This document shows positions 1 to 64,000 of a DNA stretch of 64,000 nt, in pieces. The position numbers and the translations under genes are program-made. The notes under the pieces are model-generated. The model made no database searches. It was not told the DNA's origin and saw nothing but the letters and a program-made list of their open reading frames with translations. The DNA comes from Octopus vulgaris (lineage: Eukaryota), in NCBI GenBank assembly GCA_951406725.2, contig OX597814.1:190526001-190590000 (forward strand). The letters run 5' to 3'. Position 1 is the stretch's first letter. Every line of letters starts with the position of its first letter.

Positions 1-14
1 GGCAGCCAAGCCCT

Positions 15-154
15 TCATATTAATCGTTCTGTGGGAGGCAGTTTCCAAACATTACCAAGCTCAACACGAGTTCCTGACATTTCCTGTCGACTTGGACTGT
101 ATGTTCCACTTGTAGCTCTCTTTTTGCGAGTTGTGATTAAGAAATAAGTAACGG
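15..154 (-). CDS. crb: Crumbs orthologue, terminal exon: end of TM helix plus 37-aa cytoplasmic tail
   Basis: AG acceptor at 155-156 (phase 1). Translates (A)[48 protein letters not shown] at 15-17. GTYSPS..E FERM-binding motif and C-terminal ERLI are diagnostic of Crumbs. Confidence 0.96.
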
Positions 155-441
155 CTGAAAATGTAAAGAAAATAATGTAACTTAATTCAACAGACAAAAG
201 CAATAAAGTTTTGTTAAATAATCAATAATATTCAAATATTTACATAAAATATCAATAACATTTCAAATTCGATCAGTTCAAATATTAATTTCTGGCTAGT
301 AAAAGATTTGGTTAAAAAGAAAGTTGACCACTGAACTAAAGATCCACAATATTGTTGATAAAAGAAAAACAAGGTATGAAAGGAGTGAATCAAAGTAAGC
401 ATAATTATAATCTAATTGTAAGAAATTGTAAGAATGATGTG

Positions 442-484
442 AACACTTCTGATGAGAACGCAATAAGGTTCGAAAATCAAGGTT
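442..484 (+). ncRNA. Minimal type-I hammerhead-like motif
   Basis: AAC(A)CTT-CTGATGA-GAAC gcaataag GTTC-GAAA-A-TC-AAGGTT: perfect core, 4-bp stem II, bulged stem I, almost no stem III. Confidence 0.5.
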
Positions 485-687
485 ATTCATCATTTTTTAC
501 AGAGGTCCGCTTCTACTGAGCACTTACTCTGGATATATGACCTTCATACTTGCGTATCCATCCGATGGCTTGCTAAAGTTTGTAGTAATACATGGGATGT
601 ACACAAGTCAAATTTGACTTCTTTTTTTATACAATAATTTCATTATTTATAAATTTCTGAACGAGGTATAAACAGTAACTACACGAC

Positions 688-788
688 AATGTGAGGTATA
701 TTTGCCATCTCAATATGGCTAACCACTAAGGGTGGAACACCCACCATTAGTGGTTAGCCATATTGAGATGGCAAGTCTACCTCACATT
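688..788. repeat. About 48-bp-arm inverted repeat
   Basis: aatgtgaggtatatttgccatctcaatatggctaaccactaagggtgg ... ccaccattagtggttagccatattgagatggcaagtctacctcacatt. Confidence 0.9.
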
Positions 789-1199
789 TTCATTATTATT
801 ATTTTAAATCTAATTAAACATAGCATAATGGAATATTCACAATACTAAAAGCTAAAAGATTTCAAATTGCAGGCACTCCTCCAAATCAATCATCCAATAT
901 GTTTGGTTCTATAATCTGATTGAAAACCAATATGTATAAAATGTGATCTTCACGTTAAAACAGTGAAAAAGAGAAACTGCTAAATAGAGGTTCCTTATAT
1001 CTCCTGTGTAACTGAATCAAATTTTCCCACCTCACCTTCAATGTGGACCCTACAATATTCAATGTAATAAACAAAGAAGAAAATTTCTACAATTAAAAAG
1101 ACATACTTAGTAATATGAAAAAAAAGTAATTTACTAAATGACTAATTCTGGTCTAAGAAGACGAGGGGAGATATGAATAGTAAGATTGTTATGAACAGT

Positions 1200-1505
1200 A
1201 AAGTGCATGGCTTAGTGGTTAGGGGATTTGGCTCACAATCATAAGGTTATGAGTTCAGTTCCTGGTGCCGTGTTGTGTCCTTGAGCAAGACACTTTATTT
1301 CATGTTTCTCCAATTCACTCAGCTAGCAAAAATAAGTTGTACCTGTAATTCAAAAGGCCAGTCTTGTCACATTTCGTGTCATGTTTAATTTCCTTGAGAA
1401 CAACATAAATGGTACGTGTCCATGGAGTGCTCAGCCACTTTCATGTTAATTTCCTTTGATTGGTTCAACTACAACACTCACCATCATAACCAGTCAAGTG
1501 CCAGT
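1200..1505 (+). mobile_element. tRNA-derived SINE, family C (related copies about 8150, 18170-, 28817, 29960, 34965-, 43106)
   Basis: A box tggcttagtggtt, B box gagttcagttcc, central gtccttgagcaagacacttt; recurs in the window. Confidence 0.8.
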
Positions 1506-1717
1506 ATAACAGTAAAACTGATTCATTGAGGAGAACCAATTAGGCTGGAACATACCTGGATTTGTCACCGAACTGCTTAAGATCAGATTACTCACCACTG
1601 CATTTCATTTTCATCTCCCCTACCTTTTCGACTTAATTTAGTCATTCAGAAAATCACTGTTCTCATCACTACTGGTTTAATTACAATTAATACTTCTCAG
1701 TTTAACACATCGATATA

Positions 1718-1936
1718 TGAGGGGTTGCTGAAAAGTTCCTGGCTTTAAGGGTATTGCAAAAGGCCTATTTGGAGGCCCAACGTTTCCGAGTTCTTTTACA
1801 GAGCTTAGAAAAACTGAAGAACTGTTGCAATAAGTGTATGAAATCTGAGAGGGGAATATGTTGAATAGAATCATAATTAACTGATTCTCCTGTATTTTCT
1901 TTTACCCAAAGCCAGGAAATTCTCAGCACCCCATTG
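1718..1936. mobile_element. Tc1/mariner-type MITE (further copies about 20610-20820 and 25942-26149, partial about 30070)
   Basis: TIRs gaggggttgctgaaaagttcctggcttt / aaagccaggaaattctcagcacccc, TA at the left junction, three similar copies. Confidence 0.75.
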
Positions 1937-3544
1937 TACTAGCACCCATTTAACTATATAGTTTCACAAGGAAGATATCTTTGGGCATTTTTTGCCAGCT
2001 TCTTTTATAGTAAGTTATGTGTTGATAATTTGGGATTACTATCTCTTCAAGGTTTCACAAAATTTATCAAATTTACATCAAAGGAGAAACAGTATGATTT
2101 AAGGCAAAGTGCTGCTGTGGTTGAGTCAAGAAACAATGGGATTTTGTGGTGAAAATATGTCAAAATGTAACCCATATTCTTCAGGAAAGCAACCATTCTA
2201 ATTAGTATCGCAGTTGCTGTGTTAGATATACCTACCACTTACTCCTGGTGTACCCATAACCAAGATACTACATTCTCACTGGCTTGATTTACCTAGCTAC
2301 AAGTAAGCACAATGATTGTATGATTAACAAGTATTTTGTTAGATTGCAGTGTTAGGTTCCTGAAACAAGAAAATAAACCCAGTAAAAGAGCCAGACTCAA
2401 GACCTAAGTTTGATTCTTTCATTGGATTCAGTCTTGAAATCTGATTCATGCTGATTGGTTAAGTGGTAGTGTAGTGGCATGAAAAAACACAAAGCATCCA
2501 CTACACTCCGTAAAATGAATTAGGAAAGGCACCCAGCTGTAGAAAAAAATGCCAATGATGGAATTGGAGCTCAACACAGCCCTGTAGATCACTAGTTCCC
2601 TGTTAAATCCTAACCATGCCAGCATGGAAAGCAGACTTTAAATGATGATGATGATGAGAGAGAGAAAGGACCCTGTGTAAGTATGTTATATATATAATGA
2701 GATTAAATTAATATACAAAATTAAGTAATATTGTAAGTTTTAATAAAAATACTTAGAAACCGATTAATTCTAGAAATAATTGTTAGTTACAAGATTTTTA
2801 TAGTTTAGTGTGATTTGAGTGGTTAGGTGAAGTGAATATCTTAAAATACATCTGGTCACCACTGTTTTATGACACTATTATTTAGCTTTGAAGAAACCTG
2901 TTTCTGTCTATCATACTTTAGCCTTTTAACACCAAGCATAAAGCCAGCTCCCTTCTCTACTATACCCCCACTAACTTGAGGGGGTTTTTTAGTCCTGCAA
3001 GTTATATGGCAACCTCATTTGTGATGGTGCCATGAAAAAAGTATTCAGTATACTTTAAAAAGTGGTTGCTGTTAGAAAGGGTATCCAGCCACAGAAGCCA
3101 TGCCAAAACAGACATTGGAGCACAATGCAGCCCACAGACCAACCAGATCATGTCAAACAATCTAACCCAAACCAGTACAGAAGATGGTCAGTAAATGATG
3201 GTAATGATTATGACAAATGGTCGGTTCAGAGAGATTGTGAAGTGTAAGTTATACTGTATGTAATTAATCTGATTTTGACATTTATATATTCAGAAATCTG
3301 AAACCTGAGAATAACTGCTGGAGTTTGATATTAAATGGGTTTTTCACAGTCAAAACTAAACAGAAACGTGTATACAGAAGTAATGGGAAATTTTAAATTC
3401 ATAACCTATGTAGCCGGGAGAAAAAAAAAATAATATATATATTTCGTCTTTGGATTTGGTTTGCAAGATTCTTTATGTGAGTTCGTGTGTTGAAGCATAT
3501 TCTGTTGTGTCTGGGGAGAGTCATTTTCTTTTTGTGCCTTATAA

Positions 3545-4375
3545 TTTAACACAATCACTTCTCTCATCATTGCTCTCTCAGTCCTTCTCAAAATTACCAT
3601 CTCTCTCTCCTTCAGAAACCATGTCTCACTCCCATACATCATTACAGCTCTCTACACAATTCTTACAGACCCTTCCTTTCATCTTTAATGAGAACCTTTT
3701 CCCATATAACAATGCTCCACATTCCCTGAACTTCACCCAGACAAGTCTCGCTCTTGCTGTCACAGCTGCTTCATATCCACCACTTACATCCACACTATCT
3801 CCCAAATAACAAAACCCTCTCACCATCTCCACCTCGTTCCATAGTATTTCCACTGATTCTGCCAGCCCTCCAGCTCCTTTCTCACATCTTCCACAAACAA
3901 ACTCTCTTGCCAGTCTTGGGGTCACCTTCTTCATTTTTGTACATCTATCATGAACCCAATTCTCATATCGTACACAACACCACATTTGCCATTACCCTCC
4001 TCCCATATACACCACATGGATCCACCTTACTCACTAACACTTCTTCCACCCTGCTCACCATCACCTTTGTCTTCCCAAGGTTTACCTCCAAACCCTAGCT
4101 TTCAAATGCCTCCTTCCATTTCCAAAACTTCTCCCTCAATCCCTCCATCGTCTCACTTATCAGAATAAGCTCATCTGCATACAGTATCTCCATTATCAAT
4201 CTCTCTCTTGCACTCTCCATCACCACCTCAACCACTATTGCAAACAACAACAGTGACAACACACATCCCTGATGCACACCAACTTTCATATTGCAAACTC
4301 CTCCTCATACAAACTCACCACTGCCCTCACTATTACCTCTAGTACACCTCTCTTCCTCAATGCCCATTCAATCCA
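3545..4375 (-). mobile_element. Decayed RTE-clade LINE RT fragment
   Basis: ORF pieces VGVHQGCVLSLLLF...ILYADE, FCYLGD, MMYGSETW across frameshifts. Confidence 0.88.
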
Positions 4376-4396
4376 CCCTATCTCCCATTTCTGTAC

Positions 4397-4437
<41 letters not shown>

Positions 4438-4493
4438 AGATCGCTAGCCACTACACATTCTTTATTTTCGCTCCTTGTTTCTTTCTGTGTTCC

Positions 4494-4527
4494 TTTCTGT
4501 GGAAGAGCGTAGGCTCGAAACGTTAAA
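4494..4527 (+). ncRNA. Degenerate minimal hammerhead-like motif in a Penelope-like remnant (about 4437-4615)
   Basis: TTT-CTGTGGA-A-GAGC gtag GCTC-GAAA-CG-TT-AAA; core carries A6U; remnant flanked by (TA)n. Confidence 0.5.
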
Positions 4528-4984
4528 TACTTTTTCACTTCCTGAGCGTTATACTAATACATCTGTTTGTTGTCTACACCACCTGTTTTCGTCTTTGATT
4601 TTTAGTGAATTCTCCATATATATATATATATAAGGGTTGGCATCAGGAAGGGCATCCAGCTGTAAAAGCCGTGCCAGATCCTGTCAAGCCATCCGGCCCA
4701 TGCCAGCATGGAGAAGTGATTTTAAATGATGATGATGATGTGTATATATATATATATATATGTATACATCAGCAGAAATTAGAGTAGCTTAAGGACTGAG
4801 ATAAGTGCCAATTTATGAAATTCTCAAAACATATATATGGCTGTGTGGTAAGAACCTTGCTTCCCAACCACATAATTCCGGGTTCAGTCCGGCTACGTGG
4901 CACCTTGGGTAAGTGTTTATTGCTATAGCCTCAGGCTGACCAAAACCTTGTTAGTGGATTTGGTAGACGGAAACTGAAAGAAGC

Positions 4985-5020
<36 letters not shown>

Positions 5021-5133
5021 TGAGAAAGTTGGTGGGTGAAAGCACGTGGTTGGATGTATAAAAAATAGAAAGGAGTGAAAAAACATTATAAAACAAGCTT
5101 TCTGTAGTTTTTTCACTCTTTTCTATTTTTATT

Positions 5134-5177
<44 letters not shown>

Positions 5178-5179
<2 letters not shown>

Positions 5180-5570
5180 TCTTTTACTTGTTTCAGTCAT
5201 TTGACTGCAGCCATGCTGAAGCACCGCCTTTAGTCGAGCAAATCAACCCTGGGACTTATACTTTGTAAGTCTAGTACATATTCTATCGGTCTCTTTTGCC
5301 AGACTGCTAAATTACGGGGACATAAACACACCAGCATTGGTTGTCAAGCAATGCTAGGGCGACAAACACAGACACAAAAACATACATGCACACACATATA
5401 TATATACAACGAACTTCTTTCAGTTTCCGTCTACCAAATCCATTCGCAAGGCGTGGGTCGGCCCGAGGCTATAGTAGAAGACACTTGCCCAAGATGCCAC
5501 GTAGTGGGACTGAACCCGGAACCATGTAGTTGGTAAGCAAGCTACTTACCACACAGCCACTCCTGTGCAT
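5178..5570 (-). mobile_element. Major tRNA-derived SINE, family A, full length (20+ full or partial copies, e.g. 6125-, 11672+, 22077+, 24688-, 29117+, 39718-, 45468+)
   Basis: Head ggagtggctgtgtggtaag...gggttcagtccc, internal (TA/CA)n, tail ggcggtgctccagcatggccgcagtcaaatgactgaaacaagtaaaaga. Confidence 0.9.
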
Positions 5571-7659
5571 ATATATGTGTGTGTGTGTGTGTTTTTACAT
5601 CCCTGTAACTTAGCAGTTCAGTGAAAGAGGCCGATAGAATAAGCACCAGGCTTACAAAGAATAAGTGCAGGGGTAGATTTCTTTGACTAAAAGGCAGTGC
5701 TACAGCATGGCCACAGCCACATGACTGAAACAAGTGAAAGAATATATGTGTAGTGAGTGATATTTTAGGCCAAATAACAGTGAGAAAAAACTAGTAGTGA
5801 ACTGTGAACAGAAGTTCAGTGCTGTAACAGTGCATGTGACCCCAGTTTTAATAAGAAACTGCAGTGATAGATGAGGGAATAAAAGAATTCTGTTATTTAA
5901 GCAATGAAATTAGTGCCGAGAGTTCCAAGAGGAGTAGAAAATACCGTTTTAGGATTGGAAGAAGTGGTTTAGATGTGAAAATTTTAGAAAACAAACCTAC
6001 CTGCTGTAGAGCATCAGAAGTAAAAGTGAACAGAAAAGAAAGAGGAAGAAATGTGTTAAAACAAATTTGTAACATAATGAATATGGCAACATCAAATATA
6101 TGAAAGGAAAAAAAAACGTTATGCTCTTTTACTGGTTTCAGTCATTTGACTGTGGCCATGCTGTGGCACCGCCTTTAGTCGAGCAAGTTGACCCCCAGGA
6201 CTTATTCTTTGTAAGCCTAGTACTTATTCTATTGGTGTCTTTTGCTGAACTGCTAGGTTACAGGGATGTAAACACACCAGCATCGGTTGTCAAGCAATGT
6301 TGGAGGGACAAACACAGACACAAACTTATACACATACATATATATACATATATATGTCAGGCTTCTTTCAGTTTCTGTCTACCAAATCCACTCACAAGGC
6401 TTTGGTCGGCCCGAGGCTATAGTAAAAGACACTTGCCCAAGGTGCCACACAGTGAGACTGAACCTGGAACCATGCGGTTCGTAAGCAAGCTACTTAACAC
6501 ACAACCACTCCTACGCCTATATGTAAAAAATTATAAAAATTTTTTCACAATGTTTCCCATAGCAAAAGAAAAAAGAGAAATATAAAAATCTTTGGTGACA
6601 TTAATTACTTAGAGAATGGCTGTGTGGCATGAAGCTTGCTACCCAACCACATGGTTCTGGGTTCAGTCTCACAGCATGGTACCCTGGACACCATTTCTTG
6701 TATTATAGCCCTGTGCCAACTAAAGCCTTGTGAGTGAATTTAGTAGGTGGAAACTAAAAGAAGTTCACTGTGTGTGTGTGTTACTGTATCCTTGCATTAA
6801 CAACACATGATAGTTGTAAAGGAGTGTCACCATCATACAAGCAGTGTCTATCATTCCCTGGGCATGGATACATTGAAACTTTCCCTACTATTTTCCACTC
6901 ATTTATCTCCCCTGCGCCTTCCCTGATTTTTCCTAATCTTCCAATCCTGCTGTCCCCCTACCCATCTTTCCTCCTTCCACATGACCAGTGTCCAGTCAAC
7001 CATGATTTTTCTTTCTTCGCCTAACTGCCGACCGTCAACATGTCTTGTGTCCATCTCCCATGTTCCAGCCTTTAGGCTTTTACTTCATACACGCCAGCTC
7101 AAATTGAATCATTCTCAGTCAAAAGACGCCTGTTATTTCTTGTTGTTTGTATTCGTAATTGTGTACCATGTTCTCCCTTTTTTTTTGTTTGTTTTCATCT
7201 TTGTTGCCATACACATTTGCTAGCTTTCTTACAAAGGGGTCTAATGCTCTCAGCTTAGACTTTTTTGGGGACAACCAGATCAAACCATCTCAAGTGTAAC
7301 TGTCCAAAATGGTCGGGAATTCTGGTATTTGACTGATGAAAGAAAGCCAAGAATGACCCATCTTTTTTGCCTGTCCTTCTAATTGTTGTTTCCCTTGTTT
7401 GCTTTTGTGTTGTCTATCTGTACGAACGTTTTAATGTCCTCTATTGCATTTTCGTTCCATTTTTATATATCTATATATACACGTAAATGTCAAATGATGA
7501 AAACAAGTGCTAACACCGCATTAGTGGATATAATTTCTTTATTTGTGAATTAAGGCTACCATTGGTTTCAAGTTCAGAAAAGTAGGAAAATATTGTTAAG
7601 ACAATAGAATATTTTCCTACTTTTCTTAAATGGAAGCCTTAATTCACATATATATATGT

Positions 7660-7925
7660 GGAGGTGCAATGGCCCAGCGGACTCGCAGTTGTAGGATCGC
7701 GGTTTTGATTCCCAGACCAGGCGTTGTGTGTGTTTATTGAGCAAAAACACCTAAAAGCTCCACGAAGCTCCAGCAGGGGATGGTGAGCCCTGCTGTACTC
7801 TTTCACCACTCTTTCTCTCTTTCTTCTGTTGGCCAACTCGCTTAGCTAGTGGGATGGTGTCGTTCGAAGGCTAAAACAATGTGAACGCATTGTGACTAGC
7901 GATGTGTGGCAACATCTGATGGTCT
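7660..7925 (+). mobile_element. tRNA-derived SINE, family D (also 31440-31745- and 49305-49610-)
   Basis: ggaggtgcaatggcccag...ggttttgattcccagacc head shared by three copies. Confidence 0.75.
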
Positions 7926-8479
7926 GTTATATATATAACACACCCAGACAGAAGATAAACTGTTTTTACTTCAAATTTTTATAAATTTTTACTGATATTT
8001 GATAAGATCTGATACATTGAAACTAATAATATTTTCTTTATATAATTTTAAAAATCATTTTTATTAAATTCCCTCTTAAAATGAAATGCCTTAGATTTAC
8101 TTCTGTGCTATTGTGTGTATCACTTATGTGTGTATGTGTGTGTGAGTGAAGGCATGTGGTCCAGTGATTAGAGTGTTGCACTCATGATCTAGCAATCGTG
8201 GGTTCAATTCCTGGACCGAGTGACACATTGTGTTCATGAATAAAACATTTTCATGTTGCTGTAGTCCACTCAGCCTTACAATCAGAGCAAATGTTGGCCT
8301 GCTCACCTTGCCAGCAAGGTGGCATCATTCAAAAGCTAAAACAATGCAAAGCACATCGTGTAAAAGCATCTGCTAGTCTGGTTGGTCCCGTGATATATAT
8401 GAGCATATTTGCATGTAATAGAAAGATAAACAGACAGTTTGTAATGGATATTGTAGTAAAAAATGTTTTATGTACTTAC

Positions 8480-8555
8480 CAATGATAGCTACTAATACAA
8501 GAAGGACAACACCAATAATGATGTATATATAATACTCTGTTTCTGAACTATTCAC
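8480..8555 (-). CDS. crb: Crumbs exon: juxtamembrane plus most of TM helix
   Basis: ttattcag|GTG...ATT G|gtaagt; 76 nt, phase 0 to 1; VNSSETEYYIYIIIGVVLLVLVAII; phases match both neighbours. Confidence 0.93.
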
Positions 8556-9244
8556 CTGAATAAAAAAGTAACAAAAGAGTCAAAACTATTGAAGAGGTTG
8601 CAAGACGCAACGAAAATTTTAGGACAATAAAAATAAGAAAAACGTGGAAATTTTACCAGTGAGTGTGTTACATAATAAGGCACACAAAGAAAATGACTCT
8701 CCCCAGACACAATAGAATATGCTTCAACACACGAACTCATATAAAGAATCTTGCAAACCAAATCCAAAAACAAAATATTAATCATATCTATTTCTGTTAT
8801 CATAATGTTCATCATTATTGTATAACGATAGCAAATATACATGTATAATACAAAACCACATTAAAATACAAATCCAAAACCGATGAAAGCAGAAACAGGA
8901 ACAAAGAAAAAGAGAAAGAAAGAAAAATACATCAATTCAATGCTAAGTGCTTCAACTGGTCGTCACACACCACAAGGTTCAATGGAACTTACTGAAGCAA
9001 GATAACATTCAATGGAGAAGCTAAGGCATAGGAACAAACCTCACAGGCATCACCTGACACCTGGTAAGGTGAGAAACAATGGTACTTCAAAATTCTGTAA
9101 GGACAGTTCAATGTAGCTTAGATGCATTCATCTTAAATAATCATGGGGAGCTAAATGTTAAAACAGTTACCATTATTGAACTCACATACTTAATGTGTCT
9201 TGTTTAATTGCTTTTTGACTGCAGTAAATCCTTAAAATCCTTAA

Positions 9245-9555
9245 AAATGTTTCAACACGAAAGCTGCGGCCATGCTGGGGCACCACCGTTGAATAAGCTA
9301 CACTAGTATGTGAAACCACATCTGATACGTGGCACTTGATCAACAAGGGAGTTCGACGCCGCTGCCCGCATCTGTGTTTCCTGCTGAGAGGTAGGTTAAT
9401 CTGGAACCCCTGACAAGAAGAGATCCAGTTTAAGTTTAAAGAAACCGACATCCACACCATGCAGGTCTCTCGGGCATTTAGGAGGAATACTGAAGAGCTG
9501 TGGTCCTCTGAAACCCAAGCTGTTGCAGTATCTGGTCCTGTATTTTGATGGTGAT
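9245..9555 (-). mobile_element. CR1-group LINE 3' end (ORF2 C-terminus plus 3' UTR)
   Basis: Manual translation SLGFRGPQLFSIPPKCPRDLHGVDVGFFKLKLDLFLSGVPD*P...RAAASNSLVDQV, then ggtggtgccccagcatggccgcagc...tgaaac. Confidence 0.75.
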
Positions 9556-10637
9556 GTATTTCATCTTGGGAAAGTCCCTTTAACATGTGAACTTCCACAT
9601 ATACTGGTGTTGTTTTATCATAAACATCCACAACTGCTGCATGCACCAGTAGTGGTATATTTTCATAATTTGAGAAAATATTTTATTTTGTATCTTTAAC
9701 ATGATTTTGAGGATATTTAAATAACATCATCATCATCATTTAACATCCGCTTTCCATGCTCGCATGGGTTGGATGGTTCAACTGGGGTCTGGGAAGCCAG
9801 GAGGCTGCACCAGGCCCAGTCTGATCTAGCAGTGTTTCTACAACTGGATGCCCTTCCTAACGCCAAGCCCTCCGTGAGTGTAGTGGGTGCTTTTTACGTG
9901 CCACCCGCACGATGCCAGGTGAGACTAGCAATGGCCACGACCGGTTGGTGCTTTTTACGTGCCACCGGCTCGGAGGCCAGTCGAGGCGGCGCTGGCAACA
10001 GCCACATTCGGATGGTTATTTTATGTGCCACCGTATCACAACTACAATTTCTACTGATTTTGAGCGATTTCGATTTCATCAGTGTTAAATATTAAAGTTT
10101 AATTACAAAACATTGTAAAAATGCAAAAAAGTTAAATTTCCTTATAATTAAACAGTATGCAGTTTAACTGAAAAGAATATGGCATCACTGGCAAGTTCCA
10201 GTAATAAGCTGTAGCAATTAACCTGTTAAGATATCAAAAGTTAAAAAACACAGTGTAACTCAAAACCAGGCAAAATAAATTGTTTCGTAGGTGAATGAGA
10301 ATGATGGATGTAGGTACTTCACTGTTATTTCAGCTCATTGACACGAGTATACCCAAGTCACTCTTGAAATAAGTACACTGGTTTAAGGTATGCAAATAGT
10401 ATAAAATCTATCTACTGATATGTGACAGTGCTACACAAGTAAAACAAAATTAAATCTTGAGTTAGAAGCAGCTCTAATAATGAAAATATTACTGACAGTC
10501 ACATACTTAATGTGTGTTATTTAAATGCTTTTCAGCTGCAGGAATTCATCCTGGGAAAGTCCCTTTTAAGACATCAAGTGTTGTTGCAAAACCAGGTGAA
10601 CCAAATCACTCTGTTGGTGACAAAGAATGACCAAGGA

Positions 10638-10870
10638 AGGTAGCAAGCTGGCAGAAACATTAGCATGCCAAGTGAAATGCTTAGCAGTATTTCATCTGCC
10701 ATTATGTTCTGAGTTCAAATTCCGCTGAGGTTGACTTTGCCTTTCATTCCTTCAGGGTCAATAATTTAAGTACCAGTTACACACTGGGGTCAATGTAATC
10801 GACTTAATCCCTTTGTCTGTCCTTGTTTTTCCCCTCTGTGTGTAGCCCCTTGTGGGCAGTAAAGAAATAA
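10638..10870 (+). mobile_element. SINE family B with Meta-like central domain (also 12722-13140, 32306-32531, 42890-43092-, about 21050-21197-)
   Basis: gagttcaaattcc B box; gactttgcctttcatcctttcggggtcgat..aagtacc resembles the MetaSINE core (from memory). Confidence 0.75.
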
Positions 10871-13497
10871 GAATGGCTGATATCGATATATTGTTTTAGC
10901 TTATCGGTACCATATACCCAAGTCACCCTCCATAAAGCATTTCTAATCCCACCAAAGTCAACCCTACTTTTTACCTATTTGGAATTGACAAAATAGCACC
11001 AATCCTGAGAGATGTATTGGTGGAACTTTTACAGTGTTGGACACAATGCCTTGTGGTATTTTGATCAAGGTCTTAGCTTTATGACAGCTGTGATGACAAT
11101 AATGCCAAGCTGTATTGACTAGAGCTGGTGACTATTGCCACAAATAAACATGGATGTTGTGGAGTAGAAAAACTTCTACCTAGGGACAACTGTCAGATTT
11201 TCTTCAAAAGATCTTTTTTAAGTCTGCATAAACATGTGAAGATGCATGCTCAACTTAGATCAATGGAGCCCACCATCCCACACTTTGTTGTCAGTTTCAT
11301 TCAAAGATTTCCAAAATCCAAAAAGACATACTTTTTGAAGAAGAATTCCACCCAAAATATCATAAATACCTTCACTTCACACTACAGAAAGTTATTATAT
11401 GAATTCTAGTCCAGTAAAGCCTTTTGGCAGGTAAGTTGAAGATTAAAAAAAATAATAATATAAAAACATATTTATTCATTCATTCATCTTTTACTTGTTT
11501 TAATCCTTGAACTGTGGCCATTGTTTGAAGGGTTTTAGTTGAACAAATCATCCCCAGGACCTTCTTTTTTTAAGTTTGATACTTATTTAACCAGACCTTT
11601 TTGCTAAACTGTCAAGTTACTGAGACATAACATAAATACAAAGACACACACATATATACATTATTTAGGTGTGTTTCCCAACCACATGGTTCCAGGTTCA
11701 GTCCCACTGTGTGGCACCTTGCGCAAGTGTCTCCTAATATAGCCTCAGGCCAACTAAAGCCTTGTGAGTGGATTTGGTAGACAGAAGCTGAAAGAAGGCC
11801 ATCATATGTATGCATGCATGTATGTATGTATGTATGTGTATTATGTATGTATGTATGTATGTATGTGTGTACGTGTGTGTGTATGTGTGTGTGTATGTAT
11901 GTATGTGCTTATGTATGTATGTATGTATGTGCGTATGTATGTGTCTCTGTTTGTCCCCTAATTACTGCTTGACAACTGTTGTTGGTGTGTTTACATCCCC
12001 GTAACTTATCAGTTTGGCAAAAGAGACTAATAGAATAAGTACTAGGCACTAGGCTTAAAAAAAATAAGTCTTGGGTTTGATTTGTTCAGGTAAAACACTT
12101 CAAGGTGGTGCTCCAGCATGGCTGCAGTCAAATGACTGAAACAAGTAAAAGAATAAAAGAATATATTATATATGTGTGTGTGTGCATGTGTACACATACA
12201 CACACATACACAGATTCTTTCAGCTTCTGTCAATCAAATTCACTCAGATGGCTTTGGCTGCCCCAAAAAGACACATGCCCAAGGTGCCACACAGTTGGAT
12301 TGAACCCAAAACCACATGGTTGAGAAGTAAGCTTCTCAGCTACACAACCATGCCTGTACCTTTCTTATTTATTTATTTATCTATTTAATTACTTATGTAT
12401 TTATCAGTCTCCAGAATTAAATGATATGAAACAGAGTTAAGTATGGCTGGAGGTCATTCTTAACATTAACCACTTTCTCATTAACAGTTATTGACTTTTG
12501 GAGCGAGGTATATTAAGAGTCAGTCACCTTTTATAGTTAGAACATAAGGTGGCTGATATATAAAAACGCTAGAAAGGCAAAATATATGATTATATAATAT
12601 GTATCATATATAAATGCAGACAAGGCTGGCTGCTTGGTTAAAAAGTCAACTTTGTAACCGACCATATGGCTTCAGATTAGATCTTCATAGCATGGTACCT
12701 TCAGCAGGTATCTTCTACAAAGGCAGTGAGCTGGCTGAATTGTTAGCACACCGGGTGAAATGCTTAGTGGTATTTTGTCTGCCGCTACGTTCTGAGTTCA
12801 AATTCTGCCAAGGTCGACTTTGCCTTTCATCCTTTCGGGATCGATTAAATAAGTACCAGTTACGCACTGGGGTCGATGTAATCGACTTAATACCTATGTC
12901 TGTCCTTGTTTGTCCCCTCTGTGTTTAGCCCCTTGTGGGTAGTAAAGAAACAGGTATTTCGCCTGCCGCTACGTTCTGAATTCAAATTCCGCCGAGGTCA
13001 ACTTTGCCTTTCATCCTTTTGGGGTCGGTTAAATAAGTACCAGTTACGCACTGGGGTCGATATAATCGACTTAATCCGTTTATCTGTCCTTGTTTGTCCT
13101 CTCTGTGTTTAGCCCCTTGTGGGTAGTAAAGAAATAGGTATCTTCTACAATTGATCTGTAAGTGAATTCGATACATGGAAGCTGTGCAGGAGTCTATCGT
13201 GTGTGTGTGTGTGTGTGTAGCTTTTATCGTTTAATTGTTTTGGTCATTAGACTGTGGCCATGCTGGGGCACAACCTTGGGGGATTTTAGTCGAACAAATC
13301 GACCATTGTACTGGTTTTTGTTTTCCAAGCTTGGTACTTATTTTATTGGTCTCTTTTTGTCAAACCGCTAAGTTACCGGGCATAAATACACCAACACTGA
13401 TTGTCCAGCAATGGTGGTAGTGGTGGTGGTGGGGGAGACAAACATGGACAGCAAGACACACACATACTACATATTAAAAAAAAAAATGGACATATCA

Positions 13498-13878
13498 TAG
13501 GCGCAGGAGTGGCTGTGTGGTAACTACATGGTTCCGGGTTCATTCCTACTGCGTGGCACCTTGGGCAAGTGTCTTCTACTATAGCCTCGGGCCGACCAAA
13601 GCCTTGTGAGTGGATTTGGTAGACGGAAACTGAAAGAAGCCCGTCGTATATATGTATATATATATGTATGTGTGTATATGCTTGTGTGTTTGTGTTTGTC
13701 CCCCAACATCGCTTGACAACCGATGCTGGTGTGTTTACGTCCCCATAACTTAGCGGTTCGGCAAAAGTGACCGATAGAATAAGTACTAGGCTTACAAAGA
13801 ATAAGTCCTGGGGTCGATTTGCTCGACTAAAGGCAGTGCTCCAGCATGATCACAGTCAAATGACTGAAACAAATAAAA
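13498..13878 (+). mobile_element. Family A SINE, near full length
   Basis: Head to tail present, small internal deletion in the head, A-rich end. Confidence 0.9.
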
Positions 13879-13944
13879 AAAAAAAAAATATCAAACAATA
13901 TGGTCTGAGATGGTCATGACTGGAATGTAATTTTGATCACTGAG

Positions 13945-14200
13945 AGTTGCTGAAGTATGGAACAAACTGCCAGCATCAGTTGTTAGTTGCCGGAGCACTG
14001 CATCCTTCAAAACTTCCATGCTTCCTGAAAGTCACCAACACTACACCTGATTTCCTCCCCTCCATACACACACAAGCATGTATCTGACTCATACACTGTT
14101 CACTTCCCAGACATTTGTACATTACTGCATATGCTTTATATGCACTTTCTGACAAGTTGTGGTGCACCTGAGCACTGTATACAATAATTTCATTATTATT
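13945..14200 (+). mobile_element. CR1-like LINE 3' end
   Basis: Near-identical to 47210-47475; (ATT)n tail. Confidence 0.8.
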
Positions 14201-14262
14201 AATATTTTAGATCAGAACAGACATGGACAGCAACAACAAAATGAGAATAAATTAAAACTCAC

Positions 14263-14534
14263 CACAGCAGAACATGAACTCCCACTGTAACCCGGAAGAC
14301 AAGCGCATGTGAAATTAGCTTTCTTTTCATCTTGACTGAGCTGATGCGAACAATTTCCGTTACTATGGCAAGGATTTTTTGAACATGGATTTTCTAGTTG
14401 ACAATTATTCCCTACATATCCAGCTGGACAGGTACAATTATAGCTCCCCACTAAGTTTTTACATTGGCCACCATTTTTGCAAGGATTCTTTTGGCATTCA
14501 TTTATATCTTGATCACAGTGACGACCCTCGAAAC
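14263..14534 (-). CDS. crb: Crumbs exon: two EGF-like repeats (first Ca-binding type, DINEC)
   Basis: ctacag|GT TTC...GCT GTG|gtgagt; 272 nt, phase 1 to 0; (G)[24 protein letters not shown]...[15 protein letters not shown]. Confidence 0.94.
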
Positions 14535-14707
14535 CTGTAGTCAATAAAGAAAGCAGTTAGAAATATTAACACACCCAGGTATATATACATACTTTTATAT
14601 ACAATAATTTAATCGGGGTATTGGGGTGTATGTAACCATAGTGTCTAACAATATATTAAGTTCATTCACAGACACTGGCTATTAAAAACATACACACACA
14701 TACACTT

Positions 14708-15140
14708 GGGATCTTTTCGGTTTGAATGGTAGTTTTTTCTAGTGGTGTCATATGAAATTGTCACCCATAATTATGACCCTAGTATCGATCTATTGCATTT
14801 CAACCTGTTTTAGGGTTAGGGTTAATTAGGGTTAAGTTTAGGGGTGGGGGGAAGGGCATCTTTTTTCTTCACAAATGTAAATAAACCCAATCTGTTTCTT
14901 AAATGAGGGACATATTCATACGACACAGAATGATCTTTACCCCAACAGATGTAATTGATTGGTTGAAATTGCAGAAATTGAAGAAAAAAACAACAAATAT
15001 GTTACAAACTATAGAATTTTCTCAATAAAGCCAAGAGAAAAAGATGTTTTATAAACACATTCTACCAGTATACGAAGTCTAAAATTTTTTAGTCACCTAG
15101 AAATTATGTTAAAAACTGCTGTTCAAACCGAAAAGATCCC
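14708..15140. mobile_element. MITE with 19-bp perfect TIRs, 6-bp TSD and internal TTAGGG repeats
   Basis: ACACTT|gggatcttttcggtttgaa...ttcaaaccgaaaagatccc|ACACTT; ttagggttagggttaattagggttaag at about 14810-14845. Confidence 0.88.
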
Positions 15141-16367
15141 ACACTTGTACAGCTGTTGGTAGAATAGCATCTGAGTGAGCAACCCTATCTGACTATGGAA
15201 ACAATAAACCAAAGATACTCACTCTGTAACATTGAAAACATTTTTGATTGTAGATTATTATAATCATTTGATCAGAACTTCTATAAAGTATAACAAAAAA
15301 TAATATCGGTAGTCAAGGGCTACCAAACTGTGTGGTAGGTAGTCAAGGACTACCAAAACTGTCCAATCAGGATAAAGACTGACAAGTGGGAGAGCTGGTA
15401 TAGAGTTTTGTAGGTAACTGTACATTAAAGACAGATTTGTCAGTGGGATTTGTGTCAGGTGGGATAGCCTAACCCTTCAGTATTCAGGTGACTGTCAAAT
15501 GTAACCCTTATTTATTCAAATTGTTTTCAATTAATGCATTATCTCGCAGCCTTGAGATTTTATTGATGTGATTGCTTATTGCTACAATGACATTGTTAGG
15601 ATGGTGTGTGGGTGTTTTAATCTGGCCAGTTTAAACATAAAACAGGTAGAAAATTTGGGGCCAAATATGGCCAGATTGATATCATATTTGAAAGCATAAA
15701 AGATGCACAGGCATATTAAGTGCACCTCAATTTCAGCAATGCTTATTTAGGAAAAAAAACAACAGTTTTTACTACATTAAATCATGTAATCTAGGTCCAA
15801 CTTTTTGTCCAAGGGCAATTTTTTGAGACATCTTTTTAGGGGAAAAACATACATCTTATGTACCATAAAACATGGTATTTGTATCTTAATTGTATGCCTA
15901 GTAGCACTGATACTTACATTTGTAAATATTTATATACACAAACACTTCATTTATAAGTGTTAATAAGACTGATGTGTATGTAATAACCACCATCATTGAA
16001 CTATCTTCGTTATAAAGAATTTACAAGTTACAATTGAAGATTTTTTCAGACAAAATAATGACATAGTGGACTTATGTTGCATGCTTTCAGAAGCAGATGC
16101 CATAAATCTCTGTGGGAGTACACTGTAATAATGTACATTATTCAGTCACTACTCATTGCTGAACAACCACTTAGGGGACCAAATGCAGATGACATACATC
16201 AACCTACAATTCAGGACTTGCATTTAGAAAAGATTCTGCTTTTATTTAGTCATCTTTTTATTTCTTTGGCATTTGAGTGAAAGAAAATAACAAACTCTGT
16301 AGATTCATTAGTGAGATGAATAACTTACAAGTTGCCTACATCTTCTCACAGAAAAACAGAAATACTA

Positions 16368-16927
16368 TTGGGTTGTCCGGAAAGTTTGTGCCGATTTATA
16401 GTAGCTTACCTTTCGACTTATTTTAGAACATGGTTGAGTCCATAAAATAGGATTTGACTCCATTTAGAGCAGAGTTTAAGCTATATTTTCGTTGAAGAAG
16501 GTTTATGTTCCTATAACCTGTGTTAATTCTGTAACCCTTTAAAATGGAAGATATGAAAGTTCATTTTCGGCACATGATGCTTTGGGAACCAGACAAAAAT
16601 TGCTGCAGCTCGGCTGGGATGTGTTACCCAACCCTCCATATTCACCAGATATTGCTCCTTCGGATTTCCACTTATTCAGGTCTCTGCAGAATAGTCTTAA
16701 TGATAAAAATTTCAATTCCTTGGATGACATAAAAAGATACCTTGATGAATTCTTTGCCATGAAACCACCTCAATTCTGGGAAAAGGGAATTTTCAAGTTA
16801 AAGGAAGGATGGAGAGGCATTGTGCAACAAAATGGTTCATATTTGGTTGATTAAAAATGTAATGGCAAGTATTTATTGACCTTCATATTTCCTTTAAAAA
16901 TCGGCACAAACTTTCCGGACAACCCAA
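16368..16927 (+). mobile_element. Internally deleted mariner transposon
   Basis: TA|ttgggttgtccggaaagtttgtgccgattt...aaatcggcacaaactttccggacaacccaa|TA; transposase N-terminus MEDMKVHFRHMML and C-terminus with YSPDIAPSDFHLF. Confidence 0.95.
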
Positions 16928-17049
16928 TAAATAGATGGTCACAATTAGAATGTTTTCGATCATAAATTTACTCAATCAGGCCAAACACAAAATAGCTTTA
17001 GGTTCAGTTTTCATTTAGAATTAGTAAAATGTAACTAGAGAATACTCAC

Positions 17050-17154
17050 CATCTGCACACTGACACGTATAACTTTGTGCTGTACAATTTTGAATACATG
17101 TACCATTTTGACATGGTTCAGAAATGCATGGTCCTTTACACTGGCAAAATACTC
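17050..17154 (-). CDS. crb: Crumbs exon: one EGF-like repeat (not in ORF track)
   Basis: ctgaag|GA GTA TTT TGC...GCA GAT G|gtgagt; 105 nt, phase 1 to 1; (G)VFCQCKGPCISEPCQNGTCIQNCTAQSYTCQCAD. Confidence 0.9.
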
Positions 17155-19012
17155 CTTCAGTCAAAAACAATAAAACAAAAAATAACATGAGAGGTTATAC
17201 AATTAAATAATTTCATCATTCCTATTACTAAATTATATTCAAAGTACTGATATAAAAACTGTACTTTTAACATATTCAAATCCCTTCTTTCCATTTCTGA
17301 CATGAAGCTCTTAAAAAAATCACTATTTCACCAAAAAACCAGCGTCGGAATTCACTTCTGCTGCATTTCTAGCAAAGGACTACGATTTTGGATTTTAAAA
17401 TAAGTTTAAAATTATTCCAGAATAGTCATGAATATATTATGAATAAAGAGTTTTCTAGAAAGTCATTTGTGCTAATATTTTCTGTATCAAATAATTTGCT
17501 ATAGCAAACAGTGTTATAGTGTTGGCACCTTGCTGGTGTGTATGACAAACAAATTCTTATCTTTTCTGAATAAGTAAACTGAGATAATTCTCTCCGAACC
17601 TTCCTTCTTAATTGCATTTGATGGAAACAACAGGATTTCTTTTGTTTGAATATGAAGATATTTGTGAAGTGAGACATCCAATGTTAACCATCTCAATGAA
17701 ACATTAAAAAATGGATTTATATCAATGGCTATCTTCCTAACATTATGAGACCCAATTTACAGGTAAACAGATTGATAATATACACAACCAACAACGTAAT
17801 TTTACAACTACATTTTTTGTATTTATAACTCTATAGGCTTAAAAACATATCTTCAGGTGAATTTTAGTATTGGCTCTTAAACTGGTTGTAGTTTTTATAC
17901 ACCTTGGTTCAGTCTTTTATCTTCAAGGGACAGATTTGGTTAATAGTTTAGAGAACTAGTAAAAAGATATAAATGGTAAAAGATATAAAGATCCCCTTTG
18001 GTCACAAATTATCATGAAAGTCTCTATCCAAGGAATAAGTCTGGACAAAGTTGCTTGTAGAAGACCAGCAGTCATCCATGCATGCCAATCTCCCCCTCTC
18101 AAATGCCATCAATATTGTCCAAGGAAAGGCAAAGCGCAAAGGCAGATACAACTAATTTCTACAGCTGAGTGAACTGGAGCAACGTGAAATAAAGTGTCTT
18201 ACTCAAGAACACAACACATGTATCCTGGTCCAGGAATCAAACTCACAACCTCATGATTGTAAAGCTGGATGCTTACACATGACTTCACAAGAACAAGCTA
18301 TAATTGTACGCAGAATGAAATGAAGTCAACCAAAAGCCATTCTAGTATATTTCTTTCTTTAATTAACAAATGAAGACAAGACCTTTAGTGGTGTCCTAGC
18401 AATGCAATTGAATACAGAATATTATTTGCTTTGCACAAACACATTAGTGAGTTTATATTTTGTTGATATCATAAAAATTTTATCTTTTTACAAGCAATAA
18501 AAGTGCCAAAGTGATCAGATATTTAACCAGCCAGGAAAACCTCACTGTAAGGCCGAAAGCTACCACTAGGGAAAAACCATACTATAATGAGTTCAAGCTG
18601 ATATTCAAAGGTCATGTATTATAATAATTGAGAGTTGAATGACAACAATTTAGTTGGCATTAAGAAGATTGTATCTCAGTGACGGGAAGGCATCCAACTG
18701 TAAAACGCTATCTCAGAAAAATCATGGAAGAGTGGATGTAAAGTGTTAAGAAGATCTACTTCTAACACATCATCACAGTTAAGGTAGCTACAGATCTGGC
18801 TGACTTGCTAGTAGTTTTATCTATAGTAATTTCTGAATAATTACTCAAGCGTTGCATTAATTAGTAGAAAGGCTGAACTACCTGGCATTATTTAGTATAA
18901 AAAAATTAAAATACTGTCCACCCTCTGAGCGAAATATTTTATAGGTTTGTCAGTTAGCACCAATTGTACAAAATTAGTTTCTTGAATTTATTTCCGACAT
19001 ACACACACACGT

Positions 19013-19255
19013 TTGTAGTGTGGAAGGTGTTTATAAGCCATTTAAGAAACACACAAAAACCGTTAGATTCACTTCAACATTTAAATTTAATTTGTCAAAA
19101 TATTTTCGTCGCTTTGAGACCGCGACCTGTTCACTGACAAAGCTTCGTGCTGCATCTGACGAAAATATTTTGACAAATTAAATTTAAATGTTGAAGTGAA
19201 TCAAACGGTTTTTGTGTGTTTCTTAAATGGCTTATAAACACCTTCCACGCTGCAA
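19013..19255. repeat. 98-bp-arm inverted repeat (Penelope-like inverted terminal structure)
   Basis: Arms 19013-19110 and 19158-19255, 3 mismatches, 47-nt spacer. Confidence 0.93.
19091..19141 (-). ncRNA. Variant minimal type-I hammerhead ribozyme (G3-C8)
   Basis: TTTGTCA-GTGAACA-G-GTCGC ggtctcaaa GCGAC-GAAA-ATAT-TT-TGACAAA: 7-bp stem I, 5-bp stem II, palindromic stem III. Confidence 0.65.
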
Positions 19256-19979
19256 TTGTTTTCGTTCCAGCACACGATCTCAGATCAGGTCACTTGCTAT
19301 GCAAGTACATCTCCGTAACACACATGTTTGTTGGAGGTAAATTAGGTAATTAGGTCCACCTGATACCTCACATCCATACATGATTGTAGATACCCACTTA
19401 AATACCAGTGAAACTATGATACAAATTTCGTTATATATTTAATATATTTAATGTCTAAACACACATAAACTTTATACACTTTCTTGTAATCATGTATTGA
19501 TCAACTGTAACGTTTGCACACATAAGCCACAACACATATACATATATTTATTGCATACTGTAACAGTAGCTCATAAAATCACAGTTACCACTTATTAAAA
19601 AAACATGAAGACAGGAAAATTCAGCCTACACATAGCAGTGTTCCACCAGAATAAACATCGAATGAAGTGATAAAGGTGATATATTGTTTTTAATGTTAAA
19701 CTGCGAAATCTTTAAATCTACAACTGTAGAGAGCAGAAGGACAGGATTGGTGAAGTAGAAAGGAACTCTTGGGAGGTGTTTACTAAGATAATACAAGAAA
19801 TAATCACAAATAGCAGGTGGACAGATGTTGGAAGCCATATTCAGAGGGTTATAGTGCAACGGAGGGTAAAAAGTGCTGATATACACAGCTTGACTTGGAG
19901 CATTTTCTGTGAGTCTGATAGTAAGTTGACAATATTTAAGGAGGTGCTACACTAGATGGGCAGCAAGATTGAAGTCTAC

Positions 19980-20216
19980 CTTCAAAATACTTGGGGCAGA
20001 GGCAGAACCAGGCATCATCTGTGACAATGCATTCGCTGCCATAGTGACAGTGAATGTTATGACAACTTGGAATGTCACAGTTTTTACCCTCGTAGCCCAG
20101 CTCAGGAATGCAATCACAAAAGTAACTGCCAACGATATTGTCACATGTCGAGTTATGTCGACATGGATTCTTTTCCGCATCATGACATTCATCTATGTCT
20201 TCTGAACAAAGATAAC
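19980..20216 (-). CDS. crb: Crumbs exon: two EGF-like repeats
   Basis: ccccag|GT TAT...TTT GAA G|gtagac; 237 nt, phase 1 to 1; YLCSEDIDECHDAEKNPCRHNSTC...CLCPKYFE. Confidence 0.93.
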
Positions 20217-21331
20217 CTGGGGAAAAAATAGAAATCAAACAAAACATTGCTACAGCAACACTTTCAGCTCAATCAAAAAAACGAAAACAGTTAACAGGCA
20301 GGTGCAGGAGGGGCTGTGTTTTGGATTTACTCCAACTATGTAGCATCTTGGGCAAGAATCTTTTACTACATTTCAGTACATATTTGGCTTGTTTTGGTTT
20401 GTAAAGCTGGATGCCTCTTCCATCACCAACCATCACACAGAGTATACTGGGTAGAATTAGAGAAGTTGGCATGCTCTACACAGGACAAGGCTAAAGGGTC
20501 CTCTCGACCTCAGGTTTTCTCTATTCATTTGCCAACCACTTTACTGTGTATTGGGCAAATTTTGTTGAGGCAGAAACACCATATACATACATATATATAC
20601 ACTTACACATGTGGTAGGGCTGAAAAGCTCCTAGCTTTGGATAAAAGAAAATACAGGAGGATCAGTTAATTGTGATTTTATTCCCTTTTTCAGATTCACA
20701 CACTTATTGCAGCAGTCCTTCAGTTTTTCTGAGCCCTGTAAAAAAAACTTGGAAGGTTGGGCCTCCAATCAGGCTTTTCACAATACTCTTAAGGCCAGGA
20801 ACTTTTCAGCAACCTCTCGTGTGTGTGTGTGTATGTGTGCACACACACACACACATGACCAGTGAAGAGTGGAGTTGTTGGAATCACATTTGTTCCATGG
20901 TTTCCATCTGTCTCAGCAACATACGCATGGCAAATCATATAAGTTGGTAAATATGGAAGAGAGCAATCATTATGTAATATTGGTTTCAAATTTTGGCACA
21001 AGGCCAGCAAGTTCAGGGGAAGAGGATAAGTCAATAATACCAACCCTAGTGTTCAGCTGGTACTTATTTTATTGACACTGGAAAGATGGAAAGCAAAGTT
21101 GAACTTGGTGGAATTTGAACTCACAATGGAAAGACAGACAAAATCCCACTAAGTTTTTTTGTCTGGCATGCTAATGATTCTGTCAGCTTGCCACCTTGAA
21201 ATAAAACAATTGTAAAACATCTCAAGCAAGAATTTTTTGTCTCCAGCAAGAATTTTTTCTCTCAAATATATTTGAACTGCATCTAATTTTGCTTACTTTC
21301 AGTCACTGCTCTGCACATCTACTCATGAATA

Positions 21332-21798
21332 TGTAACAAGATGAGAGTTCAGGAACACTGGAGGGGTGTCTGATCTGATCCTGTCACATACAATTTAAGT
21401 TGAATAAATGGAGACAAAGTCAGGCGGTCTTCGATAACAGTAAGTGGTGGTTTATTCTGCGGTTACAGGTATGAACGAGTGCACATGTATCTCTAGTAGG
21501 GAAACCGGCAGCCGAATCCGCAGGACTGGTTGCAAGGTTTTCTCATGCGAGTCAAGATGGTTCATGGTTCGCTCCCGCTTCGTTGGGGTGAGGTTCTCTG
21601 AGTGTAGGGTTGTTTCCTGAGAGAAAGTCAAGCCACGTCAGACCGCTAGCGCTGCTCATGCCAGAAAAGACCGATTCAGCGGTCAGGCTTTTAGGTTTCA
21701 GTTCCTGCACATGCGCATGAGGAAAACTCCTGGTGACCAACCGGAAATAATCCAATTCTGTGCATGTGCGCTGAAACTTACACAGTAGCGTCACTACA
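21332..21798 (-). mobile_element. Solo LTR (Gypsy-like)
   Basis: TGTAAC...CTACA ends, 4-bp TSD AATA on both sides, AATAAA on minus strand at 21451-21456, CpG-rich relative to flanks. Confidence 0.75.
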
Positions 21799-21908
21799 AA
21801 TATATATAGCGGCATCATGGTTGTCTGAAGTATCCAAACACAGAACTGTCACATTGAGAAAGTAGAGAAGAAGAGTATTGAAAAGAAAACTTTTGGCTCT
21901 AAACCTAC

Positions 21909-22040
21909 CTCCGAAGCCAGTACCATCACAATCACATACAAAAGACCCCGGCGTATTCGTGCAGACACCTTGATTTTGGCACCATTCTGTTCGGTTGCTG
22001 CACTCATTTATGTCTTCAGTACAGTTCTGACCATTCCAAC
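21909..22040 (-). CDS. crb: Crumbs exon: Ca-binding EGF repeat
   Basis: tgtcag|GT TGG...GGA G|gtaggt; 132 nt, phase 1 to 1; WNGQNCTEDINECSNRTEWCQNQGVCTNTPGSFVCDCDGTGFG. Confidence 0.93.
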
Positions 22041-22242
22041 CTGACAAAAGAAAAAGGATAAATTATTTGAATGTATAGGCGTAGGAGTGGCTGCGTGGTA
22101 AGTAGCTTGCTTACCAACCACATGGTTCCAGGTTCAGTCTCACAGAGTGGCACCTTGGGCAAGTTTCTTCTACTATAGCCTAGGGCCAACCAAAGCCTTG
22201 TGAGTGGATTTGGTAGACAGAAACTGAAAGAAGCCTGTCGTA

Positions 22243-22313
<71 letters not shown>

Positions 22314-22707
22314 CTGTCTCCTCCAACATCACTTGACAACCGATGCTGGGGGAAGGAGAGGTGGCTTTATGCCAGGTGTTGATGGAAGGTAGAGTTAGAG
22401 AATGATAGAGGGACAAGTGGTGGTGTAGTGCTATGGCTACCCCATATTATTGATGGGAAGTGACCAGAAAGATGATAAGGAGGGAAATCACTGGGTGCCA
22501 GAGCAAACCCTCAAAGGGCAAGAGCAGATATGGTAAGTGGATTAGGAGTGAGATGGATTAGGAGCTAGAGATGGGAGGGTAGAGGTGAATGTAATGAGTG
22601 CTGAGCAGGGGTGGAAGTATAGCTCGATGGTATAAATCAGAATGAAGGTAAAAGGTTGGAGAGAAGTGGCTCAGAAAAGTAAAATTTGACTGTGGAAAAC
22701 TACTTAC

Positions 22708-22821
22708 CACTAGCACATTGGCACACGTATGCGAATCCTTTCTCTTTACACGTTCCACCATTTTTACAAGGAGAACCCTTACAATAATCGATTTTCGTCT
22801 CACAATCAACGCCTTCATATC
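22708..22821 (-). CDS. crb: Crumbs exon: EGF repeat (ORF track shows another frame)
   Basis: tttcag|GA TAT...AGT G|gtaagt; 114 nt, phase 1 to 1; YEGVDCETKIDYCKGSPCKNGGTCKEKGFAYVCQCAS. Confidence 0.93.
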
Positions 22822-23534
22822 CTGAAAGAAAATTTTAAAAAAATGTAAAATCGATCAACATCATTGGAAATTGTAGCTGTGATACCATAAGAGAACCATC
22901 CGAACGTGGTTGATGCCAGCGCCGCCCCGACTGGCCTCCGTGCCAGTGGCACGTAAAAAGCACCATCCGATCGTGGCCGTTTGCCAGCCTCGTCTGGCAC
23001 CTGTGTAGGTGGCACGTAAAAAGCACCCACTACACTCATGGAGTGGTTGGCGTTAGGAAGGGCATCCAGCTGTAGAAACACTGCCAGATCAGACTGGGCC
23101 TGGCGCAGCCTTCTGGCTTCCCAGACCCCAGTTGAACCGTCCAACCCATGCTAGCATGGAAAACGGACGTTAAACGATGATGATGATGATGATAAATTAA
23201 ATTGACAGGTGACTGAGACCATTGGAGATATGTTGTGCTTGGGAAGACTTGCCAAGCCAAGTGTGACCATAGCTGTGGCTGCTGCTAGTGTCATGTAAAT
23301 GACAACCATGAAATCATAATCATGACCATTGCCAGTGTTATGTAAATGGCACTTGTGCCAGTGGAACATAAAAAGTGCCCATTACACTCTCAGAGTGATT
23401 GGCATTAGGAAGGGCATCCAGTTGTAGAAACCATGGCAAATCAGACTGGAACTTGGTGCAACCCTCCGGCTTACCAATTCCAGTCAAGCTGTCTAACCCA
23501 CGCCTGCATGGAAAGCCGACTCTAAATGATACTC

Positions 23535-23890
23535 TCTTTTACTCTTTTACTTGTTTCAGTCATTTGACTGCGGCCATGCTGGAGCACCGCCTTTTTAGTA
23601 CTTATTCTATCGGTCTCTTTTTGCCGAACCGCTAAGTGACGGGGACGTAAACACACCAGCATCGGTTGTCAAGCAATGCTAGGGGGACAAACACACACAT
23701 ACATATTTCTATATACATATATACGACAGGCTTCTTTCAGTTTCCGTCTACCAAATCCACTCACAAGGCATTGGTCGGCCCGGGGCTATAGCAGAAGACA
23801 CTTGCCCAAGATGCCACGCAGTGGGACTGAACCCGCAACCATGTGGTTGGTTAGCAAGCTACTTACCACACAGCCACTCCTGCGCCTATA
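23535..23890 (-). mobile_element. Family A SINE
   Basis: Reverse complement of the family A consensus, tail region partly deleted. Confidence 0.9.
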
Positions 23891-24409
23891 TGCGATGATA
23901 TGATAAATTAAGTAAAATCCGGTTCTTTTAACTGATGCTGGTGTCACATAAAACAACCCATGCTAGTGCCACGTAGAAGACACCCAGTACACACTGTAAA
24001 GGGGTTAGTGTTAGGAAGGGCATCCAGCCACAGAAACCATACTAAAACAGACAACTGAGGCTTGAGGAGCTCTCCAGCTGGCCAGCTCCCATCAAATCAT
24101 TCAGCTTACGCCTGCATGGAAAACAGACATTAAATGATGATAATGATCTGGGTGAAATTTGGCTGCTATTTCTAACAAACTCAACAGCCACATACAAGTT
24201 CACACACTGGCTTCTATTTATAAATGTAACCTCAAGCCTCAGTTGTCTGTTTTGGTATGCTTTCTATGGCTTTCTATTTGGCCATGTTAACTCTGAAACG
24301 TTACCAAAGGAGAAGCCACCTCTACTACCTCGTGCCTCATTTCATTAACTATTAGATCAGAAATACCATCACAGCCATTAACAAACATAAGAAAACAACA
24401 ACAGCTTAC

Positions 24410-24563
24410 CCTGAGTGCAATTACAAACATAGCCAGTCAAGTCAGCATTATTTGAACAGTTTCCCCTTCCACTACAGGTAGTATTCTCACAGAAATCTCT
24501 CTTAATTTCACATTCTTTGCCTTCAAAGCCTTGATCACATGAGCAGTTGAAAACTTCAAAAGT
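24410..24563 (-). CDS. crb: Crumbs exon: end of one EGF plus next EGF
   Basis: ctccag|ACT TTT...CAG G|gtaagc; 154 nt, phase 0 to 1; TFEVFNCSCDQGFEGKECEIKRDFCENTTCSGRGNC...CNCTQ. Confidence 0.92.
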
Positions 24564-25501
24564 CTGGAGTAGAAGAAGAAGAAAATAGATAAATAAAGAA
24601 ATGAATAGATAAATAAATAAATCAATCAAAGAAACTATTTTTAATGAGAAAGACATTTTCAAAATTCCCAAGTGAGCAAGAAGGTTTTATTCTTTTACTT
24701 GTTTCAGTCATTTGACTGTGGCCATGCTGGAGCACCGCCTTTAGTCGAGCAAATCGACCCCAGGACTTATTCTTTGTAAGCCTAGTACTTATTCTATCAG
24801 TCTCTTTTGCCGAACTGCTAAGTTATGGGGATGTAAACATACCAGCATCGGTTGTCAAGCGATGTTGTGGGGACAAACACTGACACAAATATATATATAT
24901 GTATATATATATGACGGGCTTCTTCCAGTTTCCCTCTACTAAATCCACTCACAAGGCTTTGGTCTGCCCGAAGCTATAGTAACAGACGCTTGCCCAAGAT
25001 GTCACACAGTGGGACTGAACCCAGAACCATGTGGTTGGTAAGCAAGCTACTCACCACACAGCCACTCCTGTGCATATAGTAGGTAAACTAATGTAGCCAT
25101 GTTGGTATTTATCCTTTTTTTTTTTTACTAGTTTCATTCATTCAATTGCAGCCATGCTGGAGCACCGTCTTTAGTCAAACAAATCGACCGCAGGACTTAT
25201 TCTTTGTAAGCTCAGTACTTATTCTATTGGTCTATTTTGCTGAACCGCTAAGTTACAGTGACGTAAGCACACCAACATCGGTTGTCAAATGATGGTGGTG
25301 GGGAAAAACACACACATATATATAAAATGGGCTTGTTTCAGTTTCCATCTACCAAATCCACTCACAAGGCTTTGGTCAGCCCAAGGCTATAGTAGAAGAC
25401 ACTTGCCCAAGGTTCCACACAGTGGGACTGAACTCGGAGCCATGTGGTTGGTAAGCAAGTTACTTACCAAACCACACTTGTCGTATATATATATGTATAT
25501 A

Positions 25502-25549
<48 letters not shown>

Positions 25550-26699
25550 CATGTATGTTTGTGTGTCTGTGTTTCAATCATTGGACTGCAGCCATGATCA
25601 TCTGTATATCATCACTTACACACTGAAATGTATGGTGGGTGCCATACAAATTGATCAAGAAGGGACTTAGATTTGGCTCAGATTGGTTCAGACTGTTTTC
25701 AAGTACGACGTGGAGCAAATGCAGATTTGCTGTTAGCAACAGCATCAAAGCAAGGGTAACAGAGAGAAGAGAGCTTCATTTGACTCAATGCCAGTGCCAC
25801 CAGACGTAGGCTCAAAGCATCAAAGACTCTTCAGTTTTCCCTGAACATCAAACTAATACATCTTGTTTGTTGTTCCCTCACTTGTCTGTGCCTTCTGTTT
25901 TTTGCATATCATACATCATGCATGCATGTATGATGTATATATGAGGGGGTGCTGAAAAGTTCCTGGCTTTGGGTAAAAGAAAATACAGGAGGGTCAGTTA
26001 GCTATGGTTTAATTGAACATATTCCTCTCTCCGATTCACACACTTATTGCAGGAATCCTTCAGCTTTTTTAAGACTTGTAGAAGAACTCAGGCCTCCACC
26101 AGGTCTTTTGTGATAACCTTAAAGCCAGGAACTTTTCAGCAGCCCCTCATCTGTATGTCTTCATTTACACACTGAGACATATGGTGGGTGCCATACAAAT
26201 TGATCAAAAAGGGACTTAGATTCGGCTCAGATTGGTTCAGACTGTTTTCAAGTATGATGTGGATCAAATGCAGATTTGCTGTTAGCAACAGCATCAAAGC
26301 AAGGGTAACAGAGAGAAGAGAGCTTCATCTGACTCAATGCCAGTGCCACCAGACTGGCTCCTGTGCTGGTGGCACGTCAAAGGCACCATACGAGCGTGGT
26401 CGATGCCAGTGCCGCCTGACTGGTTCCTGTACTGGTGGCATGTAAAAAGCACCATTCAAGCATGGTCAACACCAGTGCAACATCAGTGCACTGCTGTGCC
26501 AGTGACACATAAAAAGCATCTACTACATTCTCAGAGTGGTTGGCATTAGGAAGGCATCCAGCTGTAGAAACCTTCCCAGATCAGATTGGAGCCTAGTACA
26601 GCCTCCTGGCCTACCAGTCCTCAGTCAAACCATCTAACACATGCCAGCATGGAAAGTGGACATTAAACAATGATGATGATGCTGATGATGACGGAGGAA

Positions 26700-26962
26700 C
26701 ACATAATTGAGAGAAAAATGAGTTGGAGTGAAATATGGAAGTGAAGTCATGCCTGAGTTTACTGATTTGTTCATCTTACAATACCTTGCTATCACCTACA
26801 AACCTAGCGAGAGAGAATGTAACAGAGAATGATAAATGCAGATACAGGAAGGTTGGAACACTGAAACATATTCTTTCCAACAGTTCACTGGCATTAGATA
26901 GATTTACCTGGAATCACAATCTGGTCCTTAAGGTCCTCTTCAATGATACAAAGAACCAAATT
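26700..26962 (+). mobile_element. HERO/NeSL-type (RLE) non-LTR retrotransposon fragment
   Basis: LLICSSYNTLLSPTNL...DKC...GTLKHILSNSSLALDRFTWNHNLVLKVL resembles the zinc-knuckle/RHN region of RLE elements. Confidence 0.7.
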
Positions 26963-27479
26963 GCTCTCATCATCATCGTTCATAACGTCCGCTTTCCATG
27001 CTAGCATGGGTTGGACGATTTGACTGAGGACTAGCGAACCAGATGGCTGCACCAGGCTCCACTCTGATCTGGCAGAGTTTCTACAGCTGGATGTCCTTCC
27101 TAATGCCAACCACTCCGAGAGTGTAGTGTGTCCTTTTATATGCCACTGGCACGAGGGCCATGCTGGCAACGGCCATGCTAAAATGGTGTTTTTTACATGC
27201 CACCTGCACAGGAGCCAGTCCAGAAGCACTGGCAATGACCTTGCTCGAATATTTTTTCAAGTGCCAGTAAGGTGGTGCTGGTAACGATCACGCTTGAATG
27301 ATGCTTTTAATGTGTCACCGGCACGGAAACCAGTCAGCTGCTCTGGCAATGTTCATGAGTGCCCTATCCAGAAAAAGATTTCTTTATATGTGTTTAACTC
27401 CATAAAAACTAGAGATAAGTGTTGGTTTCTGAGATATTTGTGGTTAGTGAAAGGAAATAGTTAAATTAAGTTAATTTTT

Positions 27480-27890
27480 TGGCTCAAAAAGCAAAAGCAA
27501 GGCCATAAAGGGGGCCATGGAATTATGTACAGGGAGGGTGTTCATGCAAAGAGTTCAGGCCATTTCTGGTCAAGAGAGACTTTGAACCGAGCGGTCGTCG
27601 GCATCTTCACTATCTCGTCCGGCAGCTTATTCCCCAGATCCACAACCCGGAAGGAGAAAGCCCCTCTCCTTCAATTGAGATGAAATCGTCGCAGATAGAG
27701 CTTTTCGGAGTGACTCTGCAGCCGACGCTCTGGAGCAGGAGTGAAGAACAGCTCTTTCGAGAGGTTACACTTTCTGCTTATGTTGTGAGCGAGAATGAGA
27801 TCACCACGGCGTTGTCGTTTTTCTAGAGAATAAAGGTCGAGCATCTTCAGCCTTTCTTCATACGACAAATGCTTGAGACCAAGAACCAAA
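27480..27890 (-). mobile_element. CR1 LINE 3' fragment
   Basis: GLKHLSYEERLKMLDLYSLEKRQRRGDLI is typical of the CR1 ORF2 C-terminus. Confidence 0.88.
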
Positions 27891-27955
27891 TATTCCAAAA
27901 AACTGGAAACTGAAGTAGCAACAAAAACAACAAAAATACTAGGAACAAAACTTAC

Positions 27956-28033
27956 CCTTCCAGAATTGTCTGTGTAATTAAGATAATTGCAAGTTCCATT
28001 TTTACAATTAGTTTTGGTGCATGTTTCATTGAT
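27956..28033 (-). CDS. crb: Crumbs exon: N-terminal half of an EGF repeat (most 5' exon found)
   Basis: tttcag|ATC...GGA AGG|gtaagt; 78 nt, phase 0 to 0; INETCTKTNCKNGTCNYLNYTDNSGR supplies C1-C3 for the CxC..G..C of the next exon. Confidence 0.88.
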
Positions 28034-30516
28034 CTGAAATGATGACAAAACAAAAATTTAATATTTTAATAAATGAAAACAAAAATAATAATAAATAGAT
28101 TTTAAAGTCAATTTGAAATTTATTTGTTCTTTGTTTTAAAACCAAAGTGGTTTTAAAACTACTGAGGTAGATTGAGCCCAAAGTCTGTGGTAAATTTTAT
28201 GGTGTAAGAAAGACTACTCCTAGCAAGTGTATGGCTGGCTGTAAATTCCCGACAAATATCCATTCCAGTTATATTAATCACTAGTACTTCTGGATTAACT
28301 TAAAAGTCATTCAGTCCTTTTCTCTCTTTGCTTATAAATCTGAGTCTTAATGTCTGGCCTGTAGGAGATGAAATCTTTATGTATTGTTAATATCTCCAGG
28401 TTTATTGTAAAGTATTCATGGTTATAATACAAAGCTGTAACTGAGAATTAAAAGAAAGGTAAAGAAATGCTTATAATATACAATAAACAAGTAACTACAA
28501 TACAAAGTAAAGATGTGAATTATTTTATCAGGTAATGAATAGAAATTGAAAACTGGTGGCTGTCGCTGGAAAGACATAGAAATGTTTGTGAACAAAAGTT
28601 TTCAGCAAAAGCATACACAGACATGGCTGTGTGGTAAGAAGCTTATTTCCCAACCACATGGTCCCAGGTTCAATCTCACAATGTGGCACTTTGGGTAAGT
28701 GTCTTCTACTATAGCCTTGGGTTGTGGATTTGGTAGACAGAAACTGAAAGGAGCTCATCATATGTATGTAGGTGTGTGTGTGTGTGTGTGCGTGTGTGTG
28801 TGTATGTATGTAATGAAGGCGTGTGACTTAGTGGTTAGGGCATTCAGCTCACAATTATAAGGTCATGAGTTCAATTCCTGGTGACCTGTTGTGTCCTTGA
28901 GCAAGGCATTTTATTTCACATTGCTCCAGTCCACTCAGCTGGCAAAAATGAATAGTACCTGTATTTCAAAGGGTCAGCCTAGTCACACTATGTGTCATGC
29001 TGAGTCTCTCTGAGAACTATGTTAAGGGTATATGTGTCTTTGGAGTGCTCAGCCACTTCCACGTTAATTTCACGAGCAAGCTGTTCCATTGATTGTATCA
29101 GCTGGGACACTCGTATGGTTGTGTGTTAAGAAGCTTACTTCCCAACCACATGGTTCCGGGTTCAGTCCCACTGCGTGGTACCTTTGGCAAGTGTCTTCTA
29201 CTATAGCCTCGGGCCGACCAAAGCCTTGTGAGATAATTTGGTAGATGGAAACTGAAAGAAGCCTGTCATATATGTGTGTGTGAGTGTGTGTGTGTGTCTG
29301 TCTGTGTCTCCCCACTACTGCTTGACAACCAGTATTGGTGTGTTTATGTCCCTGTAACTTAGCAATTTAGCAAAAGAGACCGACAGAATAAGTACCAGGC
29401 TTCAAAAAAAAAACACAAACAAAAAAATAGACTGGATAGGAGTGGCAGGGGACGATTCATTCAACAAAAAATTCAAGGTGGTGCCCCAGCATGGCCACAG
29501 TCAAATGACTGAAACATGTAAAAGATAAAAACCTTTAGAATAATAAAAAGAAAGAAGGGCCATAATCCAATCAACAAATGGAAATTACTACTGTGACCTC
29601 GTTATCAAGAATACAATGTTGGTATTAAGAAAAGATGGGATTACAAGTATATAAGAATGTCTATTAAATTCAATAAGTCTGAGTCCCTTAGATTACAGAA
29701 TATCAGAGGTTGGCTACTAGATAACAATACTTGTATGGTTCACTATTATTATAAAACTAGATTCAGCAGGTAGTGAACAAAAGTTTTCAGCAAAAGCATA
29801 CACAGATGCAGGCATGGCTGTGTGGTAAGAAGCTAACTTCCCAATCACATGGTCCCAGGTTCAATCCCACTATATGGCACCTTGGGCTGACCAAAGCCTT
29901 GTGAGTGGATTTGGTAGACAGAAACTGAAAGGAGCCCATCGTATGTATGTATGTAGTGAAGGCATGTGACTTAATGGTTAGGGCATTCAGCTCACAATCA
30001 TGAGGTTGTGAGTTCAATTCCTGGCGACAATAGTCTTCTATGAAGCTATATGACTATATGAAGGAATGTGGCTTTGGGTCATAGAAAATATAGAAGGATC
30101 AGTTAATTATGATTTTATCCAAAATATTCCCCTCTCAGATTCACACATTCACTGCACCAGTCCTACGATTTTTCTAAGCCGAACTAAAGAATAATCAACA
30201 ACTTCAGTGACTTTTATTGCACTTCTATATTTGCAACTATTTTCATAAATCAATAATTCTCCATAAACCATTTTTCTTTTGTTAATATTGAAATAAAAAC
30301 AAAAAAAAAGTTTGTTTTTTTTTAAATTTTACAAATTTAAAATTTGACAGGTGCAGGGGTGGCTGTGTGGTAAGTAGCTTGCTAACCAACCACATGGTTC
30401 CGGGTTCAGTCCCACTGTGTGGCATCTTGGGCAAGTGTCTTCTGCTATAGCCCCGGGCCGACCAATGCCTTGTGAGTGGATTTGGTAGACGGAAACTGAA
30501 AGAAGCCTGTCGTATA

Positions 30517-30813
30517 TCTCTCTCTATATAAACGGCAGTTTGTCTGTGCGTGTTTCTGTGTGTCTGTTTGCTTGTCCCCCCTGACCACGCATTCTGATGA
30601 AACTTGACAACCGAATGCTGGTGTGTTTGAAAAGAATCGTAAATTCCATGGGGTCCAGAATCAGAAACACAAACTGTCTAGGGACGCAACTCCACCTTTT
30701 TAACTAAAAAAAAATTTACCATAATTTTTTTCCATTTTTTGCTATTTTTTGGCTATAACTTGCTTTATAGTTATTTCCTTACAAACCTGAGCAACGCCGG
30801 GCGATACTGCTAG
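30517..30813 (+). mobile_element. Non-autonomous Helitron nested in a family A SINE (30348-31168)
   Basis: A|TC start, subterminal hairpin cctgagcaacgccggg, CTAG|T end, no TSD. Confidence 0.75.
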
Positions 30814-32149
30814 TATGTATATAGAAATATGTATGTGTGTGTTTGTGTTTGTCCCCCTGCATTGCTTGACAACCGATGCTGGTGTGTTTACGTCCCCATC
30901 ACTTAGCGGTTTGGAAAAGAGACATAGAAGGACCAAACAGAGCTCTGTGCTTTAAATTATTTAGATATTTTAGAGTTCTTATTAACCTTTTAACAATAAA
31001 ATTAAAATCCATGCTGGTGTGTTTACGTCCCCATCACTTAGCGGTTTGGAAAAAGAGTACAGGGTTTACAGAGAATAAGTCCCGGGTCGATTTGCTTGAC
31101 TAAAGGCGGTGCTCCAGCATGGCCGCAGTCAAAATGACTGAAACAAGTAAAAGAGTAAGAGTAAAGAGTATATATGTATATATATGTGTGTGTGTGTGTA
31201 TGATTGTGTGTCTGTGTTTGACCCCCCAACATCACTTGAGAACCGATGCTGCTTTGACAAAATGGTGGATGATTTGAGAGAAGAGGAAGTGGCTTTATAC
31301 CAGGTACTGAAAGGCTGAAATATCATAGAAGGACCGAACAGAGCTCTGTGCTTTAAATTATTTAGATATTTTAGAGTTCTTATTAACCTTTTAACAATAA
31401 AATTAAAATCCATGGTTATTCAAGTAATGATTTTTTATATTCATGCGTCCTTTTCAAGCCTAGCCAGGCTCATGGGCCCGGTTTCCAGGTTTCTATGGCC
31501 TATGTGTCCCCCCCAGCTGGACGGGGCGCCAGTCCATCACAGCGTTACTCAAGAAAGAGGAAGAGAGAGTGAAAGAAAGTTGGGGCGAAAGAGTACAACA
31601 GGGGTAGCCACTACCCCCTGCCGGAGCCTCGTGGAACTTTAGGTGTTTTCACTCAAACACACACAACGCCCGGTCTGGGAATCGAAATCGCGATCCTCCG
31701 ACCGCGTGTCTGCTGCCCTAAGCACTGAGCCATTGCGCCTCCACTCAAGTAATGATGCTGAATATTTTTTAAAAAATAGAAATAGTATTTTCTGCAAGTC
31801 AGGTTGCCTCAACATGTCTCAAAAAAAAAATAAATATTTTCAAATGTGACATTCCACATTGAAATATAATGAAAGTTCTGAGTGGATATATTTGATTTTA
31901 TGGACCTACATTTGAGAGAAACATCAGTAAGTCAGTCTTCCTACACACCCTTTTACAATGACAAATAGCAGGAAGAAGAAAATTAAAACAAATAAAATCA
32001 CCAATCAAAATGTTCAATCCAACCAAATCTTGAAACTAAAGTTCAAATTACAAACCAAGTAAACAACTGTAAATGGTAAAAATATTAAGTTTTAATGATA
32101 TGTCACGATCAAGTGACTCACTTGAAAATTTCTTGATATTTTATCTACA

Positions 32150-33702
32150 CATGAAGCTAGTAGGCTCCACCTGATGTGTAATATCAGTGTGCATAGACAG
32201 AGTGTAAGCGTCCTGAGAGAAAAGTTGGACATTAGAAGCATCAGTTGTGGTGTGCAAGAGAGACAATGGCACTGGTATGGCCATGTGATGCATATGGATG
32301 AGGACAGAGCTGGCAGAAACGTTAGCACGCCGGGCAAAATGCTTAGAGGCATTTCGTCTGTCTTTACGTTCTGAGTTCAAATTCCGCCGAGGTCGACTTT
32401 GCCTTTCATCCTTTCGGGGTCAATTAAATAAGTACCAGTTACGCACTGGGGTCGATATAATCGACTTAATCCGTTTGTCTGTCCTTGTTTGTCCCCTCTG
32501 TGTGTAGCCCCTTGTGGGCAGTAAAGAAATAAGTTGTGTGAAGAAGTGTCACACACTAACAGTGTAGGGAACCTGTGGAAGAGGTAGACCTAGGGAAGAC
32601 ATGGAACGAGGTGGTGAAGCACGACTTTCAAACGCTGTGCCTCACAGACAAGTGACTGAGGCCTTTGGGGATATGCCGTGCTTGAAAAGACCCAGCAAGC
32701 CAATAAGATTATAGTCATGGCCAATGCCAGTGTCACATAACTGGTCCATTTAAAAGCACCCTTCAATCGTTGGGCAATATACTGTGCTTGTGAAGATCTG
32801 CTGAACCGAGTGAAATCATAGTTGTGACTGATGCCAGTGCCACCTGACTTGCGCCTGTGCTGGTAGCATGTAAAATGCACCATTTGAGTGTGGCCAATGC
32901 CAGTGCCACTAGACTGACACTTAAAAAGCACCATTTGAGTGTGGCTGATGCCAGTACCACCTGACTGGAATCCATGCCAGTGGCACATAAAATGCACCAT
33001 TTGAGTGTGGCTGATGCCAGTGCCACCTGACTGGCACCTGTGCCAGTGACATGTAAAAAGCACCATTTGAGTGTGGCCGATGCCAGTGCCGCTTGACTGG
33101 AATCCATGCCAGTGGCACATAAAATGCACCATTTGAGTGTGGATGATGCCAGTGCCATTTGACTGGCACCCGTGCCAGTGACATGTAAAAAGCACCATTT
33201 GAGTGTGGCCGATGCCAGTGCCGCTTGACTGGAATCCATGCCAGTGGCACATAAAATGCACCATTTGAGTGTGGATGATGCCAGTGCCATTTGACTGGCA
33301 CCCGTGCCAGTGACATGTAGAAAGCACCATTTGAGTGTGACCAATGCCAGTGCCTCCTGACTGAAATCCATGCCAGTGGCACATAAAAGGCATCGTTTGA
33401 GCACTGCTGATGCCAGTGCCACCTGACTGGCTCCCGTGTTGGTGGCACCTAAACTGGTATCCGTGCCAGTGGCATGTAAAAAGCACCATTTGAGCATGGC
33501 CAACGCTAGTGCTGCCTGATGGCATGTAAAAGCATCCACTACACTCTCAGAGTAGTTGGCATAGGAAGGGTATCTAGCTGTAGAAACCTTGCCAAATCAG
33601 ATTGGAGCCATGTGCAGCCTCCCAGCTGGCCAGTTCTCAGTCAAACTGTCCAACCCATGCCAGCATGGAAAGCAGACATTAAATGACAGTGATGATGATG
33701 AT
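32150..33702 (+). mobile_element. RTE LINE 3' end with a family B SINE in the ORF and an expanded 66-bp tandem array in the 3' UTR
   Basis: LREKLDIRSISCGVQERQWHWYGHVMHMDED resumes after 32531; ends in aggaagggtatctagctgtagaaac...(GAT)n. Confidence 0.88.
32825..33530. repeat. 66-bp minisatellite, about 10 units, alternating A/B variants
   Basis: Unit starts at 32941 and 33007; 22-aa and 44-aa periodicity in the spurious ORFs. Confidence 0.92.
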
Positions 33703-36433
33703 CACAGTGTACAACTTATGGATCAAACTACAGGTGCACTAGCATATTAGATGCTCGATGCAATTTCAGCAATACATATTCAGCAAATCAAGGTTGCAAG
33801 ACGCAACGAAAATTTTAGGAAAATAAAAATAAAAATAAAAAATAAGTGGAAATTTTACGGGTGAGTGTGTTACATTACAAGGCACAAAAAGAAAATGACT
33901 TCCCACCCAGACACAACAGAATATGCTTCAACACACAAACTCATATGAAGAATCTTGCAAACGAAATCCAAAAATGAAATAACACTATATGTTTATAAGA
34001 GATACTTTCTCAAGATGAATACCGCAGTTTAGTAAGGCTTTCAATATAGACACACCTTTCAATATTTATACAGATTGCTAATTTAGAAAAAAAGTATTTA
34101 ACATGTGAAGAAACAAAAATGCAGTGATGTAGTTTATTATGCAAAAATGTTTAATTAGATTTAGGAATGCTGTCAAACAAGAGTTTTGTGTTAGTGTTTA
34201 GGTATGTTGTAAGATGTTTCTAACGGAAGAAAACTTGCTTGTCAGACACCTGAGAAGGAGATCAACAGGAACTAAAGAATGTGGCTAATTGAGAAATAAA
34301 TTAATTTATAATTAATTTGGGTGCATGTGTGGTCGTGTGGTAAGAAGTTTTCTACCCAGTGGGTTCAGTTCCACCGTGCAGCATCTTGGATGAGCATTTT
34401 CTGCTATAGTTCAAGGTTGATGAAAGCCTTATGAGTAGATTTGGTACTCAGAATCCCAATGTGTGTGTGTGTGTGTCTGTGTGTGTTAGTGTCAGCTTCA
34501 CTTGACATCATGTGATAGTAGTAAGCGAGTGTCAGCATCATGCAAGTGTTACCTTTTGTTTCCAGTCTACAGTGGAAACATGTTTGGCTTTGGGGAAATA
34601 TTACCTTACTTTGAAGCAGGTGAGAGTTGGCAACAAAAAGGGCATCAAGTTATAGAAAACCTATTTCAACATAATTCCATCTAACCCATGCTAGCATGGA
34701 AAAGTAGATGTTATGATGATGATGATGATGACAATGATGATCAATTCCAGTACTGGCTGAGACCCCCTTTAGTCATGACTGACCATGGGATTGCACCAAG
34801 AGAGTTACCTTCCTAGGCACAAGTCCAGGCAATGTTGTTTGTGGAATACCAGCAGTCGCCCATGCATACCAGCCTCTCCTCTCCACACTACCAGTGTTAT
34901 CCAAAGGAAAGGCAACGGCCGATACAGCTTGGCACCTGTGACATCACAACTTATTTCTACAGCTGAGTGAACTGGAGTAACGCGAAATAAAGTGTCTTGC
35001 TCAAGAACACAACATGCAGCCTGGTCCAGGATTCGAACTCACAACCTCGATTGTAAGCTCGACGCTCTAACCACTGAGCCATGCGCCTTCACAATTCCAG
35101 TACTTGACTGGTATTTTATTTTATTTATTGACTATGAATGTATAAAAAGCAAAGCTGATCTGAACGGGATTTGAACTCAGGACAGAGAGCCAGAAGGAAT
35201 ACTAAATACTACAAAACATTTTCTGATACTCTAATGATTCAGCCAAAACATTTCTCTAATTATAACAGCAATAATGAAGATGATGTCACTAATATGAAAG
35301 TATTATTAATAAGTTATCTAAATAAGCTCACTGACAACTGCTTGAAGCAATAGACTGATATATAATGACAAACTGAAGCAGCTGTAGCTGATTATTAAGC
35401 TAATCACTAATGACTGTATCAATTAAAAAAAGAGAAATTCAAAACTTCTCTCTTTTTGAGCAGCTTATCCCTTTTTGACAACAATAGAAGTTTAGCTATC
35501 AAATTATCTCAGCAAAACAAAAGCAATAACCTAATTAAAAAGATTATATGGATTCTTAATTGAAAAGGAGATTTTTTTTTTTTTACCTGTCGAGAGACAT
35601 TTATAGTATGCTAATTAAACAATTACCATGCCAACAGGACAACTGTTCGAAACAACAGTCTAAATTAAATTTTTTAATCCTTGCATTAATCTTTCTAATA
35701 ACCAATTACCCTAACAGAAAGGGTGATGTCATTAAGGAGTACTTTGTACCCAGGTGGTCCAAGGTTCTGTACCGATACATGGGTTTAGTTAGGGGTGTCA
35801 CTCAGCATAGGGTCAGGTTGACAAATATATTATGAGAGGAATTTGATAGGTGGAAACTGTGCAGAAGCTTATAATAGTCATGTGTATATCAATATCAAAT
35901 TTCCATGCTGACAGGAGTTGAACAATTTGACAGGAGCCAGTAAAGCCAGAAGCCACAACAGGCTTTGTCTATTTTGCCATGGTTTTTACGGTTGGATGTC
36001 ATTCCTAACACCAACCACTTTACAGAGTATACTGGGTGCTATATACGTGGCACCAGCATCTATATATATGTACCAGTGCTGTGTAAAAACACCAGTGCCA
36101 GTGCTATAGAAAAGCACCTGTGCTGGTGCCACCCAGTACACTCTGCAAAGTGGTTGGCATTAGGAAGGGCATCCAGCAATGGAAACCATGTCAAAACAGT
36201 ACCAATTGGAGCCTGGTGCAGCTCTCCGGCTGGTCAGTTCCTGTCAAACCATCCAACCCATACCAGCATGGAGAACGGACATTAAAAGATGATGATGAGT
36301 GTCTATCTATCTATCTATCTATATATATACATATATATATATATAGTTAATCCAAACAAGAAAGCACAAAAAAAACACAACGTGAGGACGTGGAACAAAT
36401 ATAGTATTATTAGATGCTCAGGAAAGAAAGAGG

Positions 36434-36468
36434 GTTTAACGTTTCGAGCGGAGCTCTTCGTCGGAAAC
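36434..36468 (-). ncRNA. Minimal hammerhead-like motif (U4C) in a Penelope-like remnant about 36345-36550
   Basis: GTTT-CCGACGA-A-GAGC tcc GCTC-GAAA-CG-TT-AAAC. Confidence 0.62.
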
Positions 36469-36555
36469 ATAGGAGAAGGAAAGATCCAAAGAAGGGAAGA
36501 CAGAGGAAAAAAAAAAAATCGCCAACGGTACACACGAGGTCACATTTTAAAATAC

Positions 36556-36586
<31 letters not shown>

Positions 36587-36889
36587 TATATATATATACA
36601 CAGAAGGCTGTACCAGGCTCCAATCTGATCTGGCAAGGTTTCTACAGCTGGATGCCCTTCCTAATGCCAACCACTCCAAGAGTTTAGTGGGTGCTTTTTA
36701 CATGCTACTGGCATGAGGGCCAGTCAGGCAGTACTGGCATCAACCACACTTGAATGGTACTTTTTATGTACCACCGGCACAGGAGTCAGTCAGACGGCAC
36801 TGGCAACGACTACGCTTGAATGGTGCTTTGTACGTGCCACTGGCACGCACAGGAGCAGTCAGGTGGCACTGGCATCGACTATGATGATG

Positions 36890-37500
36890 AATAAGAGGGG
36901 GCCAAGGACTGATTCTTGGTGGATTCTTACCTCTACCCAGAATTCTTCACTGTACTCATTGCCAACCCTCACCTTACTGACAGCATCCCTGTACATGGCT
37001 TGTACAGCTCTCACTAACCACTCATCTATCTCTAGTTTCCACATTGACCACTAGATAAGGGATTGGGGGACCCTGTCAAAGGCCTTCTTCATGCCAATGA
37101 GGCTTATCTTTGGCTAGGTATTTCTTCTGAAGCTGTCTGTAGAAATATAGCATCAGTGGTGCTTTTCCCTGGCACAAACCCAAACTGCATCTCATCAAAC
37201 TAACTCTCTCCTTAATTAGTTGGGCTATGACCCTCTCTGCAACTTTCATTACTTGATCCAACAACTTGATACCTCTGTAATTATTCGTATCTAATGCGTC
37301 ACCTTTACCTTTGTAGCAGTTGACTATAGTGCTGCTACACCAGTCACTTGGTATAAGTCCTTCATGTATCACTTGGTTGACTATACGGGTGACTAGTCTA
37401 TAGCCGACACCGCCAGACATTTTAAGCATCTGCGGTGATTCCTGATGGGCCAGGAGCTTTCCTTGTGTTCATACCCTTAATTGCTTTATCTACCAAGGTA
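36890..37500 (-). mobile_element. RTE LINE RT fragment
   Basis: IPSDWCSSTIVNCYKGKGDALDTNNYRGIKLL and WLVRAVQAMYRDAVSKVRVG...HQESVLGPLLF. Confidence 0.9.
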
Positions 37501-37592
37501 CTGTCAATTCAGATAGCTGGACCCTCTGTTGGGTTGACATTTGGCAGACTCTCTTTCTCCCATTCATTCTCCATTTAGCAATCTTTGCAGTC

Positions 37593-37649
<57 letters not shown>

Positions 37650-37993
37650 AAGTGTGTGTGTATATATACATACACACACATGAAAGAGAGTAATGTGGAG
37701 CTGAGTCAAACTTGTTAAAAGCTTACAACACTAAATGTCATGAGTGCTATTTTTATTTATTTGTCTGTATAAATTTGCTTTTACGTCTATTTTTACATGT
37801 TAGCATGGGTTAGATGTTGCTTTTCCAACTAACGCCTCTCCTGTCACTAATCCTGCCCTGCTTCTCAAGAAAGGGATATCTTACTCTGCACATCTCCACA
37901 TGTTCAATGCCAGCAAATGATTTGTTAACAGAAGAAATAACGATAATATCACAGCTTATCGTTGAGCAGTTTTCAGCAAAATGCAAATGTAAA

Positions 37994-38035
<42 letters not shown>

Positions 38036-38507
38036 GCCATATGTCCTTCCTGTCACTAGTACTCAACTGTTTCCAGGTAAGATACTGTTTTCTCAAAGAG
38101 TTTATTTAGATTATGTTTCCACTTGTTCAACACTTTATAACAAAATGAAATACAAAGATTAAGTAAGTACTTGTCAAAGTTTCAAAAGTAATATATATAT
38201 AATAATAAAAATAATAATAAAGAAATTATTGTATACAGTGCTCAAGTGCACCACAACTTGTCAGAAAGTGCATATAAAGTATATGCAGTAATGTACAGAT
38301 GTCTGGAAAGCGAACAGTGTATATACACACACGTTTATATATTTGTTTTGCAAGATTCTTGATGTGAAATCGTGTATTGAAACAGATATTCTTGTATTTA
38401 GGAATGGTCATGTTGCCAGTTTAGCCAATAAAAACACACGCACTATATATTTGGTGTTAATTTGCTTCAGGTTTATTTATTTTTTACATTAATCTTAATC
38501 TTATTTC

Positions 38508-38552
38508 GGCCAGAGTTCTTTCGTCACACTTCTGTGACCTCATCAGTGGTCC
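38508..38552 (-). ncRNA. Minimal type-I hammerhead-like motif
   Basis: GGACCA-CTGATGA-G-GTCACA gaag TGTGAC-GAAA-GAAC-TC-TGGCC. Confidence 0.68.
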
Positions 38553-38604
38553 TTTGCTTTCTTCTTCCTTATTTGTGTGTCTCTCCTTACTAACGATCAG
38601 CCAT

Positions 38605-38659
<55 letters not shown>

Positions 38660-38660
<1 letters not shown>

Positions 38661-38893
38661 TAAACAGATAAGAAAGTAATATTTCAAATGCAGTATAGCC
38701 ATGAAAACAGCAGAAAGATTGAATATGTTATCCTTATATGAGAGAAAAAGTTGTCAGCATACAACCATGGGAGTCGAGCGGCACCTCCTAGATACCAGCT
38801 GAGTACTCTACCAATATAAGGGTACAATACCAAATCTATCTGCTGTTTTCATGGCTATACTGAATTGGAAGTATTACTTTCTCGTCTGTATAT
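38660..38893. repeat. About 60-bp-arm imperfect inverted repeat (Penelope-like remnant)
   Basis: gaaagtaatatttcaaatgcagtatagccatgaaaacagcagaaagatt vs aatctatctgctgttttcatggctatactgaattggaagtattactttc. Confidence 0.85.
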
Positions 38894-39117
38894 GATATGA
38901 TACACATTCAATAAAAACAGAAACAACACAGATATTGTTTTGAGCTGAGTGAGGGTGCTAGATGCCCTTGTTCAAAAATATAAGGACATAGATCGTGTCA
39001 TATAGCCAGCTGGAGACGATGTCTCCTGGGGCTAAATTATAGCAACATTCGTCCTAAACCAGGACTACCATGTTATGTTGTCAAATAATCTTTACTACCC
39101 AAAACAAGTTTGTTTAC

Positions 39118-39161
<44 letters not shown>

Positions 39162-39268
39162 GCGAAGATGATCCGGTTCTTGAGGGCTTCGAATGTCCCG
39201 TCCGTGTTTTTTGTGTCGTCTTCTAAATGTTTCACGTTCTTGTCCCAGTTTGTATATTTTTTTACTTT

Positions 39269-39300
<32 letters not shown>

Positions 39301-39380
39301 TATAAGAAAAATCAAAACCAAGGCAGAACGAGTATCTCAAGTCTTTTAGAATAATTTAACTAGGGTAAGGTGAATTTGAA

Positions 39381-39456
39381 GTCTTACAGCCATTTCTGGG
39401 ATAAACCAAGTAGTAGGTTAGCATGTCTGTGCACTGGGTATTCCATCATCAGACAC
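39381..39456 (-). ncRNA. Degenerate hammerhead-like motif with long loop II
   Basis: GTGT-CTGATGA-TGGAATA...TATCCCA-GAAA-TGGCTG-TA-AGAC. Confidence 0.5.
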
Positions 39457-39572
39457 AAGATATGAATATTTTGGTCAGGGAAAAATTTACAGTTTATAAA
39501 GAATAAAATTCACAAGAAATAAAATAGAATAAAGTAGTAAAATAGAAGAATAAAGAGTAAAAGCAGTTAGGA

Positions 39573-39623
<51 letters not shown>

Positions 39624-40328
39624 CTTTACGTAATATAGTATACTTTTTTTTCTCTAAATGCATTCAAATACACACAGGTTGAGTCAAAAGTCTATTTACT
39701 GTTAACATGGTATACTCTTTTACTTGTTTCAGTCATTTGACTGTGGCCATGCTGGAGCAAATCGACCCCAGGACTTATTCTTTGTAAGCCTAGTACTTAT
39801 TCTATCGGTGTCTTTTGCTGAACTGCTAAGTTACGGGGACGTAAACACACCAGCATCGGTTGTCAAGTGATGTTGCGGGGACAAACACAGACACACAAAC
39901 ACACACATATACATATATATGACAGGCTTCTTTCAGTTTCCGTCTACCAAATCCACTCACAAGGGTTTGGTCAGCCCAAGGCTATAGTAGAAGACACTTG
40001 CCCAATACACTGTCAAGTATTGAACTCATGGCCTTATGACCTTGAGCCAAATACACATACATGATGGGCATCTTTCTGTTTCCGTGTACCAAACTGGGAC
40101 TATAAAAGAAGACACTTGCTCAAAGTGCCTTGCAGTGGGACTGAACCCGTAATCTTGTTGAGAGGTAAACTTCTTAACCACACAGCCATACATGTGCCTA
40201 TAATTATTGCATATATAGTTCAGCAAACACTTGTATTTACAAACCAGATGAATAAAAAAAAAGTACTTAATACAAGAAGTAGAGTTTATAGAAGCAGAAA
40301 CCCCACAAGTTGCATCTACAATAAATAA

Positions 40329-40367
<39 letters not shown>

Positions 40368-43300
40368 AACATACATATATATAGCCTATGATCTAACAAT
40401 ATAACTTTAAGTGAAGATGATTCAGATCCTCAAGTGGGCTAATAAACTCCACATTAGTATAAACTAATAATTTAAAAGCCAAAACAGCTTCTCCTCAATC
40501 TCTTGACCTGCTAGTAGTAGCAGTCAAATTTGTCACAAATCACACCTTAATACTCTAATATATAAATATATCATCATCATCATCATCATCGTTTAGCGTC
40601 CGCTTTCCATGCTAGCATGGGTTGGACGGTTCAACTGGGGTCTGGGAAGCCAGAAGGCTGCACCAGGCTCCAGTCTTATCTGGCAATGTTTCTACAGCTG
40701 GATGCCCTTCCTAACGCCAACCACTTCATGAGTGTAGTGGGTGCTTTTTACGTGCCACCGGCACAGGTTCCACACGAGTCTGGCAAACGGCCATGATCGG
40801 ATGGTGCTTTTTATGTGCCACTGGCACGGGGGCCAGGCGGAGACATATTTAGTGATACAGTCATTTGACTAAAACACTTCGGGGTAAACAACAATTTTGT
40901 TAAGTTCTTATAATATTCCTATGGTTACAGGAAATTTTTGATGAGATGTGTATAGGTATAATGGCCATTAAAATTACATTTGACAATCTTCCTTTGGAAA
41001 TATTGCTTTCTTATTTCAAAATCATAAAAAAAAAAAAATGCTTCGTATCTCACAGTCTGTATTTTAAGGACGGTCTTTTATGATATAACCTGCAGAAAAG
41101 ATAAAATATTTTATACCAGGAAAACTAATGACTTTGGTAGTTGCTTCTATATTTTTTTTTTATTCAGCCTTCAATTAGCTGTCACTGAGTAGATTTAGGC
41201 AATTCAGCTATAACCAGTCTGGCATTTGGGAGATATTGAAAAAGAAGGAGGGGGAGGAGGAGGGGGAGAAGAAGAGGAGTATGAGGAAGAGGAGAAGTAT
41301 GAGGAGGAGGAAGAGGAGGAGTATGAGGAGGCGCCACCGCCGCCACCACCACTACTACTACTATGTTGTCATGTTCGTCGTCATTATCAATGTGTATACA
41401 TCATATCCAAAATGTACTTTCTGCTCTTAGCCAGTAGGGTGTGATCTGAAAGACTCGGTTGCAATTTCTAGCAAATCAAGCAACCATGTAGAGGCTCCTT
41501 CATCGGCTTGCTGATAAATTTTATTATGATTGTGACATGGCTTGTTAAGATCATGACATCTCTTTACAAATTGAACCAATTATCTGGCACTAGCGTCTAA
41601 CTAGAATCAATTTATTTATATTATATTGCATAGGCATAGGAGTGGCTGTGTGGTCAGTAGCTTGCTTACCAACCACATAGCAAAGCAGATATAATAAAAC
41701 ATCTTATCTTAAAATAGCTAAATAATTAAGAATTTCTAAATAATTACTTTTAATTAAGTCAAAACTTGTAGTAGTGTGTTGGATAAGATTGCAAACTTTT
41801 AGATTACATTTTATCTTTTTCTTGATTCAGTAATTTGACTGAAGCCATGCTGGAGCACTGCCTTGAAGGGTCTTTTAGTCCATCAAATAAACCCTAGTAC
41901 TTAGGTTTTTTGTAAAGACAAGTACTTATTCAATCAGTCTCTTTTGCTGGACCACTAAGTTATGAGGACATCAACGAACCAAGCTGATTGAATTTTACAT
42001 TAATCATTTTGTATTTGGGCACACTTTTTTTAAGGGCCTCCAATCCATACATCTGCACCTGTATGCATAAGCTTGGGCAAGGATTTTTATGCGAAAGTCT
42101 AACAGTTGCCTATGTATGAGGATCTCCTATGCTCAGGCCACCAGTATTGTCCAAGGCTGATACAACTTACACCAGTATCATCACAGGTTTTGACAGCAGA
42201 ACACAGAGTGCCACCACAAGTCTTTGCTTGTTTGATTGGCCCAGGGCTATAATAGAAGACACATGCTCAAGGCACCATGCAGTGGGACTGAACTCAAAAC
42301 CAAGTGGCTGGCAAACAAACTTCTTGTCAGACAGCCATGCCTATATATAGATACAGTGGTATCTATATATAGCTAGGTAAACTGGGCCATTTAAGAAACA
42401 AGTGGCCATAGAAACCCAGAGAAAAATAAACCATTCAAATCAACCAACCATTCAATTCAACCATCTGTAACTCTCCAACGAAAATATATATTTAATAGCA
42501 AAATTTAATACATATAATTTTTCAGAATAGCTTAACAGGTTTTGTGCTAACAGAACATTAGCTTAATAAATCTTCTGTTGCTCTGTGTCAAACACAATCT
42601 CTTTCGAAGATAATTATATTCTGAAGGTCATTGCTTCTCATACGAATATTATTGACATTTGGTTCAGGCATGGTTGTGTAGTTAAGAAGTTTGCTTTCGA
42701 ACCATGCAGTTTCAGGTTCAATCCTACCATGTGACATTATGGACAAGCATCTTCTACTATAGCCCCAGATCAACCAAAGCTTTGTAAATGTATTTGGTAG
42801 ATGGCAACTGAAAGAAGCCCATAGTGTCTGTCTGTCTGTCTCTTTCTCTCTCTCTCACACACACATACACATGCAGATAGATATATATTTCTTTACTACC
42901 CACAAGGGGCTAAACATAGAGGGGACAAACAAGGACAGTCAAAGGTGTGTAACTGGTACTTAATTTATCGACCCCTAAAGGATGAAAGGCAAAGTTGACC
43001 TCGGCGGAATTTGAACCCAGAACACGTAACGGCAAACGAAATACGGCTACGCATTTCGCCTGGCATGCTAACAATTCTGCCAGCTCACCACCTTTTATAT
43101 AGATATAGCCTAGTGGTTAGGGTGTTGCACTTGCAATCTCACAATCGCAGTTTCAATTTCTAGATCGGGTGGTGTATTGTATTCTTGAACAAAACACTTC
43201 ATCCCCTGTTGCTCTGCGATCACTTTGACACCTGTAATGTGGTTCAGGCAGTGTCAATTTGATGCAGGGAGTGAGCTAATGCATGGCACATACATTTGAT

Positions 43301-45131
43301 CAATATAAACAAGTCACTTGTGCAGGTTGTTCGGCAAAAGCTGAACGCTTATATATTGTCTTTGATGGGAGAGTCCATCATATATCATCATCATCATCAT
43401 TTAACATCTCCCTCTTTTCTCTTTACTCTTTTATTTGTTTCAGTCATGTGATTGTGGCCATGCTGGAGCACCGCCTTTAGTCAAACAAATCGACCCCAGA
43501 ACTTATTCTTTGTAAGCCTAGTACTTATTCTACTGATCAGATAATGATTCATACAAGAGCATTAGTGTGGGTGCTTGTCGAAGGTACCCACATAGGGGGT
43601 GAGTTTAAATAGGTGGTTGGTAGGTAGATAGACAGATAGATAAATGGATGGATTGATAGAGGGATAGATAGAAAGATGGATAGATACACAGATGGGGAGA
43701 TAGACAGATGGATAGACACAGAAAGAAAGAGAAAATGTCAGTTAATTAAGGATAGACATAATATATTTTGTTCAATGATTGTGTGTGTATATGTGTCTGT
43801 TTGTTTGTAAATAAATGTGTGTGTATGTGTGTCTATGTTTGTATGTATGTAAGTGCGTGTAAGACAGAGAGAGATTACACAACCAGTTATTCGTTTTATT
43901 GGCAGAGTGTTTTATTTTTTTAATATTTCTATTCACACAGTTTTGCATGATAAATCATGCCAAGATGCATAATGATTCTGACAATGATAATAATGGTGAT
44001 GAAAATGAAGATAACAAGATAAAACTTGCTCAGCTGCCTGACTTTATCAAACGACAGCAATGGAACAAGGACAGCGAACAAGGAAGACTGGAGATTTCCT
44101 CTATCATCACTTAACCACTGTCAAAGATCAACTCATAATTGCTAATGAAATTAAATGAATTTTTGCCGTGATATCTTTGCCAGTCACTTTGTAGATTGAA
44201 CAGATCAGGTATTATATCTTGTGTGACAATTTCGGTTAGAACTTAACTTTTTATCAATATTTTTGCCATAGTCTTCTTATGTTTATTGTAATAGAATGTC
44301 CACGTTTAAGTGGGGATAAATATTAACTCTAAGTAAAAGAAAAATCAGTTTCTGTTTGATTAAAATAATGTGTCAATTTTTAACTGGGGGACAAGGACAA
44401 ATGCTGAAAAGAGATCACACATTGAAAAGACGGGAGGAGGTGTCAAGTCATAAACTACAGAGAACCACCAATCAAAAGTCATGCCTAATGTATGTTGCTC
44501 TGTAAACTTGATACGTAATTGTCTTGTCACACCTTGCCAGCTCATAAGTAAAAAATTTTAATATATTTAAAAAAAGAAAGAGGTGAAATGAAAATGTGTT
44601 TAAAAGCTAGCTAGATTCAGGTTAAAGTCCCACTGTATGGTGCCTTGGGCAAGTGTCTTCCACTACAGCCCCAGGTCAACTAATGTTTTGCAAGTGAATC
44701 TGATAGATGGAAACTATGTGGAAACCCTTTGACTTTTTTCTATCCAAAGTGGTTTTCCAACTCAGAATTTACATATTTTTCCCCAAGCGTCAAACACTTG
44801 CTTGTTATTTCTATACCTGTCTTCGTCTTTTGTCTTTCTATATATTTCAACCAATATTTATATAGCTTTATGTGATGTGTCTCGAGAGCCAATATTCAAA
44901 AAAAAAAAAAAAGGACCATTTCATGTTCTCTCAAAAGCTTATAAATTCTTTTGACATCAATGTACATATATGTATACGTGTGTGTATTTATGTTTACCCC
45001 CACTACCATCACAACCACATGAGAACTAGAGCAAATTTTTTTACATCTCTGTAACCTAGTGGTTTGGCAAAAGAGATTGATAAAATCTTAGGATAAAATA
45101 TTAGTACTGGGACTGATTTCTTTGACCAAAT

Positions 45132-45616
45132 CAGTGGTTCTCAACCATTTTTAATCTATGGACCCTTTGTTTCCTCCTTAAACTTTTTTGATACCAACCT
45201 GCCTGAGACTGCCTCTGGTTCTGTAGTACAAACGTCTAGTTTTCAAAAGTTCTGAATTAAAATCTTCCAACAAACCTTAGTCATAATTTATGCTCTTAAC
45301 ATTAGCTTAGTGATAACTAAGTTATTTTACTAAATTCTTTGCTATATTTAAAATTAATTGAAAGAAATACAGAGCATCTCAGCAGAAATATTGTAACAAA
45401 AGGGTTAATCTACTGGACCCTTATAACCGTTTGATGTTTAAAAAAATTTTATACTTTTTTGTAATACGTGGCTGTGTGGTAAGTAGCTTGCTTACCAACC
45501 ACATGGTTCCGGGTTCAGTCCCACTGCGTGGCACCTTGAGCAAGTGTCTTCTACTATAGCCTCGGGCCAACCAAAGCCTTGTGAGTGAATTTGGTAGACA
45601 GAAACTGAAAGAAGCC

Positions 45617-45655
<39 letters not shown>

Positions 45656-46013
45656 TATATATATGTATGTGTGTGTGTTTGTCCCCCCCAACATCGCTTG
45701 ACAACCAATGCTGGTGTGTTTATGTTGCCGTAACTTAGCGGTTCAGCAAAAGAGGCCGATAGAATAAGTACTAAGCTCACAAAAAATAAGTCCTGGGGTC
45801 GATTTGCTTGACTAAAGGTGGTGCTCCAGAATGGCCACAGTCAAATGACTGAAACAAGTAAAAGAGTACAATATTATTAGGAATTGTATTAAGAAATTGT
45901 TAAAATATTTTGTGTATTGTAAGGAATATAACCAATTTGTTGCACACAAACTTTAACAGCAAAATCTGATATGGACCCACATGGACAACATGGACCCTAG
46001 TTGAGAACCACTG
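45132..46013. mobile_element. hAT-like MITE holding a nested piggyBac-type MITE (about 45179-45408) and a family A SINE (45468-45868)
   Basis: TIRs cagtggttctcaac / gttgagaaccactg; decayed 8-bp TSD gaccaaat/gattaaac. Confidence 0.72.
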
Positions 46014-46795
46014 GATTAAACCTTTCAAGGTGGTACCCCAGTATAGCTGCAGTCCAACAACTGGAACAAGATATAAGATACCACTATAGAGTGTAGGCAA
46101 CAAGGAGCAACAGAAACCACGAAAGCAGTAACAGATTAAACCGATCGCAAATGTTCTGGTCTATTTCATCTGTTGAATAAAGATAATGATTCATAAAAAC
46201 GTCCTTATTTTGTCTATTGATACAAATATTTAATGATTCATAACTGTCTTTTGAATGAACTGCTTTTAATAATAATATCTTCTCCATGCTTTGTATGTAG
46301 GTGTATGCATGTGTGTGAATGCAAACCTAATCTTTATCATATTCTTGAATATCCTGGTTTATGTGGAGCCACAGGTGTGGTTGTACGGTTAAGAAGTTTG
46401 CCTCCCAATCATGTGGTCTTGGTTTCAATCCCACCACCCAGCACCATGAGCAAGCGTTTTCTACTATAGACCCAGGCTGACCAAAGCCTTCAGAGTAGAT
46501 TCAGTTGACAGATACTGAACACACTATCACACACAGACACACACACATCACCATCGTTTAACGTCCGTTTTCCGCGCTAGCACGGGTTGGATGGTTCAAC
46601 CAGGGTCTGGGAAGCCAGGAGGCTGCACCAGGCTCCAGTCTTATCTGGCAGTGTTCCTACAGCTGGATGCCCTTCCTAACGCCAACCACTCCGCGAGTGT
46701 AGTGAGTGCTTTTTACGTGCCACCGGCACAGGTGCCATGGGAGTCTGGCAGCAGCCACGAACGGTTGGTGCTTTTTACATGCCACCGGCACGGTA

Positions 46796-46849
<54 letters not shown>

Positions 46850-47029
46850 CATGCATGTCTTTGTGTATGTCCCCCTGCTACTGCTTGACAACTGCTGTTG
46901 GTGTTTACGTCTCCATAACTTAGCAGTTCGGCAAAAATAGACTGATAGAATAAGTACCAGCTTTTACAAAAACAATAAGTACTGGGGTTGATTCATTTGA
47001 CTAAGTTTCTTTAAGGTGAAACCCCAGCA

Positions 47030-47475
47030 TGTCCACAGTCTCCGACGTCTGGCAGCTGACTTGGCAGACACCCATAAAATTATTAACCATCTTACAAACA
47101 ATAACTCTGAGCACCTTTTCAAACTCCACCTGTCTAACACCCATGGACATGTTTACAAAGTCAGAAAACAGCACAGCTCCCATGATTTTCGGAAACATAT
47201 TTTCACTTCAAGAGTTGCTGAAGTATGGAACAAACTGCCAGCATCAGTTGTTAGTTGTCGGAGCATTGCATCCTTCAAAACGTCCATGCTTCCCGAGATT
47301 CGCCAACACTACACCTGATTTTTTCCCCTCCATACACACACAAGCATGTATCTGACTCATACACTGTTCATTTCCCAGACATTTGTACATTACTGCATAT
47401 GCTTTATATGCACTTTTGACAAGTTGTAGTGCACCTGAGCACTGTATACAATAATTTCATTATTATTATTATTAT
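47030..47475 (+). mobile_element. CR1 LINE 3' end
   Basis: LRRLAADLADTHKIINHL...RKHIFTSRVAEVWNKLPASVV...SFK; (ATT)n tail. Confidence 0.88.
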
Positions 47476-47504
47476 TACTATGGCTAAAACAAGTAAAGAA
47501 TAAA

Positions 47505-47541
<37 letters not shown>

Positions 47542-47589
47542 TAAGAGGGTATTGTAGTTCACTGGCAGCATTGTGTATTGTTTGTGAAA

Positions 47590-48216
47590 TGTAACATGTC
47601 TGGAATGGAAGAACAATGCAGAGTGGACTATAATAACTGTTACATAATAACTGTTACAAATAATTTAATTATTCATAGTCTAATATTTTTCGGAATATAA
47701 AAATTCCTTCTTCAGATATTGCTAGGAATTAAATGGAAGCACTGTTATAGTTGGTTTTCCAACAGTTACTGAAATTTGTTGGAAGCATCCCTGCAGTGGC
47801 CTCACAAAGCTCCTTCCAGAATTCATCATGAGAAGTGCATGAGGGCAGTCATGTCTCGAACACGTGTGTGTTGGCATATCCACAGCTTCCAAGTTATGCA
47901 TTATACATGCATTTATAATAATAAAAAAACAATAGATGCATGTATGCGGATATGCCAACACACACGAGCTCAAGTTATGACAGCCCTCATGCACTGTCAT
48001 AACTTCTGGAAGGGGCTTCATGAGACCACTGCAGGGATACTTCAACAAATTTCAGTAACCATTGGAAAATTGACTATAACAGTGACTCCATTAATTCCTA
48101 GCTATATCTGAAGAAGGAATTTTTATACTCTGAAATATTATATTACACTATGAATAATTAAATTATAACTTCTTATAGGCCACTCTGCGTTGTTATGCCA
48201 TTCCGTGTACATGTTA
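47590..48216. mobile_element. Foldback/MITE-like element with about 280-bp imperfect inverted arms
   Basis: e.g. aaaaattccttcttcagatattgctaggaattaa / ttaattcctagctatatctgaagaaggaattttt; cgtgtgtgttggcatatcc / ggatatgccaacacacacg. Confidence 0.85.
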
Positions 48217-48384
48217 ATGTGGTGACTGTAAACAACAAGAATTTGTCGTACAAGGAGTGTTATTTACTTCTGGTCTTTCAGGAAAAACATGTCTGGCCAT
48301 GGGAAATATTATCTCCTTTGGAAATAGGTGAAGTTGGGAACAGGAAAGACACCAAACTGTAGAAAACTTGCCTCAACAAATTAA

Positions 48385-48605
48385 CCCTTTCGTTACTGTA
48401 TTTATTTTGAGATGCTCTGTGTTTCTTTCAATTACTTTAAATATAACAAAGAATTTAGTAAAATAACTTAGTTATCATTCAGCTAGTGTTAGAAACATAA
48501 ATTGTGACTAAGATTTGGTGGAAGATTTTAATTCAAAACTTATGAAAAACAAGACATTTGTATTCAGAGCCAATGCCGGTTTCAGCTGGGTTGGTAACGA
48601 AAGGG
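48385..48605. mobile_element. piggyBac-type MITE
   Basis: TTAA|ccctttcgttac...gtaacgaaaggg|TTAA. Confidence 0.85.
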
Positions 48606-49687
48606 TTAAGAAAGTCCATCTGACCGATGTAAGCATGAACATTAAAAACAATGATATATACAAGTTGTGGAATCCAAACTGTGGACCTCTGGTTCACAAG
48701 TGTGCCATATCCCCTCTCTTTTCCCACTGTTCCTATGATAGGCCCTGCTCCTTGGAACCGGCTAGTCTTGTACTTCCACCACTCAGATACACCAACCCAC
48801 TTATCTTTCCACCTCTCATCGACCTTGTTGTATTAAACCCCACTTGGCTCCCACACTAACCACTATTTCCAGTCCTTTCTTTCCTGAACATTGGGCCTCC
48901 TGGAATATTTTCTCTGCTCTTGTCTTTCCAGCAGGTGCTGAAGGCAAACACACACACACACACAGAGAAATATATATAATATATAGAGTGAGAGAGAGAG
49001 CAGGATAGAGAATGAGGGATAGAATGAGAGAAATATTAAAATGTCTGATGTCAAATAAATCAGAGTCAAATCAGCAGAACCAAAACAGCTGCACCAAAAG
49101 GTCTCATACTCCATACAAGATATGCCTACAACTGGATTTCATTCTATCTTAAATTTCAATAATCATAGAGACCAGATCTTAATTAAAGACCTTATGTTCT
49201 TTCTCTACCAATTACATACATAGTCACTGATCATAAGACCTAAACAAACCATATACCTATTTCTTAAAAGCTATTTATTTTGTGTGTGTGTGTGTATATA
49301 TATATCACGTGATCACATGACTGACCAGGCTATCAGATGTTGCTACACATCGCTGGTCACAAGGCGCTTTCACATTCTTTTAGCCTTCAAATGACACCAC
49401 CCAGCTTGACTAAGTGAGCAAGCCAACAGAAGAAAGAGTGAGAGAAAGTTGCAGCGAAAGAGTACAGCAGGGATCGCCACCACCCCTGCTAGAGCCTCGT
49501 GAAGCTTTAGGTGTTTCCGCTCAATAAACACTCACAACGCCTGGTTTGGGAATTGAAACCACGATCCTATGACCACGAGTCCACTGCCCTAACCACTGAG
49601 CCATTGGGCCCCCTGGAATATTTTCTCAGGTGCTGAAGGCAAACAGACACACACACACAGTGCCCTAACCATTGAGCCATTGTGCTT

Positions 49688-49744
<57 letters not shown>

Positions 49745-50068
49745 GGCGGTGCCCCAGCATGGCCACAGCTCATTAGCTGAAACTGGAAAAATCAAATCAA
49801 TATATCATTGCTGCTATCATGCAAAGTGTTGCAAGCCCAAAATATTGCTTTTTCAGAAAATGAAAAAATAGTTTCACCATTCCATAGCAAAATCGTTGAA
49901 CTACAGTTTGACAACATTTGATATCTTGGCATCTGAAAAAGCTGGAGATACAATAGTTTGACCACAAGAAACTGCTATTGCAAGCAAAAATAAATATTGA
50001 AAAAAACACCTTTGGCTAAATTTGGGCATACAACAGTTTAACATAATAGCAACAAGACATACATAAAG

Positions 50069-50102
<34 letters not shown>

Positions 50103-50694
50103 GCATGTTTATGGGGTGTGCTTGTTCTTTTATTTTCTTCTGTCATTACCAGTTCATGAAATTACAAAAGAGTGAAGGTGTGTTTTTTTATCAATTAATT
50201 TTCTTTTATGTAACTTAGTCACCAGAAGAATAACAGTAGCCATGACCTTTCACAGAACCTCCAGAGTGGTACATGAATGAGGGAGATAAGATAGATAAAG
50301 AGAGAGGGAAAAGGAGGGGAGGAGAGGGTGAAAGAGAGACAGGAAATGCTTGTAGTGAGAGAGGGAGGACCAAAGAGGAGGAGGAGGGACAAAGAGGAAG
50401 TAGAGTATGAAAGAGAGAATGCAACACATTGGTTGCTTCAGAAGGAAGTTATCAGAGACAGAAAGCACAATTATACCCAAAGGGGAGACTTGCTATGGTT
50501 TCATTTCTACAGTAGCCCTCATGCATTAGGGCAATGAAAAAAAATAAGAACTAAAAAAAATCCAAGGAAAGAGATGGCTTCATTAGCATACAATTTGCTC
50601 TTCGTTAAATATACTAAATATTCTTCATTTCAATCACATAAATATCTTAAAATACAGAATTCCAGTTTAAAATGATATTTTTAGTTCATTTTAC

Positions 50695-51097
50695 TCTTTT
50701 GCTTGTTTCAGTCATTTGACTGTGGCCATGCTGGAGCACCACCTTTTTAGTCGAGCAAATCGACCCCGGGACTTATTCTTAGTAAGCCTAGTACTTATTC
50801 TATCGGTCTCTTTTGCCGAACCGCGCTAAGTTACGGGGACGTAAACACACCAGCATCAGTTGTCAAGCGATGTTGGGGGGACAAACACAGACACACAAAC
50901 ATATACACACACATACACATATATATATACTTATATACGACGGGCTTCTTTCAGTTTCCGTCTACCAAATCCACTCACAAGGATTTGGTCGGCCCGAGGC
51001 TATAGTAGAAGACACTTGCCCTAGGTGCCACGCAGTGGGACTGAACCCAGAACCATGTGGTTGGTAACAAAGCTACTTACCACACAGCCACTCCTGT
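50695..51097 (-). mobile_element. Family A SINE, full length
   Basis: Close to consensus, head to tail. Confidence 0.9.
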
Positions 51098-51630
51098 GAA
51101 AATTCAAAGTAAAATGTTAATTTTTTGAGGTTGCAGTCATACAACAATAAGGCAAGTGTCACAGTTAATTAGACTAAATCTGCATATCCTACAATGACTT
51201 GATGAGCTGACTCACGCACAAAATGCATCTAATTTCAATATGCAATTCTGATCAACCTGAAATAGTTTCATGTTCTAGGTTTTGTAGAGATAAAAATGGT
51301 TGTCAGCCAATGAACAATGTGACTTGAATAAGACGATTCAAGTATATTTGTAATAGCATTTTTTAAAACGAAATCATTGATGAGTAATAATGCATTATAT
51401 CAGTACATAAAGCTTTCATAATGGTTTCAGAGTGTTTATGTCCACCGTGAGCTATGCATTTTTTTCTTAGTCAACTATAGTATTTTTATTGCGTGATTGT
51501 AATTCCTACACACCTTTGCATTTTTGTTTTGTTCTTTATTTGACAATTGGAAATTCTAAACTAAAAAAGTTTTCTATAAACTGAAACGGACAACAAAAAC
51601 TTATTTTAACCAATGAAATCTGAATTAATT

Positions 51631-51975
51631 AGGCGTAGGAGTGGCTGTGTGGTAAGTAGTTTGCTTATGAACCACATGGTTCCGGGTCCAGTCCCACTGC
51701 GTGGCACCTTGGGCAAGTGTCTTTTACTATAGCCTTGGGCCGACCAAAGCCTTGTGAGTGGATTTGGTAGACAGAAACTGAAAGAAGCCCATCATATATA
51801 TGTATATATGTGTGTGTATGTATGTATATATATATATATGTGAAACAAGGTGGAAAAAAGAGTACTTAAATACCAAGGGTAGAGTAATATGGTTTATTTA
51901 AAAGCAGCAGAAATTCAACAAAACCTGTTATTCCGAGTAACAGGTTTTATTGAATTTCTGCTGCTTTTAAATAAA

Positions 51976-52014
<39 letters not shown>

Positions 52015-52237
52015 TATATGTATGTATGTGTGTGTGTGTCTGTGTTTGTCACCCTGAAATCGCTTGACAGCCGATGCTAGTGTGTTTACATCCCTATAAC
52101 TTAGCGGTTCAGCAAAAAACACAGATAGAATAAGTACTAGGCTTACAAAGAATAAGTTCTGGGGTCAATTTGCTCAACTAAAGGCGGTGCTCCAGCATGG
52201 CCACGGTCAAATGACTGAAACAAGTAAAAGAGTAAAG
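51631..52237 (+). mobile_element. Family A SINE with a hairpin insert (about 51840-51976) in its (TA)n tract
   Basis: SINE halves flank an insert carrying a 38-bp-arm inverted repeat at 51893-51975. Confidence 0.88.
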
Positions 52238-53314
52238 GGTAATAAAAATACTAGTTTTTAAAAACTGAATTGAAGTTTTGAAAGCTGGAAATGACTGAAA
52301 GTGATAAACGTTTGAAATTTACATAAAAACTGATATCAAATCTGAAATCAATTTTTTTTCTCTTTTACAAAATCTAAATTTAATTTGAAACTGAAATTTC
52401 AAATAATCATGTCAACATGACATCGTGACCCCATAATAATCAGACTAAATATTTTTAGTACATTCATACAAGTTTTGGGTGGCAGGAAGAAACCTGAAGG
52501 AAATTTTGCTTCTATTTCTAGTAAGTCAAGCTTACAGAGACTCAATCTGTATACTACACAAAAACAGAATTTGACGAAACAAATTAGAGCATGGAATATA
52601 TCCAGATTGTTTATACAATTTACCAATGCTTTTGGAAAATGCAGGATAGTGATCATGGCTGTGTGGTAAGAAGTTGGCTTCCCAACACCAAGGTTCCAGG
52701 TTCAGTCCTTATGAGTGGATTTGGTAGAAAGAAACTGAAAGAAGCTTGTTGTATATGTATATATATTTGTGCATCTATGTCTTTGTGTTTGTCTCCCATC
52801 ACTGCTTGACAACCAGTGTCGGTGTATTTACATCCCTGTAACTTAGTGGCTCAGCAAAAGAGACCAATAGAATAAGTACAGGGCTTTTAAAAAAGGTTGG
52901 TTCGTTCACCTAAAAATATTTCAAGGTGGTGCTCCAGAATGGCCACAGTCTAAGACTTGGTTGCTACTTTTAGCAAACTGAATAACCATGTAAAGGCTCG
53001 TTTGCCAGCTCATGTGAAAATATGTATATATAAAGGTTTGTTCAAATATAACTTTACATCAACAATCCACATGCAACATTAATGTTCAAATCATACTTGC
53101 TTTTCAGATTCAAGTTGTTGAATCTACAAGTTTTATATAGTTCAGGCTTTATCTAAAGCAAGCTCACCCTTTCATAAGTCCCATTTTGTTAAGGAGTACT
53201 AAGTGCAACTTAGAGAGGAAGTATGCTTCAAATGTGGGACATATGTGATGTTTAATGAAGCAGCCAGGTTAATCAAGGCCTCAAGTAAAATCAAAAGTTA
53301 TTCTATGAACCAGG

Positions 53315-56300
53315 CAGTGGCGGCTCATGTATAGGCACTGCAGAACCTCCTATTTCCATTCAATATAATGAGTCCTTTTTTCTATAATTCTTTCTCTATA
53401 CTTATACATTATATAATCCTTAAGCTTAATATCAAAAGCCATCCCCTAGTCTATACAAAAAATATACAAAAATCCTTGTATAGAACTGTGTGCTTCACAG
53501 TTCCAGCAACGCAGTGGTTGGCTGTTGTGTGCATGCTCATATGTTCAAGATAGGAAGCTTCTCACTAGGGAGAGAGAGCACTGTATGAACGACAGTGCTG
53601 ACTCCAGTGTTCCAGTGAAAAATAGAGTTTCTTTTTGACTCCATGTGTGTTGTGCTTAAAAACATGCTTATATTCTTGAATGTGATAAAGTGTAGAATTA
53701 GATTATTATCCTTCTTCCAGCTTCAGTGTTGCTGCTAGGATTTGAAAAATAGGGCACATTTTCCCCGCTTATTTTGTGATTTAGAGTAGATTTTTGAAAA
53801 ACAAGGGGGAATTCACAGCAAGCATAGAATATATCCAGATTATTGTCCATACAATTTACCAATGCTTGTTGGAAAATGCAGGATAGAGATCATGGCTGTG
53901 TGGCAAGATGTTTGCTTCCCAACCACAAAGTTCCAGGTTCAGCCCTAGTGAGTGGATTTGGTAGAGAGAAACTGAAAGAAGCTTGTTGTATCAGTATATA
54001 TATTTGTGTGTCTATGTCTTTGTGTTTCTCCCCTAGCACTGCTTGACAACCAGTGTTGGTGTGTTTACATCCCTGCAACTTAGTGGCTCAGCAAAAGAGA
54101 CCAATAGAATACATTCAGGGTTTAAAAAAAAGTAATTAGGTCGATTCGTTCACCTAAAAATGTTTCAAGGGGGTGCCCCAGAAATACCACCAAATGATAA
54201 GAAAAAGAACCCTACAAGACTGTGCAAAATGCACAGAGAAGAGAGACGCTAAAGGAAAGAAGATTCGAAGAGAAAGCAGATACATGAGTGATGTCTGCAA
54301 GATAACTTTGTGTGTAACTCCTTGTTTTAAAAATTATCATTCTAAATAAACTGTCCATCTCATTTTTAAAAAATTTTCCATTGATTTAAAAGCAATACAT
54401 CTTATAAAAAATCGAAGATAGTTAAGTTATATGTATTTTTTTCAACGTCCGAGTTAACTCGTTTAAATCCAAATGAGTAAAAGTTCATTTTAATTTCTAT
54501 AATAAAAAATAAAGGAAACAAGATAAAAAAAGCTTTTTTTTGTAATTAACACAGTGTATATAATTAAAAAAAGAAATTAAAAAGAATGCTCTGAAATGAA
54601 ACGCCATGTCAAAATAAATGATCCATTAAGGGGTTAATTAATTTCATAATTAAAATTTATAAATTTGAGTTTTAACAGTTTAAGATTACTTTATGAAGCA
54701 AAATGGCCCTAGACTTAAAATACTGGCTGACTTATCCCAATTTGCATAACCAAACAAAGAAACAGGTTTCACTATAACCAGAAGTAGCAGCCAAAATTCT
54801 CCTAAATCACACCTCATTGCCTTCTAGAATTACATGAATAATGTTGATCTGGAAAATATGCTGGTTGTAAATGGGATGGTCAAGACTGAAATAACTTCCA
54901 TCTTAGGTCATGTTCTATCAAGGCTGACCTAGGGTTAAACAACAAGTCATAAGATGACAGCATTAATGGATATGAGTGATGTATTGCCCTATACAAGTGA
55001 TATTATAGATAGTAATAAAACAGGTGATGTCATCATATACAATAATAAAAGCAAGGTATGAAACAAAACTAAACAAGTAATAATTTATTATAGTACAGTA
55101 TGGGGGAGGGGTAGGAGGAGAAAGAAAGAAATTATGTACAAAATGGACCGACTCATACATTCAGAAAATCTTTAGAATTGCTCACTTTGACTCCAGTATA
55201 GAAATCTTAATATCTTTGACTCAGGTACACTGGTTGGTCAGTGGATCTCAGTCGTTTGAAGTAGGACCCTCTTAGAAGCATTATAGGCTTCTGGGCAAAT
55301 CAATGCACTGCTCCCTATAGTATTTATTTATTGCCAACTTGCCACAACATACGTATCAGAATTGGGCTCCAAGACTTCTGAGGCCCCTGGGCAACTGCCT
55401 GTTGTACCCATTCCTTATGGCAGTATTCATATGAAGATGTACAATTAGTTCAGAGCTGTAATTTGCTACTTACTCTATAGAGACATAAATAATTGCACAT
55501 GCAAAATTTCAGCTAGATCAAACAACTGCAAGTGGGTCAGGGGCATTACTTATTGAACGCCCTTCATAGATTCAGTTGTTTCAACAACTGAATTACCTGC
55601 TTCTGAATCAATGCATAAGTGGCTGAGTATTCCAAAAGTACAGATATATAAACACACATATATATATATGCATGCACACACACATGTATACAGGATAGCC
55701 CAGAAGTCACAAAGGTGTTAATAATTCATTTATGTTCTGTTTTTAATTTATAATATCTTAACATAATACGTGGTCTGATCAATAAGTATCCGGATTGTTG
55801 CCATAATAACAAAGCTAAAACATGCGGAATGAAGCCGCTTGGCACAGATTGACCTTGAACTCTGCTGTGCATGCACATTAAATTTTAAGGTTTTAGCTCA
55901 CTTCCATTGTTTACAGCAGTGCTTGGAAGGAACATGTGTAGCATGTGATCATTGCATTGACCATAACAGAGAAAGGTGAGAAGAGAATTTTTCATTTGGC
56001 AATACCTGCTCAGAAGCCTACGCAAGTTTTCAAGAAGATTTCATCATTCTTGACACAATCAAGGAGATCTTGTGCAACTGAAACCCAAATGATTTCTTGG
56101 TCAGCTGAAGCAATTTTGGCACAAACTTGGCAGGCATGCTTTTCATACCCAAATCTTCAGTAATAATGGACTGAACTGAGCTATAACTAATCTACACATC
56201 CTCTGATAACTCATGGATGGTGATTCAATGATTGCATGCACATCTGCAATGTTTTTCTCAGTTCTGCTTGTTGCAGGTCTCCAAGTATGTTTGTCAATAT

Positions 56301-56560
56301 TGACATTTCTTTTTACCATTTTGGAAATGTTTGAAACACTCATACACTTGTGTGCAGCTCATACACTCCTCACTATACACTTTCTGCAGGCCTCTGAGCA
56401 GGTAACGTTATGACAACGTCCTCTGTCAATGCAACGATCACATGCTACACATCTTCCTTCCAAGGTCAATTTTTGACAAGCAGCTTCACTCTACTCTGTG
56501 TGCTTTAGCTCCATTACTATGGCAACAGTCTGGTTACTTATTGATCAGACCTCATATGTA

Positions 56561-56619
<59 letters not shown>

Positions 56620-58564
56620 TACATACATATACACACACACACTAAAATGATGATGATGGATATGTTTACATAGAAGATGGGAAACAAACAACATTTGTAT
56701 GGTTGTGACATCCATTTACAACTATCACAAGACAAAGCAAGCACACTCACATGCGCACGCATGCACGCATGCACACACACACATGATGAGCTTCTTTCAG
56801 TTTTCACCAAACAATTCCAGGTCTATAGAAGAAGACACTTTCCCAAGGTGTCGTGCAGTGCGACTGAACCCAAAACCATATAGTCGGGAAGCAAGCTTCT
56901 CAATCACATACAGATACACTCAATGGGGTTTTTTCAGTTTTTGTCAACCAGATGCTCGAAATCGATGCCTGGCATCCGTGCTAGTGAGATCGTTGCCAGA
57001 GTAACAAGCTGACCTCCGTGCCGGTGGCACATTAAAAACATCATTTGAGAGTGATCATTACCTGTATCGCCTTACTAGCACTTGTGCTGGTGGCACGTGA
57101 AAAAAACATTCGAGCGAGGTCGTTGCCAGTGCCGCTGGACTGGCCCTCATGGCGGTGGCATGTAAAAGCATCCACTACACTCTCAGAGTGGTTGGTGTTA
57201 AGAAGGGCATCCAGCTGTAGAAACTCTGCCAGATCAGATTGGAGCCTGGTGCAGCCATCTGGTTCACCAGACTTCAGTCAAATCGTCCAACCCATGCTAG
57301 CATGGAAAGCGAACATTAAACGATGATGATGATGATGAGATGCTCTCATAAGGCTTTAGTAGATCCAAAGCCATAGAAGAAGACACTTACTCAAGGAGCC
57401 AAACAGTGGGCTTGAAACTAGAACCACATGGTTGTGAAGCGGAATTTTAAACTACACAGCTATGCCTGTGCAAGTATATCATAAAATTAGTTTTTGATGC
57501 ATTCAAAGATTCCTTGAAGCTATACTCTCATATATGAAAGCTACAAAAGAGAAATGCCTACACCTTACATATAAAGACATTTGAACAGAGCAGAAAAGAA
57601 CCATCACCAAATGGACATTAAAATCTTAGCCTTGATTTACAAGGTTCAGTATTTTCACAATTAGGTTATTCATCAAAATATTTGCTCATAATAGAACACA
57701 AACTCTGGTAGTACAAGAACCCTTCTAATGGCAATTAATTAATTGCAATATGAATGCACCAATGTGAATTACATACAGGAAAATGAAAGCATATAACAAA
57801 ACAATTCAGTGTTTGTAGCATTCAAGACAATTCTAAAGAAAAACTAATAAGAAAAGACAATAGCTTTAATTCAAGATTCAGATTGACAGACAATACATGT
57901 CACTGGTTTCTTGTATAAGGAGAGAAATAGTAATGATTCTATCCCAAGTAATCTAGATGGCAGAAGAAGGTTAGAATGACTGTGTGGTTAAATAGTTTGT
58001 TGACGACAGAGGGCATGATCCAGCCAACGCAGACATCTCATTAGGATGACTTGTCGGAGGGAGATGATTTTGCACTGGTGTTGCACCGAATTGTTGGAGA
58101 CAAAGTGATGCCATCGGACACGAAGGATGCGGCGCAGACAGAGGTGATCGAAGGACTCTAACTAGGAAGAGAGAGCACTGTATAAATGACAGTGTTGACC
58201 CCAGCGTTCCAGTGAAAAGTAGAGTTTCTTTTTGACTCTGCGTGTGTTGTGCTTAAAAACATGTTTATATTCTTGAATGTGATAAAGTGTAGAATAAGAT
58301 TATTATCCTTCTTCCAGCTTCAGTGTTGCTGTAAGGATCTGAAAAATAGGGCACATTCCCCCCACCCCTGTTTTGTGATTTAGGGTGGATTTTTTAAAAA
58401 CAAGGGGGAATTCACAGCAGCGTCCAGTGAACCAATTAAACACACTACCCAAGTTTATGTATAAATTTTCTTTTTATATATTTGTTTCCTTTTACACAAT
58501 ATTAATATTAATAAATTTTCTGAAGCAGCACCCCCCCACTAATTTTATTTACAAGCCACCACTG
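53315..58564. mobile_element. hAT-like element ends separated by later duplication and insertions
   Basis: TIR cagtggcggct / agccaccactg; 8-bp TSD gaaccagg / gaaccaag (7 of 8 match). Confidence 0.65.
55769..56554. mobile_element. Mariner-derived element with long inverted ends
   Basis: TA|cgtggtctgatcaataagta...tacttattgatcagacctca|TA; inversion continues internally (about 55920-55962 vs 56425-56463); decayed transposase-like HTH region on minus strand. Confidence 0.78.
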
Positions 58565-60006
58565 GAACCAAGAAAGTTCATAAGTTTTGTGTTTTTGCAC
58601 AGTATTCTCTTATAGTCTGTGTATGCACAGGACAATAATGTTATTAGCTAACATACCAAGAAGCATATCATGTAGGTAATGGACTACCAGTTGTGTGGTG
58701 TGATGTGGTAATAGCTGTAATGGTATGATAGAAATTACCATCCCTGGAAGAGTGATGTACTCTGGATATAAGACAGCATTAAACATTTACCTGGCAACTG
58801 TTCAGTCAAAAATAATTCAAGGATGCTGATACAAATCAACAAATCACCTGGTGGGTGATTTTACACCTGACATACAGCCACCTCCTTATATTACTATATT
58901 TCAAGATTGGGAGCCTGGTGCAGCCATCTGGTTCACCAGCCCTCAGTCAAAATCGTCCAACCCATGCTAGCATGGAAAGCGGACTTTAAATGATGATGAT
59001 GATGATGATGATGATTTCCTCAAAGTCAAGAGCTTTTTTGATTTGTTCTTTTTTTTTTTTGGTGAACTACTTGGTGACTTCAGTAGTACCAGTGCCATGA
59101 AAAAAAAACCCCACCCAAAGCACCCTTTAAAGTAGCTGGCATTAGGAAGGGCACCAAACCACAGAAACCATGCTAGTCGCTTAATATCTTCCACCCTACA
59201 AACTCCTTTGAGTTCTATTTTACTCAGATGGACCCCAATAGCTATTTAATATTTTTAAAATATTTCTATAATTAAATATTATTAGGGACATATAAAAAGA
59301 AATTGTCAAAATATTTTGAGTAATTTACTGAACATAATTTTTAACAGCAAAATCTTATATTGCCCTCCAAGGATCAGATGGGCCCTGATTGAGAGCCACT
59401 GCTTTACATGATCACTTGGTCCAATGGAAATAGCAACCAAATTCTCATATCATACCCTACTAACTGAAAAAAGAGAAGGATACATCAGTCCTCCATACAC
59501 TATGCCTGAAAAAGAGACGGGATGGTCACAGCTGGAATTCCTTTGATTATAGATCTGTTTGCTTAGGTTTGACCTAATGAACAACAACACTTTACTAAAG
59601 AAAACAGATGAAAAATAAATCAACAGCCAAGTAAAGTAAAGACTAAAAATGCTACTTGAACTATTTTGTATGTTGACATCATTAGATAAGGATATTGAAT
59701 ATAAATGAAAAGCACATATCTACGACAGGATCATAAGTTGATATCTTATAAAAACAGGTTTACCCAAGAGGTACAGCATTGAAAATTATGAATTCATGTT
59801 AACTTATGCAGAAAGTGTTAGATTATGGCTGTGTGATTATGAAATGCACTCCCCAAACACATAGTTTAGTCCCACTGTATAGCATTATGGGAACTGGGTC
59901 GGAAAATACCAAAATATTTAGAAAACTTTAGTGTTTTCAAAGTACTGTACTGTTATGGGTGAATTCCTCTGAGGTGAAATGATGATAGCTTTATTTATAT
60001 ATATGT

Positions 60007-61609
60007 ATCATCATCATCATCGTTTAACGTCCGCTTTCCATGCTAGCATGGGTTGGACGGTTCAACTGGGGTCTGGCAAGCTCGAAGGCTGCACCAGGCC
60101 AGTCAGATCTGGCAGTGTTTCTACAGCTGGATGCCCTTCCTAACGCCAACCACTCCGAGAGTGTAGTGGGTGATTTTATGTGCCACCGACACAGGTGCCA
60201 GGCGAGGCTAGCAGACGGCCACGCTCGGATGGTGTTTTTATGTGCCACCGACACAGGTGCCAGACGAGGCTGGCGAACGGCCACGCTCGGATGGTGTTTG
60301 TCACGTGCCCTCAGCACGGAGGCCAGTCGATGCGGTACTGGCTATGGTCACGCTCGGATGGTTTTCTTATGTGCCACCGGCACTGGTACCACAAGGATAC
60401 AAATTCCATTGATGTTCATCTATTTTGATTTGGTTTGATTTGATTTGATTGATTTTCACTTGCCTCAACAGGTCTTCACAAGTGTCACAAGAAGGAAGGT
60501 ATGCACAGGTGGACTGACTACGTCCCAGGTAGGGGCCACGGGTTATGGCTTCACTAGTCTTGCCGGGTCTTCTCACGCACAGCATACTTCCACAGGTCTC
60601 GGTCTCTAGTCATTTCCATGGTGAGACCTAACGTTCAAAGGTCGTGCTTCACCACTTCGTCCCAGGTTTTCCTGGGTCTACCTCTTCCACGGGTTCCCTC
60701 AACTGCTAGGGATTGGCACTTTCTCACACACCTATCTTCATCCATTCTCGCCACATGACCATACCAGCGCAATCGTCTCTCTTGCACACCACAACTGATG
60801 CTTCTTAGGTACAACATTTCTCTCAAGATACTAACGCTCTGTCGAGTAAGTACACTGACATTACACATCCATCGGAGCATACTGGCTTCATTCCTCACGA
60901 GCTTACGCATGTCCTCAGCAGTCACGGCCCATGTTTCACTGCCATGTAGCATGGCTGTTCGTACACATGCATCATACAGTCTGCCTTTTACTCTGAGCGA
61001 GAGGCCTTTAGACACCAGCAGAGGTAAGAGCTTCCTAAACTTTGCCCAGGCTATTCTTATTCTAGCAGTTACACTTTCAGCGCACCCACCCCCACTACTG
61101 ACTTGGTCACCTAGATAACGGAAGCTATCAACTACTTCTAGTTTTTCCCCCTGGAAAGTGACGGAAGTTGTTTTCTGCAGATTTTCGGAGGTCAATGCTC
61201 CCGAGCATCTGCCACATACAAAAACTATCTTCCCAGTTAGCCTACCTTTGACATTGCTGCACCTCTTATGTGTCCATAGCTTACACTGGGTACATCTTAT
61301 AGAGTTTCTACCTACACCTTTTCTACAGATCGAGCAGGGCCATCTTCCTGAGGATATTTGTGGATTGTCTACCTTTCTACTTATTAATACTTTGGTTTTA
61401 GCTAGGTTGACTCTAAGGCCCCTCGATTCTAAACCCTCCTTCCACACCTGGAACTTCTCCTCCAGTTCTGATAGTGACTCAGCAATTAGAGCGAGGTCGT
61501 CAGCATAGAGGAGCTCCCAGGGGCAAAACGTCTTGAATTCCTCCACAATTGCCTGGAGGACTATGATAAATAGGAGGGGGCTGAGTACTGAACCCTGGTG
61601 GACCCCAAC
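60007..61609 (-). mobile_element. 5'-truncated RTE-clade LINE: RT C-half, 3' UTR and (GAT)n tail
   Basis: VGVHQGSVLSPLLF, LLYADDL, FRYLGD, MLHGSETW, RGRGRPRKTW in and just before the 303-aa ORF 60635-61546; continuous into the common 3'-end repeat. Confidence 0.95.
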
Positions 61610-61637
61610 AATAATAATAATAATAATAATAATAATC

Positions 61638-62027
61638 TTTTATTTGTTTCAGTCATTTGACTGTGGCCAAGCTGGAGCACCGCCTTTAGTCGAGCAAATC
61701 GACCTCAGGACTTATTCTTTGGAAGCCTAGTACTTATTCTATCGGTCTCTTTTGCTGAACCACTAAGTTCCAGACACGTAAACACACCAGCATCGGTTGT
61801 CAAGCGATGTTGGGGGGGAACAAACACAGACACACAAACATATACAGACACATACATATATATGACGGGCTTCTTTTAGCTTCTGTCTACCAAATCCACT
61901 CACAAGGCTTTGGTTGGCCCGAGGCTATAGTAGAAGACACTTGCCCAAGGTGTCATGCAGTGGGACTGAACCCAGAACCATGTGGTTGGTAAGCAAGCTA
62001 CTTACCATACAGCCATTCCTGTGCCTA
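61638..62027 (-). mobile_element. Family A SINE, full length
   Basis: Reverse complement of consensus. Confidence 0.9.
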
Positions 62028-62246
62028 ATAATAGTAATATTAATAAAAGCGAAATTCTGTCTGTCTGGGACCCCTCTATCTCAGTCTACATTTGTTCTAC
62101 ATAGACATATTATACCTTTTTGGAATCAGGATGGTGCCAGGATTGAAAATCTGTCCATTTGGTTCTTGAACATCCACCATTGGGATCTGATTTTACCGGC
62201 ACGGAAGCCAGTTTGCTGCTCTGGCAACGATCACACTCGGATGGTG

Positions 62247-62277
<31 letters not shown>

Positions 62278-62279
<2 letters not shown>

Positions 62280-62975
62280 ATCATCATCATCATCATCATC
62301 ATCGTTTAATGTCCGTTCTCCATGCTAGCATGGGTTGGACGGTTCGACCGGGGATCTGGGAAGCCAGAAGGCTGCACCAGGCTCCAGTCTTATCTGGCAA
62401 TGTTTCTACAGCTGGATGCCCTTCCTAACGCCAACCACTCCATGAGTGTAGTGGGTGCTTTTTACGTGCCACCTGCACAGGTGCCAGGCGAGGCTGGCAA
62501 CGGCCACGGTCGGATTGGTGTATTTTATGTGCCACCGGCACGGAAGCCAGTCGAGGCGGTGCTGGCATCGGCCACGAGTCGGATAGTGCTTTTTACGTAC
62601 CACCAGACCAGGGATCCTGGCTGGTTCAATTCGATTTCGATTTCGCTTGCCCCAACATGTCTTCGCAAGCAAAGGGGGTTGTCATGGGTGCCTGTCGTAC
62701 GGTCGGATTGGTGTATTTTACGTGCCACCGGCACGGAAGCCAGTGGAGACGGCGCTGGCATCGGCCACGAGTCGGATAGTGCTATTTACGTACCACCAGA
62801 CCAGGGATCCTGGCTGGTTCAATTCGATTTCGCTTTCGCTTGCCCCAACATGTCTTCGCAAGCAAAGGGGGTTGGCATGGGTGCCTGTCGTCGGATAAGG
62901 TTCTATATCAACTTCGTTTGCCTCAACAGGTCTTTGTGTCCAAGGGAGGAAAGGCATTCATAAGTGGGCTGGGCT
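62278..62975 (-). mobile_element. RTE LINE 3' UTR copy with an internal about 193-bp tandem duplication
   Basis: Same tail as 60007-60420; units start at about 62508 and 62701. Confidence 0.85.
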
Positions 62976-63512
62976 CTTTTATGTTGAATAAAAACAAGGT
63001 TACTCAATACATTTGGTAAAGTGCAAATTTATCATTCCTCAATGATAATAGTATTGACAGTAACTTCAAAGTCTCAGCAAGCTTACACACACACACACAC
63101 ACACACAACCTCTTTCACAAGTTTATTTCCTGTCTACAGACATGTGCAAAGTTCTGTTTTTGTGCAAGACTAATAAGTTACATATGCAAGCCTCCTCTCC
63201 TCTTCCTAAGCCAATAACAATGCCTAAGGGACAGGCATCAGTGCCATTACCTATGAACTTCGAACATAAAGAGTTGGAAAAACAGAAGGCACTGATAATC
63301 CACTGTTCTGAATTGTACTTTACTTTTATCTTAACTTCTGAAGGATAAAGGTTAAGTTGGCCTTGATAGAATTTCAATGTAAAAAGCAGAAGAAATACGA
63401 GGCAAAGCATTTAGTCCAGAACTCTAATGATTCACCATTGAAGATAATCCATTTCAACAATATAAGTAGTTTCTTCTTCCATTATTCTCACACTTTAACA
63501 TAGATATTTACA

Positions 63513-63585
63513 TTCAAAATGGCTCAATGGATAAGGCACTGGCCTCCTAAGCCGGAGATTGTGGCTTCGAGTCCCATCAGAGGTA
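63513..63585 (+). pseudogene. tRNA-Arg(CCT) pseudogene
   Basis: tggctcaatggataaggcactggcctCCTaagccggagattgtggcttcgagtcccatcagaggta; anticodon at 63546-63548. The 5' acceptor strand (TTCAAAA) cannot pair with CAGAGGT, and the T-stem has a C-C mismatch. Confidence 0.8.
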
Positions 63586-63602
63586 GATTCTTCATTTTCA
63601 TA

Positions 63603-63831
63603 TTAGGCATAGGAGTGGCTGTGTGGTAAGTAGCTTGCTTACAAACCACATGGTTCCAGGTTCAGTCCCACTGTGTGGCACCTTAGGCAAGTGTCTTCTG
63701 CTATAGCCTTGGGCCGACCAAAGCTTTGTGAGTGGATTTGGTAGACGGAAAATGAAAGAAGCCCCGGGCCAATCAAAGCCTTGTGAATGGATTTGGTAGA
63801 CGGAATCTGAAAGAAGCCTGTCATATATATT

Positions 63832-63870
<39 letters not shown>

Positions 63871-64000
63871 ATCTGTGTTTGTTCCCCCAACATCGCTTGA
63901 CAACCGATGCTGGTGTGTTTACATCCCCGTAACTTAGCGGTTCAGCAAAAGAGACTGATAGAATAAGTACTAGGCTTACAAAGAATAAGTCCTGAGGTTG
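63603..64000 (+). mobile_element. Family A SINE with an internal about 55-bp duplication, runs off the window
   Basis: gggcc..caaagcc..gtggatttggtagacggaa..gaaagaagcc occurs twice (about 63712 and 63766). Confidence 0.88.

Follow-up and report, generated by a model that had tools for sequence, protein, structure and literature searches.

Here we describe a truncated, head-to-head insertion of a young Penelope-like element (PLE) of octopus whose pseudo-LTR (pLTR) carries a minimal hammerhead motif with an exchanged 3-8 core pair, G3-C8, that is found throughout one lineage of the element. In the reading we prefer, with a probability of about 0.8, the motif likely cleaves weakly, as a dimer or with the element protein, in tandem element transcripts, and the copy under study, which lies in an intron of a host gene, is probably an inert passenger. 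The window analysed is a stretch of 64,000 nucleotides from Octopus vulgaris, and all positions below refer to it unless a copy is named.

If active, G3-C8 would complete the set of natural covariants at the 3-8 pair of the hammerhead, joining C-G and U-A. The thousands of copies, together with natural C3-G8 motifs in sister families, allow a direct comparison of rates and bear on the role of PLE hammerheads. The case also concerns detection: a family with more than 5,500 cores in one genome escapes Rfam and the standard descriptors.

The hammerhead motif and the element that carries it

The motif occupies 19091..19141 on the minus strand and has the layout of a type I minimal hammerhead. Stem I joins 19141-19135 to 19097-19091 by seven Watson-Crick pairs, stem II joins 19126-19122 to 19112-19108 by five, and the core reads GUGAACA (19128..19134), with G3 at 19134 and C8 at 19129. 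GAAA follows at 19107-19104, U16.1 is 19099 and U17 is 19098, after which the predicted cut falls (19098/19097). Base-by-base placement upholds what a preliminary description of this DNA had read there: a GUGAACA core with both 3-8 partners exchanged, perfect stems of 7 and 5 bp, the same cut, and a 3' part of the motif lying in a repeat arm (19110-19091, inside the left arm). Two features had gone unremarked. Helix III is reduced to the palindrome AAUAUU (19104-19099), and an unpaired G at 19127 is placed between A9 and G10.1.

Stems I and II enclose U4, G5, A6, A9, G12, A13, A14, A15.1-U16.1 and H17, and positions 3 and 8 form a Watson-Crick pair, present as G3-C8. The literal CUGANGA consensus is replaced by GUGAACA, and the motif is filed as a variant and not as a canonical minimal hammerhead (min-HHR). 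G10.1-C11.1, the unpaired 9/10.1 base and the palindromic helix III are all present; the bulged base is G, versus H in the published consensus, and the C3-G8 relatives described below have G as well. No contact between loop I and loop II was identified in the motif, and an Rfam scan of the window reported no hammerhead at E<=1. Among 200 dinucleotide-shuffled windows searched on both strands, none held a motif whose two stems reached 7 and 5 pairs or more, and one match attained 5/5. Judged by its sequence, the motif is homologous to hammerheads and shows the traits of the minimal type found in PLEs. A CUGACGA on the plus strand at 19156-19162, considered as a second hammerhead, is without a stem II and was dismissed as a by-product of the junction.

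The insertion as a whole extends over 19013-19318 and consists of two head-to-head, 5'-truncated pLTR pieces of a PLE that we call family A. The minus-strand piece (19013..19157) starts at an AGATG hot spot (19157), contains the whole hammerhead and has a short 3' end without a tail. The inverted, plus-strand piece (19158..19318) is more strongly 5'-truncated, starts inside stem II (GAC-GAAA), has a long 3' end and shares 94% identity with the pLTR of copy L052. Between them they form the 98-bp inverted repeat that had been reported earlier and that we recover, with arms of 98 nt each at 19013-19110 and 19158-19255 and three mismatches (19016, 19019 and 19065). Beyond the repeat the insertion continues into a 63-nt tail (19256..19318, plus strand), previously unremarked, which is present on one arm only and lies between two preferred 3' ends, the putative start sites of reverse transcription. 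The plus-strand piece includes the first 30 codons of the PLE ORF (MAYKHLPRC..., 19227..19318), which continue as a full ORF in copies L322 and L323. The target is a CA repeat, in which any target-site duplication would be masked.

This insertion sits in an intron of a minus-strand host gene, with EGF-like exons on both sides on that strand: an open frame with the upstream exon spans 19939..20268 (exon borders approximate), one with the nearest downstream exon found spans 17024..17194, and a further EGF-like exon lies at 27671. The last exon of the gene ends GTYSPS...ERLI, which we take to be the C-terminal tail of crumbs, and the host gene accordingly to be crumbs; exons and motif share the minus strand, in agreement with the earlier statement that the hammerhead lies in the sense of crumbs. 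The insertion was found in three runs labelled as three organisms (X15, X16 and X17), and no empty site was seen among the joints listed for the four runs examined. The flanks in the three runs differ from the window at a few places only, so that sharing of the insertion implies little age. Elsewhere in the window, a short, old fragment (75-77%) of a pLTR tail like that of sister family B lies at 3433-3527 (minus strand), and an RT-like open frame of 334 aa at 60635-61639 (minus strand), one among many repeats, presumably belongs to another LINE-type retroelement.

A 148-nt query returned 1,843 first-look candidates, the 40 scored ones being 96-100% identical. The route to the full element led from a GIY-YIG-like frame upstream of one copy to copies with long open frames of 669-1,025 aa, which contain RT motifs, a CxxC linker and a GIY-YIG domain. 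The last was matched by Pfam (E=1.8e-5, above the Pfam cut-off); the RT was recognised by eye from its motifs only (SLYPS, QTKGGAIG, YVDD), with no Pfam RT match. The ORF starts with MAYKHLPRC about 50 nt after the motif, the pLTR overlaps its start, and all ten fetched long-ORF copies (L051-L060) have the G3-C8 motif in the pLTR. In one copy (L341), arranged as pLTR-ORF-pLTR, the G3-C8 motif occurs twice in direct orientation at a distance of 4,261 nt, which allows a dimer to arise in element RNA. A single ORF with RT and C-terminal GIY-YIG, along with tandem and inverted pLTR layouts, places family A among the EN+ PLEs. By these sequence traits the insertion is a piece of a young, high-copy Penelope-like retrotransposon; its repetitive nature, too, had gone unremarked in the preliminary description. 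Two other classes were considered and rejected. A non-LTR retrozyme would consist of short units repeated head to tail, with a hammerhead in every unit; family A copies are solo or inverted, and the sole tandem seen is the 4.3-kb ORF-bearing unit. A MITE or another DNA transposon is at odds with the unequal arms and the presence of a PLE ORF start. A subfamily concentrated on contig C16 (L003, L024-L029, L031) is marked by GGTCTGAAA as its loop II and by long 3' regions rich in microsatellites.

Conservation and origin of the G3-C8 pair

Cores with exact flanks number 6,024 in the genome, and 5,534 of them have G3-C8, so the conservation of GTGAACA across genomic copies that the preliminary description had proposed to examine is indeed found. 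The first 100 cores listed comprise 95 with G3-C8, 5 with single changes and none with C3-G8. This minority consists of single changes of the kind that decay after insertion would produce; the core count therefore shows youth, not selection. Conservation among young copies alone is no proof of selection, and it is the comparison between lineages that is informative. No reversion to C3-G8 was found in family A: 12 C3-G8 matches have the start of the family A stem II, and all 10 that were inspected come from other families. Positions 3 and 8 show no change at a level of at least 5% in any of four runs labelled as four organisms.

The comparison was made with lineage D, an older group whose copies are 73-85% identical to their own query. 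It used 21 of 25 loci, the 4 others, in which the motif region is absent, having been dropped. G3 stands in 19 of the 21 copies and C8 in 14, the remainder at position 8 being T (6) or G (1). Between the D majority and family A all 13 core positions are identical, as are 33 of 37 structured positions, compared with 116 of 154 in the flanks (38 changes); two of the four structured changes make up one compensatory pair in stem I. One-sided Fisher tests of A versus D give p=0.03 for the core, 0.048 for structured positions and 0.005 when the compensatory pair is counted as kept, values that rest on one lineage pair and on stem I limits set by eye and that we regard as modest evidence for selection. 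What has changed is N7, loop II, the length of helix III (palindrome AAUAUU in A, AAUU in D) and the compensatory stem I pair, and the outermost pair is lost in D.

In sister families B, C and E the scaffold is shared, including the bulged G and a GUC...GAC stem II, and holds C3-G8. The window itself offers a comparison, a family B pLTR at 38320..38604 (minus strand) with a canonical C3-G8 hammerhead whose core starts at 38546. A tree of 10 proteins, in which the relatives are metagenome sequences and which excludes three loci lacking a long frame, makes A and B sisters (100/99) among relatives with C3-G8 or U3-A8, and G3-C8 is thus most simply derived in the A/D lineage. The swap belongs to the transposon family and not to the crumbs locus, and its distribution indicates that it is probably both derived and selected in the element. 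The earlier argument that a double change speaks for selection and not for decay finds its backing here: with the A/D comparison and the C3-G8 scaffolds of the sisters, the swap looks selected. Outside octopus, no G3-C8 motif was seen near the ORFs in 76 metagenome loci of related proteins, many of them on short contigs; the motifs found there are C3-G8 or U3-A8. Loci with distant RT matches (L110, L113-L115, L139, L143, L145, L146, L150-L152, L158) contain a minimal hammerhead of the U3-A8 type whose stems covary and which at several of the loci precedes the RT match.

Copy ends, cleavage and the inverted arm

In a sample of 60 copies, which by its construction requires an intact motif, 53 have their 5' end between -7 and +14 of the AGATG site, 16 nt before stem I. 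Sixteen arms start exactly at AGATG after non-element sequence, and 10 of these are preceded by G, some ambiguously. The clustering and the preceding G suggest a capped transcript start, the G possibly being a reverse-transcribed cap. The same site (19157 in the window; L221-L280) also reads CTAAC...TTTCTCAG, resembling a branch point and a 3' splice site. A second sample comprised 58 arms chosen by a downstream motif, with no exact core match required. It shows no pile-up of 5' ends at the cut: 2 arms, one of them with an internal deletion, begin no more than 2 nt from it, versus 14 at AGATG. Of the 35 inverted arms in the 60-copy sample, just 1 begins at the cut. The templates of reverse transcription appear uncut, as in the anole element, and the ends offer cleavage no in vivo support. 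Copy L313 has an internal deletion that begins immediately behind the bulged G and stops precisely at the predicted cut. As to expression, no RNA holder of the motif was found among those listed, and run contigs cannot show ends or strand. At L052:7480-7780 a run guessed to be RNA (X14) has 8 A-to-G places, one of them in stem I, versus 2-3 in the other three runs, an excess that may reflect A-to-I editing of pLTR hairpins.

Such ends are also compatible with a dead hammerhead that has lost cleavage, its fold being kept by hitch-hiking or as an internal promoter at the DNA level. The inferred start is followed 16-66 nt downstream by the motif, a position at which the Penelope element of D. virilis has internal promoter elements (PMC2377424). 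In young sister family B, A9C is present in 78 of the first 100 pattern matches listed; that the family spread with this change suggests that a perfect core is unnecessary for copying, and could reflect either tuned-down ribozymes or dispensable cleavage. In PMC11167929, moreover, ribozyme mutants were without effect on insertion in vitro. Loss of cleavage does not, however, readily account for the fixation of a double, mutually compensating change, and the compensatory stem I pair that distinguishes A from D, like the change in helix III length with the palindrome retained, is a signature at the RNA level. The spacing from the start site also varies by 1-2 nt between subfamilies, which counts against a promoter role. 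We consider a dead motif unlikely, though it deserves to be taken seriously, and favour a motif that still cleaves weakly.

The inverted arm is a common feature of the family. It is present in 35 of the 60 sampled copies (taken in list order from the exact-flank core matches, with paired matches merged and three previously fetched loci skipped), and every one of the 35 has one long and one short 3' end and a tail on one arm only, of about 60 nt versus the published 30-40. The inverted arm starts inside the motif in 13 copies, covers it in 14 and starts 3' of it in 8; seven of the 13 have a junction in common and probably go back to one event that was duplicated. Copies L229, L231, L258, L259, L261, L262 and L265 have an identical inverted junction and a similar flank, as though one insertion had been amplified inside another repeat. 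Insertions in which pLTRs stand inverted head to head, with or without a tail, are described for Penelope of Adineta vaga (PMC3846280) and by Craig et al. 2021 (PMC8557442), and in the anole PLE the tail has been linked to a pair of sites in the ORF at which reverse transcription starts (PMC11167929). By its layout the long hairpin is the usual scar of PLE insertion.

The preliminary description had seen more in it, namely that hairpin and ribozyme exclude each other and that the layout could silence cleavage of the host intron. On such a model the host would keep the copy for this function. Predicted folding bears out the exclusion: the hairpin is favoured over a forced ribozyme fold by 23.6 kcal/mol, the pair probability of stem I is about 0, and in the crumbs sense the opposite arm is transcribed before the motif arm. 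The sense orientation and the occurrence of the insertion in three runs fit a retained switch as well. The silencing itself finds no support. Inverted arms recur across the family with junctions anywhere along the pLTR, the three arm mismatches are uncompensated, the swap is family-wide, and the near-identical flanks take the force from the sharing between runs. A single minimal hammerhead of S. mansoni did not cleave (PMC4209133); a lone motif of this kind is not expected to cleave, and there is thus little for the hairpin to silence. Given the variable junctions and uncompensated mismatches, we found neither locus-specific conservation of both folds nor a selected junction. A host-selected switch in the crumbs intron is unsupported, and we judge it highly improbable that the host keeps the copy for this purpose. 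For crumbs itself the insertion probably has little effect beyond a 98-bp double-stranded stretch in the intron. A chance look-alike in a palindromic repeat such as a MITE, which the empty Rfam result and two core positions off consensus might seem to favour, is refuted by the motif's presence in 10/10 long-ORF copies, its fixed position before the PLE ORF, the homologous C3-G8 scaffolds of the sister families, the 0/200 shuffles and arms that are unequal and not terminal repeats, and can be given practically no weight.

Proposed mechanism and comparison with known systems

Weak cleavage of element RNA can be fitted to these observations as follows. Transcription would begin at AGATG, some 16 nt before stem I, and uncut RNA would be reverse-transcribed from two sites in the ORF start, yielding one tailed and one tail-less arm. 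Purifying selection would maintain the motif in source elements, slow cleavage would probably take place on tandem element RNA, as a dimer or with protein, and the copy in the crumbs intron would be neutral.

A bolder extension, which we offer tentatively and think rather less likely than its negation, is that G3-C8 marks a natural hammerhead class selected as a slowed ribozyme. Families A (G3-C8) and B (A9C), both large and young, would have gone off-consensus independently, such that their RNA stays uncut for reverse transcription and still cleaves with the element protein. CUGANGA descriptors would miss such motifs, and PLE clades regarded as "hammerhead-less" may hide them. The youngest full-length copies of family B (L061-L068) have ORFs of 1,311-1,312 aa that are 99% alike, some in tandem, with A9C and U17; metagenome locus L085 combines U3-A8 with A9C.

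Natural variation at the 3-8 pair has been published as U3-A8 (PMC3088659; PMC4209133). In the literature searched, G3-C8 appeared in engineered rescues only, within an incomplete survey in which one or more key papers on variants could hold a natural case; the available parts of PMC6765202, PMC6155905 and PMC10085705 contain none.

The min-HHRs of metazoan PLEs, which include a U3-A8 variant in Schistosoma Cercyon elements (Cervera and de la Pena 2014, PMC4209133), share with family A the pLTR location, type I topology, the extra 9/10.1 base, G10.1-C11.1 and a short palindromic helix III. They too occur mostly as single motifs in truncated copies, with some close pairs on opposite strands. 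Family A differs in having G3-C8 in place of C-G or U-A, a bulged G in place of H and a longer stem I (7 bp).

At the level of the insertion, the cases in PMC3846280 and PMC8557442 resemble the crumbs-intron copy in their inverted, 5'-truncated copy at the 5' end, one-arm tail, simple-repeat targets and lack of a clear target duplication; the crumbs-intron copy differs in being pLTR-only and in having its junction inside the ribozyme motif. At the level of the protein, PLEs of the Nematis clade (Craig et al. 2021, PMC8557442 Fig. S2) share with family A a C-terminal GIY-YIG, the CCHH residues and a short CX3CX2C-X7-C linker, which in family A lies between RT and EN and was compared by eye with that figure. 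The family A ORF is longer (more than 1,000 aa), and the likeness to Nematis that we draw is one of linker length only.

The closest functional parallel is offered by Poseidon PAc of Anolis carolinensis (Frangieh et al. 2024, PMC11167929), in which engineered C3G/G8C partly rescued a cleavage that needed protein. In contrast to Penelope/Poseidon, the family A protein has a CxxC linker; compared with PAc, its tail is about 60 nt and not 30-40, and its ORF starts downstream of the motif, whereas that of PAc starts within stem II. Both place a hammerhead at the pLTR-ORF junction, both have two 3' ends in the ORF start that define the tail, and in both the templates are apparently uncut. The base swap is identical in the two systems, engineered in PAc and natural in family A.
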